Of a stretch of DNA of 32,000 bases, positions 1 through 32,000 are shown one piece after another. A program made the translations under genes and the position numbers. Positions within the stretch are counted from its first letter, which is position 1, and each line of letters opens with the position of its first letter. The notes below the pieces were generated by a model. That model was not told where the DNA came from, did not search any database, and was given only the letters and a program-made list of their open reading frames with translations. This stretch comes from Acaryochloris thomasi RCC1774 (lineage in GTDB: Bacteria; Cyanobacteriota; Cyanobacteriia; Thermosynechococcales; Thermosynechococcaceae), in contig NZ_PQWO01000001.1 of the NCBI RefSeq assembly GCF_003231495.1, forward strand, positions 510,001 through 542,000, written 5' to 3'.

Positions 1-833
1 GTGTTTCAGGTGAGGGAAGATCACTCTATGGAGTGACAGTAGGCGATAAACCTGCTACCCGTACAATCGTTATCATTGCAGGCTGTCATGCTGATGAGAT
101 TATTGGCCCACTTGCTGCTGTATCTATGATTCAAGACCTGGTACGACAGCCTCTTCTAGGTGTGAAATTTAAGATCGTACCAGTTGTTGATCCAGATTTT
201 CTACATCGAAACGCAGAAGCATTACCAGTAACCCCTACTTTGCACGATTTGCTCAGCGTGAATCAAAACCGTGATCTAGAAGGGCACTTTACTGACAAAA
301 CTTACCCTGAATGCGTCGCTATTCGTCAGTGGATTCAACGATCTGCTCAGATTGACGCTTACTTTTCCTTGCACTCAGCAGGTTTAATTTCGCCAGGACT
401 GTTTTTCTACGTGGGCAGTGGTACTGAGACGCGCTGTGTTGGTCATGTAGCAGATTGCGTTGCTGCTGCGACGCCCGACTACATTCCACTCTTGACTCAT
501 GATCCGACCGGAGAAACTCAAACAGTTTTGTCTCCAGGATTTCTAGAAGTGGCTATTCCTAATGTCGAAGAGCTAGATCCAGAAAAGCCTAGCAATTCTC
601 TTGCCTTCATCGCGCATCACTTTCAGCCTCAGTTCATTGGAGTCTCGGAGATACCCTTGGCCGTCTGTCCTGCGCTAAGTAACGTTTCACTATCTGAAAT
701 TGATCAATGCAATCGTCGATTCAGTCGGACAGGCCATATCGACCATGCATTTCAAGAAATTAGCTTGGATACCCAATTGTTCATCATAAAAACTTTTATT
801 GAATCTGTTGCTCAGTATATCGTTACCGCATAA
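1..833 (+). CDS. M14-family zinc carboxypeptidase-like protein (5' end cut by window edge)
   Basis: Frame 3 is open from nt 3 to the stop at 831-833. Upstream of the GTG at 33 it reads SGEGRSLYG, then VTVGDKPATRTIVIIAGCHADEIIG. This is the EGR block plus the HxxE zinc-ligand motif of M14 peptidases. FSLHSAG later gives the context of the third zinc-ligand His. Motif recognition only. Confidence 0.6.
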   Translation, partial: VSGEGRSLYGVTVGDKPATRTIVIIAGCHADEIIGPLAAVSMIQDLVRQPLLGVKFKIVPVVDPDFLHRNAEALPVTPTLHDLLSVNQNRDLEGHFTDKTYPECVAIRQWIQRSAQIDAYFSLHSAGLISPGLFFYVGSGTETRCVGHVADCVAAATPDYIPLLTHDPTGETQTVLSPGFLEVAIPNVEELDPEKPSNSLAFIAHHFQPQFIGVSEIPLAVCPALSNVSLSEIDQCNRRFSRTGHIDHAFQEISLDTQLFIIKTFIESVAQYIVTA

Positions 834-960
834 GCTCACGAATGGTCAGTCAATGTCATCTCTCTTGCTCGGGCGGAGGGCAGGGCTAGATCAGCTTCGG
901 TCAATAGAAGCGTGTATAGAGTAGCTATTGCCCATGTCCCACGCCCCATTCTCTCCCTGT

Positions 961-1797
961 ATGAAAATTGGCATTGTTGGTTTAGGTCTCATCGGTGGTT
1001 CCCTCGGACTTGATTTCCGTGCTCTAGGCCACCAGGTTTTAGGCGTCAGCCGGAAGCCTCAGACCTGTGAGCTGGCGCTGCAGCGGGGAGCGGTCGATCA
1101 AGCTAGCGACGATCTGTCGCTGTTGTCAACAGCAGACGTTGTTTTTATTTGTACACCGTTGGGATCGATGCGAAACGTTGTTGAGCGGCTTATTCCCTAT
1201 TTATACACCGATGCTATTGTTACCGATGTTGGGTCGGTGAAAGCCTCTGTCGTCGATGCTCTTCATCCCCTATGGCCTCGTTTTTTAGGAGGCCATCCCA
1301 TGTCTGGGACTGAGGCGGCAGGCATTGAAGCCGCGCAGTCAAACTTATTTCAGGGTAATTCCTATGTGCTGACACCCGTTGATGAAACACCAGCAGAGAT
1401 TATCCCCATTGTTGAACCCCTTGTCCAAAGCCTCGGGGGAACGGTGTATAAATGTGCCCCCGCAGAACATGATCGCGCGGTGGCCTGGATTTCTCATTTA
1501 CCTGCGATCGCAAGCACAACCCTGATCGCAGCCTGCCTCCAAGAGACTGACTCAGACGTGTTCAAACTCGCTCAAGATCTCGCCAGCTCGGGCTTCCGCG
1601 ACACCAGCCGAGTCGGAGGCGGCAACCCCGAACTCACCCGCATGATGGCCGAACACAACCCGGATGCACTGCTGCAATCCTTAAGAGCCTATCGCCAGAC
1701 CCTAGACCAGTTGACCCAGCTCATTGAGCAAGGCGACTGGGACACGCTAGAAGCCCAGTGCATCCAAACACAAAAGATTCGCCCTCAATTCATGTAG
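961..1797 (+). CDS. tyrA: Prephenate/arogenate dehydrogenase
   Basis: N-terminal Rossmann motif MKIGIVGLGLIGGSLG, a catalytic-region GGHPMSGTE motif and HDRAVAWISHLP. The ORF track begins at TTG 928; ATG 934 and ATG 961 are alternatives. 961 gives the canonical MKIGIVG start. Confidence 0.85.
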   Translation: MKIGIVGLGLIGGSLGLDFRALGHQVLGVSRKPQTCELALQRGAVDQASDDLSLLSTADVVFICTPLGSMRNVVERLIPYLYTDAIVTDVGSVKASVVDALHPLWPRFLGGHPMSGTEAAGIEAAQSNLFQGNSYVLTPVDETPAEIIPIVEPLVQSLGGTVYKCAPAEHDRAVAWISHLPAIASTTLIAACLQETDSDVFKLAQDLASSGFRDTSRVGGGNPELTRMMAEHNPDALLQSLRAYRQTLDQLTQLIEQGDWDTLEAQCIQTQKIRPQFM

Positions 1798-2896
1798 CCG
1801 TCGCGGTTAGAGCATCATGCTGACATCCCAAGGAGCCGAAGCGCTCCCAGCTAAAGGATTCCAGCAAAGGATCTGTCGTTTGCGTTAGAACCAATTCAGC
1901 AATCAGCGCAGCAGTAATTGGAGTGAGTAAAATGCCGTTGCGATAATGTCCGGTTGCAAGCACTAAATTCTCATAGGGACTCGCCCCTAGAATCGGCAGC
2001 TCATCCGGTGTCGTGGGTCGGAAGCCCCACCAAAATTCTTCCATCACGTAGTCGGCAAAACCCGGGAATAGACGAGTCGCCGCCGTCAAAAGCTGCTGAA
2101 TACCCGCAGGGGTATTGTGGGGCGCGAAACCCACATCTTCACTCGTGGCCCCCACCACAATCTGGCCCCCCTGGCGCGGCACCAGGTAGATTTCGGAACC
2201 GAACAAGACCTGATTGAGCCGAACGGCATGGGGTTGTGCCTTGACAGAGAGCAACTGCCCCTTACGCGGAAAAACCGGTACCGGCAGCAGATCTGCAGAC
2301 CAAGCCCCGGTAGTCAGCACATAGGTCTGGGCCTGCCAATCGCCAGCCGTTGTCTCAACCTGCGTAATCCGGTGGGCATCATGCTGAATCTTTTTCACCG
2401 TTATGCCATCAAAAAGCTGAACTCCAAGCTGCTGAGCTGCAGCATAGAGCACCTGCGCCAGCGCTCTGTTGTTCACCTGAGCATCATCTGGGAACCACCA
2501 GCCCCCTTTAACTTCAGCGCTTAACCCCGGCTGCCGCTGATTGAGGGTCTCGGGCTGCAGCCAGTCTGATGCATGGAGCGAGTGACCCGGCGGCGGCTCA
2601 TACAAGGGAGATAAAATACCACAGGGCCAGTACCCGGCGTCTAAGCCAGTGAGTTCTTCTAACCCTTGAATCCAGTCGGGGTACATCGACCGGCTTTGCA
2701 AGCAAAGGTCTAGCATAGAGCTAGCAGCTAACCCCTCTGCTTGGGGGGCCAGCATCCCGGCGGCGGCATGAACGGCTGCTTCTTCAAAACTACGGCTAAG
2801 GACAGTCACCTGTCGGTCTTGACGGGCCAGCTCAATGGCTGTCGCTAACCCCATTGCACCGCCACCGATGATTAGAATATCTGCACTGGAGTTCAT
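1790..2896 (-). CDS. thiO: FAD-dependent glycine oxidase (ThiO-type)
   Basis: 368-aa ORF with the N-terminal dinucleotide-binding motif DILIIGGGAMGLATAIELA and a C-terminal LATGHYRNGILLTP motif typical of the DAO/ThiO family. Convergent with tyrA, overlapping it by 8 nt. Confidence 0.7.
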   Translation of the reverse strand: MNSSADILIIGGGAMGLATAIELARQDRQVTVLSRSFEEAAVHAAAGMLAPQAEGLAASSMLDLCLQSRSMYPDWIQGLEELTGLDAGYWPCGILSPLYEPPPGHSLHASDWLQPETLNQRQPGLSAEVKGGWWFPDDAQVNNRALAQVLYAAAQQLGVQLFDGITVKKIQHDAHRITQVETTAGDWQAQTYVLTTGAWSADLLPVPVFPRKGQLLSVKAQPHAVRLNQVLFGSEIYLVPRQGGQIVVGATSEDVGFAPHNTPAGIQQLLTAATRLFPGFADYVMEEFWWGFRPTTPDELPILGASPYENLVLATGHYRNGILLTPITAALIAELVLTQTTDPLLESFSWERFGSLGCQHDALTATAT

Positions 2897-2986
2897 TCAG
2901 GCTGTGACGTATCTATCAAAATAAGGCATCACTTAATTCTATAGTGAATCTCCTGTCTCTCGTTGCTCTCCGATAAGGCTATCAAC

Positions 2987-3583
2987 ATGACTCAAGTATC
3001 CATCGCAGCGCTCGTTGCGGCCGCTCGCTCTGGTCGGTTGGTGAGTTTTCCCACCGATACGGTCCCGGCGTTGGCAGCCTGTCCCACCGCGACACACGCT
3101 ATTTATGCTGCAAAACATCGTCCGGCGGATAAACCTCTAATTTTGATGGCTGCAACACCGGGCGAACTCTGGCCGTTTGTCCAAGGCAGTACAGAAGAAC
3201 AACGGTGCTGGCAGCAGATGGCGGCTCGCTCTTGGCCAGGGGCCGTAACGCTGGTTCTACCCGCCAGCGATCGCATCCCGCCAGGACTTGGCTCTCAGGC
3301 TAGAACGATTGGTTTGAGAGTCCCCCAGTGGACCCTGACCCAAATTATTCTGCAGCAAACGGGCCCACTCGCCACCACCAGCGTCAATGAATCTAATCAC
3401 CCTCCCCTGCTATCAGTGGCAGAAATACAAGACCAGTTTCCAGATGTGCTGCTGTCCCAGGACTGGCCGCTTCCGACAGTTCCTGAAGGGCAGCCCCCCA
3501 TTCCCTCAACGGTCATGCAGTGGACGGGCGGTTCTGAGTGGAGCGTTCTCCGGCAGGGGGCGGCCAGAGTTGAGATTTTGTGA
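2987..3583 (+). CDS. tsaC: L-threonylcarbamoyladenylate synthase (YrdC/Sua5-domain, TsaC-like)
   Basis: YrdC-domain motifs are FPTDTVPALA, KHRPADKPLILM, GLRVP and ATTSVNES. The ATG at 2987 is preferred over the TTG at 2963. Confidence 0.7.
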   Translation: MTQVSIAALVAAARSGRLVSFPTDTVPALAACPTATHAIYAAKHRPADKPLILMAATPGELWPFVQGSTEEQRCWQQMAARSWPGAVTLVLPASDRIPPGLGSQARTIGLRVPQWTLTQIILQQTGPLATTSVNESNHPPLLSVAEIQDQFPDVLLSQDWPLPTVPEGQPPIPSTVMQWTGGSEWSVLRQGAARVEIL

Positions 3584-3970
3584 TCCGGTAAAGGAGAGCA
3601 CCACAAACTGATTGGCAATGCCCAAGACCTTCAAGGAATGTAGGGGCAGCTCCGTTGTATATAAGCTAAACAGCCAGAGATTCTGGCGCTGGGTGTTGTA
3701 AGTCACAAACTGCTGAATATCAGCAGCGCTGTCCACGGATAAGGTTTTGCAACTATTTCCCCACAGCTTTTCGAGTACATCAGATTGCTGCTGGTTGGCC
3801 TGACAAATATCACGCAGCAGCAAGTCCACTGTTTGCTGCGTTGCAAATTCGCTGTAGGCCGACTCACCAGGATTGGAAAGCACTAACAGCGCACTCATGC
3901 CCGTTACAACAACTGCACTGAGGTACTGAATGCTTTTAGTGGCTATGGCCGCCATAGAATCTGTCGCCAT
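3506..3970 (-). CDS. Small membrane protein (DUF4359-like), hypothetical
   Basis: 154-aa ORF with an N-terminal hydrophobic helix (YLSAVVVTGMSALLVLS) followed by NPGESAYSEFA. It resembles a conserved cyanobacterial DUF family from memory. The 3' 78 nt overlap the end of tsaC, so the true C-terminus is uncertain. Confidence 0.4.
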   Translation of the reverse strand: MATDSMAAIATKSIQYLSAVVVTGMSALLVLSNPGESAYSEFATQQTVDLLLRDICQANQQQSDVLEKLWGNSCKTLSVDSAADIQQFVTYNTQRQNLWLFSLYTTELPLHSLKVLGIANQFVVLSFTGSQNLNSGRPLPENAPLRTARPLHDR

Positions 3971-4059
3971 TTCACAGATGATATTTCATTAAGGCTGGAA
4001 ATAAAGCTACACACCTTTACCCCATTTTAACGGTCACTCATGACTCTGAGTATCGGACT

Positions 4060-4833
4060 CTAGGTTGTTTTAAGCAGTTGTTCCATGACTGCAGGATTGA
4101 GGGGTAAATCTAGCACTTGACCGTCCAGTACAAAAAATGGGGTGCGGTCAATGCCGATCTGTTCTCCGAGTGTGACATCTGCTTGGATGGCGGCTGCGGC
4201 TGCAGGACTGTTGCGATCGCGATTAAATTGCTCCATTTTCAGCTCAAGCCGTTGGGCAATCTCGATATACAACGTTTCCCCAAGTTCTTCTTGCTGAGCG
4301 AACAGTGCATCATGGTACTCCCAGAATTTATTCTGCTGTTGGGCCGCCCACGAGGCTTGAGCTGCAGCTTGGGCTTGGTCATGAATCGTTGTGAGCGGGA
4401 AGTGCTTATAGACCAGGGTCACCTGCTCGGAATGCTCCTCGACAAACTGGCGGACTGCTGGAGCCGACATCGCGCAAAAGGGACATTCAAAGTCTGAGAA
4501 CTCTAGCAGTAGCGCTTGATCTTGTGCGCCTTTAGTGGGGGATGCACCCGTCAGAACTTGAGGCTGGTTCGCCAGCTCTTTTAGAACCCCCTGCTGCTGT
4601 TGTCGCTGCGCCTGCCGTTTTTGCGCCTCATAGTTTTGAACTGATTCCAAGATCACTTCCGGGTGATCGCGGATAATTTGGAGAACCTGCTCTTCTAAAG
4701 AGGCCGCTGCCACCCCCAACGGATGAAAGGCAAACAGAAACAGCAAAGTAAGAATGATAGCGATTGTACGCAAGGGATTATTCTCCAAAACAGGATCAGG
4801 ATAGATCAAACGCAAGCCGATCTGCAGGGGCAA
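4060..4833 (-). CDS. DsbA-family thiol:disulfide oxidoreductase (thioredoxin fold)
   Basis: CxxC active site within FSDFECPFCA, plus an N-terminal hydrophobic anchor or signal and a Q-rich linker. The ORF starts at TTG 4833, so the start is uncertain. Confidence 0.75.
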   Translation of the reverse strand: MPLQIGLRLIYPDPVLENNPLRTIAIILTLLFLFAFHPLGVAAASLEEQVLQIIRDHPEVILESVQNYEAQKRQAQRQQQQGVLKELANQPQVLTGASPTKGAQDQALLLEFSDFECPFCAMSAPAVRQFVEEHSEQVTLVYKHFPLTTIHDQAQAAAQASWAAQQQNKFWEYHDALFAQQEELGETLYIEIAQRLELKMEQFNRDRNSPAAAAAIQADVTLGEQIGIDRTPFFVLDGQVLDLPLNPAVMEQLLKTT

Positions 4834-4943
4834 TCGATGCAGATTCTTCTGATCAATGATGCAGATATCCGTGCAAATTCAGTCTAAATCAATATTGATC
4901 AGGCATAATGACCCCAACTATCCAACAGATTGGAGAACATATC

Positions 4944-5417
4944 ATGGACCGTCGAACGTTTATGTCTTGGGTTGGGTTAGGGTTCGTCGCCACGAGCTTG
5001 CCCGTTGCGATCGCAGCTTGCTCTTCTGACACAGCTGAATCCCCGACTGCGGATGCACCCGCCGATGCCCCACCACCGCCACCACCAGGAGCGCCCGCCC
5101 GGGAAGATGGTTTTGTTGAGGTCGGTACCGTTGCTGATCTAGACGCCAATGGTGCGATTGCAGATAAAGACTTTAGCGCCGGTCCTTTGTCTGTTTTTCG
5201 TGACCCTGCCAACAGTGAAGCGCTGATTGCGGTGAATGCCACCTGTGCCCACCAGGGCTGTGTCGCAGACTGGAGCAAAGATGCCAGTCTGCTCATCTGT
5301 CCCTGTCACGGTTCTAAATTCAATCCCGACGGCAGCATTGACACCGGCCCTGTCGAAAAGCCCCTTGATGTCTTTGAAGCCAAAATTGATGGAGAGGCTG
5401 TGTTAGTCAAGGCTTAA
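4944..5417 (+). CDS. Small Rieske [2Fe-2S] protein with a Tat signal and lipobox (PetC3-like)
   Basis: Twin-arginine leader MDRRTFMSWVG, lipobox AIAAC, and a Pro/Ala-rich linker. Rieske boxes CAHQGC and CPCHGSKF are both present. Confidence 0.8.
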   Translation: MDRRTFMSWVGLGFVATSLPVAIAACSSDTAESPTADAPADAPPPPPPGAPAREDGFVEVGTVADLDANGAIADKDFSAGPLSVFRDPANSEALIAVNATCAHQGCVADWSKDASLLICPCHGSKFNPDGSIDTGPVEKPLDVFEAKIDGEAVLVKA

Positions 5418-5670
5418 CTTTAGATGAGGGGCGATTAGTATCGCCCCCAATCGATTCATCTGGAGGTGGATGTAGTCCAGCTTGAATCCAAAAGCGTCTT
5501 GCACTCTGAATAGAGTCATTCTCTGGATAGCGAGTATCGTTAAGATCAAGGCGGTTACAAGTCGCTCGCCCTATAGGAGAAAGCCCCTCAATCAAGATCC
5601 CGGCTGCCTCCCATAGCAGTATTCACATAGGTAGTTGGCTCTTTCTCGCACAAACTGCCAATCTATTTCA

Positions 5671-5931
5671 TTAATCGGCATTCTGGGCCGCAGTCATCGC
5701 GTTAATGTGCGTAAAAATTCGGTCTAGTTCACCAATGGACTGGAGTTCTGTCTCTTCTTCCAAAGTCAATAGATCCGCCTTCCGTTTTTCTAAAAGCTTC
5801 TCCATCCGATCTTGCAAAGATTCGCTGAACTTGAACAGGTTCAAGTGCCCCACTTGTTCCATACGGATTTCATGGATAAGAGAAGACGGTTGAGTTAATA
5901 CAGTAACCACATTGCCTCCTTGCTCCCGCAA
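5671..5931 (-). CDS. Small hypothetical protein (helical, antitoxin-like composition)
   Basis: 86-aa ORF. The segment LQDRMEKLLEKRKADLLTLEEETELQSIGELD resembles short helical proteins common in cyanobacteria. No catalytic motif. An internal start at MEQVGH is possible. Confidence 0.3.
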   Translation of the reverse strand: MREQGGNVVTVLTQPSSLIHEIRMEQVGHLNLFKFSESLQDRMEKLLEKRKADLLTLEEETELQSIGELDRIFTHINAMTAAQNAD

Positions 5932-5954
5932 ATTATAACAATTGCCCTATTGCC

Positions 5955-5992
5955 TCCCCCGTCTGTGCTTAGAAGCAAACAGGATCGGGGGA
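5955..5992 (-). terminator. Extended stem-loop downstream of gnd
   Basis: TCCCCCG (5955-5961) pairs with CGGGGGA (5986-5992). Inner pairs are CTGT/ACAG and GCTT/AAGC. There is no clear U-tract, so a terminator role is tentative. Confidence 0.3.
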
Positions 5993-6044
5993 AGGACAAC
6001 ATGAGCAAGAACAAATGGCTGATCAAGCCAGTGAAGCTTTAGAT

Positions 6045-7475
6045 CTAGCCCCTGGGCGCTTCAGTAATGGTGGTCCATTCTGTGTGGAAGCTACCGTCTT
6101 TATCGACGCGCTCGTAGGTGTGGGCACCAAAGAAGTCGCGCTGAGCCTGCGTCAGGTTCTGAGGCAAATGCTCACGCCGATAGGAATCAAAGTAATCAAG
6201 GGAGGCGCTAAAGGCAGGCACCGGCACCCCGATCTTGGCAGCGGTTGCCATCACTTCTCGCCACGCTTCTTGGCGATCTAAAATCGTCTGCTTAAACTCA
6301 GGTGCAAGCAGCAGATTGGAGAGGTTCGGATCATCAGAGAACGCTTTCTTGATCTTGTCTAGAAAGCCCGCTCGAATAATGCAGCCGCCTTTCCAAATGC
6401 GGGAAATCTCGCCCAGATCGAGATTAAAGCCAAACTCCTTAGAAGCCGCGCCCATCAGCGCCATGCCCTGAGCGTAGGAGCAAATCTTAGAGCAGTACAG
6501 CGCATCCCGAACCTGATTGACAAAGGTCTGCTGATCGCCGTCATATTTCGCTGTGGGGCCTGACAGAATCTTCGAGGCTGCAATGCGCTCATCTTTGTAA
6601 GACGAAGCAATGCGCGCATTCACCGCTGCCGTAATGGTGGGAATGGGCACGCCCAGCTCTAGGGCGCTCATCACGGTCCAGCGGCCTGTGCCCTTTTGAC
6701 CGGCTTTATCCATAATCACGTCCACCAATGGCTTTTTGGTGTCAGGATCAATGTAGGTGAAGATCTCGGTTGTGATTTCAATCAAGAATGAATTTAGCTC
6801 ATCCGTCTTGTTCCAGTCGGCAAAGACATCGTGCAGCTGAGCCGCCGTCAGCCCCACAGATCGGAGTAAATCGTAGGCTTCAGCAATGAGCTGCATGTCG
6901 CCATATTCAATGCCGTTGTGAACCATCTTGACGTAGTGACCTGCGCCCCCTGGACCGATATAGGTCACACAGGGACCGTCATCAACTTGAGCAGCAATCT
7001 TGGTCAGAATCGGCTCAAGATCGGTATAGGCTTCTTGAGTACCACCCGGCATTAGACTGGGGCCATTAAGTGCTCCTTCTTCGCCACCGCTGACGCCCAT
7101 GCCAATAAACCGTAGGCCGTCTGCCTCTAACTCTTTGGTGCGACGAACCGTATCTTCGTAGAGAGAGTTACCGCCGTCAATGAGGGCATCGCCAGGCGAA
7201 AGCAGGGGCTTGAGCTGTTGAATAACGGCATCAACCGGGCCACCGGCTTTGACCATGATTACAATTCGGCGAGGCTGCGCGAGGGATTCCACCAATTCTT
7301 CTGGGGAATAGGTGGGCTTGATATTTCGACCCGCAGCGCGCTCTTTCATAAACTCGTCGGTCCGAGAGGCGGTGCGGTTGTACACGGCGACGGGGAAGCC
7401 ATTGCGTTCCACGTTGAGAGCGAGATTTTCACCCATCACGGCAAGGCCGATCAGACCAAATTGTTGCTGAGACAT
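6045..7475 (-). CDS. gnd: 6-phosphogluconate dehydrogenase, decarboxylating
   Basis: 476-aa ORF with GLIGLAVMGENLALN at the N-terminus, the signature IDGGNS, and full-length resemblance to Gnd (HNGIEYGDMQLIAEAY, GTGRWT). Confidence 0.95.
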   Translation of the reverse strand: MSQQQFGLIGLAVMGENLALNVERNGFPVAVYNRTASRTDEFMKERAAGRNIKPTYSPEELVESLAQPRRIVIMVKAGGPVDAVIQQLKPLLSPGDALIDGGNSLYEDTVRRTKELEADGLRFIGMGVSGGEEGALNGPSLMPGGTQEAYTDLEPILTKIAAQVDDGPCVTYIGPGGAGHYVKMVHNGIEYGDMQLIAEAYDLLRSVGLTAAQLHDVFADWNKTDELNSFLIEITTEIFTYIDPDTKKPLVDVIMDKAGQKGTGRWTVMSALELGVPIPTITAAVNARIASSYKDERIAASKILSGPTAKYDGDQQTFVNQVRDALYCSKICSYAQGMALMGAASKEFGFNLDLGEISRIWKGGCIIRAGFLDKIKKAFSDDPNLSNLLLAPEFKQTILDRQEAWREVMATAAKIGVPVPAFSASLDYFDSYRREHLPQNLTQAQRDFFGAHTYERVDKDGSFHTEWTTITEAPRG

Positions 7476-7581
7476 CGGTGGACTTCCTTCGGAACACGTT
7501 CGCCTTCAGCCTAGCTTGATCCCCTTGGTGGCTGATGGGTGTGAGATTAAAACACTCTTGAGATTTCCTGAAATATTGCGG

Positions 7582-8275
7582 CTAAGGCTCTTTAAGTGCC
7601 TGCTTAAGCTGCGGTAGAGTTCTGTCGTATTTTTGTAATCTTGCTCGATCCTGAACCGTGGGTGCTGCAATGCGGCTGAGATCCATGTTGTCTGTCATAT
7701 CGACAATTTTGACGCGTAGCGCCATCTGATTGGCAATCACGCGCTGTAAGTAGTCGTCCCTGAAAAACCTCATTAGCCCATATATCACCAGCCTTTCAGG
7801 CACTAAAATGTGGATCTAAATTGCAAGTAAATTCGCTGCCCCTTGCAAAAACTGGTGAAATGGCGCTTTTCTTAATTGCTTGAAGCCCCCAATCCATGTG
7901 TTTGCACAAATCTATGTGCTCCAAATCGGGTCTCCAGAAGCTCTGATATACAGGGGCCGCAGCAAAATACCTTCAAAATGCAAGGGGTTTTTCAGGGACG
8001 ACTAAGTAGGTTTCGTAGGCTTCAGCTTCTCGTTTCGTGATCGCATCAATGGCCGCAACGATGCGATCAGGGAAGCCGGCCCGTCGTAGCTCAGTCAACG
8101 TTAATTCAGAGTCTTCTACAGCATCGTGGAGAACGCCCACAATTTTGTCAGGGGTTGTGGACAATTGCTGCATGACTCTTAAGGGATGGCTGATATAAGG
8201 CTGTCCGGCTTTATCAACTTGACCTGCGTGGGCTTGGTGGGCGAGGTTAATAGCCGTCTGCAACAGATCAACCAT
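7582..8275 (-). pseudogene. SpoT/Mesh1-like HD-domain hydrolase gene, split by a MITE insertion
   Basis: The N-terminal fragment (7973-8275) carries AHAGQVDKAGQPYISHPLRV and VLHDAVEDS, the HD-domain ppGpp-hydrolase-type motifs. The C-terminal fragment (7582-7803, a different frame) carries RVKIVDMTDNMDL. Removing 256 bp fuses them in frame as ...EAYETYL|QRVIANQ... Confidence 0.75.
7754..8002. mobile_element. Non-autonomous MITE-like insertion (about 249 bp)
   Basis: Perfect 19-bp terminal inverted repeats: TAGTCGTCCCTGAAAAACC (7751-7769) and GGTTTTTCAGGGACGACTA (7986-8004). A 7-bp direct repeat TAAGTAG lies at 7747-7753 and 8003-8009. There is no internal ORF, and the element interrupts a recognisable gene. 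Confidence 0.7.
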
Positions 8276-9044
8276 GATCGAAGGACTGCATCAGCTCAGG
8301 CGTGAGGTCTTGAACGTTATTGAGAGTTGCGATCGCACCCACTTCCTTCAACTTCTGCGCATACTCTGGCGAATCTTGAGCATGGGGCGGCAGCACACCT
8401 ACACCGATCCAGTTGATGTTGGGATATTGCGATCGCGCATTAATCACCGTTTGAATATCTGCCACCGTGTCGCCCACATAAAAAACAGTCAGTGACAGAT
8501 TAGAATCCTGCCCCTCTCGCAGAGTCTCGACAGTCGCCATCAGCCCTGTAGGATCGGGTTTGCCGGGAGCATCCTCCATTGCCACCAGTACCGGAGACTC
8601 TAGCTCTAGCCGATGCTCTAAAACATAGGAAGCAGAACCACGCGTCGCTCCACTAAAAAAACCCCAGGCAATATTCGCTTGCGTGAGCTGTTCTAAATAG
8701 GCACGGGTCATGAGCAGCGGTTCATTTTGGATGTAGCCGGAGAAATCCTGCCCCCGATAGCGGCTTTGAAAAAAATCAACCAGGGCAGAGTAGTCAATCG
8801 TGGGTCGCTCTAAATTTTGGGCTTTGCAAAAACGATAAACTAGCTCTTCAGAAGCCTTCCAGTCATTGTTCCAGCAGCCTTCTGCCTTGAGTGCATCAAT
8901 CTCTGCCATCGTGGGCCGGTACTGACCTTGGGTAAATTGTTCGACGGTGTCAGCCAATGCTCGCCGATAGGAGCCTGCAACATCGCGCACAACACCATCA
9001 ATATCAAAAACGACCATTAGTGCCCGAGATTGAGAATCCTGCAT
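8268..9044 (-). CDS. HAD-superfamily hydrolase
   Basis: HAD motif I VVFDIDGVVRD and motif IV YVGDTVADI. The stop overlaps the HD-gene start by 8 nt (ATGGTTGA), which suggests an operon. Confidence 0.7.
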   Translation of the reverse strand: MQDSQSRALMVVFDIDGVVRDVAGSYRRALADTVEQFTQGQYRPTMAEIDALKAEGCWNNDWKASEELVYRFCKAQNLERPTIDYSALVDFFQSRYRGQDFSGYIQNEPLLMTRAYLEQLTQANIAWGFFSGATRGSASYVLEHRLELESPVLVAMEDAPGKPDPTGLMATVETLREGQDSNLSLTVFYVGDTVADIQTVINARSQYPNINWIGVGVLPPHAQDSPEYAQKLKEVGAIATLNNVQDLTPELMQSFDHG

Positions 9045-9166
9045 GTTAATGATTAAGAACAGATCGCCATCATGCTACATCACTGACGTTTTCTCGTAGT
9101 CGAGACACCCTGAATGCGTTAAAATTGATGTCGTTCAATACGCAGTTTTAAGTTCTGGAGGTTTGA

Positions 9167-9466
9167 TTGGCCAAGTTTATTTTAAAGGCACTGTGGCTCG
9201 ACGATAACGTTGCCCTCGCCGTGGATCAAGTTGTAGGCAACGGCAGCAGCCCCTTGACCTCTTATTTTTTCTGGCCTCGTGCTGATGCTTGGGAAGAGCT
9301 GAAGACAGAAATGGAAAAAAAGAGCTGGATCAACGAAGTCGATAGAGTCGAACTGTTGAACCAAGCGACAGAAGTGATTAACTACTGGCAAGAAGAAGGC
9401 CGCCGCCGTCCGCTGGAAGAAGCTCAGGGTAGGTTCCCTGACGTTATGTTCACCGGTACAACCTAA
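9167..9466 (+). CDS. ycf65: 30S ribosomal protein PSRP-3 (Ycf65)
   Basis: [43 protein letters not shown] and [10 protein letters not shown] match the PSRP-3/Ycf65 family from memory. TTG start, preceded by GGAGG. Confidence 0.8.
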
Positions 9467-9564
9467 GGGTTGAGAGTCTTAACCTAGGTCACTAGATAAA
9501 GTAGAAGACTTGACGTCGGTTTGTGAGACAGGGTTCTGAGAACAAATGGGACCGTTAACAGCGC

Positions 9565-9598
9565 AAAATGGGGAGCACAGCCTTGTACTCCCCATTTT
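9565..9598. terminator. Bidirectional hairpin terminator between convergent ycf65 and rpmF
   Basis: AAAATGGGGAG (9565-9575) pairs perfectly with CTCCCCATTTT (9588-9598). The A/T runs on both sides give U-tracts on either strand. Confidence 0.6.
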
Positions 9599-9624
9599 GA
9601 TGAATTCGAGCGTGAGACGCTAAT

Positions 9625-9801
9625 TTACTTTTCGTCGTCTTCGTCTTCCTTAACAGGGTAGTAGAACCCTTTCGCACGTCCGCTTAGGATCGATTTCCCG
9701 GTGGACATGGCTCGCTGAGCGGCAAGATTAGCCTTACGATTCCAGTGAGCTCTGCGGGAGTTGCGCTTGGAGTTAGAAGTCTTCTTCTTGGGGACGGCCA
9801 T
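9625..9801 (-). CDS. rpmF: 50S ribosomal protein L32
   Basis: Hand translation of the minus strand gives [58 protein letters not shown] (58 aa, 177 nt). The N-terminus is the classic L32 MAVPKKKTS...RRAHW. It is absent from the ORF track (shorter than any listed ORF). Confidence 0.9.
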
Positions 9802-9887
9802 GAATCTATACGTACATTGATTAATAAGTTCACTATTGTAGCATTGCTGAAGAGTGCTGCTTGAAGCATTTGATGTGCAAGTGTTCT

Positions 9888-10313
9888 TTATCCCTGAGCC
9901 TTTAAGATTGCCAGATCTTGTTTAAGGCGCTCAATACCAGCCTGAGTTTTGTGCTGTTCGTATGCATCACTGGCTTTTAATAAGCTGCGGACGGCTTTGT
10001 CGTTGTCCCCAACGTTTGCGTATGCTAGGCCGATATTGTGCCAAGCTTCAGCACAGCTTGGTTCTTGCTCTACCACTGGCATCATTTGCGAGATCGCGTC
10101 TTGGTAGTTACCCGTTTTGTATGTAGCCACCGAACTTACGAAGTCTGCCATCACGGCGTCTGATATGGAGATAGCAGGCAAATCGATGACGGTATCAGGA
10201 AAAGGTAGTACCGCAATCGGTGTGCGAAAGGCTCTTACCATGGAGACAATGGCGAACCCCGCGATGCCGAACACGACGACAGCCCAGATTAAAAAATTAG
10301 GAGTTTCCATATT
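9888..10313 (-). CDS. Membrane-anchored TPR-repeat protein
   Basis: One TM helix ([20 protein letters not shown]), then TPR-like [24 protein letters not shown]. The METPNF start is preferred over the upstream M at 10364. Confidence 0.55.
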
Positions 10314-10544
10314 TGTAGATAGCCGTAAGTAATAGAAGAGACGTGGAGATGACAGGAAAAGCATTAAACGGCTCAGTGTAGCCTATCAGTCGTTAGATGG
10401 GGCTAGGGGGGGGCTTGAGTGCTAAGCAAGATTATCGATCGTTTCTCACGTCACTACAGCCCCACAATGGATCGAAATATTGCAATATGCCCGGAATTAA
10501 ATGAGTCCTCTTAAAGTTGTCGATATCATCTGCAAACACTTCGC

Positions 10545-12071
10545 ATGTTTAAGTCGTTTTATATCAAGCCTCATGAACGGGGAATGCTCTTTTATCGCAG
10601 CAACTTTCAGCAAGTGCTGCAGCCTGGAATCCACCGCCGCATAGGGTGGCATTGGAATGTGAGAACGTTTGACCTCAACCAGCCAGAGGCTCAGCTTGAA
10701 AATCTTGAGCTGCTGCTGCAGTCTCACGCCGATCAGCTCAATGAGCATTTCACGGTGGTTCGTACGACCTTTAGCAGCGCGGCGCTAGTGCGTCTGGGAC
10801 AGCGATGGTGTACGGTGGGGCCGGATCAGTTGCGGGTGTTTTGGCGCGGTTTTATTGAGGTTGAGGTCCACTTTTTCAATTTGGATGAGGATTTCGAGCT
10901 ACCAACGGCTTTTGTGCAGCAGCTACGGGAGCAAGTGCTGCCGGGGCTGACGCTTGTTCAGATCTCTGAATCACAGGTGGGAATGCTCTATGAGCGGGAT
11001 AACTTTGTGCGCCCGCTGGAGTCGGGGGAGTATGGGTTTTGGACATTCAATCGTAAGGTTCAGATTCCTGTTTTTGACTGCACACACCCTGCCCCCAGTT
11101 TCCCCAATGAAGAGGTGCTCTTTGAGCAGCATCCCGAATTTGTGGCGACCTACTGTGAGGCGGTGCAGTTAGGGGGACAAGAGGTTGCGATCGCACGTCA
11201 CAAGAACAAGGTCATCGCCGTCCTGCCACCCTGCAGCCGCAAGCTGTTCTGGAAAGGGGTCACGGTCGAGGTGATCGATATTAGTTCTAACGCCAAGCTC
11301 CCGGCAGCACTGGTGGCTGAGTTGATTTCGGGTCTACCTGAGGTCTTAGATCTCGCTTACGGATCGCTGCATGTCTTGGAGGTGCCGTCCCAGCATTTAG
11401 GTCTGCTCTACAACGAAGGTGCTTTTCAAGAACCCCTGGCACCGGGCTATCACGGCTGGTGGATCTATGGGCGATCGCTGACCACTGAAGTCATTGATTT
11501 GCGGCTACAGACTCTGGAGGTCTCCGGCCAGGAAATTCTCTCGAAAGATAAGGTACCGCTGCGCCTAAACTTAACGGCGGGCTATCGGATCGAAGATCCG
11601 GTGAAGGCGAAAACGGGGCTGGCGGATATTGAAGGGTTTGTCTATAAGGAACTCCAGTTTGCGCTGCGGGGAGCGGTGGGCACGAAAACGCTGGATGCCC
11701 TATTAGAAGATAAGGGGGCTATCGATAATTCAGTGGCCGAACACATGCTGCCCAAGGTGGAAGAGTATGGCATTAATCTAGAGTCGGTGGGCGTCAAGGA
11801 TATTATCTTGCCGGGTGAGATCAAGGCGATTTTGTGTCAGGTGGTGGAAGCGGAGAAATCAGCGCAGGCCAATGTGATTCGACGGCGGGAAGAAACGGCG
11901 GCGACCCGCAGCATGCTGAATACGGCGAAGGTGATGGAGAACAATCCGGTGGCTTTGCGGTTAAAGGAGCTGGAGTTGCTGGAGCGGATCGCGGACAAGA
12001 TCGAGAAGATTAACGTTAACGGCAGTTTGGACAGTATTCTCACAGATATTATCCAAATTGAGCGTCAGTAG
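10545..12071 (+). CDS. SPFH/band-7 (stomatin/prohibitin-like) protein with duplicated N-terminal modules
   Basis: The C-terminal half shows SPFH features: ILSKDKVPLRLNLTAGYRIEDPVKA, VKDIILPGEI, and a coiled coil EAEKSAQANVIRRREE. The N-terminal 265 aa contain two related modules of about 130 aa. Confidence 0.75.
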   Translation: MFKSFYIKPHERGMLFYRSNFQQVLQPGIHRRIGWHWNVRTFDLNQPEAQLENLELLLQSHADQLNEHFTVVRTTFSSAALVRLGQRWCTVGPDQLRVFWRGFIEVEVHFFNLDEDFELPTAFVQQLREQVLPGLTLVQISESQVGMLYERDNFVRPLESGEYGFWTFNRKVQIPVFDCTHPAPSFPNEEVLFEQHPEFVATYCEAVQLGGQEVAIARHKNKVIAVLPPCSRKLFWKGVTVEVIDISSNAKLPAALVAELISGLPEVLDLAYGSLHVLEVPSQHLGLLYNEGAFQEPLAPGYHGWWIYGRSLTTEVIDLRLQTLEVSGQEILSKDKVPLRLNLTAGYRIEDPVKAKTGLADIEGFVYKELQFALRGAVGTKTLDALLEDKGAIDNSVAEHMLPKVEEYGINLESVGVKDIILPGEIKAILCQVVEAEKSAQANVIRRREETAATRSMLNTAKVMENNPVALRLKELELLERIADKIEKINVNGSLDSILTDIIQIERQ

Positions 12072-12120
12072 TGTTTAGCGATTCGTTCCGTCCGAAGGTT
12101 TCTTGGAAATTATGATAGCT

Positions 12121-12160
12121 CTGCATTGGCCCCCCCGGCCCCCAAATTCTGGGGGGAGAG
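12121..12160 (+). repeat. GC-rich palindromic repeat, copy A
   Basis: CTGCATTGGCCCCCCCGGCCCCCAAATTCTGGGGGGAGAG. It is related to copies at 13321-13358 (same orientation) and 13504-13540 (inverted). Confidence 0.65.
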
Positions 12161-12266
12161 ATATACCTGTGACGTTCAAACCGGTAAGTTCTGCATTGTT
12201 GAGGTCTTGCCGATGTTCATGGAACTCCTTTAGAGTTCTGTCGTTGCAGCCTTCAGGTGTTGGGGG

Positions 12267-13025
12267 ATGAGTCAGAGTGCAAACATCTCGCCTATTCATC
12301 TTTGGTGTTTGCACGGTAATTTACAGCAGCCTAGCGTTTGGGAAACGGCTCTGAGAGATCTTTGGCGAGACCCAGCGATCAGGGTTATTCCGGTGGATTT
12401 GTGGTCAACGACGGCTCAGGATTTTTGGGGTTGGGCAGAGCAGTTCTGTGAACGGGTGGTGGCTGAGGGAGCCAGTCGCAATGTAGTGTTGGGCTACTCT
12501 TTGGGTGGACGGTTGGCCCTCCATGCAGTGCTGCAAAATCCGGGGTTGTGGAAGGGTGCGATCGCAACCAGCACATCCCCTGGTCTCTCTAGTTTTAAGG
12601 ACCGTCAGGCCTGTCTTCAGCGCGATCGAATCTGGGGCCAACGCTTTAGAACAGAACCGTGGCAAGCGCTCCTAAATGAGTGGGATAACCTACCCGTTTT
12701 TAATGGCATTCCCTGCAACATTGAGCGAAAGGAAAGTCAGTTTTCTCGACAGCGGATTGCGCGACTGTTCGATATTTTTTCCCAGGGCCGTCAAGAGGAT
12801 TTGCTACTTCGATTAAAAGCGCTGGAGAACCCGCCAATCTTGTATATTTCTGGGGAGCTTGATCGAAAATACTGCGCGATGGGTCGTCGTTTGGCTGAGG
12901 CGTGTCGTGGGGTGGAGTGGGTTGCGATCGCAAATGCAGGCCATCGAGTCCCGTGGGAGAACACGCCTGTATTTACGCAGGTGGTTGAACAGTGGTTGCG
13001 TCAGCTCCCAGATCAAACAAATTGA
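12267..13025 (+). CDS. Alpha/beta-fold hydrolase (MenH-like)
   Basis: Nucleophile elbow GYSLGG, a C-terminal catalytic His context NAGHRVPWENTPVF, and a length of 252 aa. The MenH assignment is tentative. Confidence 0.55.
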   Translation: MSQSANISPIHLWCLHGNLQQPSVWETALRDLWRDPAIRVIPVDLWSTTAQDFWGWAEQFCERVVAEGASRNVVLGYSLGGRLALHAVLQNPGLWKGAIATSTSPGLSSFKDRQACLQRDRIWGQRFRTEPWQALLNEWDNLPVFNGIPCNIERKESQFSRQRIARLFDIFSQGRQEDLLLRLKALENPPILYISGELDRKYCAMGRRLAEACRGVEWVAIANAGHRVPWENTPVFTQVVEQWLRQLPDQTN

Positions 13026-13030
13026 GTTGT

Positions 13031-13162
13031 TTAGAGCGAACCTGGGTCAACACCCAGCTTTCGCAAATGCTCCGCTAATTGTTCTGCCCTTTCGTGTTCT
13101 TGGTCTGCTCGTTGATGCTCTTGGTCTAGCTGTTGGGTTAACTCAACTGGTATCGTAGGGGG
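13031..13162 (-). pseudogene. Possible C-terminal relic of a Uma2/DUF820-type endonuclease gene
   Basis: The minus-strand tail QQLDQEHQRADQEHERAEQLAEHLRKLGVDP resembles the characteristic C-terminal tails of cyanobacterial Uma2-family proteins. Upstream sequence of the 104-aa ORF runs through repeat copy B and looks non-coding. Confidence 0.3.
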
Positions 13163-13320
13163 AGTGGGTTGCGATCGCACAGAGAAGATGAGCCTGCTTT
13201 TGTTTAGGTGGTCAGCCGTTTGTTTGGTCAGTTTTGAATGCTTATTAATGGAGCACTGTAAATAGACAAGTCTTGTTGGCAAACGCACACTTGCTCGTAT
13301 CGTGAGATTTAGCAACACGA

Positions 13321-13358
13321 CTGCATTCGCCCCCCGGCCCCCCAATTCTGGGGGGAGA
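13321..13358 (+). repeat. GC-rich palindromic repeat, copy B
   Basis: CTGCATTCGCCCCCCGGCCCCCCAATTCTGGGGGGAGA. It forms an inverted pair with copy C, 145 bp away. Confidence 0.65.
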
Positions 13359-13503
13359 ACAGCTTTATCTTGTTATCTCTTTGCGTTCAATTGTGGCTGT
13401 GAATCAGCTTATTGTTAACCCATTTGATTTCAATAGTTGTCTACTCAAGTGGTGGTGAGAGCAACTCTCTAAATATTGGTACCACAATGAAAACTCTCAA
13501 AAC

Positions 13504-13540
13504 TCTCCCCCCAGAATTGGGGGACTGGGGGGCAGTGCAA
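13504..13540 (-). repeat. GC-rich palindromic repeat, copy C (inverted)
   Basis: TCTCCCCCCAGAATTGGGGGACTGGGGGGCAGTGCAA, about 80 percent identical to the reverse complement of copy B by eye. Confidence 0.6.
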
Positions 13541-13689
13541 GACGCTAATTGAAAGAAGGCAGCTTGAAATCATAGCGGTATACGCAAAAAGTCTTGTGTA
13601 TACGTTTGCCATGCAGGCATTGCAGGGCTAATGATGATTTTCTAGCAACCCAACAGCTTATTTGGGGTGTGTATAGTCACCTGCGACAA

Positions 13690-14075
13690 AATGAGTACGG
13701 TGAAAACACGTATAAATTAGTGTTTGTTTTATTTTGAAAATGGTTGATTTCCCTGATAGCTAACGATTTTGGCTGGGCATACTTGGATACAGAGAGCCAA
13801 TCATCTGCAGTATTTAAGGGGTTCAAAAAAGATAGAGCGTTCACAACAAAGGCTTTTATCTCTGGGCTGAAAAATAATTTTATTTTTCTGTCACCCAGTC
13901 AACACTCAATCTGTCTTTCTTGCCACTTGTATTGATGAAGTGACTGTTTTACAGCGGAGCTTGTTTCTAGGCCGCTGCGGTTTACTGCTGCTCTAACTTC
14001 AGTTGTGGTTCTTTCTACAAGGAGAAGCACTCTGACATTTGTGGGATCTGTCTCAAGCGGGGGAGTCCCAGTAGT
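13690..14075 (+). pseudogene. Relic of a third copy of the TIGR03032/GNAT/TPR/GT41 gene
   Basis: Only the upstream region, the start-codon region and the last roughly 100 nt survive. The upstream block ATTTTGGCTGGGCATACT (13766-13783) and the start region TTCTTGCCACTTG...ATTGATGAAGTGACTG align to 16701-16860 and 21270-21380. From about 13951 the sequence aligns to the 3' end of the gene (22178-22305 and 20412-20536). Confidence 0.55.
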
Positions 14076-14079
14076 TTTA

Positions 14080-14103
14080 CCTTGACCTCAGCGCGGGTGA
14101 AGG
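14080..14103 (+). promoter_or_regulatory. Hairpin in the conserved spacer upstream of the RTX gene (cassette 1 copy)
   Basis: CCTTGACC (14080-14087) and GGTGAAGG (14096-14103) pair with one mismatch. The homologous perfect hairpin lies at 22311-22334. Confidence 0.35.
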
Positions 14104-14146
14104 AATCCAATCTGTCTGTTGTTATTTAATTTAGTTGAGACGATTT

Positions 14147-16564
14147 ATGCCCTCTTTTAACGAGCAAACTGGCACCAATAATCCCTTTGACGGCATTGAT
14201 GCGGGGATTGAGGGTGATCCTACTTTGGTAGACGTAGATGGCGACGGCGACTTTGATCTGGTAGCGGGGGATAGCGACGGTGCGCTCAGATACTTTGAAA
14301 ATACAGGCGGTGCCACCACCCCTAGCTATAGCGAACAAACCGGCACCAACAATCCTTTTAACGGGATTGATGTGGGAGACGATAGCTCTCCTGCTTTTGC
14401 TGATATTGATGGCGACAGCGACCTTGATCTACTAGTTGGAGGAAATAATGGTGGCGTTCAACTAGAGTATTTTGAGAATATAGGTAGTGCCACTAACCCT
14501 AGCTTCAGCGCACAGACCGGCACCAATAACCCCTTGGGCAGGCTTTCTGTGGGATATGACAACTCACCTACCTTTGCTGATATCGATGGCGATGGCGACT
14601 TTGATCTAGTGGTGGGAGATGATACCAATCAGCTCAGTTACTTTGAGAATACAGGTAGTGCCACCAGCCCAAGTTTCAGCCAGATCACCGGTACTAATAA
14701 CCCATTTGAAGGTATTGGCCAGGGAATTAACAGCTCCCCCACATTGGTCGATGTGGATGGAGATGGCGACCTTGACCTAGTGGTGGGCAATGGTAACTAT
14801 ACACTCAGTTACTTTGAGAATATAGGTAGTGCCACTAACCCTAGCTTCAGCGCACAGACCGGCACCAATAACCCCTTTGACGGGCTTAACTTCGGAAGTG
14901 CTTTTGGCTCCGTTACACCTACTTTTGCCGATGTCGATGGTGATGGCAACCTCGATCTAGTCTCTGGCACAGGGCAATTAAGCTTCTTCGTCAGCAATGA
15001 ACCAGCGATCATTACTGGCGATATTTCAGGTGCAGTTACTGAAGACACTACCACTACAACTGCCACTGGCACACTAAACGCAACCGATGTTGACTCCAGC
15101 GCTGACTTCACTGTGCAAACTGATACTGCTGGTACATACGGCACCTTCTCTATCGATGCAGCTGGAGTCTGGACTTACACGCTCGACAACGCTGATGCTG
15201 ATACCGATGCTCTAGAAGCAGATGAAATGATCACGGATGTCTTCACTGTCGCCACAGCTGATGGCACAACTCAAGAGGTCACCGTCACTGTCACAGGTGC
15301 TAATGATGCAGCTATCATCGCCGGCACAACAACAGGTGCAGTCACTGAAGATGACGCTATTACGACTGCGATGGGTAGCCTAATGGCCACCGATGTCGAT
15401 TCCAGCACTGACTTCGCAGTGCAAACCGATGCAGCGGGCACCTACGGCACATTCTCCATTGACGCATCCGGCAACTGGACCTACACCCTCGATAACAGTG
15501 ATGCTGATACAGAAGCTTTGGGTTCTAGTGACACTGTTACAGATGTGATCACCGTTGCTACTGCCGATGGCACGACTCAAGATATCACCATCACCATCGA
15601 TGGCAATAGTGATACCGTTCAAATCGGTACTCCTGGCCCCGATCTAATTGTGGGAACCCCCCTCGACGATACTCTAGAAGGCTTAGATGGCAACGATCGC
15701 ATCCGTGGCCTTAACGGCAACGACCTCATCTTGGGCGGCAACCACAGTGACACCCTCTTTGGCGACGGCGGCAACGATTCCCTCTTCGGCGGCAACGGCA
15801 TCGACCGACTGTTTGGCGGCAACGGCAACGATTCCCTCAACGGTGGCAACAACAACGACACCCTCTCAGGCCAAGGTGGCGACGATACGCTCTTGGGCGG
15901 CAGCGGCAACGATATTCTCATCGGTGCTGCAGGCAATGACCTCCTGCAAGGCGGACTCGATAACGATCGCCTCGTCGGTGGCAGCAATGACGACAGGCTG
16001 TTTGGCCAAGCAGGTAACGATACTCTGATCGGAGCTAGCGGCCTCGATTCTCTGGTCGGCTCCGCAGGCAATGACCTTCTACAAGGGGGCACTGGCAATG
16101 ATTCCCTCAACGGCGGCAACGACAACGATGTGCTCGAAGGTCAAGGTGGCTTCGATATCTTAATCGGTGCCAGCGGCGACGACCTGCTCGTAGGTGGTTC
16201 TAACGATGACACACTCACAGGCGGCACTGGGTCTGATACATTCCGATTTGACGTTGGCTTCAACAGCCTCGGCCTTGATACGATTACAGACTTCGCTAGC
16301 AATGATGTACTGGAGTTAAGCCAGTCTGTCTTTGGGCTGATGGGTGCCATCGGTGGCGTCATCGATGTGAGTGACTTTGCAAGCGTTAGCTCTTTTGCTG
16401 AGGCCGAAAGCAGTGGCGCAGCGATTGCTTACAACAGTAATGACGGTAGCCTCTATTTCGATGCCAACGGCGCTGCAGCCGGATTTGGCAACGGCGGCGG
16501 TCAGTTCGCTCAGCTAGAGAACGCCTTCGACCTCCAAGCCAACCAGATTGAATTGATTGCCTAA
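14147..16564 (+). CDS. FG-GAP-repeat / VCBS-type / RTX (hemolysin-type Ca-binding) repeat protein, likely T1SS substrate
   Basis: Five blades of the form FENTGSATxPSF..QTGTNNPF..(x)PtfADIDGDGDLDLVVG (DxDxDG calcium loops). Two 101-aa VCBS-like units follow (TEDxxxTxxGxLxATDVDS...TYGTFSIDAxGxWTYTLDN). Next come about 20 GGxGNDxL nonapeptides and a C-terminal DTITDF...YNSNDGSLYFDANG domain. There is no N-terminal signal peptide. The ATG at 14147 is preferred over the TTG at 14135. Confidence 0.85.
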   Translation: MPSFNEQTGTNNPFDGIDAGIEGDPTLVDVDGDGDFDLVAGDSDGALRYFENTGGATTPSYSEQTGTNNPFNGIDVGDDSSPAFADIDGDSDLDLLVGGNNGGVQLEYFENIGSATNPSFSAQTGTNNPLGRLSVGYDNSPTFADIDGDGDFDLVVGDDTNQLSYFENTGSATSPSFSQITGTNNPFEGIGQGINSSPTLVDVDGDGDLDLVVGNGNYTLSYFENIGSATNPSFSAQTGTNNPFDGLNFGSAFGSVTPTFADVDGDGNLDLVSGTGQLSFFVSNEPAIITGDISGAVTEDTTTTTATGTLNATDVDSSADFTVQTDTAGTYGTFSIDAAGVWTYTLDNADADTDALEADEMITDVFTVATADGTTQEVTVTVTGANDAAIIAGTTTGAVTEDDAITTAMGSLMATDVDSSTDFAVQTDAAGTYGTFSIDASGNWTYTLDNSDADTEALGSSDTVTDVITVATADGTTQDITITIDGNSDTVQIGTPGPDLIVGTPLDDTLEGLDGNDRIRGLNGNDLILGGNHSDTLFGDGGNDSLFGGNGIDRLFGGNGNDSLNGGNNNDTLSGQGGDDTLLGGSGNDILIGAAGNDLLQGGLDNDRLVGGSNDDRLFGQAGNDTLIGASGLDSLVGSAGNDLLQGGTGNDSLNGGNDNDVLEGQGGFDILIGASGDDLLVGGSNDDTLTGGTGSDTFRFDVGFNSLGLDTITDFASNDVLELSQSVFGLMGAIGGVIDVSDFASVSSFAEAESSGAAIAYNSNDGSLYFDANGAAAGFGNGGGQFAQLENAFDLQANQIELIA
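15010..15615 (+). repeat. Tandem 303-bp (101-aa) VCBS-like coding repeat, two units
   Basis: Unit A starts at ATCATTACTGGCGAT (15010) and unit B at ATCATCGCCGGCACA (15313). The protein units align along their whole length. The block is absent from the paralogue at 22377-24170. Confidence 0.8.
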
Positions 16565-16600
16565 ACTACTGGTAACAAGTCAACTGAATAGATAAGCAAA

Positions 16601-16632
16601 AGCCAGCCGATCATGATCGGCTGGCTTTTTTG
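16601..16632 (+). terminator. Rho-independent terminator of RTX gene 1
   Basis: AGCCAGCCGATC (16601-16612) pairs with GATCGGCTGGCT (16615-16626), followed by TTTTTT. Confidence 0.8.
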
Positions 16633-16845
16633 CCTGACAAGTATCGGCTCATCTGATCCGGTAAAACCAACCGCACGATTGCGATATGGCGTAGATTTAT
16701 ATTTTGACTGGGCACACTGAAAGCAAAAGAGTGAGCGCATTTTATAGAAAAGTTTGAGGCTAGCGTTCCCCTCTCATGATCAGGACATGGCTGCTTTCTA
16801 TAACCTTTGACCCGCAATGACTTTATTGTTACCCCAGATTGATAC

Positions 16846-19800
16846 ATGACCGCTTCTTTGAATGAGCCACGTTTATCGAGTACTCCTGGCGGTGACGCAG
16901 GTGTCGCCGCGCCAACGTTAGAGGCTACCCATTCTGAAGGGTTCGGCCATTGGCTGCAGCAACAGCAGCTCAGTCTAGCCTTTACGACCTACCAAACGAA
17001 TCGCTTATTTTGTCTGGGCACGACACAGGCAGGGAAAATGGCGCTACATGAACGCTTGTTTGATAAGCCAATGGGCCTGTTCGCCCAGGACAATCGCCTC
17101 TACATGAGTACCCGCTATCAAATATGGCAGCTCGATAATCTGCTAAGACCCGGAGAACTGCGTCAGGGTTGCGATCTCATCTACACCCCAAAACTAGCGC
17201 ACACAACCGGCGACCTCAACGTTCACGACGTGGTTATCGACGCATCCGGCGAACTTCTGTTTGTGAATACCGACTTCAACTGTTTAGCCCGTCTCAGCCC
17301 TGACTATAGCTTTGTACCGCAATGGCGACCGCCCTTTATCTCGAAATGGGTCGCCGAAGATCGCTGTCACCTCAACGGCCTCGCCCTGCGAGAGGGCAAA
17401 CCGGCCTACATGACCGCCTGTAGCAGCACCAATACAGCCGCCAGTTGGCGTCACCACCGGGTTGACGGCGGCGTCGTGATGGATATCCAAGCCAACGAAG
17501 TGATCGCCACGGGCCTCTCAATGCCCCACTCGCCACGCTGGTATCGCGGCAAGCTCTGGTTGCTCAATTCAGGGACCGGTGAACTCGGTCACATCGACTT
17601 CGACAGCGGTGCCTTTGTCCCGCTCACCTTCTGCCCCGGCTTCGTGCGGGGAATGACCTTTTGCGGCAACGTCGCCGTGATCGGTCTATCAAAATTGAGG
17701 TCAAAATCTTTCACCGGTCTAGCGCTGGAAAAACGACTAACGGCAGCGGGAGATCGCCCCCACTGTGGCTTGATGGTTGTTGACCTAGAGACCGGCAACG
17801 TTTTGCATTGGCTGCGTTTAGAGGGAGTCGTTGAAGAGCTTTTTGATGTGGTGGTGCTACCCAACGTCCGCCAGCCGCAATCTCTAGGGTTCCAGTCTGA
17901 TGAAATTGAGCGGCTAGTCACCTTCCCAGAGGCTGAAGGGATTGTGGTCACAAAACCCACGGTCAAGCGCCCGAGTTTGGCAGGCAAAGCCCCCGTTGCT
18001 GGCGTACCCCGCACCGTCTGGGATGGGCAGTCAAGCTCCTCAACGGCTTCAGTCCCGTCGATCGCTGCCGCTTTAGACTCCCTTAAGTTTCAGCACGTTT
18101 ACCATCTGACACCAGAAAATCTGGCAGACTACGACGATTTCACGTTTCCGCGTCTACGGCAGCGCTGGTCACAGCAGCCTCAGCGCGGCGAGATGCTCGG
18201 CGTATCAGCGTCGGTAGAGGGCGACATGGTGGCCTTCGGTGTGGCTGAGCTGCTGCCCGATCAGTCGGCTGAGGTGATCTCGCTTTGGGTGACCCCAGAG
18301 TACCGGCAACAAAGGATCGGACAGCGGTTGATGGCAATTCTGGAGCAGAAAGTCTGCCAAGAGGGCTGCACTAAACTGTTAATCGCCTACGAGGCCACTG
18401 CCCTTACCCAGATAGAGCCTTTATTGAAAAACTTGGGCTGGCAAGCCCTCTCTCAGAACCACACCCAGCATAGATGGCACAAAAATTTCGCACCGCAGCT
18501 TGAGAAAGAGGCACCACACCCCTTTGAGCAGGGCAAAGCCTTTGCTAAGCAAGGAGATCTAGACGCAGCCATCGCTTGCTTTACTGAGGCCCTTCGCCAA
18601 CGCCCCGACCACCTCGCCGCCTATAACCAACTGGGCAATGCCTATCAGCAGTTGGGGCAAACAGAAGATGCGATCGCAACCTATCAAGCCCTCTTAGAAC
18701 GCAATCCCAACGTCGCGCAGGCCCACGCCAACCTAGGGGCGATCTGGCAGATTCAGGGGAAAACGGGAGATGCGATCGCATCCTATCAAACCGCCATTGC
18801 CCTCAAGCCCGACTTAACCGTAGCCCATCTCAATCTAGCCAAGCTGCACGCAACAGCAGGCCAGCAAAAAAACGCTGCAGTGCATTATCAAGCGGCCCTT
18901 GCAGCCGATCCCCAACAAGTAGAAGCCCACTACGGCCTTGCCAAGGTATCGCTGACTCAGGACCATTTAGAGCAGGCAAACGCCTGTTTTCGGCAGGTTT
19001 TAAAGCTCCAGCCGGAACACTCAGCCGCTCTATTAGAGCTAGGCTTTTTGTCTGAGGCCCAAGGGCAACTAGCGGTTGCTCGTGCCTGCTACCAGAAGCT
19101 ATTTAATACCTGCCTAGAGTGGCAGCATTTAGCCGCTTACCAGCTTAGCTATGTGCGGCGGCAGCTTTGCAACTGGCAGCACGACGATGCGCGTATGACA
19201 GAGCTACTGCAGCGCCTTGAGACGCACATTGCTCAGACCGACAGTCCTGCCCTCGCCCCCTTGAGCCTGAGCGTTTTCCCCGCATCGCCAGCATTGCATC
19301 GGGCCGTGAACGAACACCACGCAGCGCAGATTCAGCGACGCATGGCCGAGACTAAAGAACGATGTCATTTCCAGCATCCTCAGGGGCCTGTCGATAAACT
19401 GCGGATTGGCTACGTCTCGCCTGATTTCCGCAATCATCCGGTGGGCTGGCTGATGCAAGATTTGTTTCAGTACCACGACCGCGATCGCTTTGAAATCTTT
19501 GCCTATAGCCTCCGCCATGCCGAAGATTCAGTGCAGGCCAACATTGAGGCCGGGTGCGATCATTTTATCGACTGCTCCCAGCTATTGCCGGAAGAGAGTG
19601 CTCACCGCATTCATGCTGATGGCATTCATATTTTGATTGATCTAGCGGGTTACACCACCTATTCTCGACCTGAGATTTTTGCGCTGCGTCCCGCACCAAT
19701 TCAGTGCAGCTATTTAGGCTATCCCGATACCACCGGTTCAGAGAGTATCGATTATCTGATCACCGATGAGTGGGTCGTGCCGCCTGCATTGGCAGCTCAC

Positions 19801-20505
19801 TGTACTGAGCAGGTGGTCTACCTACCGCATCAGTTTGTGGTATCGCCAACATTCGCAGAGTCTTGTTTGCCAAAGGCCGAGATAGATCAAGAGGTACTAA
19901 AACAAGGGAATTTAAAGCAGACCCGCCAGGACTATGGTTTACCTGCAAAGGGGTTTGTGTTCTGTTGTTTTAATCTCCATCGCAAGATCGAACCGACGGT
20001 GTTTTCGGTGTGGATGAAGATTTTGCAGCAGGTACCAAACTCAGTGCTTTGGCTCTCAGATGGGCCAGACCCGGTCAAGGTGAATCTGCGTCAGGCCGCC
20101 CAGGCTCATGGGGTTGCGGCAGAGCGATTGATTTTTGCCCCTCGGCTCCCCTTTGACGAATACTTAGCCCGCTATCAATTTGCTGATTTGTTTCTGGATA
20201 CCTTCTCCTATGGAGCGGGTTCGACCGCAATCTGCGCGCTCTCTGCAGGAGTACCTTTGTTGACCCATCCAGGCGAGACCAATGCCTCACGGATGGGGGC
20301 CAGCATTTGCGCGGCAGCGGGCTTAGAAGACTTGCTGATTTGCGACAGCATATTGACCTACGAACAAAGGGCTGTGCATCTTGCAACTCACGCAGAAGAG
20401 ATGGCGACCCTACGGCAGAAGTTACGCGGCAATCGCAGCAATTTACCGCTGTTTCAACCCCAGCAATGGATCTCTCACTGGGAAGAAACGCTAGAGAAAC
20501 TCTGA
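16846..20505 (+). CDS. Four-domain fusion protein: TIGR03032-like domain + GNAT acetyltransferase + TPR repeats + GT41 (OGT/SPINDLY-type) glycosyltransferase
   Basis: About aa 25-360 (HSEGFGHWL..LSLAFTTYQTNRLFCLG...) resembles the uncharacterised TIGR03032 family, from memory. About aa 415-545 is GNAT (VISLWVTPEYRQQRIGQRLM). About aa 560-770 holds at least 5 TPR units (AYNQLGNAYQQLGQTEDAIATYQALLERNPN etc.). About aa 780-1219 is GT41-like (RIGYVSPDFRNHPVG, LIDLAGYT, YLGYPDTTG, FCCFN, FLDTFSYGAGSTA). Confidence 0.8.
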   Translation: MTASLNEPRLSSTPGGDAGVAAPTLEATHSEGFGHWLQQQQLSLAFTTYQTNRLFCLGTTQAGKMALHERLFDKPMGLFAQDNRLYMSTRYQIWQLDNLLRPGELRQGCDLIYTPKLAHTTGDLNVHDVVIDASGELLFVNTDFNCLARLSPDYSFVPQWRPPFISKWVAEDRCHLNGLALREGKPAYMTACSSTNTAASWRHHRVDGGVVMDIQANEVIATGLSMPHSPRWYRGKLWLLNSGTGELGHIDFDSGAFVPLTFCPGFVRGMTFCGNVAVIGLSKLRSKSFTGLALEKRLTAAGDRPHCGLMVVDLETGNVLHWLRLEGVVEELFDVVVLPNVRQPQSLGFQSDEIERLVTFPEAEGIVVTKPTVKRPSLAGKAPVAGVPRTVWDGQSSSSTASVPSIAAALDSLKFQHVYHLTPENLADYDDFTFPRLRQRWSQQPQRGEMLGVSASVEGDMVAFGVAELLPDQSAEVISLWVTPEYRQQRIGQRLMAILEQKVCQEGCTKLLIAYEATALTQIEPLLKNLGWQALSQNHTQHRWHKNFAPQLEKEAPHPFEQGKAFAKQGDLDAAIACFTEALRQRPDHLAAYNQLGNAYQQLGQTEDAIATYQALLERNPNVAQAHANLGAIWQIQGKTGDAIASYQTAIALKPDLTVAHLNLAKLHATAGQQKNAAVHYQAALAADPQQVEAHYGLAKVSLTQDHLEQANACFRQVLKLQPEHSAALLELGFLSEAQGQLAVARACYQKLFNTCLEWQHLAAYQLSYVRRQLCNWQHDDARMTELLQRLETHIAQTDSPALAPLSLSVFPASPALHRAVNEHHAAQIQRRMAETKERCHFQHPQGPVDKLRIGYVSPDFRNHPVGWLMQDLFQYHDRDRFEIFAYSLRHAEDSVQANIEAGCDHFIDCSQLLPEESAHRIHADGIHILIDLAGYTTYSRPEIFALRPAPIQCSYLGYPDTTGSESIDYLITDEWVVPPALAAHCTEQVVYLPHQFVVSPTFAESCLPKAEIDQEVLKQGNLKQTRQDYGLPAKGFVFCCFNLHRKIEPTVFSVWMKILQQVPNSVLWLSDGPDPVKVNLRQAAQAHGVAAERLIFAPRLPFDEYLARYQFADLFLDTFSYGAGSTAICALSAGVPLLTHPGETNASRMGASICAAAGLEDLLICDSILTYEQRAVHLATHAEEMATLRQKLRGNRSNLPLFQPQQWISHWEETLEKL

Positions 20506-21365
20506 GATCTGTTCTAAGACAGGAAAGTCCCCATCGTGCTGCCTTCATCTTTTTGGGCCGCTTCACGGAGAATGCGGCCCATCTTAATTGAGGGGAATTG
20601 AAGAATGGAGACGGTTGCGATCGCATCGATCAACCGCTGTCTCTCTCATCAAGAACAGGCCTACTCTCACATAGATTATCCCGCAATGTCTTCATTTGCT
20701 TAGACCGCACAGCTCCAGATCAGTAAGCTATCAAGCCTGCGATATGACATCAAAAGAAATCAGCCGTCCGTCAGACACGATCAGGCGACAAGAAACTTAA
20801 AACGATAGCCATTGCGTTTTTGAAGATTGCACCACGAGGCTGAAACGCTTACCCCAAGCCACAAAAAGCAAAACAGAAGCTGTACCAGCAGAAAACAGCT
20901 TGGAGAAATCCTGTATGTTTTTAAGTCTTATTTTATTGAGCTATAAACACTCAGTTATTATCATCCTAAATACTAGGTATAACGCTGTAACCCTTGCTCT
21001 ACAAAAGTGATAGTTAACGCTCGAATATTTCTGCTCCAGAAATTCAGGTTTTTTTGTATGCTTTGATGTTCTACTTTGTTGGTTTCAAAAACAACTTTCG
21101 CATGATGTTGGCATACCTCAGAATCACATCTAGGCAATAAAAACGTGTCTAAAAACAATAGAAGCATGATGAGATGGAGTTCTACAAAAAATATTTCCAG
21201 AGAAATTTTGTATATTTTCGCGTTTGTTTTTGCTTACCGCTACGTGTTGAATTCCATTGTTATACAAAGTTTTTAGCTGGGTACACTCAATTTCAGACAG
21301 CTTAATAATTTAAATTTCAAAATTCTATATAGACTTCTTCTTCTGCCAGTTGCTCGGATTTATTT

Positions 21366-22287
21366 ATGATTGCGTCTTTGAACCCGCAACGTTTACTGAA
21401 CGTTGTGAAATTCTCCGCTGACGATAAAAATTTCGAACCCCCAGCTATAGCCTCCCAGCTAAAAGTGACTCATTCTGAAGGGTTACCCAATGGGTTACAG
21501 CATCAAGACCTGAATGTAGCTTTTACCACTCATCAAACCAACCGTCTTTTCTGCGTGAGTCTCGTCCAGAAGGACGTATAAACAATGCGTGAACGCTTGG
21601 TTGACAAGCCGATGGGTCAATTTGCCCAGAATAATTGCCTCTGCATGAGTACTCGCCATCAGAAGTGGCAGCTCGATCATTTGCTAAGGGCACGAGGGTT
21701 GCGTCAGAGTTGCGATCGCATCTATATCCCTGAACTGGCTTACACGACCGATAACCTCAAAATCCGTGAAGTGGTTCCATCTGAGTCTGTCGAACAACAG
21801 ATGTTGCGGCAGGTTCCGGGAGCAGCGCTATTGCTCTTTGATAGGACAAACTCAGTCAAGGTCAACGTGCGCCAAGCCGCACGCGCCCAGGAGCTTGATC
21901 CTGACCAACTGATCTTTGCTCCTCAGCTACCCTTTAACGAATATTTAACCCGCTATCGCTGTTCGGATCTGCTCCTAGACGCCTGCACCTACAGGGTCGG
22001 TTCGACGGCGATTGCACTCTCAGCCTGGTTGCCGTTGCTCACCCATCCTGATGCATCACAAACGGAAGCCAGTATCTGCGCAGCGGCGGGTTTCAAAGAT
22101 TTGCTCATTTGTGACAGTGCTGTTGCTTATGAGCAAAAGACAGTCCATCCTGCCACTCATGCAGGTGGGATGGCTGCCATATAGCGGAGATTATGCGAAA
22201 ACTGCAGCAGGTTTACCGCTATTCCAACCCCAGTCGTGGATTTTCTACTTGGAAGAGTCTCCTGGGAAGCTCTGGGATCTGTCTTAG
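21366..22287 (+). pseudogene. Pseudogene copy of the fusion glycosyltransferase gene
   Basis: ORFs 21366-21581, 21585-22184 and 22012-22287 align to parent aa 1-130 and about 1053-1219. The copy has one in-frame TAA at 21579-21581 and a deletion junction near 21777-21800 (parent nt about 17236-20000 missing). A frameshift near 22170 is the third lesion. Confidence 0.85.
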
Positions 22288-22310
22288 GACGGGGGAGTCC
22301 CATCGCTTTT

Positions 22311-22334
22311 CCTTCACCTCAACATAGGTGAAGG
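22311..22334 (+). promoter_or_regulatory. Hairpin in the conserved spacer between the glycosyltransferase (pseudo)gene and the RTX gene
   Basis: CCTTCACC (22311-22318) pairs perfectly with GGTGAAGG (22327-22334), 43 nt upstream of the RTX ATG. Its position is conserved with 14080-14103. Confidence 0.4.
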
Positions 22335-22376
22335 AATTCAATCTGTTCTTCATTAAATTATTAGTTGAGACGATTA

Positions 22377-24170
22377 ATGCCCACCTTTAACGAACAAACC
22401 GGCACCAATAACCCCTTTGATGGGATTAATGTTGGAAGTGACAGCCACCCTACCTTTGCCGATATTGATGACGATGGGGATCTTGATCTACTGATCGGGG
22501 ACTTTTCCGATGGCATTCTAAACTTCTTTGAGAATACGGGTAGTGCCTCTAGCCCCAGCTATGTTGAACAAACCGGCACCAATAACCCTTTCGACGGTAT
22601 TTCTAGAAGTGAAAGCACCCCCACCTTTGCCGACATTGATGGCGATGATGATCTTGATCTGGTTATTGGACAATCCTTCGGTGGCCTGAGTTTCTTTGAA
22701 AATACAGGCAGTGCCACTAGCCCTAGCTACATCGAACAAACTGGCACTGATAATCCTTTCCCTAGCGTTGGTTCAAACGATAGCAACTCTCCCTTCTTTG
22801 CCGATCTTGATGGCGACGGTGATCTCGATCTAGTCACGGGAGATGGCAATGGCACGATAAACTACGTTGAGAACACGGGCAGTGCCACTAGCCCCAGCTA
22901 CATCGAGCAAACCGGCACTAACAATCCCTTCGATGGGTTTAATGTAGGCTTTGAAAGCCAACCGGTCTTGGCTGATGTTGATGGTGATGGCGACCTTGAT
23001 CTAGTTGTTGGGGCTGGCAGTGGCACAATCAATTTCTTTGAGAACACAGGCAGTACAACCAGTCCCAACTACATCGAGCAAACCGGCACTAGCAATCCCT
23101 TCGATGGGTTTAATGTGGGGGGTGAAAGCCAACCTGTCTTGGCTGATGTTGATGGTGATGGCGACCTCGATCTAGTTGTTGGAAATGGCCCTGGCACAAT
23201 CAATTTCTTTGAGAATGCCGGGAGTCCCAATGGCGCGACCCCTGGTCCAGATCGCCTTTCAGGAACCCCTGATGACGACACTTTAGAAGGCTTAGATGGT
23301 CGAGATCGTCTCAATGGCCGAAATGGCAATGATCGCATCGTAGGCGGCAATGGTAGTGACACCCTCCTGGGTGAAGGTGGTAACGATACCCTCTTCGGCG
23401 GCAGCGGTATCGACCTCCTCTTTGGCGGTAACGGCAATGACTTTCTTAATGGGGGCAACAATAACGACACGCTGCAGGGCCAAGCGGGAGACGATACTCT
23501 TCAAGGCGGCAGCGGCAACGATATATTGATTGGCTCAACAGGAAGCGACCTGCTTCAAGGGGGACTCGACAACGACTTCCTGAGTGGGGGGAGCGACAAC
23601 GACACGCTGGTCGGCCAAGCCGGAGATGATACTCTCCTAGGCGGAAACGGACTCGATCGTCTGATCGGCACTGCAGGTGATGACCAACTAAGGGGTGGCT
23701 TCGGCAACGATACACTTAACGGCGGCAACGACAACGATGTGCTCGAAGGTCAAGCTGGTTCTGATCGCTTGATTGGCGGCGGCGGTGACGACATTCTCGT
23801 CGGTGGCTCCAGCGATGACACACTTGTAGGTGGAGTCGGGTCTGATACGTTCCGATTTGGCGGTGGCTTCAACAGCCTCGGCACCGATACGATCATAGAC
23901 CTTACCAGCGATGATGTAATGGAGTTGAGTCTGTCTGTCTTTGGTCTGACAGGTGCCATCGGTGACATCATCGATATGAGCGAGTTCGCCAGCGTCAGCT
24001 CTCTGGCTGACGCCGAAAGCAGTGGTGCATCCATCGCTTACAACAGCAATGATGGTAGCCTCTACTTCAATGCCAATGGCGCTGCAGCAGGCTTCGGTAC
24101 TGGCGGTCAGTTCGCTCAGCTCAACAATACCTTTGACCTCCAAGCCAGTCAGATTGAGTTGATTGCCTAA
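22377..24170 (+). CDS. FG-GAP-repeat / RTX calcium-binding protein (paralogue of 14147-16564, lacking the VCBS units)
   Basis: Five FG-GAP-type blades, then GGxGNDxL repeats and a C-terminal domain nearly identical to the paralogue (YNSNDGSLYFNANGAAAGFG...QIELIA). The start context TTGAGACGATTAATGCC matches 14135-14151. Confidence 0.85.
   Translation: MPTFNEQTGTNNPFDGINVGSDSHPTFADIDDDGDLDLLIGDFSDGILNFFENTGSASSPSYVEQTGTNNPFDGISRSESTPTFADIDGDDDLDLVIGQSFGGLSFFENTGSATSPSYIEQTGTDNPFPSVGSNDSNSPFFADLDGDGDLDLVTGDGNGTINYVENTGSATSPSYIEQTGTNNPFDGFNVGFESQPVLADVDGDGDLDLVVGAGSGTINFFENTGSTTSPNYIEQTGTSNPFDGFNVGGESQPVLADVDGDGDLDLVVGNGPGTINFFENAGSPNGATPGPDRLSGTPDDDTLEGLDGRDRLNGRNGNDRIVGGNGSDTLLGEGGNDTLFGGSGIDLLFGGNGNDFLNGGNNNDTLQGQAGDDTLQGGSGNDILIGSTGSDLLQGGLDNDFLSGGSDNDTLVGQAGDDTLLGGNGLDRLIGTAGDDQLRGGFGNDTLNGGNDNDVLEGQAGSDRLIGGGGDDILVGGSSDDTLVGGVGSDTFRFGGGFNSLGTDTIIDLTSDDVMELSLSVFGLTGAIGDIIDMSEFASVSSLADAESSGASIAYNSNDGSLYFNANGAAAGFGTGGQFAQLNNTFDLQASQIELIA
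22899..23240 (+). repeat. Recent tandem duplication of one FG-GAP blade (2 x 171 bp)
   Basis: Units 22899-23069 and 23070-23240 are about 90 percent identical at the nucleotide level by eye, both starting TACATCGAGCAAACCGGCACTA. They are far more similar to each other than to the other blades. Confidence 0.8.
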
Positions 24171-24206
24171 ACCATTTGCAATTGAGTCAATTGAATAAAT
24201 AAAACT

Positions 24207-24244
24207 AGGCCAACAGATTAACGATGAATCTGTTGGCCTTTTTG
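24207..24244 (+). terminator. Rho-independent terminator of RTX gene 2
   Basis: AGGCCAACAGATT (24207-24219) pairs with AATCTGTTGGCCT (24227-24239), followed by TTTTTG. Confidence 0.8.
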
Positions 24245-24385
24245 TACTACATCGAGAGCCGCTCTTTTGCCTAGATTCAACCAGTAGAAGGGAGTCACTT
24301 GCAATGAGCAATTTTTAGAGCAGCGGAAAACGAAAGGCAAGAATCAAATTATAAAAGCGTTCTGAAGCTGGATTCAGGAGCTGAC

Positions 24386-24994
24386 TTAAGATGGCTCGCG
24401 CGCCCACACAGCTAAGCCACCCCCTCGCCCCCGAGCGGCCAGCACCGTATCGCAGATCAAGAAATAGGCAAAGAACGCCTGTTGCCCCACCTTCCGCTGA
24501 TAGAACTTCGCTTCACTGGCTTCACCCTTGCGGATAAAACTGTCGAACAGCTTCACGCCATAAACCCTGACCGCCATGCGCGTAAAATCAAAGGCCATAA
24601 TGTTCTGAGGTGACAAAAACTTCGCGGGGCCTGAAACGGATAGGTGAATGCCCAGAAACTTGATGTCGTTGGCGATTGTACCCGCCGTAAATTTTTCTCC
24701 TGAGTTCTCCGCTGGCTGTTCTCTGGGCGTGTAGGACAGAGAAATAGAGGCCAGCTTCGGTAAATATCGACCGGCCCCCATCACTGGCCCTGCTTTCTTC
24801 TGCGTTTTTTTCGTGCCGGTGATAAAGCAAAGTCGCCAGTCCCCGACTAGTTGATCAAAGCCATGACTCTCCCTGGAATGTCTGCTTATGTTCTCGGCCT
24901 CAAGACAAGCTTCTCGTACAGCGTCAGGGGCAGGTCGCTCCGCAGCATTGAATGCCTTTTGAGCGGCCTGTTCTAGAATCTCAACCGGTGACAT
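24386..24994 (-). CDS. Hypothetical protein, PAP/fibrillin-like
   Basis: 202-aa ORF. GDWRLCFITG and the C-terminal DTVLAARGRGGGLAVWAR are reminiscent of the fibrillin/plastoglobulin family. Weak, motif-level only. Confidence 0.4.
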   Translation of the reverse strand: MSPVEILEQAAQKAFNAAERPAPDAVREACLEAENISRHSRESHGFDQLVGDWRLCFITGTKKTQKKAGPVMGAGRYLPKLASISLSYTPREQPAENSGEKFTAGTIANDIKFLGIHLSVSGPAKFLSPQNIMAFDFTRMAVRVYGVKLFDSFIRKGEASEAKFYQRKVGQQAFFAYFLICDTVLAARGRGGGLAVWAREPS

Positions 24995-25149
24995 GATTCA
25001 CTCCTTCTGCTGCTTTTACCCTCAACCCCAGTGTCAGGCTTAAGGGGCATCTTCCGCTAGTGCTAAAGGCTTGTGTGTGGGACTCTTCGTGCTGTAATTG
25101 TGAAGCAGCGACAATTCCGCTGTCTTGCAGTCCTTCGCTTAGAGCCGTT

Positions 25150-26205
25150 ATGAAGCATCGTCCGTTTTTCCGTCGAGCCGTGGTGACCGGTCTTTTCTGT
25201 CTCAGCACGCTAACCGGCTGTCTTCCTAGCCTGGACTCTTCCGGTTCATCCTCTTCTGGGAGGCTGCAGGCCATTTTAGAGCGAGGGCAGCTCAACTGCG
25301 GTATCAGCGGCGAGCTGCCGGGATTTAGCTTTGTCAATCCTGAGGGCGAGTATTCGGGACTGGATGTTGATTTTTGTCGTGCGATCGCATCTGCTCTTTT
25401 CGACGATCCCAACGCCGTCAACTACCGCCGCCTCAACGCCAAAGAACGGTTCACCGCTGTACAAACCGGCGAGATCGACGTCCTCAGCCGCAACACCACC
25501 TGGACCCTCAGCCGTGACGGATCGAACCGGATGGCCTTTGCCCCCGTGGTTTTCTATGACGGCCAGGGCATGATGGTGCGCAAAAGCAGCGGTATCAAAA
25601 CCCTCAAAGACTTTGCCGGGAAATCAGTCTGCACCCAGACCGGCACCACCAATGAACAAAACCTCTCAGATCAGATGCGGAAGCTGGGGGTTGACTACAC
25701 TCCTGTTGTCTACGAAGACATCAACGCCGCCTACAAAGCCTATGCCGAAGATCGGTGCCAGGGCGTCACTTCAGATCGGTCTCAGCTCCTCTCGCGCCGC
25801 AGTGCCTTCCCGCAACAGGACGATCACGTCATTCTTGAAGAGGTTATGTCCAAAGAGCCCCTTGCGCCAGCCGTCGCTGATGGTGATTCTCAATGGTTAG
25901 ATGTAGTCACATGGGTCATTTACAGCACCATAGAAGCCGAAGATCTAGACATTCGCTCCGATAATCTCGATCAGTTTGCTGATAGCGACGATCCTGTTAT
26001 TCAGAGATTTCTCGGCAAAGAAGATAACCTGGGGACCGGTATCGGTCTCCCTGATGACTTCGCCGTCCGCGTGATCAAAAACGTTGGTAATTACGCTGAA
26101 ATTTACGATCGCAACCTCGGCCCCAACACAAAGCTCAACCTACCCCGAGGCCAAAATAAGCTAGCGCAGGATGGTGGATTACTGTACGCCCCTCCATTCC
26201 GCTAA
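25150..26205 (+). CDS. Amino-acid ABC transporter substrate-binding lipoprotein (AapJ/NatF-like)
   Basis: Lipoprotein signal MKHRPFFRRAVVTGLFCLSTLTGC. Then LNCGISGELPGFSF...GLDVDFCRAIA...ERFTAVQTGEIDVLSRNTTWT, typical of general L-amino-acid binding proteins. The ATG at 25150 is preferred over the track start at 25060. Confidence 0.8.
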   Translation: MKHRPFFRRAVVTGLFCLSTLTGCLPSLDSSGSSSSGRLQAILERGQLNCGISGELPGFSFVNPEGEYSGLDVDFCRAIASALFDDPNAVNYRRLNAKERFTAVQTGEIDVLSRNTTWTLSRDGSNRMAFAPVVFYDGQGMMVRKSSGIKTLKDFAGKSVCTQTGTTNEQNLSDQMRKLGVDYTPVVYEDINAAYKAYAEDRCQGVTSDRSQLLSRRSAFPQQDDHVILEEVMSKEPLAPAVADGDSQWLDVVTWVIYSTIEAEDLDIRSDNLDQFADSDDPVIQRFLGKEDNLGTGIGLPDDFAVRVIKNVGNYAEIYDRNLGPNTKLNLPRGQNKLAQDGGLLYAPPFR

Positions 26206-26310
26206 TGTTGTTGCCAAGACAGATGATGGATGCCGTGAGCGGCTTCATGAGTAGAGCCTTTAAGACCTTGATGACTGCTAGCATAGAAGCAAAATTGCTA
26301 GGTTAGCTGT

Positions 26311-27000
26311 ATGTCAGTTGCGATTACAGAAGCCATCACCACACTCGCAGAGGCAGAGCAGCGATTTCAATTGACTCGTACAGAGGATGAAGCGTTCTTC
26401 TGTGAATGGTCTCAGAGCCTACCTAGCCTGACAGAAAAAGAGAAGACAGACTTAACGGCCATGCGTCGTCGGTATCTCTACCAGCGATCTGAAGGACACT
26501 TGCTCGAAGGAACAATCACGCTCCTGTTTGCTTCTCCTTTGCTGACAATCGCGGGATTTTACGATCCGCCCTTCAGGGTTCGTGCAGAAAAAGCAGTACA
26601 GCTCAACCTCGAAGACAGTGAAGAGGTCTTGCAGGGCCGTTTAGACGTGTTGGTCCTTAAGAACCAACTTTGGGTGGTCATTTTAGAGTCAAAAAAAACA
26701 GCGCTTTCTATCTGGTCAGCCTTACCTCAAACACTTGCCGACCTAATGACAAATCCCCACCCCAAACTGCCAAGATTTGGCATGATGACCAATGGCGACG
26801 ATTCAGTCTTTGTAAAGCTTGCTCCCTCTGACACGCAAAGGCAGTACAATTTTTCACGCGTCTTCGCAGCATTAACCTCTGACCAAGAAACCTACCGAAT
26901 CTTGCAAATTTTGCAGCACATTGCTCGAATTACAGGAAAAGCAGAGCAGAAACAACCCGCATTGCCTGATGGATACTGTCCGCTCAGAAAGGGGAAATAA
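26311..27000 (+). CDS. PD-(D/E)xK nuclease-fold protein (HsdR-N-terminal-like, stand-alone)
   Basis: RLDVLVLKNQLWVVILESKK gives the D...ExK arrangement of PD-(D/E)xK nucleases. The overall layout resembles a widespread small cyanobacterial family. Motif-level only. Confidence 0.5.
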   Translation: MSVAITEAITTLAEAEQRFQLTRTEDEAFFCEWSQSLPSLTEKEKTDLTAMRRRYLYQRSEGHLLEGTITLLFASPLLTIAGFYDPPFRVRAEKAVQLNLEDSEEVLQGRLDVLVLKNQLWVVILESKKTALSIWSALPQTLADLMTNPHPKLPRFGMMTNGDDSVFVKLAPSDTQRQYNFSRVFAALTSDQETYRILQILQHIARITGKAEQKQPALPDGYCPLRKGK

Positions 27001-27123
27001 AGGTATTTGTAATCTTCGATACAAGGTAGAACCCCTCATACCTCCCATAGTGGTTCGCAAAAGTGAATTGTTGTCTTGCAATCTTTGAGATCTCGCAATT
27101 ACAGCAGTCGCAGGAGTGAATTC

Positions 27124-27696
27124 ATGAGTTTTGTCTGTCGCAGCGTTCCTTCACGAACGTCATCCCGCTTGGGAATATCCCTAAAATTAGGGCTAATGGC
27201 CTGTTCATTAGCCTACGGATGTTTGCAGCCCGCCCTCCCTAGTGCGGCTTCAACAACTTCTTACCGGATAGCTAAGCAAACGTCTCAGTCACCCAACATT
27301 GCCACAATGGAGCAACAGCTTCTGCGGCAGGTGAATCATCAACGGCAGCGATATGGACTGCCCGCCCTCAGGCGAAACCCCAGACTCAGCCAGGTTGCGC
27401 GCACCTACAGTCAACAAATGGCTGCCTACAATATCTACGGACACATCGGCCCCTCAGGAGAGACCCATCGACAACGCGTTGAAGCCGCCGGTCTGCGCGC
27501 AGCTTTAATTGGTGAAAACTTGATGAAGGTTGGTTACAACAGACATCCTGTCGCTTTGTCAGTCAACGGCTGGATGAACAGTGCAGGACATCGTAAAAAT
27601 ATTTTGCTTCCCCAAATGACTGAAACGGGCGTGGGTATTTGGCAGCGCGGTTCAACCTATTATGTGACCCAGCTCTATATTGAACCCAAGCGTTAA
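27124..27696 (+). CDS. Secreted CAP/SCP-domain protein (YkwD-like)
   Basis: N-terminal signal-like region, then NHQRQRYGLPAL, ARTYSQQMA, GENL and GWMNSAGHRKNIL, which are CAP-domain motifs. AGGAG lies 8 nt upstream of the ATG at 27124. Confidence 0.75.
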   Translation: MSFVCRSVPSRTSSRLGISLKLGLMACSLAYGCLQPALPSAASTTSYRIAKQTSQSPNIATMEQQLLRQVNHQRQRYGLPALRRNPRLSQVARTYSQQMAAYNIYGHIGPSGETHRQRVEAAGLRAALIGENLMKVGYNRHPVALSVNGWMNSAGHRKNILLPQMTETGVGIWQRGSTYYVTQLYIEPKR

Positions 27697-27724
27697 TCGC
27701 GACGGAGCTGATTATCTGAAAAGA

Positions 27725-28525
27725 TTAGGATGCAGTGGGCACAACCGTTTCAGACTGAGACTCCATAGATAAGAACTCTAGTGGACGGCTCATGTTGGCA
27801 GCGAAGCCGAGAATGTTGCGATCGCAAAACTCATACACCAGCTCTCCATTCTCAAACAAAAACGTCCCGCCTCGCTGCGTAATGTGAGCTGCATCAGGAA
27901 CGTAGGTGCCCCAGTTGCCCAACACCTCCGCCATATTCCGCAGCCTCAGCGTCGCTAGCTCAAAGGGCCGCTGAAAACCTTTGCCCCCTACATTCTTGAA
28001 CAGTTCACCTTTTACGGGTGGCAGTGGTGTCGCCTTGACCACTTCATCATCAGCAATCAACTGAGGCGCGTTGCGATCGCCCTTGTATCCGCGAAAAACC
28101 TCCGTTAACGTTCCCGGACTGCCAATCCCTGCACACATGAGCAGCAAACTGAAATAGGCATTTTGAGCGACTGAGCAGCCCGGAACCTTAAGCCTTAGGC
28201 CAGGGTAGAGATCGAGCTGTTGATGGAGTTCTGCTTTGGGATCGACGTATAAACAGTCTGCGGGGAACCCTGTATATTCGCAAAACTTTTTGCCGGAGTT
28301 GCGATCGCCAATCCCCACCGCCCGGAAGACAATACCTTGCTCTTGAAGTAACTCAGCCTCTCGCCGCAGCCACCAGGCATATTCAAGACTATCAAAGTCA
28401 CCTAACTGGGGCCACACCATCACTAGCAAGCGACGAGCTGACTCGCAGCCGCTGAGGATTGGCGCTATTTCACCATCATTCACGCGCTGAAATTGAGATT
28501 GCTTAAAAGTATTGAAGGTATTCAT
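27725..28525 (-). CDS. Thioredoxin-fold protein, AhpC/TSA-2 (PRXL2/AAED1)-like
   Basis: 266-aa ORF. LLVMVWPQLGDFDSLEYAWWL...GIVFRAVGIGD resembles the peroxiredoxin-like-2 family. No CxxC motif was seen. Confidence 0.4.
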   Translation of the reverse strand: MNTFNTFKQSQFQRVNDGEIAPILSGCESARRLLVMVWPQLGDFDSLEYAWWLRREAELLQEQGIVFRAVGIGDRNSGKKFCEYTGFPADCLYVDPKAELHQQLDLYPGLRLKVPGCSVAQNAYFSLLLMCAGIGSPGTLTEVFRGYKGDRNAPQLIADDEVVKATPLPPVKGELFKNVGGKGFQRPFELATLRLRNMAEVLGNWGTYVPDAAHITQRGGTFLFENGELVYEFCDRNILGFAANMSRPLEFLSMESQSETVVPTAS

Positions 28526-28755
28526 GTACTAATTGTATTGATATTGCTCAGCTTTGCAGCCAAAATTCATTACCTAGTATTCACTTCGATTCATAGGACG
28601 CTCCGTTATGGCTTACACCGTACAACCGTGAACTGAATTGAAGACTAAAATTATGAATGAGAAAAGCGTCATAATTAGCAACAATCTCTCAGATCTATAC
28701 CATTCGGGCCGCACAGGCTGATACAATACTTAACTTAAGCAGTTGGAGTCTTCGA

Positions 28756-28950
28756 ATGAAAATAGGTCAGAAAGTCCGCGTTGCTCGCATCCTCGATCGC
28801 CTCTCGGGTGATGCTAGCGATAAAGTGGGTCAAATGGGGGTTGTAAAAGACTACAAAATGACGGACGGTAGCGGCGTGGGCGTTGTAGTAGCCTTCAACG
28901 ATAACAGCAGCAGTTGGTTTTTTGAAGATGAACTCGAAGGTCGTCGATAA
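28756..28950 (+). CDS. petP: Cytochrome b6f-associated small protein PetP (DUF2862)
   Basis: MKIGQKVRVARILDRLSGD...GVVKDYKMTDGSGVGVVVAFNDNSSSWFFEDELE closely matches the remembered PetP consensus (KMTDGSG.GV.V.F.D.S..WFFEDE). Confidence 0.6.
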   Translation: MKIGQKVRVARILDRLSGDASDKVGQMGVVKDYKMTDGSGVGVVVAFNDNSSSWFFEDELEGRR

Positions 28951-28953
28951 ATC

Positions 28954-30057
28954 ATGAGCTTTATTCTCACGTTTTTGGGCAAGGGGGGGACAGGACGCAC
29001 GACGGTTGCGATCGCAGCCGCCAAGCAATATGCCAGCCAAGGTAAGCGCGTCCTGCTGACCACTCAAGATCCAGGCCCAGTCTTTGAAATGCTGCTGGGC
29101 AAACCAGTCGGCGCTGAGCCTCAAACAGTAGAGCCAAACTTAAACGCTGTGCAATTTCAAACAGCCGCTCTTCTCGAAAAAAGTTGGGAACAGGTCAAAC
29201 AGCTTGAAGCTGAGTATGTGCGTACCCCCTTCTTCAAAAACGTGTACGGCCAAGAACTAGGGGTGCTCCCTGGCCTAGAAAGTGCACTCTCCCTCAACGC
29301 CATTCGTGAATATGACGCCAGTGGAGACTACGACGTCATTATTGTTGACGGTCCTGGCGACCAAACCACACTGCGAATGCTGGGCATGCCAGAAGTCTTA
29401 AGCTGGTACATTCGCCGCTTTCGGCAGGTCTTTGCAGACTCTGATCTTGGCCGCACGCTATCTCCCTTTATCCAGCCCATTTCCAGTGCCGTACTGACGG
29501 TCAATTGGTCGGGTGATAACTTTGCCGAGCCGACCCAGCAGGTCAACAACCAACTTGATGAAGGCAAAAATGCTGTAGCCGATCCTCGTAGAGTCGCCGC
29601 TTATTTAGTGACCACAAGTGATGAAACGGCCATCGCAACAGCCCGCTATCTGTGGGGCAGCGCCCAACAAGTGGGCTTAACCGTTGGTGGCGTTCTTTTA
29701 AATCAGCCCAGCTTGAGCATGAAGACCGCCACCATTGAAGAGCAGTTTGCTCCCCTGCCCATTCAATCGATTCCATTTCGCAGCGGTGAACATTGGCAGC
29801 CCCTCATGTCAGCCCTGCCCAGCTTCACGGAAGCCGAACAGGCCCCCCAGCCCATTACAATCGACCTCGCGCAGCAGCAGGTCAAGCTGTTTTTACCTGG
29901 CTTTGATAAAAAACAGGTTAAGTTGACACAATATGGCCCCGAAGTCACCATCGAAGCTGGAGACCAACGGCGTAACATTTTTCTACCCTCAGAGTTGCGT
30001 GGGAAACCTGTTAAAGGCGCTAAGTTTCAAGGTAGCTCACTCATTATTTCCTTTTAA
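28954..30057 (+). CDS. ArsA/Get3-family P-loop ATPase with a C-terminal HSP20-like domain
   Basis: Deviant Walker A FLGKGGTGRTTVA and DVIIVDGPGDQTTLRML. A C-terminal beta-sandwich-like segment follows (VKLFLPGFDKKQVKLTQYGPEVTIEAGDQRRNIFLP). It starts 4 nt after the petP stop. Confidence 0.75.
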   Translation: MSFILTFLGKGGTGRTTVAIAAAKQYASQGKRVLLTTQDPGPVFEMLLGKPVGAEPQTVEPNLNAVQFQTAALLEKSWEQVKQLEAEYVRTPFFKNVYGQELGVLPGLESALSLNAIREYDASGDYDVIIVDGPGDQTTLRMLGMPEVLSWYIRRFRQVFADSDLGRTLSPFIQPISSAVLTVNWSGDNFAEPTQQVNNQLDEGKNAVADPRRVAAYLVTTSDETAIATARYLWGSAQQVGLTVGGVLLNQPSLSMKTATIEEQFAPLPIQSIPFRSGEHWQPLMSALPSFTEAEQAPQPITIDLAQQQVKLFLPGFDKKQVKLTQYGPEVTIEAGDQRRNIFLPSELRGKPVKGAKFQGSSLIISF

Positions 30058-30445
30058 CCCAACAAAATCGCTCAAGACTTGAACCATTGAGTCTATAAAT
30101 AAAATCTAAATATACTTGCCGTTCCAGGACTAATAGCGATACTGTATCCTTAGCTATCTGTTCGATAGACGTATAAGGTGCTGGAACATGCTTTCAGTCC
30201 TGAATGTCATTGAGCAATAGGATTACCTTAAAGAAATTAAGCTTTAAGGGTTGAGGGTGTTATCTGAGACATTATCAGCATCAATGACTGGCATACAGTT
30301 GGGGGTATGGCAATTAGTCATTGTCTTCAAATAGGGGTGTTACCAAGTTATTTAAGCTAATCCAACGTCCAAGTGGATAAGGCAGTTGAGCAGTCTCTCA
30401 ATCTGCTTTTTACACAGATGGTTCAAGTTTTATAAGCATAGCTAC

Positions 30446-30595
30446 ACAGCAGGCAGTCTTATTCCTGCTGTCTTGACCAGGAGAACTTATTGCTGTTCTC
30501 CTCGGTTCCTTTATTCTTGTGCACTGACTTAAGGTTGATGCGCGTAGGCTCTGCTGTCCACAGGCTGAAAAGTATGGGGGTGAAGAGCCTACGCG
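30446..30595 (+). promoter_or_regulatory. Three consecutive perfect hairpins in the leader of the peroxidase gene
   Basis: H1 is ACAGCAGG (30446-30453) with CCTGCTGT (30464-30471). H2 is GGAGAAC (30480-30486) with GTTCTCC (30495-30501). H3 is CGCGTAGGCTCT (30541-30552) with AGAGCCTACGCG (30584-30595). The last stem ends 44 nt before the ATG at 30640. Confidence 0.35.
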
Positions 30596-30639
30596 GCAGA
30601 ATTTCATGCTGTGAGTTTTTTCTATCGAGGTCTAAGTTA

Positions 30640-32000
30640 ATGACTGACATATTCAGTTCTGATTTATTTGACTCTGCTCCCAAGAGCATCATGGGGCAGA
30701 GCAACTTAAGCGCAGAAACAGTTGAGGTAGAAGAAGCCTCTTCAGGTCTAGAGTTTCGCTCCATCAACGGTTCTGACAATAATGATACAAATACAGGCGT
30801 CACCGGCGAGCAACTTTTGCGCCTCTTCACGAATGCTTTTGAAGACGGTATCAGTACACCACGTGGGGGAGACTTTCCCAATCCCTTCGATCCCTCAAGT
30901 CCGCCTTCATCCCTTCCCAATCCTCGTACTATCAGTAATACAATCGCTGCTCAATCAGAGTCAGTCTCTAATTTTCTGAATGCCAGTGATTGGATATGGC
31001 AGTGGGCACAATTCATCGATCATGACCTCGATTTAAACGAGTCAACCGCAGACAACCCTGGTGAATTCACACCCATTGTGGTTCCAAATGGCGATCCCAC
31101 ATTCTCTGATGGAACATTTCTGCCCTTTTTGAGAGTAGGGGCTTCAGAAGGAACCGGCATCAATAATCCCCGCCAGGCCGACAATCTAATTACCAGCTTT
31201 ATTGATGCTTCCAGTGTGTATGGCTCTGATGAAGAGCGGGGCGACTTTTTACGTTCCTTTGCAAATGGGCAGCTCAAATTCTCAGAAACCAACAATGGCG
31301 AAGTCCTCTTGCCAGAGAATCCTGATGAAGGAACGGGAGAAAGGCAAGAAAATGCCACAGGTGGAACCCTCGGTGACTTCCAGTATGTTGCCGGAGATAT
31401 TCGAGCGAATGAGCAAATTGGCTTAACAGCAGTTCACACCTTGTTCGTGCGTGAACATAATCGTCTTGCGGCAGATCTTCTTGACCGCCTAGAAGCAGGT
31501 GAAGCAGCATTAGTCGAAAAGTTTGAGCAGTTCACAGAGACCAGCGACGAAACAGATAGCGATGCTCTGCAGGATGAGTTTATTTACCAAGCAGCCCGCA
31601 AGGTTGTAGGGGCCAAGATCCAGCAAATTACCTATGATGAATTCCTACCTCTGTTGATTGGTGAAGGAACAACAGCAGAGTACGACGGCTATAAATCTGA
31701 TGTGCTGGCATCCATCAGTACAGAGTTTGCTAATGCAGCCTACCGTGTGGGTCACACCTTACTATCGGATCAAATACAGCGCCTGAGTACAAATGGCCTC
31801 AGCGAGATTGCGTTAGGCGATGCTTTCTTTATCCCCGAACAAATCAAAGACGAGGGCGTTGATTCAACCCTACGCGGTTTAATCCTCCAAGCTTCACAAG
31901 AGGCAGATAATCTTGTCATTGATGGGGTGCGGAACTTCCTATTCGAGGCAGGGACCGGAGGGCTTGATCTAGCCTCTGTAAATATTGCAAGAGGGCGTGA
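30640..32000 (+). CDS. Animal-type haem peroxidase (peroxidase-cyclooxygenase superfamily), 3' end beyond window
   Basis: Hand translation of frame 1 from ATG 30640 has no stop through 32000. Family motifs are FRSINGSDNN, WQWAQFIDHDLD, SFIDASSVYGSDEE, AGDIRANEQIGLTAVHTLFVREHNRLA and LDLASVNIARGR. It is not in the ORF track because it is open-ended. Confidence 0.85.
   Translation, partial: MTDIFSSDLFDSAPKSIMGQSNLSAETVEVEEASSGLEFRSINGSDNNDTNTGVTGEQLLRLFTNAFEDGISTPRGGDFPNPFDPSSPPSSLPNPRTISNTIAAQSESVSNFLNASDWIWQWAQFIDHDLDLNESTADNPGEFTPIVVPNGDPTFSDGTFLPFLRVGASEGTGINNPRQADNLITSFIDASSVYGSDEERGDFLRSFANGQLKFSETNNGEVLLPENPDEGTGERQENATGGTLGDFQYVAGDIRANEQIGLTAVHTLFVREHNRLAADLLDRLEAGEAALVEKFEQFTETSDETDSDALQDEFIYQAARKVVGAKIQQITYDEFLPLLIGEGTTAEYDGYKSDVLASISTEFANAAYRVGHTLLSDQIQRLSTNGLSEIALGDAFFIPEQIKDEGVDSTLRGLILQASQEADNLVIDGVRNFLFEAGTGGLDLASVNIARGR

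Follow-up and report, generated by a model that had tools for sequence, protein, structure and literature searches.

Evidence for the insertion of a 250-bp MITE with IS5-family termini into a putative (p)ppApp hydrolase gene of Acaryochloris thomasi

Two short open reading frames on the minus strand at 7582-8275 of the window (the whole 32,000-nt stretch of DNA analysed here) are separated by a piece of DNA bounded by inverted repeats, naturally raising the question of whether a mobile element has split a single gene and, if so, which gene it was, where the element begins and ends, and what could have moved it. The initial annotation had proposed an ORF-less element of roughly 249 bp with perfect 19-nt inverted repeats and a flanking 7-nt direct repeat, and had left the boundary between element and target duplication ambiguous. 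Both repeats are present: the 19-nt inverted repeat at 7751-7769 and 7986-8004 is perfect, and TAAGTAG recurs at 7747-7753 and 8003-8009 with a spacing of 256. By chance, about 5e-5 perfect inverted repeats of 19 nt with arms inside 400 nt would be expected in 32 kb, and the 19-mer has no third site in the window even with up to 3 mismatches (0.01 expected).

The empty site and the ends of the element

An uninterrupted orthologue was sought among relatives, and at locus L127 (GCA_039814705.1) the gene proved to be whole, at 145 aa, and the site exactly empty. The locus and its protein, P0124 ('Cyanobacteria bacterium P01_A01_bin.17', GCA_039814705.1), were reached from the 90% cluster to which the truncated product belongs. 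P0124 is intact, 145 aa long and 91% identical to the restored protein, and the DNA of L127 is about 94% identical to the window on either side of the element. Window positions 9484-8003 align with L127 3199-4680 and window positions 7753-7001 with L127 4674-5426. One CTACTTA is shared by both blocks, and L127 has nothing that corresponds to window bases 7754-8002. Twelve orthologues of 143-167 aa are gap-free across the junction, with Y90 and R93 invariant.

The boundary ambiguity was real, and comparison with other copies settled it in favour of a 6-bp duplication, TAAGTA, with 17-nt inverted repeats. The apparent 19-nt and 7-nt repeats arise because the target, TA-NN-TA, is palindromic and has TA at both ends, to which one chance G is added. 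Two insertions of the same clade in other genomes have off-consensus targets (TCCTTA in L102 and TATTGA in L112), so the TA beside each terminus is part of the duplication and not of the element, which therefore occupies 7753-8002. Two other boundary models, a 2-bp duplication AG with 19-nt repeats and a 4-bp duplication AAGT with 18-nt repeats, were ruled out, since TCCTTA and TATTGA fit only the 6-bp model. The features of the element are as follows.

7753-8002, no strand assigned: MITE (non-autonomous element), 250 bp, delimited by the empty site in L127 and by comparison with 12 other insertions of the clade
7753-7769, plus strand: left terminal inverted repeat, GTCGTCCCTGAAAAACC, 17 nt; the same 15-17 nt end full-length IS5-family copies
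7986-8002, plus strand: right terminal inverted repeat, GGTTTTTCAGGGACGAC, 17 nt, the perfect complement of the left repeat
7747-7752, no strand assigned: left copy of the 6-bp target duplication TAAGTA, corresponding to codons Tyr90-Leu91 (TAC TTA on the coding strand)
8003-8008, no strand assigned: right copy of the 6-bp target duplication TAAGTA; the L127 empty site has a single copy

The element has a G+C content of 44%, against 51% in the window. TANNTA occurs 62 times in the window and once in the restored gene, that one site being the point of insertion. The proposed lack of coding capacity was borne out at a length of 250 bp, with no ORF that has homologues: ORFs lying wholly within the element are all at most 42 aa long, and its six-frame translation had no match among 5.8 billion proteins. 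An Rfam scan of 7400-8400 at E <= 1 found no family in the element (one chance snoRNA match lay outside it), and a consensus scan found neither promoter nor terminator within it. Its predicted folds form a strongly stable hairpin (z = -4.9 to -5.9) closed by the terminal repeats.

The initial annotation had described the gene fragments as free of any other visible lesion, which agrees with what we found: neither fragment has a stop or a frameshift, and both terminal repeats and both copies of the duplication are perfect. Among the 14 amino-acid differences between the restored protein and the intact relative, 8 fall on the lineage of the window and 6 on that of the relative when polarised with eight outgroups. 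These data are consistent with an evolutionarily recent insertion, without dating the event, and with the suggestion in the initial annotation that the element family may be active.

Undamaged fragments and a strongly stable hairpin would also suit a functional interruption, that is, a programmed excision element, a phase switch or an intron-like sequence with which the hydrolase is still made. Developmentally excised elements that interrupt genes do occur in heterocystous cyanobacteria, but the known ones span kilobases and carry a recombinase gene of their own, and here we found no recombinase or other ORF, no intron-like features and no Rfam family. Moreover, the hairpin consists of nothing other than the terminal repeats, the termini and duplication are typical of a DDE transposon, and the element is absent from the closest relative. 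We therefore regard a functional interruption as very improbable and favour the insertion of a transposable element.

The interrupted gene and its product

The two halves of the gene lie on either side of the element.

7973-8275, minus strand: N-terminal fragment, 100 aa, comprising native residues 1-91 (8003-8275) and 9 element-encoded residues, VVPEKPLAF, followed by a stop
7582-7746, minus strand: C-terminal fragment, residues 92-145 plus the stop

Deletion of 256 bp restores, as had been claimed, a 145-aa minus-strand frame, which runs from AYETYL directly into QRVIANQ and scores above the Pfam HD_4 threshold. The insertion point lies after Tyr90-Leu91 and before Gln92. The nine residues that the insertion was said to add to the N-terminal fragment were found in the ORF at 7973-8275 (minus strand), which ends in ETYLVVPEKPLAF and a stop.

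The gene had been called SpoT/Mesh1-like, and this assignment holds for the superfamily, while the closest characterised relative is Aph1 and not a (p)ppGpp hydrolase. The best structure match of the restored protein is Aph1 of Bacteroides caccae (PDB 7SMG; PMC10083569), at 43% identity and E = 2e-32 for residues 4-140. Against the same protein, Rel/SpoT hydrolase domains reach E = 1e-7 to 1e-11 and Mesh1 1e-4 to 1e-3, so that Aph1 is the stronger match by 20 or more orders of magnitude in comparison with both Mesh1 and Rel. The alignment with Aph1 runs from end to end and includes the HD metal site, where H30, H50-D51 and D107 of the restored protein correspond to H33, H53-D54 and D110 of Aph1.

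Aph proteins are told apart from (p)ppGpp hydrolases by six residues, D24, R96, D116, R119, K133 and Y134, and the last 53 residues of Aph1 have been used to recognise members of the family (PMC10083569). All six signature residues are present in the restored protein, as D21, R93, D113, R116, K130 and Y131, at a constant offset of 3. Consistently, five of them are invariant and D113 is nearly invariant across 12 cyanobacterial orthologues. The HD_4 fold and the catalytic residues are common to the restored protein and to Mesh1 and SpoT-type (p)ppGpp hydrolases; however, the restored protein lacks the guanine-stacking arginine pair by which these are recognised (TtRel R43/R44) and carries D21-K22 at these positions, as in Aph1. 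On these residues and alignments, the intact gene is best described as one for a putative Aph-family (p)ppApp hydrolase and not for a Mesh1 or SpoT enzyme proper. [quoted passage not shown]

The insertion severs the active site. D21, H30, H50-D51 and E54-D55 are kept by the N-terminal fragment, while the metal ligand D107, N111 and the signature residues R93, D113, R116, K130 and Y131 lie on the C-terminal side. We infer that the disrupted enzyme is probably inactive because the severed residues have established roles in HD-domain alarmone hydrolases.

The origin of the termini and related short elements

If the element is non-autonomous, its termini should resemble those of an insertion sequence (IS) that encodes a transposase. 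The outer 17 nt of the repeat were found at more than 120 genome loci among the matches listed, from many phyla, in a 596-Gb collection, often at a distance of one k-mer from the end of a contig. Any 17-mer is expected to occur by chance about 70 times in 596 Gb, and the listed matches were therefore checked for adjoining transposase genes. Such a gene adjoins the terminus in 44 of the 67 loci whose interior was available; in 53 more loci the interior is cut off where the contig or locus stops. Full-length copies measure 1416-1580 bp and encode proteins of 425-474 aa with DUF772 and DDE_Tnp_1 domains. Eight such partner copies from six phyla, ISGlo4 included and all outside the window, score 488-565 bits against the cut-off of 275 for NF033578, the NCBIfam equivalog 'IS5 family transposase'. 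The same termini are carried by the element annotated by PGAP as encoding an 'IS5-like element ISGlo4 family transposase' on pGLOV01 of Trichlorobacter lovleyi, and by IS5-family copies on plasmids of Leptospira interrogans. The clade is common among cyanobacteria (Leptolyngbyaceae, Phormidesmis, Leptothoe, Kovacikia, Nostoc and several marine MAGs), where most copies sit on contigs of 1.4-1.7 kb, the pattern of collapsed multicopy repeats.

The window element shares its outermost 15-17 nt (GTCGTCCCTGAAAAA...) exactly with NF033578-type, ISGlo4-like elements, which Leptolyngbya-like and other cyanobacteria carry in multiple copies, and both produce a 6-bp duplication at TA-NN-TA. It differs from them in being 250 bp long instead of 1.4-1.6 kb, in having no transposase, and in an interior that is unrelated except for about 110 nt. 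In this stretch, at the left of the element, the identity to full-length cyanobacterial copies, in their left non-coding end, is 63-70%, and no cyanobacterial copy that we fetched exceeded about 63-70% there, so that none qualifies as the specific parent IS. A literature search with the terminal sequence returned no description of the terminus and only one unrelated Vibrio paper, and 'ISGlo4' has no mention in the searchable literature.

For the target, the element was taken as GTCGTC...GACGAC when duplications were called. Across 123 ends, GACGAC is followed by T, A, N, N, T (84%) and A (82%), the first T and A being imposed by the search pattern. The window element and twelve other insertions each lie between two perfect copies of a 6-bp duplication.

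L004: TAAAAA
L010: TAACTA
L050: TATTTA
L052: TAAGTA
L086: TATTTA
L100: TAAATA
L101: TACCTA
L102: TCCTTA (off-consensus)
L112: TATTGA (off-consensus)
L124: TAATTA
L126: TATTTA
L132: TATCTA

In the named IS5 subgroups, duplications are typically 4 bp for IS5, 2-4 bp for IS427, 9 bp for IS903, 3 bp for IS1031, 8 bp for ISH1 and 2-3 bp for ISL2. The lengths found here, 6 bp for 13 insertions and 7 bp for a single other, are unlike these values. About half of the full-length copies elsewhere have TANNTA on both sides with differing central bases, so the duplication rule does not hold at every copy; the mismatched flanks could result from recombination between copies or from assembly across repeats.

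Repeats often misassemble, and the many copies of the parent IS at contig ends recall this hazard, which raises the question of whether the interrupted gene is itself an assembly or chimera artefact. A misjoin, however, would not give two perfect termini, a perfect 6-bp duplication of a consensus target and in-frame restoration of the gene, and there is next to no likelihood that the interruption is of this kind.

Two further elements of almost the same length were found in other genomes. One, located with a degenerate end pattern, is a 247-bp intergenic element at 5352-5598 of a metagenome contig (L124), with the duplication TAATTA; the other is a 249-bp element at 1363-1611 of a Leptolyngbyaceae UHCC 1019 locus (L010), with the duplication TAACTA and a decayed right terminus. 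The window element and these two are colinear over their full length, 57-62% identical and inserted at unrelated sites. An identity of 57-62% to the sister elements shows an old family and is not evidence of current activity.

The existence of these sisters bears on whether the element moved in its short form or was shortened in place. Conceivably, what arrived at this site was a full-length IS of about 1.4 kb whose interior was deleted afterwards, with no movement of a short form. Short derivatives of the IS clade with unrelated interiors do occur in several genomes of other phyla (271 bp in L012, 289 bp in L047, 323 bp in L059 and 476 bp in L086), and the resemblance of the left 110 nt or so to the left end of full-length cyanobacterial copies would be expected from such a history. 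Independent deletions, though, would not yield colinear elements of 247 and 249 bp at unrelated sites, each with its own 6-bp duplication. Because colinear sisters of about 250 bp have duplications of their own, transposition of an already short element is favoured over local deletion, which we consider improbable, if somewhat less so than a functional interruption.

In all, the insertion of a MITE that split an HD-domain alarmone-hydrolase gene is supported: the site is exactly empty in a close relative, a transposase-encoding IS5-family clade has these termini and follows the same duplication rule, and colinear sister elements exist. Specifically, we think it very probable that a 250-bp MITE with IS5-family (NF033578, ISGlo4-like) termini inserted into a 145-aa gene for an Aph-family (p)ppApp hydrolase. 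The element has three of the properties by which MITEs are known: it is short (about 50-600 bp being usual) and without a conserved ORF, its repeats match those of an IS, and its target duplication is of the parent type. In the proposed mechanism, a full-length copy of about 1.4 kb would supply the DDE transposase in trans; the transposase would recognise the termini, cut the element out and paste it in, and staggered cuts of 6 bp at TANNTA would leave the 6-bp target duplication. The 32-kb window holds no transposase gene. Further copies of the element were found neither in the window, nor in PLSDB plasmids, nor in three scans of viral contigs, and metagenomes gave no exact two-arm match to it.

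The termini and the parent IS of the window element presumably differ from those of the named cyanobacterial MITEs. In other respects it resembles prokaryotic MITEs such as Nezha of Anabaena and Nostoc and the Microcystis MITEs, being small and non-coding, with inverted repeats and a target duplication, with termini borrowed from an autonomous IS, and with a gene inactivated by the insertion. Cyanobacterial MITEs, including those that inactivated mcy genes of Baltic Anabaena, have been reviewed (PMC10969869).

Implications and the neighbouring genes

Cyanobacterial genes inactivated by MITEs are already on record (PMC10969869), and the present case is clear but ordinary and leaves current understanding unchanged. 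What it adds is modest, namely that the ends and target of the IS clade are defined and that the gene is re-assigned to the Aph (p)ppApp hydrolase family. The ends, the TANNTA target and the 6-bp duplication are now defined for a very widespread IS5-family clade and for a family of short derivatives; these ends help to locate other copies and account for breaks between contigs in many metagenome-assembled genomes. In the annotation, the pair of short ORFs at 7582-8275 belongs together as one broken gene, to be labelled as a pseudogene plus a MITE, and the intact gene is better named putative (p)ppApp hydrolase than 'GTP pyrophosphokinase', as it stands in many database entries for orthologues.

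A bolder reading, which we offer tentatively and hold to be rather doubtful, is that Leptolyngbya-like cyanobacteria harbour an undescribed MITE family, represented by this element and still mobilised by a distinct, unnamed subgroup of IS5, and that its insertion is a natural knock-out of a (p)ppApp hydrolase in a housekeeping context. If this were true, an IS5-family mobiliser would have kept its 15-17-nt termini and its 6-bp TA-NN-TA duplication nearly unchanged across more than 10 phyla, and a (p)ppApp hydrolase would be dispensable in a free-living cyanobacterium. The strain and its intact relative form a pair of natural mutant and intact counterpart for an Aph-type hydrolase in cyanobacteria, in which (p)ppApp metabolism is unexplored.

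The genes on either side of the interrupted one are intact.

8268-9044, minus strand: HAD-family hydrolase, upstream, 258 aa, intact; its stop and the start of the disrupted gene share 8 nt, ATGGTTGA
6045-7475, minus strand: 6-phosphogluconate dehydrogenase (6PGD), downstream, 476 aa, intact; 106 nt past the stop of the disrupted gene

The order PSRP-3, HAD, hydrolase and 6PGD is conserved among relatives, and it is also that of L121, a more distant relative (77% protein identity) with an intact gene. The initial annotation had pointed to an overlap between the disrupted gene and the upstream HAD gene, and the 8 nt of ATGGTTGA are indeed shared; both the length of the HAD gene and the overlap are the same in relatives. 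Its further statement that an operon function has been knocked out stands only in part: the distal gene of the HAD pair is broken, whereas the HAD and 6PGD genes are whole. The 6PGD gene is a possible target of polarity.

Termini and short derivatives of the IS clade

Comparison of IS copies from many phyla (loci L001-L120, L125 and L126), among them Cyanobacteriota, Planctomycetota, Acidobacteriota, Pseudomonadota, Thermodesulfobacteriota, Spirochaetota, Bacteroidota and others, revealed that their terminal 15-17 nt, GTCGTCCCTGAAAAA, are identical, while the transposases of copies with these identical ends share merely ~50-55% identity. The ends of this clade are thus conserved to an unusually strong degree. 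Non-autonomous derivatives of 271-476 bp share the same termini, with unrelated interiors:

Short derivatives with IS-clade termini and unrelated interiors
L012:1526-1796
L047:2148-2436
L059:774-1096
L086:6344-6819

The hosts of these derivatives are MAGs of Chlamydiota, Planctomycetota, Pseudomonadota and Bacteroidota, and the occurrence of the same termini around unrelated interiors in four phyla shows that MITEs arose repeatedly from the NF033578 / ISGlo4-like IS clade.

Flanks of full-length IS copies

Flank comparison showed that roughly half of the full-length copies carry TA-NN-TA on either side with central bases that differ between left and right, and therefore no matching duplication is present at those copies (L088, L091, L073, L095, L023, L129, L130 and L131). 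Two examples with mismatched centres are:

Flanks (left / right) of full-length copies
L088: TATGTA / TAATTA
L130: TAGTTA / TAGCTA

The mismatched flanks could have arisen by recombination between IS copies or as a product of assembling across a multicopy repeat, but they are strikingly frequent. A full-length copy in a Planctomycetota MAG (L072:755-2290) has a duplication of 7 bp (TACTATA), not 6 bp.

The hydrolase gene and its neighbours

The genes for the HAD-family hydrolase and the Aph-type hydrolase are a conserved pair whose start and stop overlap by 8 nt. In at least three lineages of cyanobacteria, this pair is located between the gene for PSRP-3 and that for 6-phosphogluconate dehydrogenase:

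HAD and Aph-type hydrolase pairs
window 7582-9044
L121:3196-4438 (more distant relative)
L127:3639-4845 (close relative with the intact gene)

When the codons of the split gene (window 7582-8275) were compared with those of its intact counterpart (L127:4408-4845), 14 of the 31 differences changed the amino acid, a share much above that in the HAD gene (12/47) or the 6-phosphogluconate dehydrogenase gene (5/47). The hydrolase changes are distributed over both lineages; one in the window (A106V) and one in the intact relative (G24E) each affect an otherwise invariant position. In the homologue match table, public records label many orthologues of the 145-aa protein as 'GTP pyrophosphokinase' or as 'bifunctional (p)ppGpp synthetase/hydrolase'; neither name is possible for this hydrolase-only protein, because it has no synthetase domain.

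Other repeats in the window

A 30-nt G/C-rich hairpin-forming repeat, GCCCCCCGGCCCCCCAATTCTGGGGGGAGA, unrelated to the MITE, occurs three times in the window (0.16 expected), in intergenic DNA:

Copies of GCCCCCCGGCCCCCCAATTCTGGGGGGAGA
12131-12160
13329-13358
13504-13533

Two of the three copies are inverted relative to each other, 145 nt apart. Possible identities of the repeat are a REP-like element and a second small mobile element. The HIP1 palindrome GCGATCGC, a typical feature of cyanobacterial genomes, is also frequent in the window (for example 12557-12580, 18667-18681, 20613-20627 and 27811-27832).

Follow-up and report, generated by a model that had tools for sequence, protein, structure and literature searches.

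A tandemly duplicated enzyme and FG-GAP/RTX gene pair in Acaryochloris thomasi RCC1774 recurs across phyla, pointing to a possible undescribed protein-maturation system

The modification of a secreted protein by a dedicated enzyme is a known principle, and several described systems resemble parts of the locus analyzed here. In the HMW1C/HMW1 system of Haemophilus influenzae and in related pairs of GT41 N-glycosyltransferases and adhesins, a GT41 glycosyltransferase gene likewise lies beside the gene for a large secreted repeat protein, the partner in A. thomasi being a presumed substrate; cytoplasmic modification prior to export and the use of one enzyme for paralogous substrates are further likenesses that would apply to A. 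thomasi. However, HMW1C belongs to the TPR-less N-glycosyltransferase (NGT) subclass and modifies the Asn of N-X-S/T sites in an exoprotein exported by two-partner secretion, whereas the GT41 domain of A. thomasi is OGT-like and fused to TPR, GNAT, and TIGR03032 domains, and its partner is an FG-GAP/RTX protein of the type I secretion system (T1SS) type. In the HlyC/HlyA and CyaC/CyaA systems, a gene for a dedicated cytoplasmic acyltransferase shares an operon with the gene for an RTX protein, which is exported by a T1SS after modification. HlyC and CyaC acylate internal lysines from acyl-ACP; by contrast, the two A. thomasi partners, RTX1 and RTX2, contain no lysine and no pore-forming toxin domain, and the A. 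thomasi GNAT is nearest to RimI/Naa60. The TPR and GT41 layout of OGTs (human OGT, Xanthomonas XcOGT, SPINDLY, and cyanobacterial homologs) is found in the C-terminal 670 aa of the enzyme; known OGTs are stand-alone proteins with many substrates, whereas the A. thomasi enzyme has N-terminal TIGR03032 and GNAT domains and is tied genomically to one class of secreted proteins. As for the partners, integrin alpha, CRTAC1, and bacterial VCBS proteins likewise carry DxDxDGxxD calcium-loop repeats, and CRTAC1 is the best PDB match of the predicted propeller. Integrin-like propellers have seven or eight blades, whereas five are predicted for the A. thomasi FG domain, and the A. thomasi FG-GAP subfamily bears a distinct, highly conserved repeat signature, FENTG...SPxY.EQTGTxNPF. 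The literature searched contained nothing relevant on combinations of GT41, OGT, FG-GAP, and RTX or on TIGR03032/DUF4915, the function of which is not described there, and the TIGR03032/FG-GAP pairing was absent from it. The first-pass annotation knew of no described module of this kind; hmw1C/HMW1 and hlyC/hlyA are, however, conceptual analogs.

The 32-kb window, i.e., the whole stretch of A. thomasi RCC1774 DNA that was analyzed, contains three copies of the enzyme gene, with an 18-nt upstream block and a 3' end, and two intact FG-GAP/RTX genes, all on the + strand. We consider it fairly probable that the locus is an operon duplicated in tandem, which runs from an upstream element through a multi-domain enzyme and an FG-GAP/RTX protein to a terminator, and the enzyme of which is proposed to modify its partner in the cytoplasm. 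Self-alignment of the window by BLASTN revealed significant homology among the enzyme copies and between the RTX genes, as expected from the repeat architecture first noted, and tandem duplication with complementary decay is supported. Cassette 1 has lost nearly all of its enzyme gene and kept its RTX gene, and cassette 3 combines an internally deleted enzyme pseudogene with an intact RTX gene, both as previously described. In cassette 2, the 1219-aa enzyme is indeed intact; however, the RTX gene that this cassette was said to have lost has left no detectable remnant in 20480-21400. The net outcome proposed earlier, one enzyme and two partner proteins, was recovered, with one of three enzyme copies and both RTX paralogs intact.

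The intact enzyme gene (16846..20505, + strand) is an uninterrupted ORF, the product of which matches a protein of A. thomasi RCC1774 with 100% identity, and the annotated fusion GT41 enzyme proved to have four domains by Pfam and NCBIfam: a TIGR03032/DUF4915 six-bladed propeller (nt 16921-17922), followed by a disordered linker, a GNAT domain (18058-18489), a TPR array (18508-19155), and an OGT-like GT41 domain (19165-20502). The N-terminal domain is a full-length member of the TIGR03032 family (469 bits against an NCBIfam cut-off of 251.5) and also matches PF16261 (446 bits, cut-off 35). This family is large, since 7934 of 8000 candidates scored at E <= 1e-20. Two motifs that are invariant in TIGR03032 across phyla and carry His, Cys, Asp, and Arg, namely EDRCHLNG and LSMPHSPR, are present in the A. 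thomasi enzyme; given the invariant His and Cys motifs, TIGR03032 may itself be a catalytic metallo-propeller. In a search for functional hints on TIGR03032, Pfam at E <= 10 matched DUF4915 alone, a PDB profile search had matches in the GNAT part only, and Foldseek returned generic six-bladed propellers only, at 9-15% identity.

The GT41 domain scores 321 bits with PF13844, and several TPR families match aa 555-770, so that the TPR array lies N-terminal to the catalytic domain, as is characteristic of the OGT class. Its best PDB matches are human OGT (the closest, E 4e-137), XcOGT, and SPINDLY. Residue-by-residue alignment places GYVSPDFRNHP and RKIEP of the enzyme on the OGT motifs, with GYVSxDFxNHP and KI(E/D)P kept; we take their human OGT counterparts to be GYVSSDFGNHP with the catalytic His H498 and YKIDP with the UDP-binding Lys K842. 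Because the domain is OGT-like, assignment to the HMW1C-type NGTs was rejected; with its cut-off at 1000, the NF049992 model reached 34 bits and covered aa 1099-1203 only. The GNAT domain (PF00583, 39.2 bits, cut-off 20.7) adopts an alpha/beta GNAT fold at aa 405-550 of the AlphaFold2 model, and its closest PDB sequences are the N-alpha-acetyltransferases RimI and Naa60. The loop that binds the pyrophosphate of acetyl-CoA (R/Q-x-x-G-x-G/A in GNATs) is kept across the family as RxxGxG, with the consensus RxQGIG, and reads RQQRIGQ in A. thomasi. This replacement of the first loop Gly by Arg (G490R) is unique among 46 aligned GNAT-bearing homologs, one other of which (P0052) has Lys, and it may impair acetyl-CoA binding.

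The two partner genes, RTX1 (14147..16564, + strand, 805 aa) and RTX2 (22377..24170, + strand, 597 aa), both encode five N-terminal FG-GAP_3 repeats and RTX nonapeptides according to Pfam and NCBIfam; two VCBS/cadherin domains are present in RTX1 and none in RTX2. Homology between the two genes extends over their whole length (68.7% and 76.9% by BLASTN), and a Ka/Ks of 0.14 indicates purifying selection on the paralogs. Both proteins start with MPSFNEQTG..., have no signal peptide, and enter the repeats at residue 2-5; partner proteins from different loci likewise have conserved N-termini. The FG-GAP domain comprises five 57-aa repeats with DxDxDGxxD Ca2+ loops and belongs to the FG-GAP/VCBS propellers (PF13517, 87 and 78 bits, cut-off 26.9). 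In the AlphaFold2 model of the RTX2 FG domain, these repeats form five four-stranded blades (pTM 0.80), with CRTAC1 as the top Foldseek match. C-terminal RTX nonapeptides (GGxGxDxUx) in tandem were detected by PF00353 in RTX1 (148 bits) and RTX2 (227 bits), with 18 repeat units at the DNA level, and the last 70-80 aa are conserved between the two proteins. RTX1, annotated with the start ATG at 14147, is named 'Leukotoxin' or 'VCBS domain-containing protein'. However, a pore-forming RTX toxin ('Leukotoxin'/'Hemolysin') was rejected, as NF033943, which has a cut-off of 1000, scores only 131 and 127 bits and matches the repeats only; NCBIfam revealed no toxin domain in the FG-GAP/RTX proteins. 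HlyC-like acylation was likewise rejected because lysine is absent from all 805 and 597 residues of RTX1 and RTX2. The 32-kb window contains neither an HlyC-family gene nor T1SS genes. At locus L081, an ABC exporter is encoded close to the enzyme/FG-GAP pair.

Decay has affected the other two enzyme copies to different extents. In cassette 1, the last ~25 codons (about 75 nt, 13979..14056, + strand) remain and the rest is deleted; tblastn revealed no protein-level remnant of it in 13300-14200. The enzyme pseudogene of cassette 3 (21366..22287, + strand), identified by tblastn and by Pfam DUF4915 and GT41 fragments, fuses aa 1-136 to aa 1046-1219. An internal deletion of ~2.7 kb joins aa 1-136 directly to aa 1046-1198, and two in-frame stops are followed by a frameshift to aa 1198-1219 (tblastn); the annotation lists 199 aa of it as a hypothetical protein. 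The Ka/Ks of the pseudogene is raised (0.16-0.18, compared with 0.08 between orthologs). The start regions proposed to be shared by cassettes 2 and 3 are homologous (71% identity of 16927-17235 and 21468-21776 by BLASTN, with aa 1-136 aligning at the protein level), whereas a start-codon region suggested for cassette 1 at 13920-13950 matched no better than shuffled sequence.

The 18-nt blocks upstream of cassettes 1 (13766..13783), 2 (16701..16718), and 3 (21270..21287, a motif match), all on the + strand, were confirmed at exactly the positions first reported and are a candidate promoter or regulatory sequence for the operon. The pattern TTTTRRCTGGGYAYACT derived from them has three matches in 32 kb, at the cassette sites only, and the copies of cassettes 1 and 2 share 16 of 18 bases, which was equalled in 2 of 500 shuffles; the cassette-2 block is partly kept upstream of the ortholog in L086. 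A scan with the sigma-70 consensus gave nothing above background and no match at the block. The last enzyme codons and the following spacer, also named as a shared block, are homologous in all three cassettes: 13979-14115 and 22210-22346 share 103 of 139 positions (z=32), and 20018-20550 is 68.8% identical to 21799-22319 (BLASTN). The enzyme-RTX spacer of cassette 1 (14057..14146, + strand), which is conserved in L086 as well, contains hairpins and the RTX start context, and that of cassette 3 (22288..22376, + strand) is conserved and contains a 9-bp hairpin, CCTTCACCT-N6-AGGTGAAGG, as shown by alignment and folding. RNAalifold with three sequences suggested a long-range pairing of the enzyme stop region with the RTX start region, including two compensatory pairs; single-sequence MFE folds of cassettes 1 and 3 preferred local hairpins, and the long-range pairing is absent from more distant loci. 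An Rfam search of the entire window had no matches. Strong terminator hairpins occur only 3' of the two RTX genes, at 16598..16629 for RTX1, the end of cassette 1 (14-bp stem), and at 24207..24239 for RTX2, the end of cassette 3 (13-bp stem), both on the + strand and followed by a T run.

In cassette 2, a spacer remnant (20506..20550, + strand) marks the end of the homology to cassette 3 (BLASTN), and shuffle tests found no significant similarity to the other cassettes beyond 20550, where the sequence matches a short repeat containing GCGATCGC (family D13). The expected position of the RTX gene is occupied by AT-rich, non-homologous filler (20551..21189, no strand assigned, GC 0.36-0.45) with no ORF, and lenient tblastn found no RTX remnant in 20480-21400. 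The RTX start context noted earlier is common to cassettes 1 and 3; however, its supposed degenerate cassette-2 form, TGGAGACGGTT at 20606-20616, did not exceed shuffled sequence. The closest relative, L086, the enzyme of which shares 77% aa identity, has an array of the same kind that decayed differently: downstream of an intact enzyme gene come, in this order, what remains of the C-terminus of an RTX gene, the 3' remnant of a second enzyme gene, and the start of an RTX gene. The L086 array lends indirect support to a former RTX gene in cassette 2. After duplication, surplus enzyme copies would have been lost because a single enzyme can serve in trans; copy 1 would have been deleted almost entirely, and copy 3 would have suffered its internal deletion first and decayed afterwards. 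Both partner genes would have been retained under purifying selection and then diversified, and the upstream block and intergenic spacer have probably persisted in the dead copies because expression and control of the RTX genes still depend on them. The locus is a clean example of operon duplication in which a trans-acting gene was lost and cis-regulatory pieces were kept.

Genomic linkage was assessed at 80 TIGR03032 loci and 80 FG-GAP_3 loci. An FG-GAP match occurs within 3.5 kb of the TIGR03032 domain at 34 of 80 loci from many phyla, and coverage by FG-GAP matches around TIGR03032 is 14% at 0-2 kb and declines to 2% at 8-10 kb. No FG-GAP neighbor is present at about half of the TIGR03032 loci, of which many, but not all, are short contigs. 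An FG-GAP_3 gene adjoins 11 of 12 assessable TIGR03032+GNAT loci compared with 4 of 67 others (Fisher 1.7e-9), and the sampled neighbors of GNAT-less TIGR03032 genes were classic FG-GAP proteins (9/9). In the reverse test, TIGR03032 adjoins 6 of the top 15 FG-GAP relatives, but none of the 65 FG-GAP_3 loci that scored lower and are more distantly related (p 1.7e-5); among the FG-GAP_3 loci scanned, only this close subfamily is linked to TIGR03032. The adjacency was found in Cyanobacteria, Beta- and Gammaproteobacteria, Planctomycetes, Myxococcota, and Desulfobacterota, and the independent loci L081, L084, L085, and L087 share the same gene order. TIGR03032 stands alone beside the FG-GAP genes in most loci, and a GT41 match, either fused, adjacent, or within the 10-kb flank, was detected at 20 of 80. 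The constant pair is the TIGR03032 propeller and the FG-GAP propeller, joined by GNAT where the partner is of the FG-GAP_3 type. Overall, GNAT and GT41 often accompany the pair, and the RTX part varies; GT41 and RTX as such, first singled out as the pair, are not the constant partners. The claim that the enzyme gene and the FG-GAP gene form a functional unit is strongly supported: with this recurrence across phyla, it passes the comparative test by which the first-pass annotation would have had it refuted. The recurrence points to a possible undescribed protein-maturation system.

We infer an enzyme-substrate relation between the two proteins, in which the exoprotein is likely O-glycosylated, and possibly acetylated, in the cytoplasm before type I secretion. 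Lacking a signal peptide and dependent on acetyl-CoA and a nucleotide sugar, the enzyme would act in the cytoplasm. Prior to export, the TIGR03032 propeller and/or the TPR array would recognize the still-unfolded FG-GAP repeats, and the OGT-like GT41 domain would O-glycosylate Ser/Thr, e.g., in the conserved inter-blade segments ENTGSATSPSY-EQTGTNNPF. The RimI/Naa60-like GNAT would add an acetyl group to a target other than lysine, maybe the conserved N-terminus. Since the partner lacks a signal peptide, begins with FG-GAP repeats, and ends with RTX repeats, it is probably exported by a T1SS, which would be encoded elsewhere, and would fold outside the cell in a Ca2+-dependent manner. The glycan would need to be small enough for the T1SS channel. 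More broadly, we tentatively entertain the possibility that TIGR03032/DUF4915 proteins are unrecognized cytoplasmic metallo-propeller enzymes that, with GNAT and OGT-like GT41, constitute a cross-phylum maturation system for secreted integrin-like FG-GAP propellers and install a new modification needed for export, folding, or adhesion.

The two proteins might instead share a pathway without being enzyme and substrate, so that the enzyme modifies another target, such as a surface or matrix component, and the FG-GAP propeller is a secreted Ca2+-dependent lectin or adhesin that binds the product. The Foldseek matches of the FG domain include the GlcNAc-specific integrin-like fungal lectins PVL and AAL-2, GlcNAc is the sugar transferred by OGT-type enzymes, and L081 lies beside polysaccharide-type genes (GT2, sulfotransferase, LicD, and epimerase). 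However, the structural likeness to these lectins is modest (TM about 0.44), the two genes are tightly linked, in most cases side by side on the same strand, with the FG-GAP subtype following the enzyme subtype, and all characterized GT41 enzymes, to our knowledge, modify proteins in the cytoplasm; we regard this explanation as unlikely. The frequent occurrence of TIGR03032 alone beside FG-GAP genes, together with its generic propeller fold, a common protein-binding scaffold, could also be read as a non-catalytic role, i.e., a cytoplasmic protein that serves FG-GAP propellers as chaperone, anti-folding factor, or secretion adaptor, or one that confers immunity against a toxic exoprotein, with GNAT and GT41 as unrelated fusions. 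This is distinctly unlikely, as the His/Cys/Asp/Arg motifs invariant across phyla resemble an active or metal site, and the repeated independent fusion or adjacency with GNAT and GT41 favors a modification pathway; in addition, the FG-GAP/RTX proteins lack a toxin domain (RTX_toxin, 131 bits vs. 1000).

An adjacency and repeats that arose by chance through segmental duplication in one lineage, without any functional tie between the genes, would be compatible with the window taken alone, where T1SS or other pathway genes are absent nearby. This reading is contradicted by the pairing across phyla, with the more distant FG-GAP_3 loci (0 of 65) as a negative control within the data, and by purifying selection on both RTX paralogs, and appears extremely improbable.

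Bacterial FG-GAP/RTX exoproteins are abundant, functionally obscure, and mis-annotated as hemolysins or leukotoxins. The conserved genetic link reported here provides a testable hypothesis for both TIGR03032/DUF4915 and these exoproteins, namely the dedicated cytoplasmic modification of type-I-secreted integrin-like proteins by an OGT-type glycosyltransferase together with a domain resembling N-acetyltransferases. If this is true, a bacterial OGT-type enzyme would gain a candidate class of protein substrates, and T1SS cargo would have a new maturation route.

The 1219-aa ORF at 16846-20505, the intact enzyme gene of cassette 2, is 100% identical to one Acaryochloris thomasi RCC1774 protein, named in databases either 'Lipopolysaccharide assembly protein B' or 'protein O-GlcNAc transferase'. 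This four-domain fusion carries TIGR03032/DUF4915 at aa 26-359, GNAT at about aa 405-548, TPR at aa 555-770 and GT41 at aa 774-1219, and is a true member of the TIGR03032, GNAT and OGT-like GT41 families. In the AlphaFold2 model of aa 1-550 (mean pLDDT 80), a disordered linker connects a six-bladed beta-propeller to a GNAT fold; the TIGR03032 domain matched only generic six-bladed propellers (Foldseek), and in sequence RimI and Naa60, both N-alpha-acetyltransferases, come nearest to the GNAT part. The TPR-GT41 part resembles OGT, matching human OGT best (4e-137) and next XcOGT and SPINDLY, and retains the catalytic motifs GYVSxDFxNHP and KI(E/D)P; an HMW1C-like identity was rejected. The acetyl-CoA loop (aa 486-492, nt 18301-18321) reads YRQQRIGQ, i.e., G490R. 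GNAT-bearing homologues mostly carry RxQGIG or RxxGxA here, and the first loop glycine is present in all but one of the 45 others aligned (46 with the enzyme); the homologue P0052 has lysine at this position. The G490R substitution may weaken acetyl-CoA binding and the GNAT step in this otherwise intact enzyme.

The partner genes RTX1 of cassette 1 (14147-16564, ATG at 14147, 805 aa) and RTX2 of cassette 3 (22377-24170, ATG at 22377, 597 aa) encode bona fide FG-GAP and RTX-repeat proteins. Both have five 57-residue FG-GAP_3 repeats directly from the N-terminus and C-terminal RTX nonapeptide repeats, RTX1 having two extra VCBS/cadherin domains. No signal peptide was found in either protein, and both are devoid of lysine and cysteine; several partners elsewhere are likewise very lysine-poor (1-2 K in 300-513 aa at L023 and L032). 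For the FG domain (22377-23249) the structure prediction gives five four-stranded blades (pTM 0.80); CRTAC1 is the best PDB match, and next come TcB/TcC propellers, GlcNAc-binding fungal lectins and integrins. The model resembles the GlcNAc-specific fungal lectins PVL and AAL-2 in fold only (TM about 0.44); such a predicted lectin-like fold beside an OGT-like enzyme is intriguing. The toxin names 'Leukotoxin' and 'Hemolysin' were rejected, RTX_toxin scoring about 130 bits versus a cut-off of 1000. Domain content lends no support to the public names 'Leukotoxin', 'Hemolysin, chromosomal' and 'Lipopolysaccharide assembly protein B', which are misleading, and a 199-aa 'hypothetical protein' (21585-22184) is a piece of the cassette-3 enzyme pseudogene.

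A contig scan seeded on TIGR03032 motifs yielded 80 loci from Cyanobacteria, Beta-, Gamma- and Alphaproteobacteria, Planctomycetes, Myxococcota, Desulfobacterota and others. By tblastn and Pfam, 34 of them have an FG-GAP repeat gene no more than 3.5 kb from the TIGR03032 domain, as do 22 of the 51 loci with 3 kb or more on each side; L014-16, L018, L030, L037 and L062 add further FG-GAP neighbours if an intervening GT41 domain or divergent orientation is allowed. FG-GAP matches cover 14% of the bases at 0-2 kb from TIGR03032 and 2% at 8-10 kb. Moreover, enzyme and FG-GAP subtypes match each other: FG-GAP_3 (PF13517) adjoins TIGR03032+GNAT in 11/12 assessable loci versus 4/67 of the rest (Fisher 1.7e-9), and the classic seven-repeat FG-GAP (PF01839) protein adjoins a GNAT-less TIGR03032 gene in 9/9 sampled. 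The constant part of the partners is the FG-GAP domain, the remainder varying among cadherin, RTX, Big_12, PATR, GEVED and DUF4347; 20/80 TIGR03032 loci also have a GT41 match, either fused or adjacent to TIGR03032 or elsewhere in the 10-kb flank. The reverse scan covered 80 metagenome loci with relatives of the RTX2 FG domain: 6 of the 15 closest have TIGR03032 next to them, against 0/65 among the FG-GAP_3 loci that score lower and are more distant (p 1.7e-5). Together, the forward and reverse scans indicate that the TIGR03032/FG-GAP link is specific, bidirectional and ancient, and strongly support the proposal of the first-pass annotation that enzyme and RTX genes form a functional unit, a comparison that this annotation had itself set as a way to refute the proposal.

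DUF4347 heads FG-GAP/RTX repeat neighbours of TIGR03032 in Nostoc and Microcoleus (L014:3729-5048, L015:2684-7249 and L061:2225-8413), adding one more uncharacterised domain to those that accompany the TIGR03032/FG-GAP system. At a Methylococcaceae locus (L010:11115-12230), a DDE transposase separates the TIGR03032 gene from a 175-aa RTX C-terminal remnant, and its insertion probably disrupted the partner gene.

In A. thomasi the pair has been repeatedly duplicated. The repeats were defined by four key matches in a BLASTN self-comparison of the window: 13979-14961 with 22210-23176 (68.7%), 15629-16595 with 23238-24202 (76.9%), 20018-20550 with 21799-22319 (68.8%) and 16927-17235 with 21468-21776 (71%). 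The earlier reading of three differently decayed cassettes was largely right in its observations, and its interpretation holds. The three 18-nt upstream blocks lie exactly where proposed (13766-13783, 16701-16718 and 21270-21287), and a pattern built from them, a circular test, finds no other site in the window; the blocks of cassettes 1 and 2 share 16/18 bases, which 2/500 shuffles reach, and the block is partly conserved 5' of the enzyme orthologue in one relative. Cassette 1 retains 13979-14115, which matches cassette 3 (103/139 identity, z=32), so an enzyme 3' end piece and the spacer truly survive there. Neither the claimed start-codon region of cassette 1 nor the 'degenerate TGGAGACGGTT' of cassette 2 is better than shuffles, the latter site coinciding with a short repeat, D13, that contains GCGATCGC. 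The cassette-3 enzyme is indeed an internally deleted pseudogene, with residues 1-136 joined straight to 1046-1198, one in-frame stop in each part, and a frameshift after residue 1198 leading into residues 1198-1219. Tandem duplication and decay are ordinary genome evolution. Ordinary cyanobacterial housekeeping genes flank the region, and the 32-kb window has no type I secretion genes. A 29-nt G/C-rich element, CCCCCCGGCCCCC(A/C)AATTCTGGGGGGAGA, has three copies (12131-12159, 13330-13358 and, inverted, 13503-13533) flanking the hydrolase gene and the region just 5' of cassette 1; it may be a small repeat or MITE-like sequence.

The claim that cassette 2 once had its own RTX gene is supported from outside the window, although no remnant was found in 20480-21400. 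In the closest relative, the metagenomic contig L086 (enzyme 77% aa-identical), the same alpha/beta-hydrolase gene and an intact enzyme are followed directly by an RTX C-terminal remnant (5405-5598), and then, at 6707-7184, by another 3' remnant of the enzyme with the conserved spacer after it and, where the contig ends, an RTX start; cassette 1 is absent between hydrolase gene and enzyme. The array is of the kind seen in the window but has decayed differently. To judge by this gene order, L086 shows duplication with differential decay to be recurrent in the lineage. Independent look-ups of L081, L084 and L087 gave the same order for the TIGR03032/FG-GAP pair. A similar array on a 3.6-Mb contig of an unrelated metagenome (L085, 1905-18151) consists of DUF4915, FG-GAP/RTX, fragments, DUF4915+GNAT, three FG-GAP/cadherin genes and a separate TPR-GT41 gene, i.e., the same components, unfused and multiplied.

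Strong terminator hairpins occur only 3' of RTX1 (16598-16629) and RTX2 (24207-24239), and none lies between the enzyme remnants and the RTX genes. This placement fits units of upstream block, (dead) enzyme, spacer, RTX gene and terminator, which would explain why block and spacer are kept beside a dead enzyme. The spacer (14041-14146, 22272-22376 and L086:7020-7122) is more conserved than the dead coding sequence. Its hairpins are one at the stop of the enzyme gene (TGGGATCTG...GTCCCA) and one of 9 bp (CCTTCACCT-N6-AGGTGAAGG), and it has ATCTGTCT motifs complementary to TTGAGACGAT just 5' of the RTX ATG. The long-range stem that RNAalifold proposes has two compensatory pairs, whereas single-sequence folds favour local hairpins. 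The structure may serve translational coupling or RBS masking. Ka/Ks is 0.14 for RTX1 versus RTX2, 0.08 for the enzyme versus its L086 orthologue and 0.16-0.18 for the enzyme versus the cassette-3 pseudogene. By these values both RTX genes are functional; the pseudogene was long constrained and later relaxed. The duplications are old, since Ks is near saturation (1-1.9).

The enzyme would act in the cytoplasm, because it needs acetyl-CoA and nucleotide sugar and has no signal peptide. The partner, presumably of T1SS type, would be unfolded in the cytoplasm, and therefore any interaction with the enzyme would precede export. To our knowledge, every characterised GT41 enzyme glycosylates proteins. 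As the most economical model, we infer that the FG-GAP repeats are O-glycosylated, possibly on the conserved Ser/Thr-rich ENTGSATSPSY-EQTGTNNPF segment. Acetylation might follow, for which lysine could not be the target; the likeness of the GNAT domain to N-terminal acetyltransferases stands beside strikingly conserved partner N-termini, e.g., M-[SAT]-[DE]-P-x-F...TNPFG and MP[ST]FNEQTGTNNPF. TIGR03032 could be a recognition module or a further catalytic metallo-propeller.

Similar logic is known from hmw1C/HMW1, a GT41 enzyme with an adhesin, and hlyC/hlyA, an acyltransferase with an RTX protein; the enzyme described here tested as a member of neither the hmw1C nor the hlyC enzyme family. The literature searched contained no mention of TIGR03032, DUF4915 or the enzyme/FG-GAP pairing. 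Thus, the interest of the locus lies in a conserved and apparently undescribed module that combines TIGR03032, with or without GNAT and GT41, with an FG-GAP exoprotein.

Follow-up and report, generated by a model that had tools for sequence, protein, structure and literature searches.

A four-domain DUF4915-GNAT-TPR-GT41 protein and its putative FG-GAP/RTX exoprotein partners in Acaryochloris thomasi

Genes of the DUF4915/TIGR03032 family directly adjoin genes for FG-GAP/RTX proteins in cyanobacteria, Nitrosomonas, methanotrophs, Burkholderiales, Planctomycetes and other groups, and this gene coupling is the new comparative result of the analysis. In the 32,000-nt stretch of DNA analysed here (the window), a DUF4915-GNAT-TPR-GT41 fusion gene lies between two such exoprotein genes (Table 1). 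Judged from sequence and synteny, it is fairly probable that the fusion protein acts in the cytoplasm as a multi-domain enzyme that specifically tailors the leaderless FG-GAP/RTX exoproteins encoded on either side of it. A large unstudied protein family thereby acquires a concrete, testable partner.

Table 1. Coordinates of the fusion gene, its domains and the neighbouring features (positions in the window)
Feature	Position	Strand	Basis
Relic of fusion-type gene 3' end (...W.F.L..E....LWDLS), upstream of exoprotein 1	13979..14060	+	blastn; translation
Exoprotein 1: FG-GAP_3 + cadherin-like/Big_9 + RTX	14135..16564	+	Pfam, composition, start context, motifs
14-bp-stem hairpin with flanking A/T runs, terminator-like in both directions	16598..16629	.	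just after exoprotein 1
Four-domain fusion gene DUF4915-GNAT-TPR-GT41	16846..20505	+	ORF; Pfam and NCBIfam matches
TIGR03032/DUF4915 domain, beta-propeller, aa 26-359	16921..17922	+	TIGR03032 score; AlphaFold model; conservation
Ser/Pro/Ala-rich linker, aa 365-412	17938..18081	+	gapped/variable in homologue alignment A1
GNAT acetyltransferase-like domain, aa ~414-545	18085..18480	+	Pfam Acetyltransf_1; family-profile PDB matches
5-6 TPR units, aa ~555-760	18508..19125	+	Pfam TPR matches; alignment to hOGT TPRs
GT41 catalytic domain, aa 774-1213; D860, H864, K1047, Y1122	19165..20484	+	Glyco_transf_41; residue mapping
Degraded fusion-gene copy	21366..22272	+	tblastn of fusion protein vs window; ORF fragments
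Exoprotein 2: FG-GAP_3 + RTX, paralogue of exoprotein 1	22365..24170	+	Pfam, composition, DNA similarity to 13979-16595
13-bp-stem terminator-like hairpin	24207..24239	.	after exoprotein 2

Domains and catalytic residues of the fusion protein

The fusion gene is a single unbroken ATG open reading frame of 1219 aa, as the preliminary description had claimed, and its product is 100% identical to P0001 of Acaryochloris thomasi RCC1774. The two peptides quoted there, AFTTYQTNRLF and HSPRWYRGKLWLLNSGTGELG, are both found in the translation, and profile scans recover all four proposed domains. Pfam DUF4915 (PF16261) matches aa 33-346 (E 7e-134), and NCBIfam TIGR03032 (cutoff 251.5) aligns to aa 26-359 at 469.3 bits, over profile positions 2-334 of 335. 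The segment described earlier as a Ser/Pro-rich linker is weakly conserved and gapped among homologues, and thus behaves as one. It is followed by Acetyltransf_1 (PF00583; aa 429-513, 39.2 bits against 20.7), the TPR units, in agreement with the minimum of five counted before, and Glyco_transf_41 (PF13844), which extends from aa 774 to the C-terminus (321.5 bits against 25, E 1e-95). Only the view of this combination as unusual has to be given up: the architecture is present in dozens of cyanobacteria, recurring at 47–78% identity in Calothrix, Nostoc, Anabaena, Cyanobium, Synechocystis, Microcystis and others. The literature searched contains no mention of DUF4915 or TIGR03032.

The GT41 domain looks catalytically competent from its sequence. 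Human OGT (hOGT) is the best PDB match of the whole fusion protein (E 1.7e-147), and the GT41 region matches hOGT (5npr; E 1.3e-83), XcOGT (1.2e-61) and SPY (4e-38). The equivalents of hOGT D554, H558 and K842 are D860, H864 and K1047, the latter two invariant in an alignment of 17 homologues; H558 and K842 align with H495 and K665 of SPY, and mutation of either SPY residue abolishes activity (PMC9715652). The strong profile match and the retained residues uphold the earlier reading of the C-terminal region as OGT/SPINDLY-like. The position of hOGT C917, a small residue that leaves room for GlcNAc, is instead occupied by Tyr1122, which is invariant in the family; a clash with GlcNAc is reported for tyrosines at this position, SPY Y744 and XcOGT Y463 (PMC9715652). 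Tyr1122 thus argues against UDP-GlcNAc as the donor, and the sugar is probably not GlcNAc. Further hOGT-aligned differences are K898F, H901Y, H920G and D925C. All four affect positions that we take to be UDP contacts.

An HMW1C/NGT-like enzyme is not supported: the HMW1C-like NGT equivalog model (NF049992), which has a cutoff of 1000, reaches 34.2 bits and covers aa 1099-1203 only. The catalytic domain is OGT/SPY-like, so the NxS/T sequons of the exoproteins (10 in exoprotein 1, 8 in exoprotein 2), to which the preliminary description had pointed, are unlikely to be the targets. As a separate observation, several bacterial GT41 enzymes (XcOGT, TtOGT) have been barely active or inactive when assayed in vitro (PMC9715652), which counts against the proposal of tailoring by GT41.

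NCBI names the fusion protein 'lipopolysaccharide assembly protein B'. This LapB identity is rejected, since the LapB models match the TPRs only and fall far below cutoff (best 41.5 bits against 363; cutoffs 363–474), and the name thus derives from the TPRs alone. A role in assembling polysaccharide, LPS or S-layer glycans, or in glycosylating another surface protein such as pilin, is suggested by that name, by relatives fused to GT2, NodZ-type or GT11-type glycosyltransferases, and by S. elongatus Ogt, a cyanobacterial GT41 homologue that is reported to be required for pilin glycosylation (PMC9306852). It is nevertheless most improbable: besides the LapB scores, the flanks of the fusion gene are housekeeping genes with no polysaccharide, LPS or pilin genes among them, and the characterised GT41 enzymes considered (OGT, SPY, HMW1C/NGT) are all protein glycosyltransferases.

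The remaining domains are less readily assigned a chemistry. The GNAT family profile finds RimI (5isv, E 7e-7), Naa60 and YpeA as its top PDB matches, and the domain is most like N-alpha-acetyltransferases such as RimI and Naa60. Its motif A (Q/R-x-x-G-x-G/A) reads RQQRIG, where most relatives have RQQGIG/A and a few others also deviate; with Arg substituted for the first Gly of the motif, this copy may be impaired. For the N-terminal region, which the preliminary description had left as an uncharacterised domain, the AlphaFold model is all-beta (pLDDT 91, pTM 0.91) and is confidently predicted to be a beta-propeller. Foldseek searches with this model return generic propellers only, many of them binding modules (YWTD, Kelch, NHL). 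Among 129 diverse DUF4915 domains, D172-R173-C174-H175 and S229-P230-R231 are at least 95% conserved, and the corresponding family motifs EDRCHLNG and SMPHSPRW, which served as the patterns for the locus scan, are both present in the fusion protein.

Coupling of DUF4915 genes to FG-GAP/RTX genes

The DUF4915/TIGR03032 family comprises ~2,400 clusters at 50% identity (E <= 1e-10) from many phyla. Its genes are tied to FG-GAP/RTX genes by synteny. When the ORFs of 84 loci were clustered all against all, an unbiased approach, just one neighbour family proved to be widely shared, FG-GAP/RTX (69 ORFs in 46 loci), mostly located immediately downstream of DUF4915 on the same strand. The density of FG-GAP calcium-loop motifs is 0.7–1.0 per kb up to 2 kb from the DUF4915 gene as opposed to 0.06–0.07 per kb at 8–10 kb, a ~10–15-fold enrichment. 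Clusters of three or more loops are found in 37 of 80 genome loci, the nearest always within 3.05 kb. Where at least 4 kb is available on both sides, 24 of 42 loci have an FG-GAP loop cluster; the synteny is thus frequent, not universal, with ~40% of the well-flanked loci lacking an FG-GAP neighbour. One relative (L085) lies instead in a RiPP-like cluster with a PqqD-like protein.

The four-domain homologues follow the same pattern, as all of those with usable flanks adjoin an FG-GAP_3/RTX gene (loci L001, L002, L004 with two copies, L005, L015, L086 and L087), and L087 repeats the RTX-fusion-RTX order of the window. The components also occur as separate genes. In Methylobacter, TPR-GT41, DUF4915-GNAT and FG-GAP/RTX are encoded by three consecutive genes, and loci of the Burkholderiales type have a separate GT41 gene just upstream of DUF4915 with FG-GAP/RTX nearby. 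Elsewhere, DUF4915 is fused to GT2, to a sulfotransferase plus an Asp/Asn beta-hydroxylase, or to a nucleotidyltransferase. The functional tie to the adjacent leaderless proteins, proposed initially from the window, is thus reinforced by synteny across phyla and by the split-gene loci. FG-GAP genes are most often partnered by DUF4915 genes of ~350 aa that stand alone and encode no enzyme domain; DUF4915 alone suffices for the synteny, and it, not GT41, is the partner-defining domain.

This abundance of enzyme-less genes would also suit a DUF4915 that is neither an enzyme nor a docking domain for tailoring. It would then be a dedicated cytoplasmic chaperone or an adaptor for secretion, preventing FG-GAP propellers from folding or passing them to a type I exporter, with GT41 and GNAT as secondary additions that have other substrates. 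The binding modules among the Foldseek matches are in keeping with such a role, as are the type I secretion components (ABC, TolC-like) that adjoin some DUF4915 genes. We regard it as unlikely, however. DUF4915 conservation is very high for a chaperone (cyanobacterial sequences are 62–68% identical to those of Nitrosomonas or methanotrophs), and the contiguous, invariant D-R-C-H with invariant Ser, Arg and Glu resembles an active or metal site. Moreover, the repeated fusions to varied tailoring enzymes tie those enzymes to the same substrates, and so does co-variation of GNAT with partner type: GNAT-bearing genes pair with NPF-type versus classical FG-GAP proteins 13:0, and DUF-only genes 0:17 (Fisher's exact 8e-9). 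The NPF type is the 'NTGSATNP...TNPF' FG-GAP protein, to which both exoproteins of the window belong.

The exoproteins and their proposed modification

Pfam matches identify both neighbours as FG-GAP proteins with an RTX part (HemolysinCabind). The likely true starts are ATG 14147 (MPSFNEQ...) for exoprotein 1 and ATG 22377 (MPTFNEQ...) for exoprotein 2. Each contains four copies of the inter-blade motif N[TI]GS/GAT.P.[YF]...TGT.NP[FL], in line with the Ser/Thr-rich repeat motif noticed at the outset. HlyC/CyaC-type enzymes acylate internal lysines of RTX toxins. The two exoproteins (809 and 601 aa) contain no Lys and no Cys; acceptor lysines of the HlyC type are absent from either partner, as is the commonest protein acceptor of GNAT enzymes.

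The degraded fusion-gene copy immediately upstream of exoprotein 2 retains aa 1-136 and aa 1017-1219 at ~50% identity and has lost its interior, and blastn pairs 22210-23176 with 13979-14961. A decayed copy directly 5' of exoprotein 2 indicates that fusion gene and exoprotein gene were duplicated together. A terminator-like hairpin separates exoprotein 1 from the fusion gene, so they need not share a transcript, and no type I secretion genes are found within the window; both points count against the tailoring proposal.

These features also bear on the idea of a general OGT/SPINDLY-like regulator of many intracellular proteins, for which the RTX adjacency would be meaningless. The top rank of hOGT among PDB matches and the name 'protein O-GlcNAc transferase' given to relatives speak for it, yet it is highly improbable in view of the neighbourhood conserved across phyla, the split-gene versions beside FG-GAP/RTX genes, the duplicated pair, and Tyr1122 where GlcNAc use needs Cys. 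The TPR region is likewise short for such a regulator, with a ladder Asn in only two units (N629, invariant, and N663, nearly invariant, in alignment A1).

Adjacency to FG-GAP/RTX genes in many phyla makes it most likely that the protein decorates these exoproteins with a sugar, and perhaps an acetyl group, before export. The exoproteins would be unfolded in the low-calcium cytoplasm ahead of type I secretion. The DUF4915 propeller, as the family-defining, FG-GAP-coupled module, may dock the repeat protein or perform a core modification of its own, and the short TPR superhelix could feed an extended segment to the active site of GT41. This segment is likely to be the Ser/Thr-rich stretch between blades, N-T-G-S-A-T-S-P-S-Y..T-G-T-N-N-P-F, on which GT41 would O-glycosylate Ser/Thr, probably with a sugar other than GlcNAc. 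GNAT may add a second, acetyl-type modification specific to the NPF-type FG-GAP class. Of the original suggestion that the enzyme modifies its RTX neighbours, the link to the FG-GAP/RTX genes is supported and the GT41 domain looks competent, whereas an NGT-like enzyme and a unique architecture are not supported.

Relation to known systems

Soluble GT41-family enzymes encoded beside large secreted repeat proteins are known from the HMW1C/NGT-HMW1 and EtpC/EtpA-type pairs, in which modification is reported to be cytoplasmic and to precede secretion (PMC3012730, PMC10507012). Unlike HMW1C/NGT, the present protein has an OGT/SPY-like catalytic domain, TPRs and the added DUF4915 and GNAT; export is presumably type I (RTX) and not two-partner, and O-linkage is expected in place of N-linkage. 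OGT, SPY, XcOGT and TtOGT likewise place a TPR superhelix ahead of the GT41 N-Cat/C-Cat. An intervening domain is lacking here as in XcOGT, Leu is found at the hOGT H498 position as in SPY, and the Tyr at the C917 position is shared with SPY, XcOGT and TtOGT. The protein differs from OGT and SPY in its few TPRs, in a GT41 domain that sits behind a propeller and GNAT, and in being tied by synteny to secreted FG-GAP/RTX proteins, not nucleocytoplasmic targets. To our knowledge, most bacterial GT41 members are without a known substrate, and a confirmed pair would extend bacterial GT41 biology, possibly with a different donor sugar as well.

HlyC/CyaC are also small cytoplasmic acyl/acetyltransferase-type enzymes encoded with an RTX protein and acting before type I secretion (PMC3034196), whereas the partners here are lysine-free and the GNAT is nearest RimI and Naa60. 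In cyanobacteria, nitrifiers, methanotrophs and planctomycetes, FG-GAP/RTX exoproteins are abundant but little-understood constituents of the cell surface and the extracellular space. As precedents for their glycosylation, a cyanobacterial GT41 homologue is reported to be required for the glycosylation of pilin (PMC9306852), and SwmA and oscillin, motility-related RTX surface proteins of cyanobacteria, have long been reported as glycoproteins. The RTX review names no glycosylating enzyme for these two (PMC3034196); a side-by-side enzyme-substrate pair makes the question of RTX glycoproteins directly testable.

A more speculative extension, which we hold only tentatively, is that DUF4915 is itself a new protein-modifying enzyme: a cytoplasmic propeller with an invariant Asp-Arg-Cys-His site might install a core modification on FG-GAP blades, with GT41, GNAT, GT2, sulfotransferase, Asp/Asn hydroxylase and nucleotidyltransferase as interchangeable accessory tailoring modules. 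If true, these modules would make up a pathway, widespread but so far undescribed, by which large calcium-binding repeat proteins mature for secretion, and the four-domain protein would be its most elaborate single-chain form. Such a pathway would be RiPP-like in logic and act on whole proteins. The resemblance to RiPP maturation is one of analogy only, in that one constant module is fused or adjacent to varied enzymes; the presumed substrates, in contrast to the short precursors of RiPPs, are large repeat proteins of 600–3000 aa that lack a leader peptide.

A four-domain fusion protein and its relatives

The locus centres on a single gene whose product joins DUF4915, GNAT, TPR and GT41 modules, and which lies between two genes for FG-GAP/RTX exoproteins (see the table of features). 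The best-supported reading is that the fusion protein acts in the cytoplasm as a tailoring enzyme dedicated to these adjacent exoproteins. The preliminary description of a four-domain ORF with RTX neighbours is borne out by the ORF call, Pfam and NCBIfam. Residues 365-412 are rich in Ser, Pro and Ala and gapped across homologues, and so represent a linker. The protein is 100% identical to an Acaryochloris thomasi RCC1774 protein that NCBI names 'lipopolysaccharide assembly protein B'; this name is based on the TPRs alone, and a LapB identity is rejected, since no LapB model scores above 41 bits (cutoffs 363-474).

Features of the fusion locus (nucleotide positions in the window unless marked aa, residues of the fusion protein)
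Feature	Position	Strand	Description
Fusion-type 3'-end relic	~13979-14060	+	~20 codons (...LWDLS), upstream of exoprotein 1
Leader of exoprotein 1	14041-14146	+	Conserved, ~110 nt, common to both exoprotein genes
Exoprotein 1	14135-16564	+	FG-GAP_3 + RTX (HemolysinCabind), two cadherin-like/Big_9 domains
Hairpin after exoprotein 1	16598-16629		Perfect 14-bp stem, flanking A/T runs
Fusion gene	16846-20505	+	Single unbroken ATG ORF, 1219 aa
DUF4915/TIGR03032	aa 26-359		PF16261, E 7e-134; TIGR03032, 469 bits (cutoff 251.5)
GNAT	aa 429-513		PF00583, 39 bits (cutoff 20.7)
Acetyl-CoA motif A	18304-18321 (aa 487-492)		RQQRIG
TPR block	~aa 555-760		Pfam/NCBIfam
Glyco_transf_41	aa 774 to C-terminus		E 1e-95
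Intergenic segment	20506-21365		~860 bp, intact fusion gene to decayed copy
Decayed fusion-gene copy	21366-22272	+	Retains aa 1-136 and aa 1017-1219 at ~50% identity; interior lost
ORF over decayed junction	21585-22184		199 aa, still open
Leader of exoprotein 2	22271-22376	+	As for exoprotein 1
Exoprotein 2	22365-24170	+	FG-GAP_3 + RTX (HemolysinCabind)
Hairpin after exoprotein 2	24207-24239		Perfect 13-bp stem, flanking A/T runs
ORF directly after island	24386-24994	-	202 aa, no Pfam match at E <= 0.001

The domain combination had been thought unusual, but among 5.8 billion proteins searched there are many full-length relatives that share all four domains, at 47-78% identity; they belong to Calothrix PCC 7507, Nostoc, Anabaena, Cyanobium, Synechocystis salina, Microcystis and others. 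There are also variants that lack GNAT or GT41, or carry an additional GT2, NodZ-like, GT11 or sulfotransferase domain. A two-domain DUF4915-GNAT form of ~500 aa is 62-68% identical to the fusion protein even in Nitrosomonas and Methylococcaceae. The DUF4915 family itself is very large: searching 1.84 billion cluster representatives exhaustively with HMMER gave 2433 clusters at E <= 1e-10. In the literature library searched, no paper mentioning DUF4915 or TIGR03032 was found.

Coupling of DUF4915 genes to FG-GAP/RTX genes

Loci of relatives were fetched through two invariant peptides, SMPHSPRW and EDRCHLNG, which matched at least 590 stretches; the set comprised 80 loci from species-representative genomes, and the 1056 ORFs called in the fetched loci were clustered all-against-all. 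Besides DUF4915, FG-GAP/RTX repeat proteins are the sole widely shared family (69 ORFs in 46 of 84 loci), and in the clustered loci they mostly lie directly downstream of the DUF4915 gene on the same strand. An ORF-independent test, in which six-frame translations were scanned for the FG-GAP calcium loop D.[DN].[DN]G..[DE], gave 0.7-1.0 loops per kb in the first 2 kb beside the DUF4915 gene versus 0.06-0.07 per kb at 8-10 kb. Clusters of at least three loops occur in 37 of the 80 loci, in every case with the nearest one no more than 3.05 kb from the DUF4915 gene; for loci whose flanks each extend at least 4 kb, the figure is 24 of 42. Taxonomically, the loci come from cyanobacteria, Nitrosomonas, methanotrophs, Massilia and other Burkholderiales, Desulfocapsa, Planctomycetes and alphaproteobacteria.

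Pfam-annotated contexts show the arrangement gene by gene. The fusion gene precedes an FG-GAP_3/cadherin gene at locus L001, has its start overlapped by an FG-GAP_3 gene in Cyanobium (L002), and is followed by a 272-aa gene, an FG-GAP_3 gene and an RTX gene in turn in Synechocystis salina (L086). At locus L087 it sits between two FG-GAP_3/cadherin/RTX genes, the same order as in the window. Elsewhere the modules are separate: Methylobacter (L088) has a TPR-GT41 gene (693 aa), a DUF4915-GNAT gene (488 aa) and then an FG-GAP_3/SWM-repeat/RTX gene (1410 aa), and five Burkholderiales-type loci (L022, L035, L042, L053, L057) have a GT41 gene directly upstream of a DUF4915-only gene, with an FG-GAP/RTX gene adjoining in most. 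That domains fused in one lineage are encoded side by side in another is a classical sign that they work together. A functional link between the fusion protein and the adjacent exoproteins is well supported, and we regard it as highly probable.

The partners fall into two types, which track the architecture of the tailoring gene. In type A (NPF-type), the blades are linked by F-x-N-T-G-S-A-T-N/S-P-x-F/Y...T-x-N-P-F, and both window exoproteins belong here; the blades of type B are of the classical integrin-like kind, L-N-G-S-N-G-F...S-V-S-x-A-G-D-V-N-G-D-G. Genes that carry GNAT, whether or not they also carry TPR-GT41, have a type A partner in 13 loci and a type B partner in none; for DUF-only genes the split is the opposite, with type B partners in 17 loci and no type A (Fisher's exact test, 8e-9, a figure that overstates the evidence because the loci are phylogenetically non-independent). 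The pattern holds in cyanobacteria, Nitrosomonas, methanotrophs, Massilia and Desulfocapsa, and this co-variation ties GNAT to the NPF-type repeat. The conserved N-terminus of NPF-type partners (MP[ST]FNEQTGTNNPF, MxDPxF..TNPFG) was considered as a recognition leader; it is instead the first copy of the inter-blade repeat, which probably closes the propeller.

A third class of DUF4915 neighbour, often divergently oriented, occurs at seven loci (L017, L018, L023, L026, L065, L066, L079), including genes beside DUF4915-TPR-GT41 forms without GNAT (L017, L018, L066). Its conserved N-terminal module, ..LVIIDSAI.D.Q.L..G......V..L....DGI.QI......I.SLH.VSHGSPG.L.LG, presumably resembles DUF4347.

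Predicted chemistry of the modules

The GT41 region aligns across both catalytic lobes with human OGT (hOGT; E 1.3e-83), XcOGT (1.2e-61), TtOGT and SPINDLY (SPY); in the alignment, the ~110-residue intervening domain of hOGT is absent. hOGT K898, H901, H920 and D925, which we take to be UDP-contacting positions, align with F, Y, G and C. Other catalytic-region positions correspond as follows: hOGT D554 to a conserved D860 in the alignment; H558 and K842 to H864 and K1047, each invariant in 17 homologues; H498 to L806, as in SPY (L439); and C917 to an invariant Y1122, matching SPY Y744, XcOGT Y463 and TtOGT Y419. The SPY equivalents of H558 and K842, H495 and K665, are indispensable, and a Tyr at the C917 position is reported to clash with the GlcNAc of UDP-GlcNAc, so that another donor has been suggested for such enzymes (PMC9715652). 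Judged from its residues, the domain is probably an active OGT/SPY-type protein O-glycosyltransferase, and its donor is likely a sugar other than UDP-GlcNAc. HMW1C/NGT-type N-glycosylation of NxS/T sequons is rejected on the failed match to the NGT model (34 bits against a cutoff of 1000). Of the five or six TPRs, just two retain a ladder Asn, N629 (family-invariant) and N663 (nearly invariant).

These similarities would also suit a general OGT-like regulator; such a role has to be weighed against the recurrent placement of the gene beside FG-GAP/RTX genes. A role in polysaccharide or pilin glycosylation is a further rival. One report describes a cyanobacterial GT41 homologue needed for pilin glycosylation (PMC9306852), a finding that also fits exoprotein tailoring; the window holds no type I secretion or glycan genes, and its flanks are housekeeping. 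The tailoring reading also fits the known logic of HMW1C/HMW1 and HlyC/HlyA, and SwmA and oscillin, cyanobacterial RTX surface proteins, are reported glycoproteins (PMC3034196). That the adjacent exoproteins are actually glycosylated is, on this evidence, somewhat favoured.

Searched against the PDB, the GNAT profile has RimI as its top match (5isv, E 7e-7), followed by Naa60, YpeA and further N-alpha-acetyltransferases, at the low similarity typical of GNATs. Motif A reads RQQGIG/A in most relatives, and in the fusion protein an Arg takes the place of the first Gly in the acetyl-CoA pyrophosphate loop; a few other members (P0103, P0052, P0009) also deviate. Both exoproteins (809 and 601 residues) lack Lys and Cys entirely, and acidic residues outnumber Arg by 131 to 8 and 100 to 10, respectively. 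Lysine acetylation or HlyC-type acylation is excluded here because the partners are lysine-free; at other loci the partners are lysine-poor (mostly 0-3%, one 4%) and seldom lysine-free. That leaves the N-terminal amine, a hydroxyl or an amino sugar as candidate acceptors.

An AlphaFold model of DUF4915 from a 40-sequence alignment (pLDDT 91, pTM 0.91) is all-beta with about six four-stranded blades. Foldseek matches it in the PDB only to generic six- to eight-bladed propellers (YVTN, LRP6 YWTD, virginiamycin B lyase, NHL, Kelch; TM ~0.4-0.55, ~10-14% identity), so the fold assigns no chemistry. The recurrence of APS kinase and sulfotransferase nearby had raised the possibility of an arylsulfotransferase, glutaminyl cyclase or PAL-type enzyme; none of these is among the 50 best matches listed. 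Across 129 diverse aligned domains (median identity 43%), residues conserved in at least 95% include the contiguous D172-R173-C174-H175, S229-P230-R231, R268, S282, E331, W160 and W201. This pattern looks like an active or metal site, not a mere scaffold, and it speaks against the rival view that DUF4915 is a chaperone or secretion adaptor, a role with which a generic propeller would be compatible.

Elsewhere DUF4915 is fused to GT2 and DUF707, to GT41 on either side, to GNAT, to NTP_transf_5, or to a sulfotransferase and an Asp/Asn beta-hydroxylase (proteins P0342 and P0372; P0342 has no FG-GAP neighbour on its short contig). Through these varied fusions and neighbours, DUF4915 emerges as the fixed hub to which different protein-tailoring enzymes are attached. 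An APS kinase (CysC-like) gene lies beside DUF4915 or FG-GAP genes at six loci (L007, L022, L025, L028, L041, L063), which, with the sulfotransferase/hydroxylase fusions, suggests that the system also has branches for sulfation and hydroxylation. At locus L085 (1-14078), an NTP_transf_5-DUF4915 gene lies inside a RiPP-like cluster, which also includes an NTP_transf_5-TPR-GT41 gene, genes for a JmjC protein, a PqqD-like protein and a nitroreductase, and an 81-aa ORF; no FG-GAP gene is present, so DUF4915 and GT41 also co-occur outside the FG-GAP context.

In the proposed mechanism, DUF4915 would be the FG-GAP-coupled module, serving as docking domain or core enzyme; TPR-GT41 would O-glycosylate the extended Ser/Thr-rich inter-blade segments (candidate acceptor peptide FENTGSATSPSYIEQTGTNNPF) with a non-GlcNAc sugar; and GNAT may add a modification specific to NPF-type partners. 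A cytoplasmic GT41 enzyme adjoining its exoprotein substrate is an already known kind of system. What is new here is DUF4915 as a hub, the coupling of this hub to FG-GAP proteins across phyla, the match between GNAT and partner types, and a non-GlcNAc OGT-like domain directed at type I secretion substrates. A bolder and rather doubtful proposal is that DUF4915 would itself be a protein-modifying enzyme of a new kind, around which a widespread pathway for maturing exoproteins is built.

Local duplication and putative regulatory elements

The decayed fusion-gene copy follows the intact gene and lies directly upstream of exoprotein 2. Together with the 3'-end relic, it indicates that the ancestral unit was fusion gene followed by exoprotein gene, duplicated as a unit and partly eroded; this order is also found in other genomes. 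The segment between the intact gene and the decayed copy contains no convincing ORF and has no similarity to the RTX genes.

An Rfam scan of the window found no known RNA family. In the leader, the 5' segment GGGATCTGTCTYA can pair with TTAGTTGAGACGATT, which directly precedes the likely start codons (ATG at 14147 and 22377); with just two sequences to compare, covariation gives this pairing no real support. The two leaders also share an internal hairpin, CCTTSACC...GGTGAAGG. Both downstream hairpins look like bidirectional intrinsic terminators, and exoprotein 1 and the fusion gene may thus be separate transcripts.
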